NCBI RefSeq assembly: GCF_028641065.1
Contig: NW_026576274.1
Location: forward strand, 62,001-126,000
Direction of reading: 5' to 3'
DNA from: Leucoraja erinacea
Taxonomy: Eukaryota
Length of the DNA: 64,000 nucleotides
Shown here: one piece after another, positions 1 through 64,000 of the stretch
Layout: each line of letters begins with the position of its first letter
How positions within the stretch are numbered: position 1 is the stretch's first letter
Made by a program: the position numbers and the translations under genes
Notes under the pieces: generated by a model
Databases searched by the model: none
Told to the model about the DNA's origin: nothing
What the model saw: the letters and a program-made list of their open reading frames with translations, nothing else

Positions 1-39
1 TTGGAAACTCGTTGCGGTGCAAGAGCAGTTGGTGACATT

Positions 40-930
40 ATATTAGCTACTTGGTGGCATCCAAGATCACAAACTGTGGCCCATAAAGTCACTAGTATTT
101 CCCTGGTTGTAAACCCTGGATAAGAAGTATGTTGTGGAGATGAAAATACACCTTGGTCATGGGTCATTACAAATGGATTATGTCGAATTAGAAAAGTTCC
201 AGGGATACAGGTATGTGCTCGTCATAGTCGATGTAATCAGCAGGTGGGACGAAGCTTATTCAACACTTGATAACAACGCGCTACTGTTGTCAAGGTGTTA
301 ATAAAATGTCCCTAGATCTGGCATTTTTATTTGACTTAGTTCAGACAACGGTCCCCAATTCATTGTGCAAGATAATGAAGAGTGCAGTGAACAGCTGGGC
401 ATCCAGCAGCAATTACACTCTGCTCATCGACCACAGGGTGCTGGACTTGTAGAAATGCAGAGTCAGACTCAGAAAACTAAATAAGCTAAATTCTAGGCGG
501 AAACCGGAATTGGTTGAACTAAATTACTCCCCAGAGCTTTATTTGAAACGAGAGTCACGCCTGCAGGAAAATCTGGACTCAGCGCAGATGAAATTGGTTG
601 TAGTAGACCCCTAAGAACACCTTGCAATCATAATGCGATGAAAGTTATACATTTCCATCATATGACTGCGGAGATTACCGACTACATTATGGTTTTGACT
701 CGAGCCTTGAGAGATTTGCTTTGTTGGGAGCAGCGGATGGTGAGTTGTCGTTTTTTTTTAACTTATTCTACTAAGGTGGAGCCTGGAGACCATGTCTTTA
801 TAACGAACTGGGCAAGGACAGGGTTGGAGGTGCGCTGCGAAGCCTTTACCTGGTTCTCCTAACGACTCCAACAACAGTGAGGGTAGAAGGTAGAAATGCA
901 TGGGTGCATCTCCGCCACTACAAGCGGAAG
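40..930 (+). mobile_element. Endogenous retrovirus pol remnant (integrase, class I / epsilon-gamma-like), degraded
   Basis: Manual translation across frameshifts gives WWHP, LQMDYVELEKFQGYRYVLVIVDVISRWDEAY (from ~167), SDNGPQF, HRPQGAGLVE, LLPRALF..RVTP..GLS..EI...RP, and C-terminal PGDHVF...LVLLTTPTTVRVEGRNAWVH. These match retroviral integrase core and C-terminal motifs. Confidence 0.85.
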
Positions 931-2084
931 AATAGGCTGCAAACTAACTTCATTTAAGAATCTCATCGAAGAATCAAGAATAGATGCACCTGGCAGGATG
1001 GATGGAGGGGATTTACGCCCAAGAAAACTCGGGAGGTGAAGACTCATCAGACAGGAATCATAGAATTACGCCCATAAAAAGTCATAAATCTCTTTGAAAT
1101 TCTGAGAACTTTCATCAGCATTATCATGTTAGAATATATGGCCGGAATTGTGTTATCGTTTTGTGTTTTGGGTTATCAGAGTATGAAAAAAGAGGGGAGT
1201 GATAATATCGGCCAATTTAGTGTGTGGCAAAATGGAGGATCTCTGCCTTTGCAAAGCCTGCTTGTAATCTTTCTGCAAAAAGCTGCAAAGCTATGATGCT
1301 CATGGCTCCAGCGTGTCGGGACCCTGGACGGAAGCTGAGCACAGGGTGATGTCCAGATGTCCCATAAATTGTTAATATGGATGAGGGTTTTGCAGAAAGA
1401 GCTGAGCTTGGTGGCAAATGCATGATCAGGATTGGTTAGAGAATGGGGTGTTGTAAACGCATTGTTAATTATGGTGCAGGGTCTTTGCACTGTTATCTTG
1501 TGATTCGTCAAAGCATGGAGCCCTGCTCGAATTGTTTATGTTAGCTGGGAACATGTTTCTTTATTTTGGTGAACTGTCTTCAAACTAGAAACTTCTGTGG
1601 AAATAATGTAATGGGATATTTTGCGATTGGGTTAGGGAGCTGTCAATTAATGTATTATATGATCTTCAATTGTAATTGGCTTGTAGGATTTGGACCCCCC
1701 CCCCCCAATTGAAACCGTGCTGACCATCTGCAGGTGTAAATTCGCACATGCCGGAAGGGCTTGGACGAGTAGGGACAAGGATCGGTCGCGCGGTGTTGGT
1801 TAGGGATCGTATAGGACGTTCGTTTGTGATTGAGAATACATACGTTTAGTTGATCCAGTGCTTGGCTCAGTGTTTTACGGAATTAGACTACAGAGTAAGC
1901 TTCAGGAGCATAATTACAAAATGAGAAAATATAGGTAGTTGATCAGCACTTAAAATACACCTTTTGGAAAGTGGCATCCGTCCGAAAATAAATGTAGTGT
2001 TCTTTGTCTCTCCTTTTGAGTTGAAGTATTGGCTGGATGCCTTCTCCTGAAACATCTCCGCATTGGACATTTCGAAGCACAAAA

Positions 2085-2180
2085 AGGGTCTGGATAAGGG
2101 TCTCAACCAGAAACGTCGCCTGTTGCGTCTTTACATAGATTCCGCCTCACCCGTTGAATTCCCCCAGCATTTTTATACCT
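2085..2180 (+). repeat. Degenerate Penelope-like terminal repeat fragment
   Basis: tctggataagggtctcaaccagaaacgtcgcc...catagattccgcctcacccgttgaattcccccagcattt is similar to the copies at 46306 and 47537. Confidence 0.5.
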
Positions 2181-2320
2181 CCATAGTTCAAATGATAATT
2201 GTACACGCAGCAAACAGTTTTAAGCTATTCTCCCGTGAATTTTATTGAAAGGAACGCGTCGTCCTTGAAGAAAGGTTAGTTCACACGAATATATTTACAG
2301 AGGAATGCATATCGATGTAT

Positions 2321-2715
2321 TAGAAACATAGATAAATAGAAAATAGGCGCAGGAGGATGCCATTCGGCCCTTCGAGCCAGCACCGCCATTCATTGTGAGC
2401 ATGGCTGACCGTCCCCAATTAATCCCCCGTGCGTGCCTTCTCCCCGTATTGTTTGGTTCCACTAGCCCGTGGAGCTCCATCTGACTGTCTCTAAAATCCA
2501 TCAAGTGATTTGGCCTCCACTACCCTCTGTGGCAGGGAATTCCACAACTTCACAACTCTCTGGGTAATAAAGGGTGTTCTCACCTCAGTCGTAAATGGCG
2601 CCCCCTTTATTCAAAGACTGTGATCCCTGGTTCTGGGATGGTCCAACATTGGGAACATGTTTCCTGTATCTAGCTTGTCCAGTCCTTTTATAATTGTATA
2701 TGTGTCTATATACTT
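2321..2715 (-). mobile_element. CR1 LINE 3' fragment (subfamily A)
   Basis: Reverse complement of the CR1 3' end seen at ~12000-12384, with a degenerate (TTTCTATG) tail. Confidence 0.8.
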
Positions 2716-3064
2716 CTATGTATTAGTTGGTACACGGGCGGAAATCGCTGTCTAAACATGGGGGACACGATTTATTGGTAACCACGCGCACACACACACA
2801 AGCGCAAGGCTTCGGAGGGTTCGGCCCTGGGCCTTGTGAACGACAAAATCGGGAGGTGACCTGGTTGGTGACCGACTCCGATCTTCAGCAACAGCAGCTT
2901 GGTCCGCCCGAATCTTGGGGCTTGAGTTAGGCCGGCGGGGGCTTGAACGTCGGGAGCCTCAATCCGCTCGATATTTAGCCCCACGAATGGGCCGAATCAG
3001 CACTTATAAAACATTTGTTACCCGCCTGAATCTTTCAAAAGCTAAAATGGACCACGATGTAATA

Positions 3065-3800
3065 AATCAGAATCAGAATCAGAATCATAATGCCGTTTAT
3101 TGTCATTTAAACATAGGTTCAAACGAAATTAAGTTCCTGCAGTCATAATAACGACAAAACCAAAACACACAATTAACAACATTTCACACACACATCCATC
3201 ACAGTGAATCTCTAAACACACCTATCATTGTGATGGAAAGTAAAAGTCTTATCTCTTCCCTGGTCCCTGTTCTTTATTCTTCTCCCGCAGTCGAGCAGTC
3301 AAACTGTTGCATCGAGCTGATCAAGGGTCTTGCTTTTAGAGCCTCGACGGGCGACGGTAAGCCCCGCGGCCGTTCCCATCGGTTCGGGCGCGAGAGGATG
3401 CCGTTGCGGGAGCTCCGAAAAGAGGTCTCCCACCAGGAACCCGCGAGCTCCCGATGTTACCGTCCACAGGGCCTGTAGCCGAATCCTCCGGAGCTCCGAA
3501 GTCGGGTCGCAGCCGCACGCTACCACAGCGCTCTGCACTCCGAAGTCCGCCACCTCCGCGATGGTAAGTCCGCAGGCTCTGCGACTGGAGCCCCAGGCCG
3601 ATTCCCGTTGGAAGCCGCCGGCTGCACGATGTTAGGCCCAAACGACAACGGAGACTCGACAAGGAAAAAGACGGGTCCCCGTACAGGGAAGTGATTAAAA
3701 ATTCCGCCCCCACATATACACAGCTAAAAATACAATAAAACGAAACCCAAAACATACACCTAACTGGACAAAAAGAAAAAAAAAGACAGACAGACTGCAA
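3065..3800 (-). repeat. GC-rich non-autonomous retroelement-like repeat with (CTGATT)n tail
   Basis: (aatcag)3 microsatellite at one end, CpG-rich body, and T-rich opposite end. Architecture resembles 52905-53690. Confidence 0.45.
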
Positions 3801-4304
3801 GAACCGACCTTGGAAGGGGGAGAGAGATGTGAAAAACATACGAAATAACGCGAGTGACTGTGAACGAGGGACTTGCCTGCAAACCAGACAGGAAACCCGT
3901 GCGACCGGATCCCTGAATGACCTGACCCGTTTAAATCCTATACCCGTTTAAATGTTTCCCATCCACCAATACATCCAATTAGTGCAAATGGTAATTGCAC
4001 CCATATCAAGCAGCTATAATAAATTATCCGTGAATACCTTCAGTAAAACCTGAAGGTCAAAACACAATTGGTGACACATTGTGTTAAAACGATGTTTTAC
4101 TTCGGAGTCACGTGAGTGGCTACGTGAAGAACCCGCCAGCCCGCATGCGCGGCAAATACGTCTAGAGCATGGCGCCACTACTGGCTGGCAGGCGCGTCGC
4201 TCCTCCAGCGGTAAGTTTCGAACCTGAAGGTAAATTTCGAACTTATTTTTCAGTGTGCGATTTTGCCTTGTAGGAAGCACTCTACAGAGTTCCTGTGGTT
4301 GTCG

Positions 4305-4680
4305 TCCGGGGAATCCCGACTACGCGGGGGAAACCCGGTTGCGGAGACCTTTGGGAAACCCCGGCACCGCGATGGGAACCCAGCCCTGGGAAACCCGGCT
4401 GCGGAGACCGCGTGAAATCCCCGCGTAGCGAGGGAATCCCAGTTGAGGACAATCCGGCTGCGGAGACCGCGGGAAATTCCGGCTGCGCGAGGGGAATCCA
4501 GCTCGAGGACAACCCGGCTGCGGACACCGCGGGAAATCCCGGCTCCGCGAGGTGAACCCAGCTCGGAGTAACTCGGTTGCGAGACCGCGGAAAATCCCAG
4601 CTCCGCAAGGGGAACCCAGCTCGGGGACAACCCGGCTGCGGAGACCGCGGGGTATCCCGGCTCCGTGGGAAATGCCGAGT
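4305..4680. repeat. GC-rich ~60-bp tandem repeat (about 6 units) inside DIRS element 1
   Basis: Recurrent cccggctgcggagaccgcgggaaatcccggctccgcgaggggaacccagctc at ~60-nt spacing. Confidence 0.85.
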
Positions 4681-5389
4681 CGGCAGGCCGATTAACTTCG
4701 GACAGGTCCGGTCAGGATTGTTCGCCTCCTGCAGTGGGAGCGTCTTCGGACGTTTCTTTTGCGGATTGAGCATTTGATGGGGAAGATGCTACATCTGATA
4801 CTCAATGGAAGGGACTAATATCAGCGCGGGTCTCGGGAGCCCGCGGCAGCGCCTTGTATTATATCTCCCTCTCTGAGGAGGGGAGCTACGCAGTCGCAGT
4901 TTGTTGTTATGTCGGAGGGAACATTCCACGACACGCCAGTTGCGTGAAGAAAAATTGAAGTTTCCCCTCCACGAGTACGTCCTCGGACTTTTACCCAGGT
5001 GGTGCATGGATGCGACCGCAGGGCGTTCATCCCACTGAGGAGATGCTCCATCCTGATATGGTCCATGGACGGGGCCATATCAGCGCAGGCCTTGTCCGGG
5101 ACCTGGAGCAGCGCCTGTTGCAGGGCTGCATTATATCTCCCTCTCTGATGAGGTGGGGGGGGGGGGGGGGGGGGGGGGGGTAGGCAGTCAGTGTGTGACT
5201 TCCTACAAACTCGGAAGTATGTCCGTGAAACATACTGGAGTGCATGCGTGAGGTATAGAATCCTGTCATGGCATCAAGGTTTGCGATATCCACGCAAACG
5301 GAGGAGCCGCTGCAAGGAAGAGTTGGCTTCCAGCCTATGGCAAAAACCTGGAGCTTGATAAGCATCAGTGACCTCACGTCACATCATAT

Positions 5390-5530
5390 GGGGGTCTGGA
5401 GAGAAGGCAGGTACAGGATACTGAGTTGGATGATCAACCATGATCATATTGAATGGCGGTGCAGGCTCGAAGGGACGAATGGCCTACTCCTGCGCCTATT
5501 TTCTAAGTTTCCATGTTTCTATGTTTCTAC
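5390..5530 (+). mobile_element. CR1 3' terminal fragment
   Basis: gaatggcggtgcaggctcgaaggg...cctactcctgc followed by a (tttctatg)n tail. Confidence 0.8.
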
Positions 5531-6296
5531 AGGAACAAAGTGCCGGCAGTGAACAGCGCTATCTAGGGAGACTATGGATCGCGAGACCTGCAATGTCCAG
5601 CCGCCGAAACTTCCTCTTGGAGAAGATCTAGCCAAACAGGCAAGACATCTGCACGAGGAAGTAAAGCTGTCAGGCCAGTCAGGGCACCTCCTTGCTGAGT
5701 GGGATTACTATTATCATCATAAAAAAGCACCAGCATGTTTATTAAATTCCATTCATCACTGGTCAATTGATGCAGTGTGTGACGCATGGACTCGTTACCA
5801 CGACATGACATCACAGAGTATTGAAATCTTCACGTACTCTCGTGACTCCGAAGTAAAATTGTAAGATTAAACGAAAATTTACCAGTTTGATCTTTATTTT
5901 ATGAGGAGTTACGATGAGGGATTACGCGCCCTCCGCTCCCAACCATCTCTCATAAAGATCAGCTGGTAGTTCTAGTTTTTCGAATCTTACTATATTCAGT
6001 TCATCAACTGTTATCTGTGATTTCACCCCACCGCTTTGAAGATTGAAGCGCATGCGGGCTGGAGGGTTCTTCACGTAATCCCTCATCGTAACTCCTCATA
6101 AAATAAAGATTTTACTGCGGAGTCACGTGAGTGACTACATGAAGAACCCCGCCAGGACGCATGCGTGTCATATCGCTACACGCACTGCGAAACGTCAGGC
6201 TGGGGTGGAACAACGGCTGTTTAAATGCCGGAACTTGCAGGTAAGAGTTACTCTGCGGTCTTTTGTGTTTCCCATACCAATTTACAGGTGGGGAAC

Positions 6297-7491
6297 ATGG
6301 ACAAATCAAAGAAAACAAAAAGGGCTGCGACAAAGCTGGTGGGGGAGGACGGCGGAGTAGCGGGCAGCCAGCAGCGGCCAGCGGCCAGCGGCACATGAAT
6401 CACCGATAATGGGATCAGCTGTGCCCGATGTCGCCCCCGCACCGGCCAGATCCACTCCGCAGCCGGGCGGTAAGGCAAGACAGAAAACGTGGAGATGAGT
6501 CCGACTTTGAGCAGCCGCGAGCGGTGTTTGGAGCATTTGCTCCAACGTGACAGGCTCCGGGAGATGGAGTCGAGTCACTGTGGGCTCTATGGAAAACCCA
6601 CAGAAGCACCTCTTGTAGGGCTGCACAGTGCTTCTCCCTCATCAGAGGGGAGCACTGCGGGTCAGTTCTGGGCTGACCTGGAAGAGGGGTTCGCAGAAGA
6701 AAAATCAAGTGTGCAGGGGGTGCAGGAATGAAAAAAATCTACTGGACATGGTGTCCAACTTCATACAGCCAGACCAGACTGGCCAAAACCTGGAGCAAAA
6801 GCTAGCTGCCAGTATAGACTATATGCCTTTTAACCAGCTACAAGTACAGGCTGTATTGGACACCACATCAAGACACCTGGCACCAGGCAACTATATATCC
6901 CCGAATGTTCCAGTAGTAAATACTTGTATATGGAAACATATTGGAATAGGAGTTAGAAGCATGAATATCAAACTACAAAATGTATTAAAACTCCTAACAG
7001 CAGGGATAACAACATTTGCCCGCACAGTGGATGAGAAGGACATGTCCCAGGACCAACAAGGTGCACTGGCACTGCTTTGCAACACTCAATATGAGATAAA
7101 CAACATCAGGAAGAGTGCCATCGGACCCACTTTAAATCCGACATTCGCGGGCCTGTGCAAACCTGGGAACATAAAACCACCAATATTTTTATTTGGAGGG
7201 AAGCTAACAAAGCAAGTCAAGGAGCTCGATGAGGATGCAAAAACCCTGGGACTCATAAAAGGGACTCCATCAAAAACCCACTACAGCCATAGACAGCACC
7301 CCTGCGCACCCACCAGTAGACCAAGACCGACTGGTGAAAGCTCGAAGGCCCGGTACACAAAACATGAGTATTTTTTAGGCCATGGCCCAGGCCGGCCTTC
7401 TTGGAAGATACGCGAATCTCCAACATCAATCAAACCACAGACCCAGACACCAACGCATCAGCATCAACGAAGGACTTACAAACATAAATAA
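6297..7491 (+). pseudogene. DIRS gag-like ORF (frameshifted)
   Basis: ORFs 6489 and 6628..7491 (PNVPVVNTCIW..., LFGGKLTKQVKEL) lie immediately upstream of RT. Confidence 0.65.
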
Positions 7492-7548
7492 ACCTGCCAC
7501 TGGCAACTATGGAGTAGGTGGGTCTGGTTCCGTACAAAATACAGGGAG

Positions 7549-9075
7549 CATGGAGGTTGGGGGGAGATTACACTCCCTTCTGGATGCATGGAGCATGTTA
7601 ACAACCGATACTTATATTTTAAGCAGTATCCAGGGATATACAATAGAATTTATACACAAGTACAGCCCTCCAGTTCAACATATACCGAACCGAATGTTCG
7701 TATTTCCTGGTAACGAAAAATCAGAAGCGCAAGCTGAACTGGAGTGGCTTTACGCAAAAGTTGTAATTGAAAAAAACCCAACACGAACCGCTAGAATTCG
7801 TGTCCAATATATTTACCAAAATCAAAAAAGATGGTGGTTGTCGCATCATCATAAATCTGACCAAATTGAATACATTTGTACAATACATTCATTTAAAAAT
7901 GGAAACCTTTGTTACTGCTAACCAATTGATTTCCAAAGGTTACTTCATGGCCAGCATCGATTTAAAAGATGCTTATTCTTCAGTGCCTATCCGAGGTGAC
8001 CACAGATGTTACTTAAAATTCAACTGGTTGGGACAGAATGGCAGTATGAAGCGCTGCCAAATGTATTAACATCAGCCCCCAGGCTGTTCACAAAAAGTTT
8101 GAAACCAGCCCTAGCGTTTCTACGGAAACGAAAACACATGGTCATGGCATATCTAGATGACATACTTATTGTGGGCAAAACTTTGTAATTGGCCAAACAA
8201 ACTGTGACAGCCACAAAACAGTTATTTGAAAAAACTGGGGTTTGTTATCCATCCAGTTAAATCTAAATTAACGCCCTCCACTACTATGGATTATTTGGGG
8301 TTCACCATTGATTCAGTTCACATGTCGGTGACTTTGCCTAAGAGAAAAGCTATAGACTTAATAGAGGGTTGCAATAACCTCATTGACATAAGTAAACCAT
8401 CCATCAGATTGGTAGCAAAAGTAATTGGCAAAATGGTGGCTGCTTTTCCAGCCACACAATTTGGACCTTTGCATTACCAAAATTTACAGAGAGCAAAAAT
8501 GCAAGCACTCAAAATCAATGCAGGTCATTTTGACAGACCTAAGAAGCTACCAATCAAAGCTAAAATGGAACTAAAAGGGTGTATAGATAACATTTGGCTT
8601 TGTTTCAATCCAATCATTATAAGTAACCCTTCCATGGTACTACAAACTGATTCCAGTGCACTTGGTTGGGGTGCCACCAATTCTATCTCCAGCTGTGGAG
8701 GTGGATAGACTGCTCAGGAGGCATCATTATTACTCACACTGGGCATAAATTACCTGGAAATGTTGGGTGCATTCTATGGCCTAAAGTCATATTGTACTGA
8801 GTCAAATCACCAGCATGTTAGACTACAGATAGAAAATACCACCCTGGTAGCATACATCAACCACATGGGTGGAAAACAAATCGACATCGTGTGACAATCT
8901 GGCGAATACTATTTGGCAGTGGTGTATCCAGAGAGATATTTGGATATCAGCTACTTACCTACCAGGAAAACTAAATTTAGTGGCAGACACCAGGTCACGC
9001 AAATTAATGAAAACACCGCATGGATGTTGAAAAAAAAAATGAAAAAAAAAGTTGTATGCTGATATTACAGCACGA
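7549..9075 (+). pseudogene. DIRS reverse transcriptase-RNase H (disrupted)
   Basis: VGGRL..W, KKDGGCRIIINL, SIDLKDAY, LP..LTSAPRLFTK, AYLDDIL, then VLQTDSSALGWGA, INYLEML, YLPGKLNLVAD. Confidence 0.92.
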
Positions 9076-12000
9076 GAGAGCAGGAACAGGGAGATACGGG
9101 ACCTGAACGTGTGGCTGAGGAACTAGTGCACGGGGCAGGGATTTAGATTCTTAGATCACTGGGATCTGTTTTAGGGTAAGGGGAAACAGTACAAAAGGAA
9201 CGGATTGCATCTTAACAGGTGTGGGACCAGCATTCTGGCAGGCAGGTTTGCCACTGCTACACGGGTGGTTTTAAACTGAATAATGGGGGTGGGGTGTCGA
9301 ATGGGATAGTGGAGGATGGAGTTAAAGGGAAAAGGTTTCTTAAATGTGTGAGCGTAGAGACAGAGGGGTGTGAAATGAGGGTAGAAGCAATAGGTAGCAA
9401 GGTGAAAAGTAAAAGTGGCAGGCCGGCAAATCCAGGGCAAAAAACAAAAAGGGCTACTTTTCAGCATAATAGTATAAGGGGTAAGAGTGTTGTAAAAACA
9501 AGCCTGAAGGCTTTGTGTCTCAATGCAAGGAGCATTCGTAATAAGATGGATGAGTTGAATGTGCAGATAGCTATTAATAACTATGATATAGTTGGGATCA
9601 CGGAGACATGGCTCCAGGGTAACCAAGGCTGGGAGCTGAACATCCAGGGATATTCAATATTCAGGAGGGATAGACAGAAAGGGAAAGGAGGTGGGGTAGC
9701 GTTGCGGGTTAGAGAGCAGATTAACGCAATCGAAGGAAGGACATTAGCTTGGAGGATGTGGAATCGATATGGGTAGAGCTGCGAAACACTAAGGGGCAGA
9801 AAACGATAGTGGGAGTTGTGTACAGGCCACAACAGTAGTAGTGGAGATGGGGATGGCACCAAACAGGAAATTAGAAATGCGTGCAACAAAGGTAAAACAG
9901 TTATAATAGGTGAATTAAATCTACATATAGATTGGGTGAATCAAATTGGCAAGGCTGCTGAGGAAGACGATTTCATGGAATGTATGCGGGATAAATTTCT
10001 AAAAACATGTAGAGGAACCAACGAGAGAGCAGGGTATTCTAGACTGGGTATTGAGTAATGAGGAAGGGTTATTAGCAGTCTTGATTTGCGTGGCCCATTG
10101 GGCAAGAGTGACCATAATATGGTTGAGTTCTTCATTAGGATGGACAGTGACATCGTTAATTCAGAAACAACGGTCCTGAACATAAATAAAGGTAACTGAG
10201 TATATGAGACGTGAATTGGCCACGATAGACTGGCGATTGATTCTTAATGGGTTGACGGTGGATATGCAATGGAAGGCATTAAAAGACTGCACGGATGAAC
10301 TACAACAATTGTTCATCCCATTTTGGCAAAAAAATAAATCAGAGAGGTAGTACATCCGTGGATAACAAGGGAAATGAGGGATAGTATCAAAACTAAAGAT
10401 GAAGCGTACAAATTAGCCAAAAAAGGCAGCATACCAGAGGACTGGGAGAAATTCAGAGACCAGCAGAGGAGGACAAAGGGCTTAATTAGGAAAGGGAAAA
10501 TATATTATGAAAGAAAACTGGCAGGCAACATAAAAACTGACTGTAAAAGCTTTTATCGATATGTGAAGAGAAAAAGATTAGTTAAAACAAATGTAGGCCC
10601 CTTGCAGTCAGAAACGGGTGAATTGATCATAGGGAACAAGGACATGGCAGCCCAATTGAATAACTACTTTGGTTCTGTCTTCACTAAGGAAGACATAAAT
10701 AATCTGCCGGAAATACCAGGGGACCGGGGGTCAAATTACATGGGGGAACTGAGTGAAATACAGGTTAGCCGGGAAGCGTTGTTGGGTAAATTGAATGGAT
10801 TAAAGGCCGATAGGTCCCCAGGGCCAGATAGGCTGCATCCCAGAGTACTTAAGGAAGTAGCCCCAGAAATAGTGGATCCATTAGTGATCATTTTTTCAAA
10901 ACTCTTTAGATACTGGAGTAGTTCCTGAGGATTGGAGGGTAGCTAATGTAACTACAATTTTTAAGAAGGGAGTGAGAGAGAAAACGGGGAATTACAGACC
11001 AGTTAGTCTAACTTCGGTAGTGGGGAAACTGCTAGAACCAGTTATTAATGATGGGATAGCAGCACATTTGGAAAGTGGTGAAATCATTGGACAAAGTCAG
11101 CATGGATTTATGAAAGGTAAATCATGTCTGACGAATCTTATAGAATTTTTCGAGGATGTAACTAGTAGAGTGGATAAGGGAGAACCAGTGGATGTGTTAT
11201 ACCTGGACTTTCAGAAGGCATTCGACAAGGTCCCACATAAGAGATTAGTATACAAACTTAAAGCACACGGTATTGGGGGTTCAGTATTGACGTGGATAGA
11301 GAACTGGTTGGCAGACAGGAAGCAAAGAGTAGGAGTGAACGGGTCCTTTTCACAATGACAGGCAGTGACTAGTGGGGTACCGCAAGGCTCAGTTCTGGGA
11401 CCCCAGCTATTTACGATATATATTAATGATTTGGACGTGGGAATTGAATCCAGCATCTCCAAGTTTGCGGATGACCGAAGCTGGGGGGCGGTGTTAGCTG
11501 TGAGGAGGATGCTAGGAGGCTGCAAGGTGACTTGGATAGGCTGGGTGAGTGAGCAAATGCGTTGCAGATGCAGTATAATGTGTATAAATGTGAGGTTATC
11601 CAGTTTGGTGGCAAAAACAGAAACGTAGACTATTATCTGAATGGTGGCCGATTAGGAAAAGGAGATGCAACGAGACCTGGGTGTCATGATACACCAGTCA
11701 TAGAAAGTAGGAATGCAGGTGCAGCAGGCAGTGAAGAAGGCGAATGGTATGTTAGTATTCATAGCAAAATGATTTGAGTATAGGAGCAGGGATGTTCTAC
11801 CGCAGTTGTACAGGGTCTTGGTGAGACCACACCTGGAGTATTGTGTACAGTTTTGGTCTCCTAATCTGAGGAAAGACATTCTTGCCATAGAGGGACTGCA
11901 GAGAAGGTTCACCTGACTGATTCCTGGGATGTCTGGATTTTCATATAAAGAAAGACTGGATAAACTCGGTCTGTACTGGCTAGAATTAAGAAGATTGAGG

Positions 12001-12384
12001 GGGGATCTTATAGAAACTTACAAAATTCTTAAGGGGTTGGACAGGCTAGATGCAGGAAGATTGTTCTCGATGTTGGGGAGGTCACAGTTTAAGGATAAGG
12101 GGAAAATATTTTAGGACCGAGATGAGGAACACTTTTTTCAGACAGAGAGTGGTGAATCTCTGTAATTCTCTGCCGCAGAAGGTGGTTGAGGCCAGTTCAT
12201 TGGCTATATTTAAGAGGGAGTTAGATGTGGCCCTTGTGGCTAAAGGGATCAGGGGGTATGGAGAGGAGGCAGGAACAGGATACTAAGTTGGATGATAAGC
12301 CATGATCATAATGAATGGCGGTGCAGGCTCGAAGGGCCGAATGGCTTACTCCTGCACCCTATTTTCTATGTTTCTATGTTTCTA
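9076..12384 (+). mobile_element. CR1 LINE, 5'-truncated (ORF1 esterase end, ORF2 EN-RT, 3' tail), inserted in the DIRS methyltransferase region
   Basis: FRFLDHW..GLHLN (SGNH esterase), LNARSIRNK..GITETWL (APE), [35 protein letters not shown], and a (tttctatg)n tail. The DIRS frame ADITAR|YGTPDIDLFAS is restored on removal. Confidence 0.95.
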
Positions 12385-12756
12385 TATGGAACACCAGATA
12401 TCGATCTATTTGCATCCAGACTTAATCACCAGTAATCAAATTATGTTTAATGGGAACCAGGCCCTGGGGCAGCGGCGACAGATGCATTTTTGCTGCATTG
12501 GGGGAAATTATTTATTTATGCATGCCCTCCTTTCTGCCTCATCAGTCGGGTATTAAGGAAAATACAGCAAGACTCTGCGTCTGGTATTTTGGTAGTACCC
12601 GATTGGCCTACTCAACCATGGTTCCCAGTAGTACAAAACATGGCATTAGAACCATGTATCACCATCCCGAATAGACCAGACTTATTGGTTCATCCCGTAA
12701 CAAGGGATAGCCACCCATGCCATACCTATTTGAATTTATTAATTTGTAGAGTTTAA
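12385..12756 (+). pseudogene. DIRS DNA N6-adenine methyltransferase-like domain
   Basis: DIDLFASRLNHQ, DAF..W, YACPPFCLISRVLRKI, LVVPDWPTQPWFP. Confidence 0.85.
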
Positions 12757-12779
12757 AAACACCACTACTACAGCTGGGA

Positions 12780-13711
12780 CTGACGGACCGAACAGTGAAC
12801 ATGATTTCGGTGGCCCAAAGACAGTCCACCAAAAAACAGTATGTGGTCTATATCAGGAAGTGGGAGGTGTATTGTCACAAAAACAGCATCACCTACAGAG
12901 CTATGAATATCCCGTCTGTTCTGGAATACCTGGCAGGCCTCCATTATGATGAGGGGCTCAGTTATAGTGCCATCAACTGCGCCAGAATTGCCCTATAAAT
13001 TTATCTATGGCAAGGAACAGAGCGTCACTCTGTTTGGACTCACCCACTGGTAACAAATCTTATGAGGGGATTTTTTAATACCAATCCTCCATGAACCAGG
13101 TAATCCCAAATATGGGATGTGAGTATTGTCATGAAGGTGCTCAGGAATTGGTCTCCAGCAACAACTCTGTCCCTACATAGACTGACATTAAAACAGTCAT
13201 GCTAATGGCATTGGTCACGGCACAAAGGGTAGTAATTACATAAATTAAGGCTGGACAACATGACTTCTACATCAGAAAATATTACGTTTCATATTTATGA
13301 ATTAGTAAAGCAGAACAGACAGGGATCAGCAAGCCTCAATATAGAATTTACGTCTTACCCAACAAATGATCGTCTCTGTATAGTAAGACATTTGTCGTTA
13401 TACATGGAGAAAACGAAAATCATCAGAGGCAATGAGAAGGAACTTTTATTCAGCCACAAGCAACCACATAAAAGACCATCTCAAGATGGCTGAAACAGGT
13501 TTTAACACAGTCTGGGGTGCATACTAATATTTTTAAATCTCATTCCACCAGGGCAGCAGCTACATCGGCAGCTATGCAGTTGGATGTACCAATGGACCAA
13601 ATCCTCAAGGCGGCAGGATGGTTAGGGGAAAAAACATTCCAACTATTTTATCATAAACCAGTCATGAGACCTGGAACGTTTGCAGAAACAATTTTAAGTT
13701 CTGTAATTTAA
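12780..13711 (+). pseudogene. DIRS tyrosine recombinase (disrupted)
   Basis: RQSTKKQY..W, LSYSAIN, ALVTAQR, HSTRAAATS, AAGW..TF..FY (R-H-R-W-Y catalytic set). Confidence 0.92.
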
Positions 13712-13994
13712 TTTACCACATAAATAATGTTGTATTAATAAATTTTATGGATTTCATTGTCGGATTTATCTCTAAATTATGTTGACACTATTCCTCCTAC
13801 AGTCGTTAAGGCAGATGTGATGCATGGACTCGTTTCCACGGCATGAAATCACAGAGCTTTGATATCTTCACGTAGTCACTCACGTGACTCCGAAGTAAAA
13901 TATTAAGGTTAAACGACAACTTACCAGTTGGAAGTTTGATCATAATTTTATGAGGAGTACGTTGAGGGAATACGTGCCCTCCGCTCCCACCCAT

Positions 13995-16900
13995 AATAAT
14001 AATAATAATAACTTTATTTGTTAAGCATCTTAAAAACAACCAAAGCTGACCAAAGTGCTGTACAGAAAAAAGAAAACAAGCAAGACATCATAAAACAGGC
14101 AGAACAACAGAACATACAACTAACACGAGGCGCATAAATTACATACAAAAATCCAAACAATAAATTAAAAAACATAAAACACAAGTACGAACAACGCAGC
14201 AAAACCAAGCAAATAAAGTTAATAAACAATTCAACACCTCACTGGTCTACAAAGGCCATGGAGAATAGATATGTCTTCAGGAGTGATTTAAAAACAGCTA
14301 GAGAAGGGGCCTGTTTAACGTGCAGAGGCAATTCATTCCACAATCTCGGAGCCGACACAGCAAAGGCACGGTCCCCTCTGAGCTTCCGCTTAGTCTTTGG
14401 CTCAATCAGGAGCAGCTGATCATCTGACCTGAGAGAGCGGGAGGGCGAATAAGGGTGAAGAAGCTCAGATAGGTAGGACGGGGCAAGACCACTTAGGGAT
14501 TTAAAAGTAAATAAAATAATTTTAAAACGAATCCTATACTGAATAGGCAGCCAGTGGAGAGAGGCCAAAAGGTGAGGAACATGATCATGCTTTCGTGTGC
14601 CAGTCAAGAGACGAACAGCTGCATTATGTACCATCTGGAGACGGGCGATGGAGGACCGACTAACCCCCAGATACAGTGCATTGCAGTAATCCAGCCGGGT
14701 GGTAACAAAGGCGTGGATTACCGTCTCAAAGTGCTGCCTTGACAAAATCGGCTTTATTTTTGCCAGCTGCCTCAGATGGAAAAAACCAGATTTAACAACA
14801 GCCCTTACCTGACAGTCAAATCTAAGCTCAGGGTCCACTTTAATCCCCAGGTTCGTGATGTTAGGTTTGAGATATGCAGACAAAGAGCCTAGATCAACAG
14901 GGGGGGCCCCAGAGGTGCCACCAAAGATCATTACCTCTGTCTTGTCATCATTAAATTTTAAAAAGTTCAGTGACATCCAGGCCTTTATGTCACTGAGACA
15001 CTCAAGCAAGAGGCCGACAGAGTGTACACCCCCTTTTCCCAGAGGCACATAAAGCTGACTGTCATCAGCATAAAAGTGGAATGAAATCCCGTGCTTCCTA
15101 AGGATGGAACCGAGTGGGAGCAGGTAGAGTGAAAAGAGGATAGGGCCAAGAACTGAGCCCTGTGGGACCCCCACACGAGAGAGGAGCTGAGGAGGATACA
15201 GAGTCCCCAAGGCTGACACAAAAAGTTCGATCAGCCAAGTACGACCTGAACCACCCCAGTGCTATGCCCCTGATACCCACCCACTGCTCCAAACGGGAGA
15301 TCCGAATTTCATGATCCACTGTGTCAAAGGCAGCTGACAAATCTAAAAGCACGAGGACAACACAGTCACCTTGATCAGTAGCCAAAAAAAATATCATTAA
15401 AAACCCTCAAAAGGGCCGATTCTGTGCTGTGCCGGGACTTAAAACCGGACTGGAAAACCTCCAAAACGTCATGTTCCTCCAAAAAGGCCATCAATTGCCT
15501 GTGCACGATCCTCTCTAGGACTTTTGATAAAAAAGGCAGTTTGGAGATAGGCCTGAAATTCCCAAGAACTGCAGGGTCAAGAGCAGGTTTCTTAATCAGG
15601 GGTTGTACTACTGCATGTTTAAAAAGCGCAGGAACAACACCCGAGGACAAACTGCTATTAACGACAGCGATGACAGATGGTCCTACAGTGGGCAACACCT
15701 CCTTAAACAGCCGAGGAGGAACAGCATCATTCGGAGAACCTGAGGGCTTTGAACGACCAACAATCTCATGCAAAAAGGAGAGAGACACCGGCTTAAAATG
15801 ATCAAATACAGCCGTGCATGGAACAGATACCGAGGGGTCATAAGCAGATGGTGGGATTAAAGCTCTAAGCATAGCGACCTTATCAACAAAAAAGCGGAGG
15901 AAGTTCTCACACACAGCAGGGGATGCCTCCATACAGACTGCCTGCGGGGCATTAAGAACTGTGTTAATGGTGTTAAACAAAACACGAGGGCTGCGGCAGT
16001 CAGAGAGGATAATACCTGAGAAATGTTTCCTCTTAGCAGCTTTCACAACTTTCTGATAATGACACCAACTCTCCCTCAACATTTGAAATGACACCTGCAG
16101 TTTGTCTTTCTTCCACTTCCGCTCAGCTCTACGACACTCGCGCCTGACAGCACGAGTCGTGTCATTCATCCAGGGCTCAAATTTAGTTTTAGGCTGCCTG
16201 AACTTCAATGGAGCCACAGTGTCCAAAACAGTCTGGCAGGTGGAGTGAAGCCATGAGCTAAGCTCCTCTGTATCACACACAGACTCAGGAACGATGGAGT
16301 TCAGAGCAAAAGCAGCCGAGAACTGAACAGCAGTGGAGGGGCTAACAACACGACAGTGCCGAGCAGGAGCGCGAGGTCGAACTGCAGTAGGTGCAATAAT
16401 AACCTCAAATAACACAGGCATATGGTCGGAAAACACGGCATCACAAATCACTAGATTAGAAACGGGCAAACCGTATGATAGAACAAGATCGAGTGTGTGA
16501 CCGTGCTCTTGTGTGGGTCCGGACACAGATTGGACAAGACTAAATGAATCAATGAGATTCAAAAAGTCCTTTGCCATAGGCTTTTCAGGACAACACACGT
16601 GAACATTAAAATCCCCTACAATAAGTACACGGTCATATCTAGGCATGATTTCAGCCAGGAAAATAGAAAAGTCATTTAAAAAGTCCTTATTATACTTTGG
16701 AGGCCGATAGACCAGAGCACACAACACTGTGTTAGAGCCAACCAGCTCAAACAAACTTAATTCAAAACTTGCTAAAGAGGATGAAAGCAATAGCTGTTTA
16801 CATTTAAAATGACTCCTAAAGACAGTAGCTAGTCCTCCACCTCTGCCCGACGTCCGCGGGGAGTTAAGATAGCAGCAATCAAGGGGTAACATCTCAGCAA

Positions 16901-17350
16901 AAGCGCTGGACTCACCAACACCCACCCAGCCATGTCTCAGTCACACAGAGGAGATCTAACCCTCTGGATTCAAAAAAATCTTTCAAAATAAAAGTCTTGT
17001 TCACCAGCGACCTAGCGTTCACCAGGGCAATCTTGACAGGAACAGGCTGGTCCACGGCGTCCGATGTCAGGGGAGCCCGGCACAAGGGCCGCAAGTTGAG
17101 GAGATTTAAACCACGCCTGCGGGGTCGAGGAGAGGAGGGGCCACAAGGGAGGAGCAGTTCTTCCGGGCCAACGGCAGGCAGCAGGCAGCAGCCATCAGGG
17201 TCCAACGAGCGTCGAGGAAGAATAAGAGAACGACCAATCCCAGTCCAGGAAGACGCAGGTAAACTCGCCAGACAAGCCTTCAGCCTCACCAACCGACCGC
17301 CGCGTGTACCCCGGCGACGTTTACGCTTACGCCGAGGAAGTGGAGCCAGG
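13995..17350 (-). mobile_element. L2-clade LINE with near-complete ORF2 (APE+RT), few frameshifts, TSD ACCCAT
   Basis: ORFs 17292, 16925, 15397 and 15219 join into [81 protein letters not shown]. (TTA)n tail; acccat at 13989-13994 and 17351-17356. Confidence 0.95.
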
Positions 17351-18216
17351 ACCCATGATCATATACTCAACTGGTATGTTCTTTCTCTAATCTTACTATG
17401 TTTAAGTCTTTACAGTTATCTGTGATTTCACACGGCCGCTTTGAAGAATACACGCATGCGTCCTGGCGGGGTTCTTCACATATTTCCTCAACGTACTCCT
17501 CATAAAATAATGATCAAACTTCCAACTGGTAAGTTTTCGTTTAATCTTACTATTAATGGAGGCATTTAACCAGCGCTTAACAGTGACACGCCCAGTACGG
17601 TCAGGACAATTCCGTGGCAGTGATGATTCTATTCTAGAAGAGTCGTCAGTCTTTGGTACGTTCGTCATCAAAGGTGTTGATTGCAGAGATGTGTAATGAA
17701 CCAATGCGTAGCCAAATACATTTCTGTTCAGGACTGGGGTCTCTTGGAGTGTTGGGTTGAGCTTATAGTAAGATAAGAGTCCAGGTAAGATTGCTTCTTG
17801 AGGCTGAGCGAGGGGGCATTGTGGTCTGAGGGGTTCTGTTGAACTAATTCCTCAACCTGTGGAAAAAACTCGCCTAGTCTAGCTTCAAACTACGCCGAGA
17901 GTTCGCCAAGGATTTGGGATTAAGTCGCCGAATGAAGGAAATTGATGGAACTCAAACAAATAACACGAAATGGAGAGTTGCGTCTTATAGATATTGAAAC
18001 AATATCTTCTTCTCTTAGACACAAAACAATCTCATCCTTGCTGGAACCGTGTCGCGCTCAATTTTCATGCCTCAGTATCGCCAGAATTCCCAGTCTTTGG
18101 AGATTCTCAATGAATTCACTGAACAATCTGTCACCGCTGGGATTTCACTAGGCCGATGTAAACTGTTTGTGCATAATTTCGAAAGTCTCTATTTTTAACT
18201 CTGTTCAAACTTCACC

Positions 18217-18245
18217 GTCCCAGTGGAGATGGCAAATTGTATAAA
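18217..18245 (+). promoter_or_regulatory. Putative core promoter of GPCR gene 1 (GTCCCAGTGGAGA motif + TATAAA)
   Basis: TATAAA at 18240, 87 nt before the ATG. Motif and spacing are identical in gene 2. Confidence 0.6.
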
Positions 18246-18326
18246 TTCTACGGGGATGTGCTGCCCCAGCGTTTCATTTCGAGGCATTAACTATAGAACG
18301 CAGGATTACGTCGCTGGGCAGATACA

Positions 18327-20146
18327 ATGCATGGGGAATATCTGCGCGTGGAGAAAGTCTTGTACATGATTATTGCTGCTGTTGGAGCACCTGGTAAGCG
18401 AGCGAACCAAATGTTATAATTCCCTGTTTTGAACGCTGTCCTTCTGATTCTGACCAGTGTATACGTTTGCCAACTGACGATCCCTGCACTAGAAGAAGTC
18501 AGTTGTATCACCCACTCATTTAAGTATGTTTGAAGTAAAGCTGTGAATGTTGTTGTTTTCAGACAGCTGATACTAACCCGTTTTTTTTTCACCGCTGGGA
18601 CCCACGAGACCGTTGTTCTACCTTCCAGGGGGTCATTGAACAGTCGTCCCAGTGCTCGGGACAGGCATTTCTATGGGATGCTGTGAGTGGAGGATACTAC
18701 TTTGTGTCTGACATTGAACAGAGTGAAACCGGGTGCCGCTATGGAGTCTGTCACAGTCAGTTTCATCCGCTAATTGGTCAATATGTGTAGTCAACACTGG
18801 AACCAATGGCCGCGGATCTACCGGCGTGTGTTGTTACCGAATTCAACTCACAATAGAATTAATCCGTTATTCTACTCTGCTGCCGGATTCTATGTAGTCT
18901 GTACCTTTTCTTTGCAGCCGTCCATGACCGCATCACATGTGGAGAACCAGGAGCCTACTTAAACATGGCCGGTCACGGTTAAGTCTGTGAAACCGGTCCC
19001 ATCAGAAACTATGAGCAGGTTTAACCATATACAGGACCATTCCGCCTATTGCAGGTCGTCGTTCCATCCACGCCCAACGCCATATCTCTTTCCTAAAGTA
19101 GACTGGTCGGGCACAGTCGAAGCCCTGATTGTGATTGTTAAACGCGGCGCTAGGCATCGACTCCAAAACTACCGATCTTTAGTTGAAAGTCCGTGTTCAG
19201 AAATGCCCAGTGTCCGTTCCCTTCTCTTTCCGCAGTGAATTTAGTAGCGATTATGATCCTGTCCCGGGGAAAGTGCGGCCTCTCCACCTGCACCACTCGC
19301 TACCTGGTGGCCATGGCAGCGGCGGATCTACTGGTCCTTCTCACCGAGGTAATTCTGTTTCGGATCCGAGCTCATTATTTCTATTGGAGTTTCTTGTCCA
19401 TCACCCCGGTGTGCAGTGCTATCATTGTAGTACTAAAGTTTGCAGCTACAGACTGTTCTGTCTGGTTCACCGTCGCTTTCACCTTTGATCGGTTTGTCGT
19501 CATTTGTTGCCAGAAGTTAAAAATTAAATATTGCACCGGGAAAACTGCAGCTGTGGTTCTGGCAACAACAGGCGTTCTGTTCTGTCTGAAAAACGTTCCC
19601 CGCTATTTCACACGGCAACCGCGCAGCATCATTGACAATGTGCCGTGGGGCTGTTCACTGACGAACAGTTATTACACTGAACCCGGTTGGGTGGCATTTG
19701 ACTGGTTCGATACAATTTTGACTCCGCTGCTCCCTTTCGCTGTAATCTTGCTACTCAACGTATTGACAATCCGGAACATTTTAGTAGCCAGTCGGGTACG
19801 GAAGGGGCTAAGGTGTCAGAGCAACGGAGAGAACCAAAATGACCCAGAGATGGAGAGCAGAAGGAGGTCTATGGTTTTACTCTTCACCATCTCCGGCAGC
19901 TTCATTATGCTGTGGCTGGCGAACGTTGTAGAATTCATCTATTATCAGATCTCAGGAACTGGAAATGATCGGAATGTTTCTGAATGGATATTTAATGATG
20001 TTGGGCTTTTGCTGAGGAATATCAGCTGCTGCACGAACACATTCATTTACGCCGTAACACAGTCCAAGTTTAGGGAGCAGGTGAAGGGCGCGGTGAAATA
20101 TCCGATCACATCAGTGCTTCGGGTCATTAATAAATCCGCACCCTGA
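18327..20146 (+). CDS. Class A GPCR, GPR139/GPR142-like, gene 1; exons 18327-18393 and 19236-20146; 325 aa
   Basis: Exon 1 MHGEYLRVEKVLYMIIAAVGAP|gtaagc joins by a phase-1 splice to ttccgcag|TGAAT (VNLVAI). Seven TM segments, AxADL, FTFDRF, ECL2 Cys, LLPF, NTFIY. Frame is open. Confidence 0.9.
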
Positions 20147-20284
20147 GCGCATCGCAATGGCGTTCGCCGTCTTTCCGGCCCGAGATCCGGCTCCTATTAT
20201 TCACCGCTGCATCTTTCAATTCTCAGTCTTGGGAGGATCATCCGATCCACCGTTCCGCTCCAGGAAGTCAAGCACGTCACAGCG

Positions 20285-20545
20285 TGTTCTGTCACATTTT
20301 CGAAATCGTCCCACATCCCTCCGCTGTGGGGTGTCGTCCGGGGGTAAACTCCATCCCGGGCCCAATCGTCCTATCTCCGTCTGCAGTGGGGATCGGGTTG
20401 TTGTAAGTCCTTCTCTGGGACCAGTCCTATCATCACCTTCCGCAATGGGGACCAGTGTGATGTAAACTATTCCCTGCGACCAACTGTCCCATCTCCGACC
20501 TGACTGGGGACAGGTCTGTGGTAAACTCAGCCCTCGTGTCAACTC
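20285..20545. repeat. Diverged ~60-bp tandem repeat downstream of gene 1
   Basis: gtaaactc...ccaatcgtcc..tctcc...gcagtgggg units at 20343, 20403, 20462 and 20521. Confidence 0.7.
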
Positions 20546-20913
20546 CGTCCACAGATTAGATCTTCCTCTTCAACGTGGTCTGCCCTGTGTAACAATCTCC
20601 GGAGTTATTGTTCAATCTCCCACTTGGATGTAGTCCGTCTGGTTTGCCCTTCCCCCAGCGACCACTGTCTGATCTCCGTTCTGATGGTAATTCACTTTTA
20701 CAATCTTACCCGACGCCGGGCGTCATTGAGTCCAGGCCCTAATCTAGACCTTATTCATCCGATACCGACACTTCATCACCTCTTGTTTCACCTGTTTATT
20801 TATCAGGTTTAACAGTGCGCAACACTCACATCTTCCTCCCCCAATCTCACACCTCCCTCGTGCCGCGAGTGCTTCTACTATGTCTGTACAATTAATAGGA
20901 TGATGATGATGAT

Positions 20914-21010
20914 TTATCTCAGCCCACCTCTACGGCAGAAGTGGATGTACCCGACGTACTGCGGCGGTTTCTCCCAAGCATACACTTCCTGGTCATTGAA
21001 TATCACCCAC
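20914..21010 (-). pseudogene. Orphan terminal exon of USP5/USP13-like deubiquitinase (copy 1, open frame)
   Basis: tctctccctcacag|G TGG translates as WVIFNDQEVYAWEKPPQYVGYIHFCRRGGLR*, versus the recalled USP5 C-terminus [30 protein letters not shown]. Confidence 0.8.
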
Positions 21011-21970
21011 CTGTGAGGGAGAGATGGACAGTGAGGGGGAGGGGAGAGGGGACGAAGGCAAAGAGAGAACTTTGTTACGGGTAGAGAGGGGAAGGATGGC
21101 GATGAGGGGTGAGAAGGAGGGTAGATATGGAAGTGGTGCGACAGGGAACGACGAAACGGGACGGTGTGATGGGTAGAAATGGAGAGCGGGGAGGTAAATC
21201 TGGCGCTGTGATGGAAAGGTGGGCAGGTGGACGGGAAAGAAATAATTCTAGAAGACTGGATAGAAGTCAGGAGAATGGGATTAAGAAGCCGGGTGAGTGT
21301 CAGTGTGCGTCTGTGTGTGAAGAAAGGGATAGAGGAGTGGAGCGAATAAGAGCCGGAGGATGTGGAGCGAAAGGGAAAAAGGAGTGTCACAGTCATTGAT
21401 CCACGCATCATGAAAGCTGGCCATTTGTCACAACTTTCTCACGCCGACCGAGATGCCCCATTTGCGCTATATTCCCATATTCCTGAAAACCTTCCCCATA
21501 TATGTAATTGTTCAAATAGCGTTCAAAAGATGTAGTAGGAGGGTGAGCTGCTGAAGTGGGAAGAGAGGGGAAGAGTAGCGGAGGGGACTGTAGGGAAACA
21601 GTTACGGAGCGCGGAGAATAGATTTGGAGCAGTGGAAGGGAGCGCCGGAGGTAGTGAGCGATAGGACTGGGACACAGGCGAGAGAGAGGGTCACTGGAGT
21701 GGGGTTAGTGGGCCGAGTGAAAGTAGGAATATTGGGAGAGCGATGGACGGGTGACATTGGTAGAGAGCGGCGCAGGAGCGGGTGGATCGGGATGGATGTC
21801 TGGCAATGGAAAGGGCAGAAATGGGGAAAAAAAGGGTGGGAGCAATGGGAAGAGAGTTCCGAATGGAGTGGGGGAATGAGGGCTGTTGTTGTGGGGAAAG
21901 AAGCAGGGGCGTAGCGGAGAGAGGATCGAAGCCGTGGGGTAGAATAGACCAGTGTGATGGGGAAAGGTGG
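21011..21970. repeat. Purine-rich low-complexity tract (pyrimidine-rich intron upstream of the USP5-like exon on -)
   Basis: Strong G/A skew on +, beginning directly at the splice acceptor. Confidence 0.65.
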
Positions 21971-22259
21971 ACCTGTTTCAAAGCAGTACCACTATATAAA
22001 ACTAAACTGCCTCCTGTAGCAATTGACTGATCTCTCAACCCCAGATGCGATCAGAAATTTGGATACATTTCCGGATCACAAAATAATGCAGACGTTGAAT
22101 TCTTGATCAAATTAAACGTGTCCGCATTAGGGTTTATCATTGGAGGTAACAGGACAGATGGCGTATGTGTTAATCCCCCTCAGCAGTCGCTACTGGCCCG
22201 TTGAGTTCTTCCAGAACATTGTTTTAGTTATGTCCTGGTTTCAGTTCCGAAGGTTCTCA

Positions 22260-22425
22260 GGATGCTTTCGAGAGAGAGCTGGATAAGGCTCTTTAAAATA
22301 GCGGAGTCAGGGGATATGGGGAGAACGGGGTACTGATTGGGGGTGATCAGCCATGATCACGTTGAATGGCGGTGCTGGCTCGAAGGGCCAAATGGCCTAC
22401 TGCTGCACCTATTGTCTATTGCCTA
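22260..22425 (+). mobile_element. CR1 3' terminal fragment
   Basis: gatcagccatgatcacgttgaatggcggtgctggctcgaagggcc...ctattgtctattg. Confidence 0.75.
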
Positions 22426-23379
22426 TTACCAATACAGCTCATCCCGTCTAAATCGTTAATATATATTGTGCGATAATTTTGCACTAATCTCGTTTGGGAC
22501 CTTGTCAAATACTTTTTGAAAGACCGCATGCACCACATCCACTGGCATTTCCTTATCCATTCTACTTGTTACATCATCAAAAAATTCCAAAATATTAGTC
22601 AAGCACGATTCTGCTTTCGTAAATCCATGCTGATCTCGTCACTGTTTTCCAAATGCGCTGCGATATCTTCTTTAAAATCGACTCCAGCATCTTCCCCGCT
22701 ACCGATGTGACGCTAATTGGTCTTGAATTTTCCGTTTTCTCCCTCCCTCCTTGCTTAAGATAGGCACAGAAAAATATAAAACAGCTCGTAAATCAGTGGT
22801 GAGTTTATCGAACATGTCGAATAATTAAAGGATTTCATCGAGGTATATCAGGAAACAGCATGAAGAGACTCAAAGTGCCTCAGTAAGCTTTAGTAACCAC
22901 AGCATTTTATATCATCATAACACAATGGTCACGTGGTATTGAAATAAACTATCATTAATCAACGCCTCTGGAACCTTTCATCTTTCTCTTTACCGGAGGT
23001 TAACCTTAACCTTACCTTTCCTGTGGTATTGAAAATCTCTCTCTCATATATCTAACACATAGATACCATAGATGCCAATATCCCAGTAGGGATAATTGAC
23101 TCGTGTTGATAAACGGGGCCCCCTCGTTAAAGAGGGTCCTTCGTTAATTTTGCAAAACATGCCTGCTGAACACAATGGAAAAGAAAAGATTTCATCGCAA
23201 AATTACAAAAGATAAGCACCTAGACAGAACAACGCCGGACTATTCACCCACTAATAGCTATGAAAACAGTGTTTTTAATCAGAATGTTTCAGCTTTAGCT
23301 TTTTTAAATAATTCTATGTTGGCCATATTCTTCCCATCATGCTCCCCCATTAAGTGTGCTCTTGGATTAACCATATTAA

Positions 23380-23490
23380 TCAATGCCATCCTCTTCCCTG
23401 TCGTGTGCTGGGGTAGCAGGGTGAAGGTCCCGGACGCCAATGATTTATGAAACTCATGAAGAAGGCGTGAGGGCGGAGTTTGGTTCATGG
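23380..23490 (+). mobile_element. Rex1/Babar LINE C-terminal fragment
   Basis: AILFPVVCWGSRVKVPDANDL..KLMKKA resembles the Rex1 post-RT motif. Confidence 0.55.
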
Positions 23491-23579
23491 GAGATAGTCT
23501 TGGAGGGTAGTATGCTGCGCAAAACTGCGAGAAATCATGGGCAATACCGCTCACCTCGTCCATGACACACTGGTCAGCC

Positions 23580-24130
23580 TGAGGAGTTTGCGCAACAGTT
23601 TGGACTAATAGCTGCCGCACCAAACGAGTTGACGTTGTCCTTAACTCTGCAATGCGCATTATCACAGGAACGCTTAAGTCAAAATATTTGCAGTGGCTCC
23701 CTATCCTCTCTCATATCGTCCCTCCCAGTATACGCACACGGGAGAGGATGTTGAAAGATTATGCACCATCAGGAACCCTGACCTTCCGATCCATGCTGAC
23801 TTGAACATTCTTCCCAACATGCGCCTGAAGTCCCGCAAACACTTCTGGTCTTCAGTCAAATCCCTGGGAAACTTCGTCTCCAAGACTGAGTGTGCAGAGC
23901 CTGGAAGGATGCCAACACCAACAACGGAGAGGTCATCACAGACCACACAGTGAAACCACCGGGATTTGCCTTCCATCGCAACAATGGCTAACCCTGAAAA
24001 GAACCCGCACCCTCCATGCAAGAACAGCGCATCAACGGCATAAGTGGGGGATGACTGACTGTCCTGCTTGTGACTACGGACATCCAGACCAGACCATTCC
24101 ACATATCGTGAATGACTGTCCTGCAGCATT
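23580..24130 (+). mobile_element. Vingi/Ingi-like non-LTR retrotransposon 3' ORF fragment
   Basis: CATVWTNSCRTKRVDVVLNSAMRIITGTLKSKYLQWLPILSHIVPPSIR and LPSQQWLTLKRTRT...HKWGMTDCPACDYGHPDQTIPHIVNDCP (C-terminal zinc knuckle). Confidence 0.65.
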
Positions 24131-24634
24131 ACAGGATGTATTTATAATATGAAAGGCATTTGTAAAAGGATGATTGAGAGGAAATGCAACTAAAATAAGC
24201 ACATGGATTTGAAGAGAATGCTGAGAATTGAGTTACCTACAGGCAGATAAGGGTTGGATTTGCCATCATGTTTAGCATAGATAAGGTTCCTGTTCCGGGG
24301 CTGCACTGCTCTGAGTTAAATGTTATATGTTCTGCTGATACATGTGGGTAGGTAAATGAATAGGAAAGCGCGCAAAAGTAGGCTACTGGGGGCCATGTTG
24401 TCATGCCCACCGACGTTCACCCGGGAGTAAGTAGGCGGAAAATGAGGATATTCGCCAGGTCGACAGTGACACTAATAAACCCGTTGCGTCACAGAATCAA
24501 ACGGGAGGGCTGGTCCCCTAACGCAATGTTCGACCTCTCCATCAATTTAAATATTGGTGGCCAGTTGGGGGGGGGGGGGTCTTTCTGGAGCGCTAGTATG
24601 GGTGTTGTGGGCTGTACGGACTGATTTCCATAAA

Positions 24635-25949
24635 ACCATATAACCATATAACAATTACAGCACGGAAACAGGCCATCTCGACCCTTCTAGTCCGTGCCGA
24701 ACACATAATCTCCCCTAGTCCCATATACTTGCGCTCAGACCATAACCCTCCATTCCCTTCCCATCCATATAACTATTCAATTTATTTTTAAATGATAAAA
24801 ACGAACCTGCCTCCACCACCTTCACTGGAAGCTCATTCCACACAGCTACCACTCTCTGAGTAAAGACGTTCCCCCTCATGTTACCCCTAAACTTCAGTCC
24901 CTTAATTCTCATGTCATGTCCCCTTGTTTGAATCTTCCCTACTCTCAGTGGGAAAAGCTTTTCCATGTCAACTCTGTCTACCCCTCTCATCATTTAAAAT
25001 ACCTCTATCAAGTCCCCCCCTTAACCTTCTGCGCTCCAAAGAATAAAGCCCTAACTTGTTCAACCTTTCTCTGTAACTTAGTTGCTGAAATCCAGGCAAC
25101 ATTCTAGTAAATCTCCTCTGTACTCTCTCTATTTTGTTGATATTCTTCCTATAATTAGGCGACCAAAATTGTACACCATACTCCAGAATTGGCCTCACCA
25201 ATGCCTTGTACAATTTTAACATTACATCCCAACTTCTATACTCAATGCTCTGATTTATAAAGGCCAGCACACCAAAAGCTTTCTTTACCACCCTATCTAC
25301 ATGTGATTCCACTTTCAGGGAACTGGGCACAGTTATTCCCAGATCCCTCTGTTCACCTACATTCTTCAATTCCCTACCATTTACCATGTACGTCCTATTT
25401 TAATTTGTCCTGCCAAGATGTAGCACCTCACACTTATCAGCATTAAACTCCATCTGCCATCTTTCAGCCCACTCTTCCAACTGGCATAAATCTCTCTGTA
25501 GACTTTGAAACTCTACTTCATTACCCGCAACCCCACCTATCTTAGTATCATCTGCATACTTACTAATCCAATTTACCACACCATCATCCAGATCATTGAT
25601 GTACATGACAAACAACAGTGGACCCAACACAGATCCCTGTGGAACCCCACTCGTCACTGGCCTCCAACCTGACAAACAACCATCCACCATTACTCTCTGG
25701 CATCTCCCATTCAGCCACTGTTGAATCCATCTTGCTACTCCACCATTAATACCCAACCATTGAACCTTCTTAACCAACCTTCCATGAGGAACCTTGTCAA
25801 AGGCCTTACTGAAGTCCATATACACAACATCCACTGCTTTACCCTCATCAATTTCCCGAGTAACATCTTCAAAAAATTCAAGAAGATTAGTTAAACATGA
25901 CCTTCCAGGCACAAATCCATGTTGACTGTTCCTAATCAGACCCTGTTCC
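24635..25949 (-). mobile_element. CR1 LINE subfamily B 3' portion (RT to tail)
   Basis: [36 protein letters not shown], and a (GTTATATG)n tail. Confidence 0.95.
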
Positions 25950-27240
25950 AGTGGTCTATAATGTACATTGTGGGCCGAATGGATTCGTTGGCTGGCAGCT
26001 TCGTCACTCAAGTATGTTGTGCTGGCAGCTCACTCACTCACGGCAGGTGAGCTGGCAGTTGACTCACAGCTATTCCTTGAAATTCCATTTCAAGCAGGGT
26101 GCAATGACACCAAATTCAAGAACAGTTTCATATCATTTCAAGCAGGGGGCTAGGACACTAAAGACAGCGAGTCGTGACATCTCCCTCCTCCATCTTGCAG
26201 AGACTGAGCCCACTCTTCTGGGTTTTATAGTTCCTCCGCCATCCCGCGAGATGGAGCGTGGCCTTTTTTGGCGTGATTTGCAGGGGAGAGAACTCTCAAC
26301 ATTTAATAAGCACTAATATTTATTTCATTTTTCATCGATGGGAAAAATCCTCCTCAGCTGATGAGCGGACGGGGACTCTGAGTAAAATGGCGAAAATCAC
26401 AGCCGTACGTGGTAGCGTTTTATTCTAAAATCAATATAAAGCGCAAACCGGAAGAGGTCAAGATTAGACTTTTAATTAAATAGAAGGCGGCAACTTTAAA
26501 TGGGCAAGGCAACTTTACTTAAGCACGGCAACCTTATTTAGGCAAGGCAACTTTAATTATGCAAGGCAACTTTAATTAATCAAGGCTAATTTAATTAGGC
26601 AAGGCAACTTTAATTAGGCAACACAGCTTTACCATTTCCAAATCAAAGGCAACATTGCTTTACAATTTCCAAACCAAAGGCAACACAGCTTTTTATGTAA
26701 TATATAATATAATATATTTTATTATGATATAATGTATGATATATAATAATATAACATTTTAATATAATATTTAATATAAAAATATTGATTATGGATAGAC
26801 AATAACACCACATATAGACGATTTAGATCCACTTATGACATGATTGTCCAGAAAAAAAGAGAATTTTAATCATCTTGCTGTGGTCGTTTGTGGAATGCGA
26901 TCTATTGCACTGTTGCAGTTGCCGTGAATTTTAACCCCATATCGGCAGACAAGTCATGGCCAAATCGTTCGGGGACTAAGTGACATTTTCGTAATGCAAA
27001 ATTGGACTAAAGCCACACCAAGAAGCAAGATTATATGTGAAATATACGACGTGCCCTTTTTTTGTAACAGATATTGCGCTCAGTCGTTTAGGGCGTTCGG
27101 CGTCGTTTTTTACTTTAATCGAACTATTAAATTGTCCAGCGATTTTTAAACCGAGAACAGAAGTCCGATCGATTTTTCTTCATCGACTAGCAACCCGAGG
27201 AAATCCCTCTCCGGCAAGCTATACAAACCTGCATTTAAAC

Positions 27241-27273
<33 letters not shown>

Positions 27274-27364
27274 ACCTCCTCTCCTCAAAGGCGCCAGAGT
27301 CGCACACACAGGCAGTGTCAGATCAGCAGCGCCGTTGAAGGTAGGTTTTGTAACATCGCCACCT
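25950..27364. repeat. Probable non-autonomous DNA transposon remnant with internal 15-bp (aggcaactttaatt) tandem array and AT-rich core
   Basis: Tandem array at 26485-26625, AT block at 26695-26790, and a terminus-like ttttgtaacatcgccacct. The partner terminus is not seen. Confidence 0.35.
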
Positions 27365-29085
27365 CTCGTCCTAGACTCTCAAGCTAGTGGAAACATCTTC
27401 TACACGTCCAATCTATCCAATAATTTAACTATTCTGTATGTTTAAACGATGCCATCCCTTATACTTCTAAACTCCAGCGAGTACATGCCCAATGCTGACA
27501 AACGGCCATCATATGTTAATTTACTAATTTATGGCATTATTCTTATAATCCTCTTCCGGACACTCTCCGGAACCAACACTTGCTGCTTCAGTTATGATGC
27601 CCAAAATTGCTCACAATATGCCAAATGCGGCCTCACTAGCACCTTATGGAACCTCAACATTACATTCCTGTTCAAGTCCTCTTGAAATATTCACTTGAGC
27701 TTGCTTTCTTTACTACCGATTGGACTTGAAGAGTAACCTTTTGGGAATCATGCACCAGCACTCCTTGCAACCTCAATTTCTAGATTATCATCCCATTTAG
27801 AAAATAATCTACACATTTATTCCGACTTATATCAAAACGCACGACTCCACACTTTGCTGCATTCTATTGCATCTGCCACTTATGTGCCCTCCCTCCCAAC
27901 CTGTCCAAGTCCTTTTGCAGAGTCCCTGCTTTCTCTAAACGACCCGCCCTTCTACCTATTATCGTATCATCCACACACGGTGCCAATAAGCCTTCAATCC
28001 ATCGTCCAGATCATTAATAAACAAGTGAAGAGTAGCGGTCTGAGCACTCTTGCGCAACTCCAGCAGTAACTAGCAACCAACCCGCTTAATTCCTGATCTT
28101 TGTCGTCTGCAATCCAACCAATCTGCTATCGATGCAAGTATCTGCCGTTTGATACCGTGGACTCGCATGTTCCTTAGCACCCTCACGCGTGGCACCTGAT
28201 GAGAGGCTTTCTGAAAATCAAAGTAAACAACATCTACTGACTCTCCTTTGTCTGTCCTCTTATTTGCAAGGAACTCCAGCAACTTTGTCAAGCAAGACCT
28301 TCACTTAATAAATCCATGCTGACTTCGACCTCTTTTATCGTGAACTTCTAAGTACTCCGTAATTTATTTCTTTATAATGGACTCAATATTCTCACCAACC
28401 ACCGGTTAAACTAACCGGCCTATAGTTCCCACATTTCCACCTTGCTCCCTATTTGTAAGGTGAGTGATATTGGCTATTTTCTGATCATCTGGACCACTCC
28501 TGACTCTAGTGATACGTGACATATCACTGTCAATGCCTCCACAATCTCCAGATCCACCTATTTCATAACCCGATGGTGCAGTCCATCTGGCCCAGGTTAC
28601 ATGTCCACTTTCAGCTTCCCAAGCACATTCTCCCTGGTAATAGCCACTACAGTAATTTACACCCAGTGACTCTCCTGAATTTCAGGCACATTGCTGGTGT
28701 GTTCCACTGTGAAGACTGATGCAAAACATTATTCAACTCCTCTGCATTCGGTTATTCCCACTATCACTTCTCCTGCATCGTTCTCCAGTGGTCCAAAGTC
28801 CACTCTTGCCCCCCTCTTGCTCTTTAGATAACTGAAGAAACTCTTGCTATCCTATTTTAGATTATTGCCTGGTTTACCTTCGTCTTTCATCTTTTCTGTC
28901 CGTATTGTCTTTATCGTTACCATTTGCTGTTCTCTACAATGTATCCAGTCCTCTGGCTTCCCAATAATTTTTGCCTTCTCTTTTAGGTTTGTAGTGTCCT
29001 TGACTTCCCTTGTCAGGCACGGTCACCTCTCCCCCCCCCCCCCCCCTAAAATGTTTCTTCTTTTTTTGGCCACAAGGCTGTAGTT
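27365..29085 (-). mobile_element. Old degraded CR1 ORF2 fragment
   Basis: LLEFL..DKGESVDVVYFDFQKA, EYCEQFW and YRPVSL remnants on the minus strand. Confidence 0.75.
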
Positions 29086-31830
29086 CCTGCCTCTCGACAC
29101 AGCAAATATTTTGACGCCTCACAATACGATTTAGGCAGCTTGCATCCAGGACGATGGTAACGGCAACACGCCTGTTTCCTCTGCTTCGCGCACCATGACA
29201 AACACGGAACAGCGCTTCGCCCAAATTGAAAATGTGTTGCCATTGCTCATTTACGCATGCAATAAGTTTAATGCTTTATATGCGGGAATTCTGTCACGAT
29301 GAAACTGACCACCAATCCCTGATCAGCATCTTGAACAAACCAATACACGCCTCTCCATGAGGCCTTCAGCGGATGTTACTACAGTTTCCGAAGTATGACA
29401 TTGTTCTGACCGACGTACCAGGCAAGGACATGCACCTAGCTGACACGCTCCCGCGTGCTACTTGAAATACCTGAGAAGGTCCATCCTCACCAGATGACGG
29501 TTTTGTAGTAAAGACTGTTTTCTTTATTACCTCGCCCTACTTGGAGGACCTGGTGACCCACACTGCTGCTGACGATTGTTTCAACCCTACGTTCGATTTC
29601 TTCCGTCATTAAGCGCGTATAGTTCCCACTATTCTATCTTGCTCCCTTTGTGTAAGGTGTGGTCATATGCTCTATTTTGTAATCATCTGTAACCACTCCT
29701 GACTCTATTGATACGTGGAACATCACTATCAATGCCTCCACAATTGGCCTGACAATACAATCTACCACTTCCAGTTCTGCCCATCTTTGCTGTCCGTGAT
29801 TAACTAGTGCTACAAGGTGACATTATCGTAAAAGGCCGCAAAGTATTTGGACTGTCAATGTGGGACACCCAAGCGCCGAATCAGCTGTCCTACGAGCAAA
29901 ACAACATGTTTTACTGGCCTGGCATTACTGATTACATTCACGAGAAGGTGAAATCGTGTGCAGTGTGCAACAATTGGCACCGCATCAACAAAAGCAACCA
30001 TTTCTCTCACTCACGGTTCCTGCCGTTCCGTGGTCCACAGTGGTAAGCGACATATTTGAGTGGCATGGCAACAGTACCTGGTTCTTGTCGACTCGTATTC
30101 TGGTTGGTTTGACATCGATCTTCTTACTACCCTCACTTCGCATGGGGTAGTTCAAAAGCTGGCTCGCCATTTCTCAGACCATGGAGTTCCATGAAAACTA
30201 CTATCTGATATGGCAGTCAATTTACCAGCCAGTACTTCAAGGACTTTCCTGCACACTGGGGTTTTCGTCACTTCACCAGCAGCCCTGAATACCCACAGTC
30301 GAATGGGCTGACTGAACCTGCCAAATAGTTGTGCCAAACAGTTAATGTTACAATCCCACAGAGAAAAATCTAACGTGTCCTAAAACCGGCTTAACCTGCG
30401 CAAAATCTCCCGCGATCCTATCTTGGTTTCAACCGCTCAGCGTCTGATGTCGGCAGACCTGAGCCACATTGCCTGCGGCGAATCAGGCACTAGTTCCGCA
30501 AGCGCTCCCACCATCAGAGGTCCAGTCCAGACGACAACACAAGTGTGCCATTCGGAAAGGGTGGTATCACAAAACGAGCAGACCACTACCACCACTTGCC
30601 GAAGGGCAATCGGCGGGTCAGCAAACCGATAAAGGTCACGACAGCATCGGCGTAATTTCTGGAACTGTCTCCGAGCCACGTTCATACTTGGTCAATGCCG
30701 ATGGCGGTACCTACAGGCGTAACAGGCAACATATCCTGTCTGTGAGTGAACCAGCACCACCTCCGTACTATCCTGGCCGTACACGTGTACTTCCATCCAC
30801 GTCCAGCGGCATCGGCCCGACTGCCCAGCATGTCAACCTGTTTCTGATACGGTTACTTTGCCGGTCCTCCACATGTGCCAAAGTCTCCTGTTTCTTCACC
30901 AGGGATGCCGTTTCAATCTCCGACACCTATTCACCATCGACCGGTGTGTCCGGTGAAGGAAGGAATATATCGTACACGTGCTGGTCGAGTTTGTTTGCCG
31001 GCCGTAAAGTACCCGAGCTAAGTTTGAACTTCCTCAAGTTTATTGCCATATTCTATGTGTGTTTATATAGTCGGTAGTATAAATCTGAGGAAAGACATTC
31101 TTGACATAGAGGGAGTGCAGAGACGTTTCACCAGACTGATTACTGGGATGTCAAGCCTTTCATATGAAGAAAGAGTGGGTAGACTGGGCTTGTACTAGCT
31201 AGAATTTAGAAGTTTGAGGGGGGATCTCATAGAAACCTACACAATTCTTAAGGGCTAGATGCAGGAAGATTGTTCCCGATGTTGGAGAGATCCAGGACAC
31301 GGGGTCTCAGTTTAAGAATAAAGGGGAAATCCTTGTTTTTAAATCCTTTGGGACCGAGATGAGATAAACATTTTTCACACAGAGAGTGGTGAGTTCCTGG
31401 AACTTTCTGCCACAGTAGGTAGTTGAGGCCAGTTCATTGGTTATATTTAAGAGGGAGTTAGATTTGGCCCTTGTGGCTAAAGGGATCAGGAGGTATGGAG
31501 AGAAGGCAGGATAACGAGTTGGATGATCTGCCATGATCATATTGAACGACGGTGCAGGCTCGAAGGGCCGAATGACATACTCCTGCACCTATTTTCAATG
31601 TTTCTATGTTTCTATACGTTCTATTTAATTCTTAGTAGTACTCATTAGCTTTACATTTGCTTTTCATTCTTCAAGCGGGAGGATGTAGTTTAGTGTCCCT
31701 CATAATGTGGCTCCGCCCACATGCTTATTAAAGCGCGCTCTCCCTCTCTCTCTGGTAGAATCGTAGTAAGCATGCTGATAGGAAAGCACTGTTGTGTTTC
31801 CTCTGCAGAATTGCGAATACAATACGATGG
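29085..31830 (+). mobile_element. Ty3/Gypsy remnant 1 (RNase H, integrase, PPT and start of 3' LTR)
   Basis: DASQY, ASRTMTNTEQRFAQIE, TDHQSL, PGKDMHLADTL, FYWPGI..CAVC, PWSTVVSDIFEW, TSSPEYPQSNG, EPRSYLV..YRRNRQH. PPT aagcgggagga is followed by TG at 31684. Confidence 0.85.
31076..31615 (+). mobile_element. CR1 subfamily A 3' fragment nested in Gypsy
   Basis: Colinear with ~11860-12384; (tttctatg) tail. Confidence 0.9.
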
Positions 31831-33421
31831 ATTCTAATCACTATGTGTGAATTTGATCACCAAATGAGTCATACATCCATTTACTTCATTGTGAATGTTC
31901 TGGGCATTCAGATACTTTATCGTGAATTCAGAAGCAGTATGTTTAATGTTATGGTTTTGATATTTTTGTTTTGAATCTTTCACTTTTTTACCTTCTTTCC
32001 CAGTTATTTTGCTGAATACTATTACACATACTCCCTGCTGTTTCCCTTTCCCCAATGCTGAATTCCCTTCACTGTTCCCATTTTCTTACTGAGCTTGTAT
32101 AACATCTCCCCGTAGCACTAATAAACCCATTGCAAAAGTATTGCGTTTTTCCCACCTATTCCACTAAAGGCTCCAAAGACTCATAGATCAATGTATCCAT
32201 TTACTCATGCATGTCCTTTATATTATAATCTATATACTTAATAGTGTATTGCCTAGATGTAATCTGAAGGTTATAATCTTTGAGGTCATTATTTTTTTTA
32301 ATATAATATTTCCCGGTAACCTAAAGTCTATTTCAAGAACTTCCCTTTTTCTACTGGCGTTCTTAGTGTATTGACCCCACCTATGTTTTGCCTTTACTTT
32401 CAGAATCAATTAGCAATCAATTATGTATTTGACATTGTCACCAAGGACCCAACTAAATGCCCTGGAGCCTCAATTACAGGTACCACTATCCCAGTATGTA
32501 CCCCTATCTATAGAATCTTCTGCAATTATGACTGTCTTACTCTTCTTTCTTGGGTTAAAATGGCGTTTACTTTAGTTTACAGATATGTATGTTCCCAGTT
32601 CTGATTGCACTAATCTAACAGCCTCATCCTCCCATCACCAGCAGTACATTAGAGCAGCACAGCAGCTTCATTTTGGTTTGACTGCGCTTGGTGTATAGTG
32701 TGCAGTACCTGTTGCCCCATTACAGGACGCACGTGGAGAGCTTGGAGAGGATGATGACTAGATTTAGGTCTATTAGGTACAAGGAGAGATCGGACATATT
32801 GATTGTTTCCACGGGAATAACAAAGGTTGCGAGGAGACCTGATAAAATAAGATAATAGTAAGGGGCACAGATCGGGGAGACAGTCTGAATATTTCCCCCG
32901 GATGCAAAAATCAAATATCAGAGGGCATTGCTTTATGGTGGGTGGAGATGAGTTTAAAGGAGAGAGTCATACAGCATGGAATCCTTCGGCCCAACATGTC
33001 CATGCCGACCAAGATGTCCCATCTTCAATAGTCCTATTTGTCCACATTTATACCATATCCCTTTAAACCTTTCCTATCCATGTACCTGTCCAAATCTATT
33101 TTTAAGGTTTATTATCTCCAGCCTGAACTGCCTCCTCTGGCAGCTGGTTCCAAATATCCACCATTCTCTGTGAGCAAAAGTTGTCCACGAGTCCCCACAA
33201 AATCTTTACCCTCTCACCTTAAACTTTGCTGACATCTCACCTTTAACATTGCTGACCTCTCAGCTTAAACATTGCTCTCCGTGTCCTCTATTTCTTGATA
33301 TTCCTTCCTCTGGGGAAAGGCCTCTGTTCGTCTACCTAATCTTTCCCCGAATGGACTTATACACCTCTGCAAGATCACCCCTCATCATCCTGCGTTCCAA
33401 GGAATAAAGCACTGGCCTGCC

Positions 33422-33561
33422 CTTCTTATTCTTGCGTATGGCTGCACAGCCTAAAGTTACAGGACAACTTGTTCTATTTGATTTTATTTGATTGTGCACG
33501 CCAAATTGATTGCATTCGTCGAAACAGGGCGGACTACGTGAAGGTTGTAATCTCCCACCCC
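33422..33561 (-). mobile_element. 140-bp ribozyme-headed non-autonomous retroelement, copy B
   Basis: TSD actggcctgYc (33411-33421 / 33562-33572) and AAG-type tail; homologous to 49977-50114. Confidence 0.85.
33508..33561 (-). ncRNA. Minimal HDV-like ribozyme (copy B)
   Basis: GGGGTGG-GA-GATTACA-ACC-TTCACGT-AGT-CCGCCCT-G-TTTCGA-CGAA-TGCAATC = P1, J1/2, P2, P3, L3, P3', P1', P1.1, mini-P4, J4/2, P2'. Confidence 0.75.
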
Positions 33562-33799
33562 ACTGGCCTGTCCGACCTCGTCCAATTGTTCAAGCACTCA
33601 AGCCTTCAAGCCCTGGCAACATCCTCATAAATCCTCTCTGCAGCCTTTCCTTCTTAACAACATACCTCCTATAACAGGGTGACCAAAACTGAACACTATA
33701 ATCCAAATGCAGCCACACCAGCATATTGTGCACCTGTAAACCGACAACGTCCACACTGAATACCCTTGCTGGTGAAGGCCAATGTTGGGGCCGTCTTCT

Positions 33800-35306
33800 T
33801 ACGATACTTATGATCAAATGTCATTAGAAACGGGACTAGTCCCCGGGGATTGGCGTACTGCGCATGTTGTTCCATTGTTTAAAAAGAGTTCTAAGAGTAA
33901 ACCTAGCAATTATAGACCTGTTAGTTTGACTTCAGTGGTGGGCAAATTAATGAAAATATACTTAGAGATAATATATATAAGCATTGGATAAACAGGGTCT
34001 GATTAGGAACAGTCAACTTGGATTTGTGCCTGGAAGGTCATGTTTGACAAGTCTTCTTGAATTTTTTGAAGAGGTTACTAGGGAAATTGACGAGGGTAAA
34101 GCAGTGGATGCTGTCTATATGGACTTTAGTAAGGCCTTTGACAAGGTTCCTCATGGACGGTTGGTTAAGAAGGTTATACTGTTTGGTATAAATGCAGCAG
34201 TAGCAAGATGGATTCAACAGTGGCTGAATGGGAGACTACAGAGGGTAATGGTGGATGGCTGTTTGTCCGGTTGGAGGCAGGTGACTAGTGGGGTGCCTCA
34301 GGGATCTGTGTTGTGTCCTTTGTTGTTTGCCATGTACATCAATGATCTGGATGAAGGTGTGGTAAATTGGATTACTAAGTATGCAGATTATACCAAGATA
34401 GGGGGTGTTGTGGATAACGGAGAGGATTCCCAATGTCTACAGAGTGATTTAGGCCATTTGGAAGAATGGGCTGAAAGATGGCAGATGTAGTTTAATGCTG
34501 ATAAAGGTGAGGTGCTATACCTTGGCAGGACAAATCAAAATAGGACGTACATGGTAAATGGTAGGGAATTGAAGAATACAGTTGAACAGAGGGATCTGGG
34601 AATAACCGTGCATAATTCCTTGAAGGTGGAATCTCATATAGACACGGTGGTAAAGATATATTTTGGTATGTTAGCCTTTATAAATCAGAGCGTTGAGTAT
34701 AGAAACTGGGATGTAATGTTAAAATTGTACAGGACATTAGTGAGACCAAATCTGGAGTATGGTGTACAATTTTGGTCGCCCAATTATAGGAAGGATGTCA
34801 ACAAAATAGAGAGAGTACAGAGGTGATTTACTAGAATGTTGCCTGGGTTTCAACAACTAAGTTACAGAGAAAGGTTGAATAAGTTGGGTCTTTATTCTCT
34901 GGAGCGAAGAAGGTTAAGTGGGGACTAGATAGAGGTCCTTAAAATGATGAGAGGGGTAGACAGAGTTGACGTGGACAAGCTTTTCCCTTTGAGAATAGGG
35001 AAGATTCAAACAAGAAGACATGACTTCAGAATTAAGGGACAGAAGTTTATGGGTAACATGAGGGGGAACTTCTTTACTCAGAGAGTGGTAGCGGTGTGGA
35101 ATGAGCTTCCAGTGGACGTGGTGGAGGCACGTTCGTTGGTATCAATTAAAAATAAATGTGGATAGGCATATGGATGAGAAGGGAATGGAGGGTTATGGTA
35201 TGAGTGCAGGTAGGTGGGACTAAGGGCAAATAATTGTTCGGCACGGACTTGTAGGGCCGAGATGGCCTGTTTCCGTGCTGTAATTGGTATATGGTTATAT
35301 GGTTAT
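33800..35306 (+). mobile_element. CR1 LINE subfamily B 3' portion
   Basis: NYRPVSLTS, DFSKAFDKVPH, GVPQGS and a (gttatatg) tail; same family as 24635-25949. Confidence 0.95.
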
Positions 35307-35559
35307 ACGAAACGATAGAACTTTATTTATCGCAGGAGGGAAAATGTTCTGTCAACAGTCATAAAACACCATATACATGAAATTAAAGTTACGAGTGGAA
35401 AGTTATACTCTTCTGTGATCCCATTAAATCCACATTGCTCGCATGATAGTCATGACGTCTATTGTAATACAGTTTTAGTTCATTAGTACATGGTTTTGTA
35501 TCTGACCAGCCACACAAAGTTCTACATACATTGTAATTTTGCACCGTGTTTTTGGAGGT

Positions 35560-35869
35560 TAGTTTTTGAGTTTAGTTTAGAAGCGCGGAAACAGGTCTTT
35601 GGCCTACAGTGCCCGTGCCGACCAGCGATCGCTGTGCACTAACGCGATCCTACACAGAGTGGACAATTTAAAAGTTTTACCCCGAAAGTATCAACCAACA
35701 AACCTGTACGTCTGTGGAATGAGGGACGAAACCGGAGCTCCCGGAGAAAAGCCACGCTGATCACGGGGAGAACGTACAAACGCTCTGCATACAGCAGCCG
35801 TAGTCCGGACCGGATCCGGGTCTCAGGCGCTGTAAGACAGCAACTCAATCGCAGCGCAACCATGCCGCC
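35560..35869 (-). mobile_element. tRNA-derived V-SINE (HE1-like)
   Basis: On minus: ggcggcatggttgcgc head, V-domain tttgtacgttctccccgtg...tttctccgggagctccggtttc, CR1-like 3' end and (ctaaa) tail. Confidence 0.8.
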
Positions 35870-36229
35870 ATGATTCAGCGGCAACTTCCTGCCCACTGCT
35901 TCTCTATCTTGGATAATGCCCACAGTGGCGGCATCTGGTTTTAGGGACACAAGCGCGCTAATACATAAGCGATAGAATTTTGTTTCGAGCTGCGATATTC
36001 TATGCCCTGGTCATACGGCGCCAGGGAAAGTGCATATCGCTGCACACCCGAGACTCCCATTGTCAGTATGCGTGATGCAAACGTCAAAGGCGTTTAAAGC
36101 CCATCATCTATCACGAGTGAAATCCCAGTCCACAACTTCACACATCGCAAATTAACTCTCCCTAACAAATTAGCTCGCGATTTATATCCCAATGAACAAG
36201 TAATTCCAGAACGAGTGGGTGTGAGCTAT

Positions 36230-36725
36230 GGGTAGAGCTTGAGTAGGCTGGGTCTTTAATCCTTGGAGCGCAGGAGTATAAGGGGTGGTCTTATAAAGGT
36301 ATATACAATCATGAGAGCTTGAGTAGGCTGGGTCTTTAATCCTTGGAGCGCAGGAGTATAAGGGGTGGTCTTATAAAGGTATATACAATCATGAGAGGAA
36401 TAGATCGGTTACATGCACAGAGTATCTTGCCCAGAGAAGTGGAAACGTGGACCAGAGGATATAGGTTCAAGTTGAAAGGGAAAATGTTTAATAGGAATCT
36501 GAGGGGTAATTTTTTCACAAAGGGTGGTTGGTGCATGGAACAAGCTGCCAGAGGGGGAACTTGAGGTCGGGACCATCACAAAGTTTAAGAAACAAAACAG
36601 GTACATGGATAAGACAGCTTTGGGGGACATGGTCCAAGTGCAAGCGGGTGGGACACGTGTAGACATACCATGTTGGCCGTTGTGCGCAAGTTGGACCGAA
36701 GGGCCTGTTTACATACTCTAATGCA
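36230..36725 (+). mobile_element. CR1-type 3' fragment with an exact ~80-bp tandem duplication
   Basis: LERRSIRGGLIKVY..TRGYRFKL. The segment gagcttgagtagg...caatcatgaga occurs twice (36235, 36315). Confidence 0.8.
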
Positions 36726-37094
36726 TCACTACTCAAACATCTATTGCATGCATCATAAGCATGCTGTTCCTCTTTGGATTCCATTTTATAATGTTTTCAA
36801 CTACCCGTGGATCTGGGTTTATTGCTAAATCGGGATGTAATACTATACACTGCCCAGGATAGAGAGGTTATGAAATATTTTGCGGTGTTCTGGCATTTGC
36901 CGTAGCTTCAATATTTTTCTTCACTGTTTGTAGTCCACGTCTATCTACTTTCAAATGAAGATACACGACCTCGGATTGCAAGAATGCACATTTCCAACAT
37001 ATTCGCGTCACTGATAAGATAGGAATTTATAACGAATCAAATCATATCATTTGTTACTGAGTTCGTAAACGTACAGCTTTAATATTTACATTTT

Positions 37095-38735
37095 AGGAAG
37101 AGTGACAGTGAGAGTGGGAGAGCAAAGGTGATGGAGTAATTGAGAGACGGGAGCGTCAGATAGGGAACGAGATGAGAGAAGATAATAAGAGGGGGAGAAT
37201 GGGTTAGACAGAGAGTGGGGGAGAACTTTCTAGATGGTGAGTATGATTGTGTGGAGAGAGACAGAGATAGAGAAAGCGAGAAAAGGAAAATATACCCATG
37301 GTGAGATGCAGGAAGAGTCCGAAAAATGTTGGGAGATTGAGATGAATGAGGAGAGGGGGGGTGGGTGTAGGTAATGGAGAGAGGTAGGGCGAATGGAGAG
37401 AAAGCGGTTCAGGCCGATAGGGCATTGTTGGTGGACAGAGAGTTAGAGGAGCAGATGGCAGTGATGCAACAGGAAAGAGAGAGTAGGGGATCAATAATAT
37501 GAGCGTGGAAGAGAGATATATGGGAACGAATAGAATTCGGATATAACGAGAGGTAGAGGGAGAGTGAAGAGCGACAGTGGAGCGACAGAGGTGGAATAGA
37601 TAGAAAGGCAGCGAGAATAAGGGAGAGAGAGAGGGAAGGGAGAGCGTGGCGACTGCGGGAAACAGGCGGCAAGGGGAAGGGAGTGACGAGTGACATATTG
37701 AGTGAGAGAGACATCGGGTTGAAAGAGTGGGAAATAGAGTGAAGTAGAGTGGGAAAGAGGGAACAAAGACATAGGGCGGGGCGAGGACGGAGGGGCTGGC
37801 GGTAAGATGTACAAAACGGGTGAAAGGAATCGAGGGAAGAAGAGGGCGAAGTGCAAGACAGCGGGAGATAGGTGATGTGAATCAAATGGAGGGAAATAGA
37901 TGAAAGGGTGAACGAAGAAAGCCAAATGGGTGAAGTCAAACAGGGAGTGATAGAGAGGGGGGTGCTGACAGCGCACGGCTGGGAGATATGGTTGCGAGAT
38001 GGGACATGAGAGAGTGAAGGATGGTGAGGGAATGGCAGGCACGGATGGAATGAGTGAGATGCATGGAGGAACGATCAGGGGAGAGAAGCGGAGGTACAGG
38101 ACAGTGCGCAAGTGCGAGACTTAGATCAAGCACAATTGAGCAGTGGCGAGCAATAAAAGAGGGCGGAGGTGGGACAAGCAATGTGAGATATTGCGGGGAG
38201 GGAAGGAGTGCGTAGAGTACATGAACCAGCGTAGACAGAAACAAGCAGAGGATTGAAAAGGAGGGTAGCGGGAAAGAGGGAAGGTTTTCCGGAGGCAGGG
38301 ATATAAAGTAAGACGGATGGGGAAACGATTAGTAGTAAGGGGCAGAGAATATGCGGAAATTCGAGTGATGGAAAGGGGAGTGCAATAGAGAAGGAGGGTC
38401 GAGTTAATCGAGTGACTAGAGGGTAGAGAGTCCAAGGGGGAGGGTGCCGGTTGCAGCAAGCAGGTGGCAGGCATATTGATATGGAGAAGAATCGGAGAGG
38501 GGAGAGAGAATGATGGTGAGATGTCAGAGGATGTAATAGAGGGAGGAGGTTATAGAAGAACGGGGAGCGAAGGAAAAGAGAGAAAGAAAAAGGAAGACAA
38601 GAGGGAAGGGCGGGAAATGTTAGGGGGACCAACATGCTTATTTACGACAAGGAAAAGGGAGAGGGATGAGAGATAAAGCAATTGACGGGGTGAATGGCGC
38701 GATCATATTGAGTGACGAAGCAGGGTGGGAGGACC
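37095..38735. repeat. Purine-rich low-complexity tract upstream of gene 2
   Basis: About 1.6 kb of G/A-skewed non-periodic sequence. Confidence 0.75.
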
Positions 38736-38999
38736 ATATCGTTTGCGGAGATCTGGTGAAACACATTTTCAACCTATGTTGAACATTTTCAGTCCAACTT
38801 AAACTGGGCACCTGAAGCTGTGAAATGTTCCTTGGAATTCGGGATTTCCTGCCAGAGTGAAGCGAATTGAATGAAGTCAGACACAAAACATGAGGCCTGA
38901 TGGATTTTGAAAGAATACCCATTTACTGGAACGATGCCGCCTCAAATTCCCATCCCTCAATATCGCCACCATTACCAGACCTAAATTATTCACAACTTG

Positions 39000-39117
39000 T
39001 CCCATGGGAAGATTGCACTTGGCTGATGTAATCTATTTGAGAATGATTTCAAAACCGCTGTTGTTTTAAATATTGCGAACCGTCACTGTCCCAGTGGAGA
39101 CGGTATGTGGTATAAAA
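39000..39117 (+). promoter_or_regulatory. Putative promoter of GPCR gene 2 (TCCCATGGGA, GTCCCAGTGGAGA, TATAAAA)
   Basis: Motifs at 39000-39009, 39088-39100 and 39111-39117. TATA is 87 nt before the ATG, as in gene 1. Confidence 0.6.
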
Positions 39118-39197
39118 TCTCCGGGAATGTTCTACCCAGGCATTTTACTCCGAGAGTTTATCGGTAGCTCACGGGTGCACGTCATTGCGCCGGGAAA

Positions 39198-41128
39198 ATG
39201 CTGAACGAATATTACAGAGTGGAGAAAATGTTGTACGTGATCATTGCTGCCATTGGAGTCCCCGGTAAGTGAGCAGAATAATTCAGGTTTCTAACTCTGT
39301 GTTAACCGACGTTGACCTGATTTTGATCATGTCACAAGTTTTCCCGTTGGTAATCGTAATAGAAGAATACGACAGTGATATCAATCATCTCAGTTAAATA
39401 TTTTGGAATTAACGCTGTGATTTATCTTATCATCAGACAGCTGAAACTGATTCTCTTTTTCACTCACTGCCGGAACCCAATAGAATGGTATTCTTGCCTT
39501 CAGTGGTACGTTGCCCAGAGTTGTGCTGGCGCTCGAATCAGGCAGCTCTCCGCCACGGTGTGACCTGGAGGGGTTAGCAATGTGAAGTTCACCGTGTCTG
39601 TAATATCAGAGCGAACACCTGGTCCCGTGAACACGTGTCACTGTGGAATCTGTCATAGTTGAATTCCATCGCCTGTTAGTCAATAAATGGATCGGTCACC
39701 TGAACCAGTGGCCGCGCATATACCGGCGTATGATGTAAACACATGTGAACTCACCGTGGAATGAATGAATCCATTAACGTAGCCAGTATTCGAAGTTGTC
39801 CCTCCCTTCCTCTGGAACCTTCCTCGTCCCCATAAAGTGCTGATTTCCCAGAACCCTAGTTAAACACAGCCGGTCATTATTAAGTCTGTGAAACCGGCGA
39901 TATCAGAGACTGTGGGCAGGGTTAACATTCCGCCTATTACAGCGGATGTCTGCTCCTTCTCTCCCCTTCCTTTATATTGCCCGTCGCCTTATCTATTTTC
40001 CCTTGAAGTAGGCAGATCAGGCAAAGTCTGAGCTGGGTCTGACATTGTTAAACTTGCAGCTACGCATAGACCCCGACACTCATGACCGTTTGCTGAAACT
40101 CGAGCCGATATTGAGCCCCGTAGACCGTGTTCGGTAATACCCAGTGTCCGATTCCTTCTCTTTCTGCAGTGAATTTAGCGGCGATTGTGATCTTGTCTCG
40201 GGGAAAGTGCGGCCTCTCCACCTGCACCACTCGCTACATCGTGGCCATGGCGGCGGCCGATCTATTGGTTCTTATCACCGAGGTAATTTTGTATCGGATT
40301 CGATATCATTACTTTTATTGGAGTTTCCTGTCCATCACCCCTGTGTGCAGTGTTATTCTTGCAATGACGTTTGCAGCTACAGACTGTTCTGTCTGGTTCA
40401 CTGTCACATTCACCTTTGATCGGTTTGTCGCCATTTGTTGCCAGAAACTGAAAACAAAATATTGCACCGGGACAACTGCGGCTGCGATTCTAGCAACAGC
40501 CGGCGTTCTGCACTGTCTGAAAGCCGTTCCCAACTTCTTCGCATATGAACCCTGGCGAATCAACCACAATATCCCGTGGGGTTGTAATGTGAGGGATAGT
40601 TATTTTATGGACCCTGGGTGGCTGACATTTGACTGGTTCTGCACAGTTGTAACACCGCTCCTCCCTTTCGCTATAATCCTGCTGCTCAACGCTCTGATAG
40701 TCCGGCACATTTTAGTGGCCAGTCGCGTCCGTAAGGAGCTGAGAGGTCAGAGCAAGGGGGAGAACCGCAGTGACCCGGAGATGGAGAGCAGGAGGCGGTC
40801 TGTTGTTTTACTTTTCACCATCTCCGGCAGCTTCATCCTCCTGTGGTTGACGCTGGTTGTAAACATCGTCTATTATCAGATCACAGGAACTGGAAATGTT
40901 GGGAGCGAATCTGAATGGATCTTTAACAAGGTTGGATTTTTGCTGAGGAATCTCAGCTGCTGCACGAACACATTCATTTACATGGCGACCCAGTCCAAGT
41001 TCAGGGAGCAGGTGAAGAACGCGGTTAAATATCCGATCACATCAGTGTTTCGGCTCATTAATAAATCCGCGCCCCGAGCGCACCCCAGCGGCGGCCGCAG
41101 TCTCTCCATTCCGGGCTCCGGCTCCTGA
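39198..41128 (+). CDS. Class A GPCR, GPR139/GPR142-like, gene 2; exons 39198-39264 and 40170-41128; 341 aa
   Basis: Exon 1 MLNEYYRVEKMLYVIIAAIGVP|gtaagt, acceptor ttctgcag|TGAAT. 7TM with FTFDRF and NTFIY; close paralogue of gene 1. Confidence 0.9.
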
Positions 41129-41189
41129 CATTCACCGCCGGATAGTTCAGGTGTCACCCCCGGGAGGATGATCCCATCGACGGCCCCGA

Positions 41190-41415
41190 TACGGGATCTG
41201 CACATTTCACCAAACGTCCTGTCTCCCTCAGCAGTGGAGGAGCGATCCGGGTAAACTCCGCCCTGGTACCAATCGTTCCGTCTCCCTCCGCAGTGGAGGA
41301 GCGGTCTGGGGTAAACTCCGCCCTAGTACCAATCGTCCCATCTCCCTCTGTAGTGCGGACCAATCTAGGGTGAACTCCGCTCTGGGACTAATTGTCATAT
41401 CTCCCTTGGCAGTTC
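41190..41415. repeat. 60-bp tandem repeat downstream of gene 2
   Basis: ggtaaactccgccct.gtaccaatcgt.cc.tctccct units at 41250, 41310 and 41370. Confidence 0.85.
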
Positions 41416-41427
41416 AGATCTACTTCT

Positions 41428-41478
41428 GGAACGTGCCTAGAACGTGCCTAGAACGTGCCTAGAACGTGCCTAGAACGT
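41428..41478. repeat. 11-bp minisatellite (ctagaacgtgc)n
   Basis: About 4.5 exact units. Confidence 0.9.
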
Positions 41479-41569
41479 CCAATCTCACATTTGTGACTGC
41501 TCCGTCTGGTATGACCCCCCCCCTCCCCCGGGACCACCGTAATCAAGTTAAAGTGATGCCATGCTGCAT

Positions 41570-41967
41570 GCACTTTCATCAGCCCATCGGCCCAACTCGC
41601 CCACTGCAACCAACATGCGCCATGTACACTAGTCCCACCAGTCTGCGTTTGGCCCAACTCCCCTCTGCTATCTGCCCCATCCCCGTACCTGTCCAAATAT
41701 TTATTTGTGAATTACCAAACTACCTCCTCCGACAGCTCTCCCATACATCCAGAACCCTTTGTGTACAACTAGTTAATTCTCAGGTTCCGATTCAAGCAGT
41801 CCCGCCTCACTTTAAACAACTGTGCCGTAAATCTCCATCCGCCTGCTCTGCGCAAGAGACACAGTGCGTCTAACCAAATTATTCCTCTCATGATTTTATA
41901 CATCACTATAAGAGGTGGGGAAAAGGACAATGGGGACCCGGCGAGGCGGGACCGCTGTAGGGTTTGT

Positions 41968-41999
<32 letters not shown>

Positions 42000-42395
42000 A
42001 AAAGGGATAGCCGGCTTTGCTTTGTAACTTTGTCATATGTGGCTTTTATTTGCATACATTGTGTATGCAATCAAAAATTATCACTATGCCTAGTTACTCT
42101 TATTCCTAATTCCTATTCCTAAAATCACCCCTCATCTTGCTGCGCTCTAGGGTGCAGAGTCCCAGCCTGCTCAATCTCTCCCTGTAGATTGGGCCCCGAG
42201 AGTTCCGGCAAAATCCTCGTAAATGTCTCCATCAACATCTTTACAGTAACATGGTGTCCAGAACTGAACACCATCCTCTAATGGTGACCTCTTACGTAAC
42301 TGCAACATGACCTCTCAACTTCGATACTCAATACTTTGAATGATGAAGGCTGACGTTTAATAGCATGTTGACCACCCTATCTACTGTACATGTGA
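41570..42395 (-). mobile_element. Degraded CR1-type 3' fragment
   Basis: Reverse complement of the VQFW / LERRRMRGD region and 3' UTR, interrupted at 41910-42120. Confidence 0.6.
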
Positions 42396-43542
42396 TCTCA
42401 CGTTCACAGAACAATGCACACGAATCCCTAAATCCCTCTGCTCCACACCACTCTCTATGCACCCGCGACGTCATCTTCAGGAAATTGTGTACCTGCACGC
42501 ACAGATGCTCTACTCGTCAATACTCCCCATCTATATGTGACGTCACGTTCAGGGACCTACTTGCGTGAACTGCGAGACTCGGAGCGGAAATCGCTATCAA
42601 AATATGGAGGGGACAGGGGGACACAATTACTTGGCGGCCTCGCGCATGCGCACACTCACACACGCACATGCGCGAAACTACGGAGGCTCAATCCAACGCT
42701 AAATGCAGCTCAAATCTGCCTGTCTCGCTGGGTTAACTACAGCCCTGTCTGGACTGACGGGACACCAGTGCTGCTTCTCCGCACTGGCCATATTTCCAGC
42801 AAGCCCAGGCAGGTTCACCTGGCGGACAGGCAAAGTTGAGATAGGATTAGCGCTGCTTCTCTGCGCTTGCTGTGGGCTGGGGGCACCTCCCGCGTTTGAC
42901 TCCCGACCTCGCTTGGGGGGGGGGGGGGGGGGGGTGGCACTCGGTGGGGACGGGGTCGATCCTGGCTGCGTATGAAGCGCAGGTGTGTGCCACCTCTCCC
43001 TCCTCTAATCCCCGCGTTCTATCCTCAGTTCCACCCCCTCCCCCACTCCTCCCTCCTCCAATCATTGCGCTGAATCATCAAGTCCCGCCGCCATTGCCTG
43101 CTGAGCGATGCCTCTCTCGTCCAAACGCCGCCCTCGATTATCAGTCACATCCCCATTGCCTCGCGGAACGCGGACATTTTAAAATCGGGACCACAAAAAC
43201 TTGGGGGTGGGAGGGGGATGTCCACCACCTCTAAAACATGGGGGGGGGGCGGGGGTTTACTTGGCCCCGCTGCCCCCCACCCCGGTTTTCCGACCAGGGA
43301 GAGAGTCCCCTTTACTCTGCTACACGTCCCCGAGCTCAAAATATTTGTCCAACCTCCCACTAGTGACTGGTCAGTCCGGTGATCCCTTCCTCCAAGGACT
43401 AGTGCCCAACTCCGCCGTGATCCAACTCTTGAGCTTTCCCTCGAAGTCGGTCGTCATTGGGTCAACTTCATCCACCCACCCACGCGACTCCGACACTTTA
43501 GCTGCTCGTTTTCCCCCAGAGTAAGACAGTACGCATTATTTT

Positions 43543-43579
<37 letters not shown>

Positions 43580-43659
43580 ACACCCACGATTGGCACCTCT
43601 TCGAAGTGACGATGGTGCTTCTGTTGGGAATATACAATAAATAGGCGTCTGGAGGATGC

Positions 43660-43753
43660 TCAGTGTGTGACTCTTCGGTATAACTAGATGTAGCCCAGCT
43701 CTTGTTACTTTTTCTCTGAGGCGTAGACATACTTGTCACTGTAGATCACCCAC
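43660..43753 (-). pseudogene. Orphan terminal exon of USP5/USP13-like gene (copy 2, two stops, acceptor lost)
   Basis: WVIYSDKYVYASEKK*QELGYI*LYRRVTH* aligns without gaps, stop included, to the recalled USP5 C-terminus. Acceptor is cat instead of cag. Confidence 0.8.
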
Positions 43754-44755
43754 ATGTGGGGATAGGATGGAGAGAAAGGGGGCGAGTGGGGATAGAGAGC
43801 GACCATGGGCAAAAAGCGAGAGGAGAATGGGAGCGAAGGAACGGTTTGATTGGCAGAGGTGGACGGTATGAGGCCGTGGAAGGGGAGGTGGAGAAAGAGG
43901 AAGCAGTGTGATGCGGGAGAAAGATGATGGGGGAAAAGGAAATATGGGACTCAGGGTGAGCAATGGAGGGAGTGGTGAAGGGAGGGAGGAAGATGATGAG
44001 GGCAGGGAGGGTGCGGAGTAATGGGGATAGAGGAGGAGGGAAAAGAGAGAGTGGGATGAGGGGGAGGAAGCGGTGTGGTGTGAGATGGAGAACGGGAGGG
44101 AATAGAAGGAGGGGTGTAATGGGGAGAGATGGCGAAGAGGTGGGGAGAGGAGGAGTAGGGAATAGCTGGAGCGGGTAGGAAAATAGACAGCGCAGTATGT
44201 GAATGGAGAGGAATGGGGAGAAAGGAGGGGAGAGTGTATGGAATAGAGAGAGATGGGGAGAGTAGGCGGGAGAGGGGAAAACGCGAGAGGAAGAGGAGAG
44301 AGAGTGAGTGGGAGAGGTGGGAGGAGGGGAGAAGGAGGGGATAGGAGAACGTGAATGGACGAGAGAGGAAATGGTGGCTAGTTTGGAGGGGCGAAATGGA
44401 GAGTATGGGAGAGAGCGGATGAGTGGAGAGTTGGGAATGGATGGAAGGAATGGATGAGCGAGAGTGGGTTGGCCGGAGTGGACGGGGGAGAGTGGATAGG
44501 AGAAAGTGGATTGCAGAAGGTGAAATGTGTGGGTGGATGGGAGATAATGGATGAGAGAGGAAAGAGTATCGATAGTGTGAGGGGGTGGGCGAGGGAGAAC
44601 GTTGTACCAGATGAGGGAGGCAGTGGATAGTAAAGGGACATTGAGGGGAGTATGGAAGGGAGAGCGGAGGAGGAGTTTGTATGGGACGGAAGGCTTGGAG
44701 AGTGTGTGTGGGTGAGTGGAGGAGCATAAAGAGTGAATGGGAGACTGTAGAATGG
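43754..44755. repeat. Purine-rich tract (intron of USP5-like fragment, copy 2)
   Basis: G/A skew starts at the exon boundary, as at 21011. Confidence 0.65.
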
Positions 44756-44814
44756 TTACTTCTTAGTAACCAATTGTAGTGCTTGTTAGTAGAAGCTCCG
44801 CCTACTATGCGATT

Positions 44815-45670
44815 TATGGACGAGGGAATTGAATGCAACATCTCTAAGTTTGCGGATGACACGAATCTGGGGGGCAACGTTTGCTGTGAGGAGGATGCTA
44901 GGAGGCTGCAAGGTGACTTGGGTAGGTTGGGTGAGTGGGCAAATGCATGGCAGTTGCAGTATAATGTGGATAAATGTGATGTTATCCAATTTGGTGGCAA
45001 AAAGTAGACTTTTATTTGAATGATTAGGAAAAGGGGAGATGCAACGACACCTGTGTGTCATGGCACACCAGTCATTGAAAATAGGAGCAGGGAGGTTCTA
45101 CTGCAGTGTACAGGATCTTGGTGAGCCCACACCTGGAGCATTGCGTACAGTTTCGGTCTCCTAATCTGAGGAAAGACATTCTTGCAATAGAAGGAGTAAA
45201 GAGAAGGTTCACCACACTGATTCCTGGGGTGTCAGGACTTTCATATGAAGAAAGACTGGATAGACTCGGCGTGTACTCGCTAGAATTTGGAAGATTGAAG
45301 GGGTATCTTATAGACATTTACAAAATTCTTAAGGGGTTGGCAGGAAGATTGTTCCCGATGTTGGGGAAGTCCAGAACAAGAGATCACAGTTTAAGGATAA
45401 GGGGGAAGTCTTTAGGGACCGAGATGAGAAAACATTTTTCACACAGAGGGTGGTGAATCTCTGGAATTCTCTTCCACAGAAGGTAGTTGAGGGCAGTTCC
45501 TTCGTTATATTTAAGATGGAGTTAGATATGGCTCATGTGGCTAAAGGGATCGGAGAGAAGGCAGGTACAGGATACTGAGTTGGATGATCAGGCATAATCA
45601 TATTGAACGGCGGTGCAGGTTCGAAGGGCCGAATGGCCTACTCATGAACCTAGTTTCTATGTTTCTATGC
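44815..45670 (+). mobile_element. CR1 subfamily A 3' fragment with deletions
   Basis: ISKFADDT, LVSPHLEHCVQF, and a tttctatg tail. Confidence 0.9.
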
Positions 45671-46305
45671 TTCTGTGTTTATATTATCAGAATTTAGTGT
45701 ATTCAATTATTTAGCTGTTAAGCTTGCTGCAACACCATGCTGATGTACGCCGTAAGGAGCCTTTAATAAACATGTTGTAACCTGATGTGCATATGACTGG
45801 CTTTGCTACATGATGCCAAGAACTGGCTTCATGCCCACTCCTTTTTTAACTTTATCGGGGTTTATTTTTTTCCAACCAGTTTTATGTGCTTGTTATCTCT
45901 ATCATGGCAAACTCATCTCGCCCAGATCCAGTGCTTTGATCTTTGACTCTGACATCGCCGAACAATGACGCCTCTTCGAGCGCGAATATATCCACTACAT
46001 TCGTATTGTTCATGGCAACATCCACCAGTACGTGCTTCCGCACTCTTAAATCTTGCAGGCCCCGTAGCAACGAAGCGTTTGAATTACGCGCCTGCTGTTT
46101 TAGACCACAACAATCAGATTGCAGAAACAATTGACGAACCTACAGTGTTAATCGCAAATTGCAGACAGCCATGCGACCTCCGAGCCAACTCTATAAGCGA
46201 ACGCACCAGTTTTTTTTCTCTCGTTTCCAGCAACAAGATTTTGCCGATTGCGCGTTTTTTAAGTGAATTGAAACACATGCTGCAAGCTGCCGCTTTGGTG
46301 ATTTA

Positions 46306-46501
46306 CGTGTTTAAGAAGGAACTGCAGATGCTGGAAAATCGAAGGTTCACAAAACAGGCTGGAGAAACTCAGCGAGTGCAGCAGCATCCATGGAGCGAAG
46401 GAAACAGGCAACGTTTCGGGCTTAAACCCTTCTAGTTGCCTAGTTCCTTCTCTCCATAGATGCTGCTGCACCTGCTGAGCTTCTCCAGCTTATTTGTGTA
46501 C
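46306..46501. mobile_element. Penelope-like inverted terminal-repeat insertion with 13-bp TSD
   Basis: Arms 46342-46411 and 46436-46504 are inverted. TSD ctttggtgattta at 46293 and 46502. Confidence 0.7.
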
Positions 46502-47536
46502 CTTTGGTGATTTATGAGACGGGCTGATCCGCAATGAACTTGCAGGAAGTTTATTCAGAGACAAAGTGCTAGATGGATTCCTCAGGAACACTGAATTGAC
46601 TCTAAATCAAGCCAAGCACGACTGCAGAATTGCTGAAAAACTGCCTCTGACACAAGGTCTGCAAGCTCTGGGCAACGTTCGCAGTATAGTCAAGCCTTCA
46701 TAGCCTTCCCCTCCCTGGCAGCCTCAAAGGTCTATTGCTCGGTGCCCTAACTGTAACAACTCCCATGCTCCAGGTCTGGAATTCTGCGCCGCTTATGGAC
46801 AGATTTGCCACTACTGTAACATGTTAACCCACTTCGTAACGACTCCCTCCTCCCTTCCACTAACAAGCAACACGACCCTGAAGTCACCCTGATTATTAAC
46901 AGCAATAATGCACTTGCTAAGGTTGATCCAGGAGCAAAATGTAATGTCCTGTCCTTATCTGAATATTAACGGATACATAATGCTGAGCACGTTGCAAAAA
47001 CTACGGCCACATTACGGGCCCCTGGGTGTGAGTACCTACTGGGAGAAACTGAATTGAACTGCATCGTAGACTCGCAGTCTCACACACTCAAGTTTTTTTT
47101 TTATTGTCCGAAGGGAATCTGCAACTCTGCTTGATATCAATGCATGCCACGATCTGGGCCTAGTCTCCTTTGGGCCTGCTGTCCATCAAGTTTTCCACAC
47201 TGAGTGCTCGACTCAGCAGATACTCTCTCAGTACAATGAACTGTTTGACGACGAATTTGGAAAGTTGCCCCTCAAATAAAATATCGCCGTGGATCCCTAT
47301 ATCACTTCTGTGGTCCAAGCTCCACATCGTTTTCCACATGCCAAGTGCGTCAGAGTGCACAATGAGCTCCAGCGGATGGTGTCCCTGTGTGTCATAGCTA
47401 CGGTTACTGACCCATCTGATTGGGTTTCCACCACGGTGGTTGCAACAAAGAAAAAAAAGGAATACATCCTAATCTGCATCAACCCCAGACACCTAAACAC
47501 AGCGATCAAACACCCAGACTAACCGAATGAGAATTG

Positions 47537-47660
47537 TAAGAAGGAACTGCAGATGCTGGTAAAATCGAACGTGGACACAAAATGGTAGAGTATCTCAGCG
47601 GGTGAGGCAGCATCTATGGACAGAAGGAATGGGCGACGTTTCGGGTCGAGACCTTTCCGG
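47537..47660 (-). repeat. Penelope-like terminal repeat
   Basis: aagaaggaactgcagatgctgg...gacgtttcgggtcgagacc, the same family as 46306. Confidence 0.65.
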
Positions 47661-47782
47661 TGGGGTGAGAGGGACAGGAAAGGGGAGAAGATCAGAAGCT
47701 GGGACCGAGACTGGGATAGGGACAGGGGTTGCGACAAGGGAAGGGGCTGGGACTGGGACTGGGGCTGGGGCTGGAACTGGGA

Positions 47783-48150
47783 AATTACATAATTCTTAAG
47801 AGGTTGGACAGGCTAGATGCAAGAAGATTGTTTCCGATGTTGGGTAAGTCCAGAACAAGGGATCACAGTTTACGGATAATGGGGAAGTATTTTAGGACCG
47901 AGATGGGAATTTATTTTTCACACAGAGTGGTGAATCTGTGGAATTCTCTTCCACAGAAGGTAGTTGAGGCCAGTTCATTTGCTATATTTAAGAGAGGGTT
48001 AGATGTGGCCCTTGTGGCTAAAGGGATCAGGGGGTCTGGAGACAGGATACTGAGTTGGATGATCAGCCGTGATCTAATTGAATGGCGGTGCTGACGAAGG
48101 GCTGAATGGCGTACTCCTGCACCTATTGTCCATGTTTATATGTTTCTATG
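47783..48150 (+). mobile_element. CR1 subfamily A 3' fragment
   Basis: ILKRLDRLDA..RVVNLWNSLP plus 3' UTR and tail. Confidence 0.9.
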
Positions 48151-48924
48151 CGAGGAGGTTGCTGCTCATTGGCAGTGCATCTGTGTTCTCTGTTCTGTAT
48201 GCCAAAAGTTCGTTTTGGTAGATCCCGCTGGACTCCGACTCGTCCAACCTATCCACGTTCAACAGCCTCTTCGGCCGTTAGAACTTCTTGAGAATTCCCT
48301 TCGGCATCAACTCTGCCAGCAAAGTTTTCCAGCGCACAATGGAACAATTGTTTACGGGGTGTCCGTGCACCATCATTGTCGATGACCAACTTGCTTACGG
48401 CCAACACATGGCTGAACCTGACGCCAATCTGAAGAGATTACTACACCGTACTAAAAACATTAATCTCAATCAATCCTCAGAAATGTAACTTTTGGGTCGC
48501 TGCGTTTACCTATGTTCGACATGTTTTCACCAGTGATGGCTTCAGACCAGACCCATCCAAGACTATTGCCATCAACGAGATGCAGGTTCCTACTGACGTT
48601 ACGAGTTTACAGAGAGTCTTTGAAATACCGGGCGATAAATCTGGCAACCTCAGCGATAAATCTGCCCCCCTCCCCTCCCCCCGTCTGGAACTGGCACACA
48701 AAGACACTACCTGGTCTTGGTATTCGCAGCACCAGAGAGCATTTGAGATCCTCAAGTTGCACCCTCGCTTTCTTTGCTTTAAAGTTGCCAGTGACGCTGA
48801 CATGTGATCCGTTCCTATACGGACTTGGGGCTGCTTGCCCACAAACTTCCACAAGCCTGCTGCATACGCCCCCGCACCCTGACCGACCCTGAACAACGTT
48901 ATGCCCAAATTGAAAAGGAAGTAC

Positions 48925-49680
48925 TTACATAGAAACATAGAAAATAGGTGCAGGAGAAGGCCATTCCGCCATTCGAGCCTGCACCGCTATTCAATATGAT
49001 CATGGCTGATCATCCAACTCAGTATCCCGTACCTTCCTTCTCTCCATACCCCCTTATCCCTTTAGCCACAAGGGCAACATCTAACTCTCTCTTAAATATA
49101 GCCAATGAACTGGGCTCAACTACCTTCTGTGGCAGAGAGTTCCAGAGATTCACCACTCTCTGTTTGACATATGTTTTTCACATCTCGTTCCTATAAGATT
49201 TCCCCTTTATCATAAAACTGTGACCCCTTGTCCTGGACTTCCCCAACAATGGGATCAATCTTCCTGCATCTAGGCTGTCCAACCACTTAAGAATTTTGTA
49301 AGTTTCTGGAAGATCCTCTCTCAATCTTCTGAAGTCTAGAGAGTACAAGCCGAGTCTATCAAGTCTTTCTTCATATGAAAGTCCTGACACCCCAGGAATC
49401 AGTCTGGTGAACCTTCTCTGTACTCCTTCAATGGCAAGAATGTATTTCCTCAGATTAGGAGACCAAAACTGTCCGCAATACTCCAATGGTCTGGTCTCAC
49501 CAAAACCCTGTACAACTGCAGTAGAATGTACCCGCTCTTATATTGAAATCCTTTGGCTATGAATGCTAACATACCATTCGCTTTCTTCACTGCCTGCTGC
49601 ACCTGCATGCCTATTTTCAATGAATAGGTGTACCATGACACACAAGTCTCGTTGCATCGCCCCTTTTCCAAATCGGCCAC
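48925..49680 (-). mobile_element. CR1 subfamily A 3' fragment
   Basis: EYCGQFWSP..EGVQRRFTRLIPG and (catagaaa) tail; splits Gypsy RNase H. Confidence 0.9.
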
Positions 49681-49976
49681 TTGCAGTGGTTTATATATGT
49701 ACGAAATTCAAGGACTTTATGTTTGTAATGTCTGTGACTGTGGAATCAGACCTGCAGCCGCTGGACGCACAAGCCCATCCACGCCGCCCCGGCGCGCCTG
49801 CTACAGGTGATGTTCCAGTTACAGCGTTTCGATTTCACCATTGTCTACAAAAAGGTCAAGGACATGCACGTAACTGTCAAACGATCAAGGGTCCCAAGAA
49901 AAACCAGCGAACAGCAGCCCTCTGAACAGGACCAGTTCTCGGCAATGGAGGTATCATATGGTCCCACTGAATGCCT

Positions 49977-50030
49977 GGGGTGGGAGATTGCAAACTTCAA
50001 GTGGTCCGCCCTGTTTCAACGAATGCAATC
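49977..50030 (+). ncRNA. Minimal HDV-like ribozyme (copy A)
   Basis: GGGGTGG-GA-GATTGCA-AAC-TTCAAGT-GGT-CCGCCCT-G-TTTCAA-CGAA-TGCAATC. P1 has a G1.U wobble, P2 is a perfect 7 bp, and J4/2 is CGAA. Confidence 0.75.
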
Positions 50031-50114
50031 GACCTGGAGTGCAAAATCAAATTAGATCAAATAGAACAAGTTGTCCAACAACTGTAGGTTGTGCACGCTT
50101 TACACAAGAAGAAG
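49977..50114 (+). mobile_element. 138-bp ribozyme-headed non-autonomous retroelement, copy A
   Basis: Perfect 11-bp TSD actgaatgcct (49966-49976 / 50115-50125) and (aag)3 tail. Confidence 0.88.
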
Positions 50115-50127
50115 ACTGAATGCCTAA

Positions 50128-50363
50128 TGCCCCTGTCCCATTTAGCAAACCTGAACGGGACCCTCTGGAGACTTTGCGACCCACCCAAGGTTTCCGTGCG
50201 TTTCCCGGATGTTCCCGGAAGTTGTTGTCCGTCAACCTGCCTGCTTCCACTACCTGCAACCTCCGGCAACCACCTGCAACCGCCGGGAACCGCACGGAAA
50301 CATTGGTTGGGGCGCAAAGTCTCCAGGGGTTTCAGTTCAGGTTTCCTAAATGGGACAGGGGCA
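50128..50363. mobile_element. PIF/Harbinger-like MITE
   Basis: About 80-bp imperfect TIRs (tgcccctgtcccatttag / ctaaatgggacaggggca) flanked by TAA/TTA. Removal restores the Gypsy frame ECL-SSLEED. Confidence 0.8.
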
Positions 50364-50859
50364 TTAGCAGCCTGGAGGAGGACACAGCCGCTGATGAGAC
50401 TCTACAATTGCTGTCTGCAGTCATCCGGCGTGGCTGGCGGGATAAACAACCAAGTACCCCACTCGCGATTCGCCCATACTTCCAGTTCACGCCAAACTAG
50501 TCCTATAGGACGGAATTATGTTCAAGGGTCACATAGCAGTCAGCCCAGCTGTTCTCCTGGACAACTACTACGATGCCGTCCACAGGGGACACCCCGGTGT
50601 AAAGGCAACCCCACAAGGGGCGCAGAGCATGTTTTACTGGCCTGGTATGACCAAGTATATACGAGAAAAAGTCGAAGTCTGCGCTATCTGTCACAGCCTT
50701 GCGCCACACCAACAGAAACAACCCTTGTTCTCGCACCAGGTTCCGCTTCTGCCGTGGTCCACGGTCGCCAGCGACATATGCGAATGGCATTGAAAACGGT
50801 ACCCGGTTCTCGTCGACTCGTATTCGGGCTGGTTCGAAATTGACCCACTTCAAACCATC

Positions 50860-53800
50860 ATTGTAGAAAAGAAATGACCGTGTTATTTCAACTGAGCTGG
50901 CATTTTGCCCATTTTAATTGGATCATTAATACCCTTTATATTCCAGCTACACAGTGTGATTCCTCCCATTTTCTTTTGTTTATCATCTTGCATTTTCTCG
51001 GATTTTAGTACCCTTATTTATTACGGTGCATCCGTACCTCAGGACTGTGGATATTTGGGGGGCGTTTATATTATTAACTTCCTTGGCAGATCCCTTTTGC
51101 GATTGTCCTTGAAATAAAAACACATATTAGTGACATTTTGTGGTTAAAAAAAATTGAACAAGTAAGATTACAGTGTCTGAAGTATTCGACATTGTAGTGC
51201 GTGTCTCACGCGTCTGTGGGGTCCGACATCTATTCGACTTTCGAAGTTGATGTTGTACAATTAGCTCTGCTCCTTTTATTACTCTAAACCTAAGAAGGCG
51301 GTGCCATTTCAAAATCAATTATATTTCACCCAATTACACTATATATATATATATTCCATTCAGACTTATCAGATCTGTGTTCAGCTACTGTGAAATGTAT
51401 TTATCTAACACTTTATTTATTTATCTAACACTTTCATCTACTAATTATTTACAATTAGTTATATCTTTGATAATAGTAAGTTGTTAGCTGTAAGGGTTAA
51501 CCAGAAACAGGCTCCTGGAATTATGCCAGGTGCCTGAGTCTCCTCCCTTCTTCACACGAACTACATAACACTTAACCTTCCAGTATTATCTACTTTAATT
51601 CTAAAATTTGTCATCTCTATATACGAGCTAGTCATTCTTATTAGCAGATGATTACATTTTGCCCATTAATAGTTCAGATTAGTTTCCATTTGTATTTCTA
51701 TATTAGTATTGTTAATTATTATTAATTATCTATATTTTGTAAAGCTGTTTTAAGATCTTAAACCCCGATGTGTCCATTTGTCCGAATTTTCCACATTCGG
51801 CTCTGCTGTTCATCTCTGCGTTGCTTATCAGTCTTTCCTTTATTTTGAACAAATAATATCCTTGAGTTGAATTCCAAAGCGTCCAAAGGAGATAAGGTGT
51901 TTAGACCATCGTTCGTGGAAATTCTCTTCCATTTTAAACTTTTAGACAGTGGTGTTTCTTACCTTATCTTCAAGTGTTCTCTGTGAAGTAATAATAATCT
52001 TCAGTTTCTGCCACAATCTCTTGGGCATATTTATAAAATGCGTCCGAATTAGTAAAAGTTTTCTCTTTTCCCTTGAAAGTGATGCGCATCCTGGACGGAT
52101 AAAAAAACGCCACATCTTTAACTCCATGAAGAATCTGTCTTGTCTGTTCGAACTGTCTTCTCTTTTGCACGATCCCATAGGAATAATCCCGGAGGAGTTT
52201 GATAGTGTATTTTCCAAAGGTCATCTTCACTCCATATTAGATTTTTTTCATCAGCTCTTCAAGTGCTGAAATGTCCCGAAGTTTGACTATGATCTGTCGT
52301 GGGTGGGCTGGATCTGCTTGTGATCTTGGCTTAAATCTAGGTATTCGATGTGCCACTTCAATTTCCGGTTCCACAGGTAGATTGAGTACGTGTTTGATTA
52401 AGCTGGCAATGAACTCACGAGCGTTGTTCCCCTCTGCCCCTTCTGTTACTCCCAATATTCGTAAATTTTGGCGTCGTGAGCGAGCTTCGAGATCAAGACA
52501 TTTATCTGAAACTTTCGCCAGTTGACTCTTGAGGCTGTCTAGTTCTAGCTTCGTTCCCTGCATATCTTCAGCCATTTGTTCAACAACTGTTTCCATGTCT
52601 TTTATTTCGGTTACATGTGAAGAAACAATTACATGCACAGCCTCAAACTTCTTCTTAGTTTCTTCTTCGCCTTTATTAATTCTCCCCATTAGCTCTTCAT
52701 GCACATCTTCAATTCATTTTTGTACAATGCCAATGCAGTCAATAACTTTTTGATTACCAGCATTAATGTTTGCCATATTTTCCATCAATTTAACATTAAT
52801 ATGTTCCATCATTTTTAAGTTTCCAGCCTCAATATCCTTTCTCAATTCTCTTACCGAGTTCTTTATTATTAGCATAGCGTATTATTAGCATATCAGCAGC
52901 GCGTCAGTTTTTTCAACTTTTTTAAAATGTTCAGTATGTTTAAAAGTATGTGTTTAATGTTCCTTTGTGTGTTTTGTATGGGTGGTGGTGTGGGGGGGGG
53001 GGGGGGGGAGGCAAGGGGGAAAACGCTTCGGTCGCCTCCTCCATGGAGAGGCGACTTTTTCCAGGTCGCCTCCCCCGTGGCCTAACAATAAGGATCGGTG
53101 CGGCCCTTCCCGGAGACGCGCCCGGGGGGCTTCAGCAGCGGGCGCAGCGTGGACTCTCGTCGTGGAGCGGGTGAGCCCTCGCTGGGGTTCGTTGGAGGGG
53201 AGCGCTCCGTTTCGCTGGCCCGGGGAAGCCGGCAGCCTGAAGTTGCAGCCTGAAGTCGCGCTCTGCAGAACCGGGGGGGAGAAGAAGCTTCCACTGCCGG
53301 CCCGCGGCCAACTTTTACCGCGGGGCCGGCATGGACTTAACTTCACCCCTGGGGGGGAGCTTCGACCGCAGGCCCTGCAGTCTACGGTGCTTCTGGCTGC
53401 GGCGGAGACTTTAAACCCGACCGCCGGCCTGCAACTTAAAGCCGCGGTGTCCGGTGAGGAAGAGCCAATCCTGGACTGACTCTGGACTCTGGTCCTGTCC
53501 ACGGGGGGGAAATGGAGGAGGACTGGCCAAATCTTGTGCTTGTGTGCCTTCTGATGAATGCTGTGGTGGATGTTTGTGTTTCATTGTTATTGTGGTTGTG
53601 TGTTCTTTATTATTGTACCGCTGCTGACAACCCAAATTCCACCGACCCTGGTTGTATGATAATAAATTCTATCTAAATTCTATCTAAATTTATCTCCTCC
53701 ATTTCATTTTTCTCCTTAGTAGCCATCTCAGTCTTGGATCTTGTAGCCATTCCAGAATCCACTTCAGAGGTCTGTTCTTCAGTTTTTTTGTGTTTTCAGC

Positions 53801-54032
53801 AGTTTTGAGATGGTTCTCTGAGGGTCTGAGCTGGAGACGGTTTTTTCATTAGGAGTCCTTTTTCCCCCGTTTTAAATCGCAGCGCATACTGATGACGTCA
53901 TCAGCGAGACGTCCCGGGGCTCCGGTGAGTTTTGAATTGATCCCGACTTCCAGACCCGATTTTTACGCTAATATCGCGATTTTACAGCTAAAAGTTGCGA
54001 CTGGCAGTCCAGCATGGTGCCACCGGAAGTCG
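50860..54032 (-). mobile_element. L1 LINE 5' half (5' UTR, ORF1, inter-ORF, start of ORF2)
   Basis: 5' end gacttccggtggcaccatg. ORF1 coiled coil plus DLEARSRRQNLRILG, IEVAHR, PRQIIVK, FYPSRMRI. ORF2 start SWNIKGINDPIK at ~50950. Confidence 0.85.
52905..53690 (+). repeat. GC-rich non-autonomous element with (aaattctatct)n tail inserted in L1 ORF1
   Basis: T-rich head, CpG-rich body, aataaa plus tandem tail; interrupts the ORF1 N-terminus. Confidence 0.55.
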
Positions 54033-54282
54033 GGGAAATTATATTGATGTTGAAAATTCCTGCATCAAGAGATCCTACTTGAGGAGAACTTTCACCATGT
54101 TTGAATTGAAGAGGAATATGCGATTGTGGAGGGAGAGGGTGCGTATTCTCAAATTTGGTAGGATGTTGGACAAGAGAAGATTGAAAAGGATGACTACAAT
54201 TAATGTATCATTCCAGAAAACATGGTTCCCTCAGCAAGAACCCTGGAGGACTCTGTTGATTATATCTATCCAGCATTCGACC

Positions 54283-55033
54283 ATTATAACCATATAACAT
54301 ATAACAATTACAGCACGGAAACAGTCCATCTCGACCCTTCTAGTCCGTGCCGAACACATAATCTCCCCTAGTCCCATATCCCTGCGCTCAGACCATAACC
54401 CTCCATTCCCTTCCCATCCATATAACTATCCAATTTATTTTTAAATGATAAAAACGAACCTGCCTCCACCACCTTCACTGGAAGCTCATTCCACACAGCT
54501 ACCACTCTCTGAGTAAAGAAGTTCCCCCTCATGTTACCCCTAAACTTCAGTCCCTTAATTCTCATGTCATGTCCCCTTGTTTGAATCTTCCCTACTCTCA
54601 GTGGGGAAAGCTTTTCCACGTCAACTCTGTCTATCCCTCTCATCATTTTAAAAACCTCTATCAAGTCCCCCCTTAACCTTCTGCGCTCCAAAGAATAAAG
54701 CCCTAACTTGTTCAACCTTTCTCTGTAACTTAGTTGCTGAAACCCAGGCAACATTCTAGTAAATCTCCTCTGTACTCTCTCTATTTCGTTGACATCCTTC
54801 CTATAATTAGGTGACCAAAATTGTACACCATACTCCAGAATTGGCCTCACCAATGCCTTGTAAAATTTTAACATTACATCCCAACTTCTATACTCAATGC
54901 TCTGATTTATAAAGGCCAGCACACCAAAAGCTTTCTTTACCACCCTATCTACATGAGATTCCACATTCAGGGAACGGTGCACAGTTATTCCCAGATCCCT
55001 CTGTTCACCTACATTCTTCAATTCCCTACCATT
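54283..55033 (-). mobile_element. CR1 subfamily B 3' fragment (open 224-aa frame)
   Basis: Nearly identical to 24635-25385. Confidence 0.95.
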
Positions 55034-55189
55034 CTGCAACATTATTCTCCGAGAACTGTATCTTGGTTCCTCAGAACGATATGATGTGTATAATCAATTC
55101 TACGTGTGTCAGACGCTTCATTGGAACCACGAAGGTGTTTTTTTTATTGCTATACTGTGACTGAGGGAACGAATGCTGCTCAGTTCACA

Positions 55190-55560
55190 AGAGAATTCCT
55201 CGATTCAACAGAGATCTCTGGATTACCACCACACAAATTGGAGTTGGAAAAATGATCTGCATTCACTTTAATGAGAATCTTGCAACCCCCAAGGCTATAC
55301 AATGGAACGAGGTTGATTGTAAAACAGCTACACAATAATCTCATCGTTTCAAGAATCAAGATGGGTGCCTTCAAAAAATGAGATTGCTCTCAATCATAGG
55401 GTTAAGATCAATTTGACAGAAGGTGAAGTCATTACCCTTAGGCGACGCCAATCCCAATTCATAAAGCACAAGCTCAAACGATGGAGAAGGTCTTCATATA
55501 TATCGAGAAACCGGTATTTCAACATGGACAACTGTATGTGGCTCTTAGTCGAAGAAAGCT
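55190..55560 (+). mobile_element. Helitron PIF1-like helicase fragment
   Basis: EFLDS.EISGLPPHKLEL, NGTRLIVKQLHNNLI, LRRRQ, PVFQHGQLYVALSR. Confidence 0.85.
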
Positions 55561-55885
55561 GAAGGATCATGTTAAAGTATTCCCAAAGGATGGGAGGTCA
55601 ACCAGGAAAGTTGTTATTTAACGCGTGATTCGTGGAGCGATGAATCCTGAAGTATGTGCTCAAATTTAATTAATGTTAAAGAAAGAACGCAAAACTGAAG
55701 GCAAAAATAGGCGCAAGAAAGAACTGAACGTCTAGAGTTCCCTTTCTTCCATCTTAAGATCCGAAGTTGATATTCACTGATGGTTACGTCATTTTCAATT
55801 CCACTTGCAACTCCACAGAAAAAAATGCAGTCCATACTTACATACAAAACGCCGCGATATTAGACGGAAGTGGCAAGTAAACAGT

Positions 55886-57055
55886 CATAGAAACATAGAA
55901 ACCGCCATTCAATATGATCATGGCTGATCCTCCAACTCAGTATCCCGTACCTGCCTTCTCTCCATACCCCCTGATACCTTTAGCCACAAGGGCCACATCT
56001 AACTCCCTCTTGAATATAGCCAATGGACTGGCCTCAACTACCTGCTGTGGCAGAGAATTCCGGAGATTCACCACTCTCTGTTGATTTTTTTTTCTCATCT
56101 CGGCCCTAAAAGATTTCCCCCTTATCCTTAAACTGTTACCCCCTGTTCTGGACTTCCCCAACATCGGGAACTATATTCCTGCATCTAGCCTGTCCAACCC
56201 CTTAAGAATTGGGTAAGTTTCTATAAGATCTCCCCTCAAACTTCTAAATTCGAATACAAGGCGAGTCTATCCAGTCTTTCGTCATATGAAAGTCCTGACA
56301 TCCCAGGAATCAGTCTGGTGAATCTTCTCTGTACCCCCTCTATGGCAAGCATGTATTTCCTCAGATTAGGAGACCAAAACTGTGCGCAATACTCCAGGTG
56401 TGGTCTCACGGGGACCCTGTACAACTGCAGTAGAACCTCCCTGCTCCTATACTCAATTCCTTTTGCAATGAATGCTAAGATACCATTCGCTTTCATATTT
56501 ATCAACATTATACGTGGGATATTATCTTTATGTTTCTGGTGTTTGACATGAGTGACGTGGATAGGCTGTGTGAGTGGGCAAATGCATGGCAGATGCAGTA
56601 TAATGTGGATAGTGTTGATAAATGTGAGGTTACCCACTTTGTTGGAAAATCAGGAAAGTAGACTTTTATCTGAATGGTGGCCGATTAGGAAAAGGGGAGA
56701 TGCAACGAGACCTGGGTGTCATGGTACACCAGTCATTGAAAGTAAGCATGCAGGTGCAGCAGGCCGTGAAGAAAGCGAATGGTATCTTAGCATTCATTGC
56801 AAAATGATTTGAGTATAGGAGCAGGGAGGTTCTACTGCAGTTGTACAGGGTCTTGGTGAGACCAGTCCATTGGCTATATTCAAGAGGGAGCTAGATGTGA
56901 CCCTTGTGGCTAAAGGTATCAGGGGGTATGGAGAGGAGGCAGGTACGGGATACTGAGTTGGAGGATCAGCCATGATCATATTGAATGGCGGTGCAGGCTC
57001 GAAGGGCAGAATGGCCTACTCCTGCACCTATTTTCTATGTTTCTATGTTTCTATG
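55886..57055. mobile_element. Two CR1-A fragments in opposite orientation (55886-56495 -, 56550-57055 +)
   Basis: Both tails point outward and abut the same 145-bp flank. Confidence 0.85.
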
Positions 57056-58039
57056 ACTGTTTACTTGCCACTTCCGTCTAATATCGCGGCGTTTTGTATG
57101 TAAGTATGGACTGCATTTTTTTCTGTGTAGTTGCAAGTGGAATTGAAAATTACGTAACCATCAGTGAATATCAACTGCGGATCTTAAGATGGAAGAAAGG
57201 TCTATATTTGAAAATGTTTGGGGCCAATGGAGTGTTTTTTCACCTTGATACCTATTTCAGTATTATCAGAATGCCTTAATGCCAGGCTTGTTCAAATGCT
57301 GCTTTTTTGTTTAGAGCTGTCAGTGTCACCTCATTTCTGGATCTCAGATAATTAGACTGAACGTCTTGAGGATCTGCGAGAAATAAAGCAAAGCCAGCAG
57401 GGAACAAGAGACTCACCAAGAAGTGGCCAAAAAAGTTAAATCCGTATAGGGTAGCACAGTGTATTTTCTATTCATATGTTAATGGTTTGATAGATACAAT
57501 TATATTTAGAAGTTTATAAATATCTACACCGTAATAAATATCAATATCGTTTTACATCATGCCAAGAAATAAGAGCAATCGTTTGCAGCATGGTCAAGGA
57601 ACAACGCAAACTGAGGTCGAAAAGCAGTAACGAGCAGAAGGGAACAATAGATGCAACAGGAAGTTTCCAAAACGGTACACGATAACAAAAACACGATACA
57701 CGAAAGCACAATGTCGTTTTTACTTATAGGTTAATGCATTCAAAGATAACATTGTCTTTTGAAGTTTATAAATATCTACAATAGATAAAATTGTCTTTTA
57801 TAATCATATGTCATTGGCTTGATAGAAGGAATAAAGAGACGATACAAGAAATAACAACGGTTGAAAGATCTCAAAAAAGAGCGCAGGACAAAGAGACGCG
57901 ACAAGAAAATAACTGAACGTCTCGAAACTGAAATCAACGAAAAAGAAAACAAAACAGAGCAAGCCAGAGACACAACAAGAAATAACCGAACTGAATAAAT
58001 GTCATGTTTAACGTTTAAATTGTTATATTTTAAGAGATT

Positions 58040-59150
58040 CACATTTTAAGCTTTAATATATCCCTTTTCCGATAGCCGTGCCCGACAGCCGCGCGTGCGC
58101 AATACTTCCTCCATCTTCTATGTCACAAAAGGAACCCGTAAGCCGCGCCTGCGCAGTTGGGGGCTAGGTTTGAATGGGGAATGGGAATGGGAATGGTGAA
58201 TGGGAATATTGCGTTCGGGGACCAGCTCTCAAGGTGGGGGGGGGGGGAGGGGGGGACCGCCGCACGGCGCCTAGTGGGAAGGCTGCAGACGCGTGTCGAG
58301 CCGGCGACTGGGCGTGGGGTAGAGCAGAGCCTGGAGCTGGAGTGAGGGCCGAACCCGGTGCTTTGGATGGGGCGGTGACCGGCGCTGAAAAACAAGCCGC
58401 TGGTGCAACAAAGGACGTTTACCCGAGATGAAGTCGGGACATGCGCGGAGATGAATTCGGGGACTGAAATGGAGACTGCAGCGGCCGAACTGACGGCTGC
58501 AGTTTACAGCCAGGGCCGGGCTGTGTATGGGAGCAGGCTGAGGTCCTGGCGCTGCTCTACGACCTGGATAGGTGCAGCATCTATCCCCTCCCCCTCTCTC
58601 TCTACCCCCCCCCCTCTCTCTCTCTCTGCCCCCTCCATCGCTACACCTCCACGTCCCTCTCTACCCCTCCTCCTCCCTCTCTACCATCTCCACCTCCCAT
58701 TCTACATCCTCCTCGTCCTTCTCTATATCCTGCCTCTCTGCCCCCCTCCCTCTCTAACCCCTTCCCTCTCAACCCCATCATTCTCTGGGGAATCGTGAGT
58801 ATTGAGACCTATGGGTGAGTGGTGCAGTATTGCATTCGGGATCCAGCCCTCCCCTATGACCGCGCCCCCCACTACCTTTAAAACTCTACCCCTCTCCATC
58901 TCCCTCTCTACCCCCTCCTCCTCCCTCTCCAACCCCTCACCCTCTCCCTCTCTAGCCGCGCCCGCGCAGTTGGGGGCTATGCAGGGTGGGGATGTGGTGG
59001 ATGCGCTGGATCGGGCTGGGGATGGGGTAAAAGGAGCGAATGAATAATATTAATATAATATCAAGGGACGTGCTTAGGGTGTGCGTGTGGGGGTCGTTAG
59101 TGTGTGTGTGTGTGATGTCGCAGGCCGCAACGGGTCACACTTGTTCTTAT
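58040..59150 (+). repeat. Probable non-autonomous Helitron-like repeat
   Basis: Internal direct repeat gccgcgcc.gcgcagttgggggcta (58142, 58954), CT-rich core, and a degenerate 3' hairpin-like end. Confidence 0.3.
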
Positions 59151-60084
59151 AATTTAAAACGTGAATTTGGGCACAAGCAAAGACAAAATATCCCCAAATT
59201 AATAAGGAAATTGTGACAAAAGATTTATTATGAGGAACATAAGAGGCGATCACATTTTTTAGTTGACTCATTGTATAGAGAGTATACACTTTGGCAACAT
59301 TGTAGTAAAGTAATACCCAGATAAACAGTGCAAGAATAATCTAAATTTGTGTCTGATTAATATTGCGCCATATGGCAAGAATGTTCATTAACATGGAGAC
59401 GTGGGAGTGGTTCCGCGCGTGGATTCAATTGAGGTGCTGGACAGTGTTCTCTTTAATCTTCACCCGAAAGCTAGCTACAGTCGTGGGACACACCATCTGC
59501 CTTCGTCACAGACGAATCGACTCACGGTTTGGTTGTGTTGATTTCATTAGAGATCAATAAACACAGTAAACATTTATTTTGTTAATGCCGTTGTCTATTA
59601 CTGATGTTTCCAGCACTGAAATCAGTAGAATGCAGCCTGAATGTTCTTCTTTCAGTACGGCATATGTCTTACTTTACCCCGAAATTAATCTTCCTTGCTT
59701 AACTTAAAGAAACCACGTTTTGCGCCGGTGACAAAATATACATCTGAAATTCTTTGCCTGTGTCCTAAATTATACTGATCCCAGGAATCCGAAGATAAGC
59801 AGCTCAGATCCTTAGACGTAGAATGTACACCACCTGGTCTTCACGATATTAACAAACAGTATTAAAAATAATTGTTTGCAATACCCCCGAGTAGCGAAAT
59901 GAATTCATTGGTGACACAATGTGTTAAACATGGTTGGCAGCATGGTTGGTAGGTTGTGACGAACATGACTAAGAAGATGGTGAGATTTGATTGGCTCAGT
60001 GGACTTTCCCTCTCTTGTATAAGAGGTTGTAAAACACGAGCAGCTGGGACGTTCTGTACCAATAATCGTCGCTTCACGTGTAAA

Positions 60085-61922
60085 ATGGGTTATCCAGCAA
60101 TTTACTACATAGCGAGCATTTACTATCCATTACTTGCGGCGGTTGGTATCCCGGGTAAGATAACTATCTTAATTGTGTGTGAAGCTCTCGTATGGTACTT
60201 GCCGTACTGTAGAACAATGCCTTAAAACCTGTGATGACGTTACCGCATCCGATGGATGTTCACAAAATTATTCGGGCATCAAATATATATATATTTATTG
60301 TTAATCTATTTAAATAGCCCTATAGTTTGCCAATTGCGAAGTAGATTAGTGTTAGTATTGATATTGTTCCATTATTATCTCATTGCTCGGCATTGCGAAG
60401 CTATGATATTTTATTAGATCTGAGTGTTTATCATTCTAGGAACGTGCAACTTTACAGCAACGAGTCAAGTTGGCGGTCGCAGCTATTTCTCGGTGTTCAG
60501 GGTTATTTCTGACACCCAGCTCATTACAATTATCAGGCTGCGAATTATAACTCAGTCCTGATGCTTCTTTATTTTGAAGAGTAACGTGAAATGTTGGTCC
60601 GCGTCCTCTTTGGTGTCTATTTCCAGTTTAATTTATATTTACGGAAAATTTTAAAAAGTCTATTACGCCGCACGAATCTTCATTTCCCAACAACCATCAA
60701 TCCCCATTTCAGTATTGTCAGGCACGATGATGCACCGTTTCGGTTTGTGCGCGGCCAGCCGCTTAGCCGTAGGTACATTGAGGTTTCATCGGTTCCGCTC
60801 TGAACAGCCTGAGCGATGCCGGTTCAACTGGCAGTTCGATCGGCCGTTGTCCAGACGGAGTGCAGCGGCGCAGCCCGGACGGATAGGATTTCCCAACCTC
60901 CGATCCAATGGCAGCCTAGCAGAGCACAGAATCAGGAGAATTGGACCCACCAAGGACATCAAGGGAATTAGATCAGTTTGGCGGTCTTTGAACTAATCAC
61001 TTGTTTTGTTTTCTCCTTGCAGTTAATTTAATTGCGATTTTGATAGTTTCTCGAGGGAAATGTGGTCTCTCCAAATGCGTCTCTCGCTACTTGGTGGGAA
61101 TGGCTGGAGCTGATTTAATGGGTGTTGTCTTTGCTGTTGTAGTGGAACAGATTAACAACATCTACGTTTACGCCCGCCCTTTGCTTATAACTCCCATTTG
61201 CGCAGTAACTCTTGTCCTGAGGGTGGCCACCATGGATTCTTCTGTTTGGCTAACGGTGGCTTTCACATTCGATCGCTGTATCGCAATTTGTTTTCCAAAG
61301 CTGCGGCAGCGGTATTGCACCGAGAAAATAGCGACCGTGGTGGTAGTAATTGTGGGCATAGGGAGCTGTGCGAGGTGCGGTCCATATTACTTCGCAGTGC
61401 AACCCTATGTTATCATTGACAACGTGCCATGGCGTTTGCGCCGGCAAAGCTATTTACGCTACCTCATCCGTGTGGAAAGCATTCCAGTTGTTTAACAGTA
61501 TCCTTACACCTTTATTGGCAATCTGTTTAATTGTATTGTTCAATGCTGTAACGGTCAGTCATATTATAGCGGCAAATAAAGTACGCCAAGGACTCCGGAG
61601 CAACAGTAAGAATCAGAAGGATCCAGAGGTGGAAAACCGCAGAAAGTCAATGATCTTGTTGTTCGCTCTATCAGCTAATTTTATATTGTTGTGGATACCC
61701 TATGTCGTATATTCCACGAACTGGCAAGCTCAAAATTACTTTTACACTGACAGATATTTGAATACTCCGACATATATCCTGCAACAATGTGGATTCATGT
61801 TGCAATTTCTTTGTACCTGCACCAACACGTGTATCTATACAATCACGCAGAGGCAATTCAAAGAGGAGCTGAAGAATGGAGTGAAATATGTGTTTACATT
61901 AAACGGGCGCCTTTTCTTATAG
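60085..61922 (+). pseudogene. Class A GPCR, GPR139/GPR142-like, gene 3; exons 60085-60154 and 61023-61922; single +1 frameshift at 61435-61437 (322 aa if corrected)
   Basis: Exon 1 MGYPAIYYIASIYYPLLAAVGIP|gtaaga, branch point ctaat and acceptor ccttgcag|TTAAT. Motifs SRGKCGLS, FTFDRC, DPEVENRRKS, NTCIY. ORFs 61001 and 61368 join on removal of one T. Confidence 0.8.
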
Positions 61923-62821
61923 TCCAATTCCATTTAATATTGAGCGTTCAAAATAATTTTTCTAAAGTCTTCGACGGTTGGTGATTCTTCCTTAATTCTC
62001 TACAGCTAGGTATTTGACCGTCAGTAGACTGGTTGAAGTTGCAAATGTAAGCCCATTAAGTGGGACAACCGGATCAATTAATTAGGTTGCGAGTATTGTG
62101 ATATTTGGATTGGTAGAATTATATTTGAAGTGATTCGATTCGATGTCTGCGGGAATCTTGGCCGACGAATCAAGGGCGTTTGGTGTGACTGATCTATTGG
62201 TAGAATTGCATTCTACGTCACTGCAGAACTAATCTCAGGAACACGAGGAAAAATTCCAAGTGACAGGTGGCGACGCTTAACCGCTAAATTAATAGGTGGT
62301 TTAAAATGAAACGGATTCGGAACTTCACAATTCAAAACGTCGATCGACAGGACTACTGCACCTGTGGAAATTCGATAATTGTGTCAACTTTACCGCAAAC
62401 GGTCGCCCTGCCTTAAAGTTTACTTGGGGTATATATAACATCGTTCACCCATTGATCCATCCTCTGACTCAATCAAAGGGGGAACCTGTTTCCTAGATGA
62501 ATAGTTCCATTCTGGAACATCCGTTATGTCATTTTATATTCGCTAAACGTAGTTTCCCCTTTGATATTTTACTTGTCTTTCGGCGCACCAGCCTCCATGT
62601 GCAATACACAATTCTCCGACATTTCTTCTAATTTCACCGCCACTCACATCTCCCCATCGCCACCCATGTTCGCTTACGGTAGTCAAGTTAAGTCAAGTCG
62701 CTTTTATTTATATAGCACATTTAAAAAAACAACTCACGTTGGCCTAAGTGCTTTGGTGAAGGTACTAACGTTATACAACAATGGTTCATAGATTAAATAC
62801 AAACATCACTACATACATATA

Positions 62822-64000
62822 CAGTGGCTTGCAAAAGTATTCATACCCCTTGAACTTTTCCACATTTTGTCACGTTACAATCACAAACGTAAATGTATTT
62901 TATTGGGATTTTATGTGATAGACCAACACAAAGTGGCGCATAATTGTGAAGTGGAAGGAAAATGATACATGGTTTTCAATTTTTTTTTCAAATAAAAAAC
63001 TGAAAAGTGTGGCGTGCAAAAGTATTCAGCCCCCTTTACTCTGATACCCCTGAATAAAATCCAGTGCAACCAATTACCTTCAGAAATTACCTAATTAGTA
63101 AATAGAGTCCACTTGTGTATAATCTAATCTCAGTATAAATACAGCTGTTCTGTGAAGGCCTCAGATGTTTGTTAGAGAACATTAGTGAACAAACAGCATC
63201 ATGAAGCCCAAGGAAATCTCCAGACAGGTCGGGGATAAAGTTGTGGAGATGTTTAAAGCAGGGTTAGGTTATAAAAAAATATCCCAAGCTTTGAACATCT
63301 CACGGAGTACTGTTCAATCCATCATCCGAAAATCCATGGAAAGAGTATGGCACAACTGCAAACCTCACAATCAGAGAATCAGCCAAGAGGCCCCTGGTAA
63401 CTCTGGAGGAGCTGCAGAGATCCACAGCTCAGGTGGGAGAATCTGTTGGTAGGCCATTGTTGAAAAAAAAGCCATAAGAAGTCCCGTTTGCAGTTTGCCA
63501 CAAGCCATGTGGGGGACACAGCAAACATGTGGAGGAAGGTGCTCTGGTTAGATGAGACCAAAATTGATGTTTTGGGCCTAAATGCAAAACGCTATGTGTG
63601 GCGGAAAAAACTAACATTGCACATCAACCTGAACACGCCATCCCCACTGTGAAACATGGTGGTGGCAGCATCATGCTGTGGGGATGCTTTTCTTCAGCAG
63701 GGACAGGGAAGATGGTCAGAGTTGATGGGAAGATGGATGGAGACAAATAAAGGGCAATCTTGTAAGAAAACCTGTTAGAGTCTGCAAAAGATTGAGACTG
63801 GGGCGGAGGTTCACCTTCCAGCAGGACAACGACTCTAAACATACAGCCAGAGCTACAATGGAATGGTTTAGATCAAATCATATTCATGTGTTAGAATGGC
63901 CCAGTCAAAGCCCAGACCTAAATCCAATTGAGAATCTCTGGCAAGACTTGAAAATTGCTGTTCACAGACGCTCTCCATCCAATCTGACTGAGCTTGAGCT
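62822..64000 (+). mobile_element. Tc1 (DD34E) DNA transposon, IR/DR type, defective transposase, runs off the window
   Basis: TA|cagtggcttgcaaaagtattca with inner DR at ~63015. Transposase motifs [60 protein letters not shown]. Confidence 0.95.

What the first reader, a model, noticed from the sequence alone, without database searches (positions are those of the whole stretch)
49977..50114. ~140-bp mobile element whose 5' head is a minimal HDV-like self-cleaving ribozyme
Seen: the insert has a perfect 11-bp TSD and an (AAG)n tail. Its first 54 nt parse as a nested double pseudoknot: P1 GGGGTGG/CCGCCCT with a G1.U wobble, P2 GATTGCA/TGCAATC, P3 ACC/GGT, L3 TTCACGT, a 1-bp P1.1, a vestigial TTCG-loop P4, and J4/2 CGAA with the candidate catalytic C. 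The two copies carry different lesions and their consensus is fully paired. The predicted cleavage site coincides with the first base of the element. Known: HDV-like ribozymes define the 5' ends of R2, RTE and Ingi/L1Tc retrotransposons. Inference: this is a SINE-like family with no recognisable tRNA-type promoter that frees itself from host read-through transcripts by self-cleavage, possibly undescribed in this lineage.
Basis: partly seen in the sequence, partly recalled or inferred. Interest (0 to 1): 0.85.

Follow-up and report, generated by a model that had tools for sequence, protein, structure and literature searches.

The report
Ribozyme-headed mini retroposon in skate
A 138-base jumping element in a skate genome starts exactly at the predicted cut site of a stripped-down self-cutting RNA of the hepatitis-delta/CPEB3 type. 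Public RNA data show molecules beginning at that base, so it probably trims its own front end, although cutting itself has not been tested.

Summary
Window 49977-50114 is a 138-bp insert with a perfect 11-bp target-site duplication and an (AAG)3 tail. A second copy, 84% identical, lies at 33561-33422 (-).

- **Fold:** the first 54 nt fit a P4-less HDV-like double pseudoknot. A loose descriptor matches at about 1e-5 per position in shuffles.
- **Family majority:** reads and contigs from the whole family show the majority letters repair all three head lesions of this copy.
- **5' ends in DNA:** homology in contigs stops at G1, give or take one base.
- **5' ends in RNA:** 1440 single-cell reads and 476 bulk reads join an adapter-like oligo directly to G1.
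- **Relatives:** a motif scan of metagenome contigs found families with the same core and different, still complementary stems. One heads a ~3.26-kb APE-type LINE that ends in the same ...ACGAAAGAAGAAG. 11 of 17 pairs changed on both sides and 0 of 500 shuffles reached that.
- **Rfam:** it does not detect the skate copies.

Self-cleavage, the partner LINE in skate and the promoter question remain untested. Non-autonomous retroposons headed by a ribozyme are known (R2 SIDEs, NARTc, RTE/Vingi bipartite elements), so this is a new variant. This scan had already noted the same kind of element on other pieces of this genome (s1-877453, s1-876316 and others).

The parts
49966..49976 (+). 5' copy of the target-site duplication (ACTGAATGCCT)
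   Evidence: identical 11-mer at 50115-50125
49977..50114 (+). whole retroposon, copy 1 (138 nt)
   Evidence: family depth rises from 0-7 reads in the flank to about 700-1000 per strand inside it (table 2)
49977..50030 (+). 54-nt head: minimal (P4-less) HDV-like / CPEB3-core ribozyme fold; predicted cleavage 5' of G at 49977
   Evidence: descriptor and shuffles; covariation; RNA 5' ends
49977..49983 (+). P1 5' strand GGGGTGG (G1 forms the G.U wobble)
   Evidence: pairs 7/7 with 50006-50012; positions 5-7 covary across families
49986..49992 (+). P2 5' strand GATTGCA
   Evidence: pairs 7/7 Watson-Crick with 50024-50030; 6 of 7 pairs changed on both sides across families
49993..49995 (+). P3 5' strand (AAC here; family majority ACC)
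   Evidence: 49994 A>C in 711 of 722 and 636 of 655 reads of X24; pairs with 50003-50005 GGT
49996..50002 (+). L3 (TTCAAGT here; family majority TTCACGT, the same seven letters as L3 in Rfam's CPEB3 consensus line)
   Evidence: 50000 A>C in 731 of 773 reads; Rfam consensus printed
50003..50005 (+). P3 3' strand GGT
50006..50012 (+). P1 3' strand CCGCCCT
50013..50019 (+). J1/4 and vestigial P4 (GTTTCAA here; majority GTTTCGA, a TTCG loop closed by at most 1-2 pairs)
   Evidence: 50018 A>G in 642 of 782 reads; copy 2 has TTCG
50020..50023 (+). J4/2 CGAA; C at 50020 is the candidate catalytic cytosine
   Evidence: C-N-A-A stands before P2' in all families: skate CGAA or CTAA (50021 G>T in 323 of 781 reads), M1 CTAA, M3 CAAA, Rfam CPEB3 CGAA
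50024..50030 (+). P2 3' strand TGCAATC
50031..50105 (+). body of unknown origin; holds the subfamily-variable middle part
   Evidence: tables 3, 4 and 7 (loose ends at 50054); no significant similarity to the M1 LINE 3' region
50106..50114 (+). (AAG)3 tail; the family DNA consensus of the 3' end reads ...CACACGAAAGAAGAAGAAG
   Evidence: loose ends behind 50098
50115..50125 (+). 3' copy of the target-site duplication
33422..33561 (-). copy 2 of the same family (84% identical), flanked by CAGGCCAGT at 33562-33570 and 33411-33419

Best explanation
This is one old copy of an abundant, non-autonomous retroposon family of a skate. The genome is most likely Leucoraja erinacea or a close relative.

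The element is bipartite. Its first 54 nt form a minimal, P4-less HDV-like ribozyme with the CPEB3-type core: L3 UUCACGU, ...CCCUGU, and C-N-A-A before P2'. Its 3' end is a LINE-type recognition tail, ...ACGAAAGAAG(AAG)n.

Proposed cycle:
1. A copy is transcribed as part of a longer host or read-through transcript.
2. The head folds into the nested double pseudoknot and cuts the RNA 5' of G1, giving an element-length RNA whose first base is G1.
3. The reverse transcriptase of an APE-type LINE with the same tail copies that RNA by target-primed reverse transcription, leaving a 9-11-bp target-site duplication.

Shown here: the insert boundaries and duplications, the family, the fold geometry, covariation of the fold across related families, DNA homology ending at G1, and RNA molecules whose 5' end is at G1.

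Inferred: that those ends are made by self-cleavage, that C at 50020 is catalytic, and which LINE does the copying. The two copies in this window each carry stem or loop lesions and are probably dead relics.
For: (1) Boundaries. There is a perfect 11-bp duplication around 49977-50114, and a second copy has its own 9-10-bp duplication starting at the same G.

(2) Geometry. The loose HDV-like descriptor matches at about 1.1e-5 per position in 40 shuffles, and it starts exactly on the first base of the insert.

(3) Family majority, from reads and contigs laid at 80% likeness or more. The only head positions where the majority differs from this copy are 18, 24 and 42. Each change repairs P3, L3 or the TTCG loop. 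The two listed polymorphic head positions, 8 and 45, both lie in unpaired joiners.

(4) DNA 5' ends. In contigs, unlike letters begin before 49976 or 49977 in 84+118 contigs of X1 and 114+102 of X3. Their flanks are heterogeneous (agreement 0.35) (table 7).

(5) RNA 5' ends (table 7).
- In X22, 1440 reads carry one 30-letter oligo ending ...GAATGGG directly before 49977 (agreement 0.82). Only 177 reads carry heterogeneous upstream sequence.
- In X24, 476 reads show ...CAGAGTACATGGG before 49977, against 362 read-through reads.
- The DNA contigs show no such oligo.
- The full GGG of the oligo precedes all four G of the element. That argues against internal strand invasion.

(6) Strand. 80-89% of X22 reads lie on the element's sense strand (table 2).

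(7) Relatives. The core motif scan of metagenome contigs returned 118 loci.
- Of the 115 parsed, 66 have all pattern-free pairs of P1 and P3 and at least 6 of 7 pairs of P2.
- None of the 18 non-family loci does, and none of them reaches 7/7 Watson-Crick in P2.
- The families have different stems that stay complementary.
- On alignment A3 (skate1, skate2, L001, L020, L100), 95.3% of cells pair and 11 of 17 pairs are changed on both sides. 0 of 500 shuffles reach this, and slid controls give 0-1.

(8) One such family, M1 (79 loci), sits at the exact 5' end of a ~3.26-kb APE+RT LINE.
- Across 41 distinct flanks, upstream identity is 0.27 against 0.93 inside the element.
- Pfam finds RVT_1 at 44.9 bits.
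- Its 3' end is ...CAAACGAAAGAAGAAGA.
- L047 and L073 are a 557-nt internally deleted head-plus-tail derivative.

(9) Rfam scores L100 as CPEB3_ribozyme at 66.5 bits (gathering score 35), L078 at 31.2 and L001 at 25.2. This ties the shared core to that family.

(10) P4-less HDV-like ribozymes are a known class (PMC10879173, Introduction passage).
Against: - No cleavage assay exists, and nothing here tells a 5'-OH end from a primary transcript end. An internal promoter would give the same RNA 5' ends.
- Rfam finds no ribozyme family at either skate copy even at E up to 10.
- Table 6 ('places where many molecules begin') is empty. The 5'-end evidence rests on table 7 and on my recalled identification of the oligo.
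- The oligo ends in GGG and the element begins with GGGG, so the end is placed to within about one base.
- In the bulk run the oligo consensus has an agreement of only 0.43.
- 39 rows of table 3 and 526 rows of table 7 were not shown, so lesser variants and other ends cannot be excluded.
- The related families were retrieved with a pattern that fixes GGGG, L3, CCCTGT and CGAA, so core identity among them is by construction.
- The 3' end of each stretch in A3 was set at the best complement of P2, which favours helix 2.
- P3 and P2 are each broken in one of the two window copies.
- No LINE with this head or tail was found in the window. The body is not significantly similar to the M1 LINE 3' region (z no more than 2.1).
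- P1.1 would be a single pair.
Confidence: 0.75

Rival explanations
1. The head is mainly an internal promoter, of Pol III type or a Pr77-like Pol II element. RNA 5' ends at G1 would then be transcription starts, and the HDV-like fold would be vestigial or secondary. The two functions could also coexist, as described for the first 77 nt of L1Tc/NARTc.
For: Template-switch junctions do not tell a primary from a processed end. L1Tc/NARTc combine a promoter and a ribozyme in the same 77 nt (PMC3383444, abstract seen in the listing). The stretch GTTTCGACGAA faintly recalls a B box; that is a recalled consensus, not a call.
Against: There is no tRNA, 7SL or 5S similarity. The same core heads LINEs and other elements with quite different stem sequences that stay complementary. 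That pattern is what RNA pairing predicts, not what a DNA promoter predicts. Read-through transcripts entering the element from many flanks exist: 362 reads in X24 and 177 in X22.
Confidence: 0.12
2. The fold is a chance resemblance in an ordinary short retroposon, and the RNA ends at G1 are artefacts of library making or of mapping a repeat family.
For: Both window copies have imperfect stems. Rfam is silent. The loose descriptor also hits 4 other places in the window that look like chance. The element's G-run lies next to an oligo that ends in GGG.
Against: - The descriptor rate is about 1e-5 per position, and the hit is on the very first base.
- The family majority repairs the lesions.
- Covariation gives 0 of 500 shuffles and slid controls of 0-1.
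- The oligo junction is seen in two independent RNA studies with two different oligos, and not in the DNA contigs.
- Strand invasion would not leave 3+4 G.
Confidence: 0.05
3. The copies are retropseudogenes of a host small structured RNA gene, scattered by a LINE, rather than a self-propagating retroposon family.
For: The RNAs are short, abundant, sense-biased and of element length.
Against: The copies end in a LINE-type (AAG)n tail that belongs to the family consensus, not in poly(A). Subfamilies with different middle parts exist (tables 3, 4, 7). The same head-plus-tail plan is seen as a deletion derivative of a LINE in the M1 family.
Confidence: 0.05

Closest known systems
Mammalian CPEB3 ribozyme (Rfam RF00622)
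   Same: It has the same HDV-like nested double pseudoknot with G1.U. The family-majority L3 (UUCACGU), the ...CCCUGU after P1 and the CGAAU before P2' are letter for letter those of Rfam's consensus line. P1 is 7 bp, P3 is 3 bp, and the spacing up to L3 is the same.
   Different: P4 is missing: 7 nt stand where the Rfam model has a hairpin. The stem sequences of P1 (positions 5-7), P2 and P3 differ. It is not found by the Rfam model at E up to 10. It is a multi-copy retroposon head in a cartilaginous fish, not a single intronic site in mammals.
R2 SIDEs (Short Internally Deleted Elements) of Drosophila (PMC3414825, abstract read)
   Same: They are non-autonomous elements made of a 5' HDV-like ribozyme joined to the 3' end of a LINE. 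They are propagated by that LINE's target-primed reverse transcription, and the ribozyme defines the 5' end out of a co-transcript.
   Different: SIDEs insert site-specifically in rDNA and are rare. The skate family is dispersed and abundant, much shorter (138 nt), P4-less and of CPEB3-type core. Its partner LINE is not identified.
L1Tc/NARTc and other ingi-clade elements with the Pr77/L1TcRz head (PMC3185411, PMC3383444, PMC4035085; abstracts seen in the listing)
   Same: An HDV-like ribozyme occupies the first nucleotides of both an autonomous LINE and its short non-autonomous derivative. The elements are dispersed and abundant.
   Different: These are in trypanosomatids, with a 77-nt head that is also a promoter. 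No sequence relation was tested here.
Bipartite non-autonomous RTE/Vingi elements (PMC5786205, passages read)
   Same: They keep only the 5' end and the 3' end of a compact single-ORF APE LINE. That paper links retention of the exact 5' end to a 5' self-cleaving ribozyme. The M1 family found here (a 3.26-kb LINE and a 557-nt deletion derivative) is this kind and shares the skate tail.
   Different: The skate element has no recognisable LINE 5'-UTR beyond the ribozyme itself.
Minimal HDV-like ribozymes / theta ribozymes (PMC10879173, Introduction passage read)
   Same: They lack the P4 domain and have a similar overall size.
   Different: They were found in metagenomes and phages, next to tRNA genes, with other core letters. 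That paper says the origin and function of the minimal variants are largely open. Here a minimal variant sits in a eukaryotic retroposon.

Membership tests
HDV-like (delta-type) self-cleaving ribozymes | Nested double pseudoknot in the order P1-P2-P3-L3-P3'-P1'-(P4)-J4/2-P2' | tested here: met
   the descriptor hit starts at 49977, at about 1.1e-5 per position in shuffles; 95.3% of cells paired and 11 of 17 pairs changed on both sides across families.
HDV-like (delta-type) self-cleaving ribozymes | G1.U wobble closing P1 at the cleavage site | tested here: met
   G at 49977 lies opposite T at 50012. The pair is G.U in all 5 rows of A3, but the search pattern forced it in the three non-skate rows.
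HDV-like (delta-type) self-cleaving ribozymes | Unpaired cytosine in J4/2 just before P2' (the general acid/base) | tested here: inconclusive
   C at 50020 is present in both copies, and C-N-A-A precedes P2' in skate, M1 and M3 and in Rfam's CPEB3 line. Its role is not testable by sequence.
HDV-like (delta-type) self-cleaving ribozymes | Site-specific self-cleavage giving 5'-OH and 2',3'-cyclic phosphate | not testable with these tools
   Only indirect evidence exists: RNA 5' ends at G1 (table 7).
Rfam CPEB3_ribozyme (RF00622) | Score at or above the gathering score (35 bits) | tested here: not met
   There is no hit at E up to 10 at either copy. Related loci score 66.5 (L100), 31.2 (L078) and 25.2 (L001) bits.
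Rfam CPEB3_ribozyme (RF00622) | Core letters of L3, J1/4 and J4/2 | tested here: met
   The family majority TTCACGT, CCCTGT and CGAAT equal the consensus line printed.
Rfam HDV_ribozyme (RF00094) | Score at or above the gathering score (50 bits) | tested here: not met
   No hit.
Classical SINE (head from tRNA, 7SL or 5S with an internal Pol III promoter) | Head derived from a small RNA gene | tested here: not met
   ARAGORN finds 0 genes in the window. Rfam gives no tRNA, 7SL or 5S hit at the copies.
Bipartite non-autonomous LINE / SIDE-type element | 5' end identical to the ribozyme-bearing 5' end of an autonomous LINE | tested here: inconclusive
   The same type of ribozyme heads an APE LINE in metagenome contigs.
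Bipartite non-autonomous LINE / SIDE-type element | 3' end shared with the partner LINE | tested here: inconclusive
   Only the terminal ~13-16 nt (ACGAAAGAAGAAG) match the M1 LINE end. The rest is not significantly similar.
Bipartite non-autonomous LINE / SIDE-type element | Target-site duplications and dispersed copies | tested here: met
   Duplications of 11 bp and 9-10 bp. Hundreds of contigs have unrelated flanks.
Minimal (P4-less) HDV-like ribozymes | No P4 domain between J1/4 and J4/2 | tested here: met
   Only 7 nt (50013-50019) separate P1' from the J4/2 C. The class definition comes from PMC10879173.

The most novel reading that the evidence does not exclude
CPEB3-type ribozymes are not a mammalian invention. 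They would be an old, widespread family of 5'-end-processing ribozymes of compact APE-type LINEs and their mini derivatives. Skates would keep a highly amplified, still expressed, P4-less version, and the single intronic CPEB3 ribozyme of mammals would be an exapted relic of such a retroposon head. A corollary is that at least some of the 'minimal HDV-like ribozymes' of unknown origin are eukaryotic retroposon heads.
Probability: 0.3. Interest if true: 0.8.

Novelty: new variant of a known kind. Interest (0 to 1): 0.65.

Why it matters
- **A small, natural test case.** It would be a compact vertebrate example of a retroposon that needs no promoter of its own: about 54 nt of ribozyme plus a LINE tail is enough to spread through a genome.
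- **A role for P4-less ribozymes.** It gives a eukaryotic context and a function to these ribozymes, whose origin and role the literature calls open (PMC10879173).
- **An origin question made testable.** The skate, metagenome LINE and mammalian sequences share the core letters, so the origin of the mammalian CPEB3 ribozyme becomes a question that can be tested.
- **An annotation caveat.** Thousands of self-cleaving sites inside host transcripts would cut host RNAs wherever a live copy sits in sense orientation. That matters for reading skate transcriptomes and 5'-end data.

Tried and rejected
- **Rfam.** The gathering threshold on the whole window and E up to 10 on both copies gave nothing relevant. 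The three weak hits at copy 2 (mir-197, CRISPR-DR36, sR1) are noise.
- **ARAGORN** on the window found 0 genes.
- **More copies in the window.** BLAST with word size 7 and a core-motif scan find only the two copies.
- **Family-specific scans.** A motif that includes the mini-P4 found 0 loci in metagenome contigs and 0 in viral contigs.
- **More skate DNA.** The search for homologous proteins with the LINE ORF at 15375-16925 named Leucoraja erinacea for P0005.
- **Partner LINE in the window.**
  - The LINE at 14239-16925 (-) ends in (ATT)n, so it was rejected.
  - tblastn of six M1 LINE pieces against the window gave one weak hit (39% over 44 aa at 23610-23741). It lies in a degenerate LINE fragment without an AAG tail.
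- **Body against the M1 LINE 3' region.** Local alignment z was -0.13 to 2.09 against 300 shuffles. Only the terminal 17 nt align.
- **Clade of the M1 LINE.** Pfam gives only APE and RT and the ESM Atlas gives only 'reverse transcriptase'. RTE versus Vingi is left open.
- **Host of the metagenome families.** No sequence is shared with the window.
- **Alignment A2.** MAFFT shifted the 5' ends of the four rows with a longer J1/2 in this nine-row alignment. Only the five rows with the same spacing were counted with the tool (A3). The other families were counted by my own parse.
- **The hit at 53006.** This second descriptor hit, behind a G17 run, has no J4/2 and a broken P3. I left it as probable chance.
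- **Literature.** One search was badly posed (any 2 of 5 terms) and returned only fish papers. Searches found no paper on ribozyme-headed retroposons in cartilaginous fish. Repbase and Dfam could not be consulted, and I did not ask for any supplementary files. The supplementary figures of PMC5786205 may show RTE and Vingi ends that bear on the tail.
- **Not built.** 'Family majority' means the per-position counts.
Full report
**What is there**

Window 49977-50114 is a 138-nt insert. It lies between two perfect copies of ACGT-level identical ACTGAATGCCT (49966-76 and 50115-25) and ends in AAGAAGAAG.

A pattern search and BLAST find one more copy, on the minus strand from 33561 to about 33422. 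It is 84% identical over the whole length. It is flanked by CAGGCCAGT on both sides. One G there can be read either as the tenth base of the duplication or as G1.

No further copy or fragment is in the 64 kb. The element is therefore a retroposon with defined ends, and both copies begin with the same GGGGTGGG.

The genome is most likely little skate. A LINE ORF of the window is 99% identical to NCBI's LOC129709775 of Leucoraja erinacea (P0005). This is an inference from one protein.

**The fold in the two copies**

Copy 1:
- P1 GGGGTGG/CCGCCCT is 7/7, with G1.U and a U.G at position 5.
- P2 GATTGCA/TGCAATC is 7/7 Watson-Crick.
- P3 AAC/GGT is 2/3.
- L3 is TTCAAGT.
- Seven nt follow, then CGAA, then P2'.

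Copy 2 has L3 TTCACGT and a TTCG loop, but P2 GATTACA and P3' AGT.

A deliberately loose descriptor required:
- G1.U and P1 7 bp with no more than 2 G.U;
- P3 3 bp with no more than 1 defect;
- L3 of 6-8 nt;
- P2 of at least 6 bp;
- a C in J4/2.

It starts at 5 places on the two strands of the window, against 1.45 +/- 1.24 (maximum 4) in 40 dinucleotide-preserving shuffles. That is about 1.1e-5 per position. One of the five starts is the first base of the insert. The other four look like chance, and I examined the one at 53006.

**The family, seen through reads**

I laid two raw RNA runs of the same species label and Logan contigs of one DNA run and one run of a second organism on 49850-50160 at 80% likeness or more. 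The runs were X24 (bulk, oligo-dT), X22 (single-cell), X1 (DNA) and X3 (second organism).

Depth jumps from 0-7 in the left flank to about 700-1000 reads per strand inside the element. 2893 reads of X24 and 3685 of X22 were laid, from about 5% and 1% of those runs.

Inside the head, the listed positions where most reads differ from this copy are:

| Position | Place | Change | X24 + mates | X22 + strand |
|---|---|---|---|---|
| 18 | 49994 | A>C | 711 of 722 | 1701 of 1737 |
| 24 | 50000 | A>C | 731 of 773 | not noted |
| 42 | 50018 | A>G | 642 of 782 | not noted |

These changes repair P3, L3 and the TTCG loop. Copy 2's own lesions are not majority letters.

Two listed polymorphic head positions are 8 (G>A, 286 of 651) and 45 (G>T, 323 of 781). 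Both lie in unpaired joiners. 39 rows of that table were not shown, so minor variants in stems cannot be excluded.

**Ends (table 7)**

In the DNA contigs, unlike letters begin just before 49976 or 49977:
- 84 and 118 contigs in X1;
- 114 and 102 in X3, plus 25 at 49978.

Their consensus is A/T-rich with low agreement (0.35). Genomic copies therefore lose homology at G1, give or take one base.

In RNA the picture differs:
- In X22, 1440 reads carry one and the same 30-letter sequence ending ...AGAGTGAATGGG directly before 49977 (agreement 0.82). Only 177 reads carry heterogeneous upstream sequence.
- In X24, 476 reads show ...CAGAGTACATGGG (agreement 0.43, mixed with flanks), against 362 read-through reads.

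From recollection I recognise these as template-switch oligos of full-length cDNA protocols, which are added where the RNA template ends. No call confirms that label.

Three points make an artefact unlikely:
- The oligo is absent from the DNA contigs.
- Two different oligos in two studies point to the same base.
- The oligo's complete GGG precedes all four G of the element, whereas invasion at an internal GGG would merge them.

The G-run still leaves about one base of uncertainty.

At the other end, X22 reads run ...CACACGAA and then into A's (593 reads). DNA and bulk RNA read ...CACACGAAAGAAGAAGAAG there. The single-cell libraries therefore caught element-length RNAs primed at the tail.

80-89% of X22 reads lie on the sense strand.

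Table 6 of the same call ('places where many molecules begin') lists nothing. I attribute this to the reads starting in the oligo rather than at G1.

**Relatives elsewhere**

A family-specific motif found nothing in metagenome or viral contigs.

They fall into several groups:
- **M1**, one large family of 79 loci: P1 GGGGAGG/CCTCCCT, P2 GACAGAT/ATCTGTC, P3 GCC/GGC.
- **M2a and M2b**, 8 and 6 loci: GGGGCCA/TGGCCCT or GGGGGCA/TGTCCCT, GAGCTTC/GAAGCTC, ACC/GGT.
- **M3**, loci L100 and L104: GGGGGTC/GACCCCT, AGCAGAA/TTCTGCT, GCG/CGC.
- **L007, and L078/L105**.
- **18 loci** (15 distinct sequences) that look like chance hits in unrelated DNA.

These last serve as a natural control. Of the 115 loci long enough to parse:
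- 66 have all three pattern-free pairs of P1, all three of P3 and at least 6 of 7 pairs of P2.
- 31 family members have one or more broken pairs.
- None of the 18 non-family loci has P1 and P3 complete, and none reaches 7/7 Watson-Crick in P2.

**Covariation**

MAFFT misplaced the 5' ends of the rows with a longer J1/2 (A2). I therefore counted with the tool only the five rows of equal spacing: skate1, skate2, L001, L020 and L100 (A3).

| Measure | Result |
|---|---|
| Cells paired | 95.3% |
| Pairs changed on both sides | 11 of 17 (P1 3, P2 6, P3 2) |
| Shuffles reaching the observed pairs, cells or score | 0 of 500 |
| Partners slid by 1-3 columns | 40-49% paired, 0-1 such pairs |

Caveats:
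- The four invariant P1 pairs are forced by the search pattern.
- The rows are few (three families).
- Each stretch was ended at the best complement of P2.
- Against that last bias, none of the 18 control loci found a 7/7 Watson-Crick partner within the same search range.

Before P2', every family has C-N-A-A: skate CGAA or CTAA, M1 CTAA, M3 CAAA. The skate polymorphism at position 45 thus falls on the one variable letter.

**Link to CPEB3 and to LINEs**

Rfam scores are as follows:

| Locus | Rfam family | Bits | E-value |
|---|---|---|---|
| L100 | CPEB3_ribozyme (gathering score 35) | 66.5 | 2.7e-16 |
| L078 | CPEB3_ribozyme | 31.2 | not noted |
| L001 (M1) | CPEB3_ribozyme | 25.2 | 0.009 |

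Rfam's printed consensus shows the same L3, CCCUGU and CGAAU as the skate majority. The skate copies themselves get no hit, as might be expected for a P4-less version with lesions.

M1 is the exact 5' end of a retrotransposon:
- In 76 loci with enough flank there are 41 distinct upstream flanks. Mean pairwise identity is 0.27 upstream against 0.93 for the first 30 nt of the element.
- Downstream follow a degenerate APE endonuclease (weak Pfam hits, below cut-off) and a reverse transcriptase (RVT_1, 44.9 bits).
- Homology among copies ends about 3.26 kb from G1 at ...CTCAAACGAAAGAAGAAGA, followed by unrelated sequence.
- L047 and L073 carry a 557-nt internally deleted derivative with the ribozyme head and the last 125 nt of the LINE.

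The skate family's 3' consensus shares the terminal ACGAAAGAAGAAG with this LINE. Beyond that tail the similarity is not significant.

This makes a compact APE-type LINE with a (GAA)n-type tail the likely kind of partner, but none was seen in skate DNA. The window's own LINE ends in (ATT)n. Two untested first-reader notes of this scan propose a Vingi-like LINE.

**How it most likely works**

1. A live copy is transcribed within a longer RNA. Read-through reads from many flanks exist.
2. The head folds, and the J4/2 cytosine promotes cleavage 5' of G1.
3. The released RNA of about 125-140 nt keeps the compact pseudoknot at its 5' end and the LINE tail at its 3' end.
4. A LINE protein uses it for target-primed reverse transcription, giving 9-11-bp duplications.

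Steps 1 and 3 are supported by reads. Step 2 is inferred from fold, covariation and homology. Step 4 is inferred from the duplications and the tail.

The main rival is that G1 is a transcription start from an internal promoter. It is not excluded, and the two functions could coexist as in L1Tc (PMC3383444).

**What is known and what is new**

- Ribozyme-headed non-autonomous retroposons are described as R2 SIDEs (PMC3414825, abstract read) and NARTc (listing abstracts).
- Kojima 2018 states that bipartite non-autonomous LINEs are known from RTE, Ingi, Vingi and R2. [quoted passage not shown]
- P4-less HDV-like ribozymes are a known class of open origin and function (PMC10879173, passage).

New here, as far as six searches of the held library show, are:
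- a vertebrate (cartilaginous-fish), dispersed, abundant family of this kind;
- its extreme reduction to 54 + 84 nt;
- its CPEB3-type core;
- RNA evidence for ends at G1.

Repbase and Dfam could not be checked. The same kind of element had already been noted and followed up on other pieces of this genome by this scan. I used those notes as leads and repeated the key tests on this locus.

**Verdict**

I rate it a new variant of a known kind, with confidence 0.75 and interest 0.65.

Noticed in passing
window 50126-50366: A ~240-bp MITE-like insert directly abuts the retroposon's 3' duplication. It has ~30-bp terminal inverted repeats (AATGCCCCTGTCCCATTTAG...) and TA on both sides. It is itself highly repeated in the DNA contigs (summed depth about 9e5 in X1).
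   Followed up: no
window 14239-16925 (-), tail at 13993-14011: An APE+RT LINE ending in (ATT)n has a 516-aa ORF that is 76-81% identical to reverse-transcriptase proteins of teleosts (Seriola, Dicentrarchus). It is 99% identical to LOC129709775 of Leucoraja erinacea. That is unusually close for skate against teleost and may hint at horizontal transfer.
   Followed up: no
window 53006-53076: This is a second hit of the loose HDV-like descriptor, just behind a G17 run. P1 GGGAGGC/GCCTCCT is 7/7, P2 is 6/6 and P4 is a 6-bp hairpin, but P3 is 2/3 and there is no J4/2. It is probably chance.
   Followed up: partly
window 23610-24130: A degenerate LINE fragment is distantly similar (39% over 44 aa, E 1.8e-5) to the C-terminal part of the M1 LINE. 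It ends in a Cys/His motif, and no AAG tail is visible.
   Followed up: partly
L100:4852-4941 and L104 (same sequence): Metagenome contigs of unknown organism hold a sequence that scores 66.5 bits on Rfam's 'mammalian' CPEB3 ribozyme model. Its P4 is longer and different, and J4/2 is CAAA. No ORF of 150 aa or more lies in the 1.6 kb downstream.
   Followed up: partly
L078:680-760 (+): The same contig that holds a CPEB3-core ribozyme (959-1043, -) also holds a classical HDV-type candidate on the other strand (RF00094, 36.9 bits, below the gathering score of 50, E 0.045).
   Followed up: no
M2 loci (e.g. L027, L030, L071, L023): In 13 loci, only about 100 nt around the ribozyme are shared by all. 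Flanks on both sides differ between groups, and a run of G precedes G1. This looks like a stand-alone ribozyme unit rather than a LINE head.
   Followed up: partly
M1 loci, position -1 and upstream: Across 41 distinct insertion flanks of the M1 LINE, the base before G1 is T in 76%. In 4 of the 41, part of the ribozyme itself is repeated just upstream of G1, as expected from template jumps at the RNA 5' end.
   Followed up: partly
window 49977-50114, RNA against DNA variant shares: Several variants are common in RNA reads but rare by contig depth. Examples are 49984 G>A (44% against 2-7%), 50036 G>C and 50050 A>G (24% against under 1%), and indels at 50031, 50038 and 50052. This suggests that one subfamily dominates expression, though contig depth is a poor measure.
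   Followed up: no
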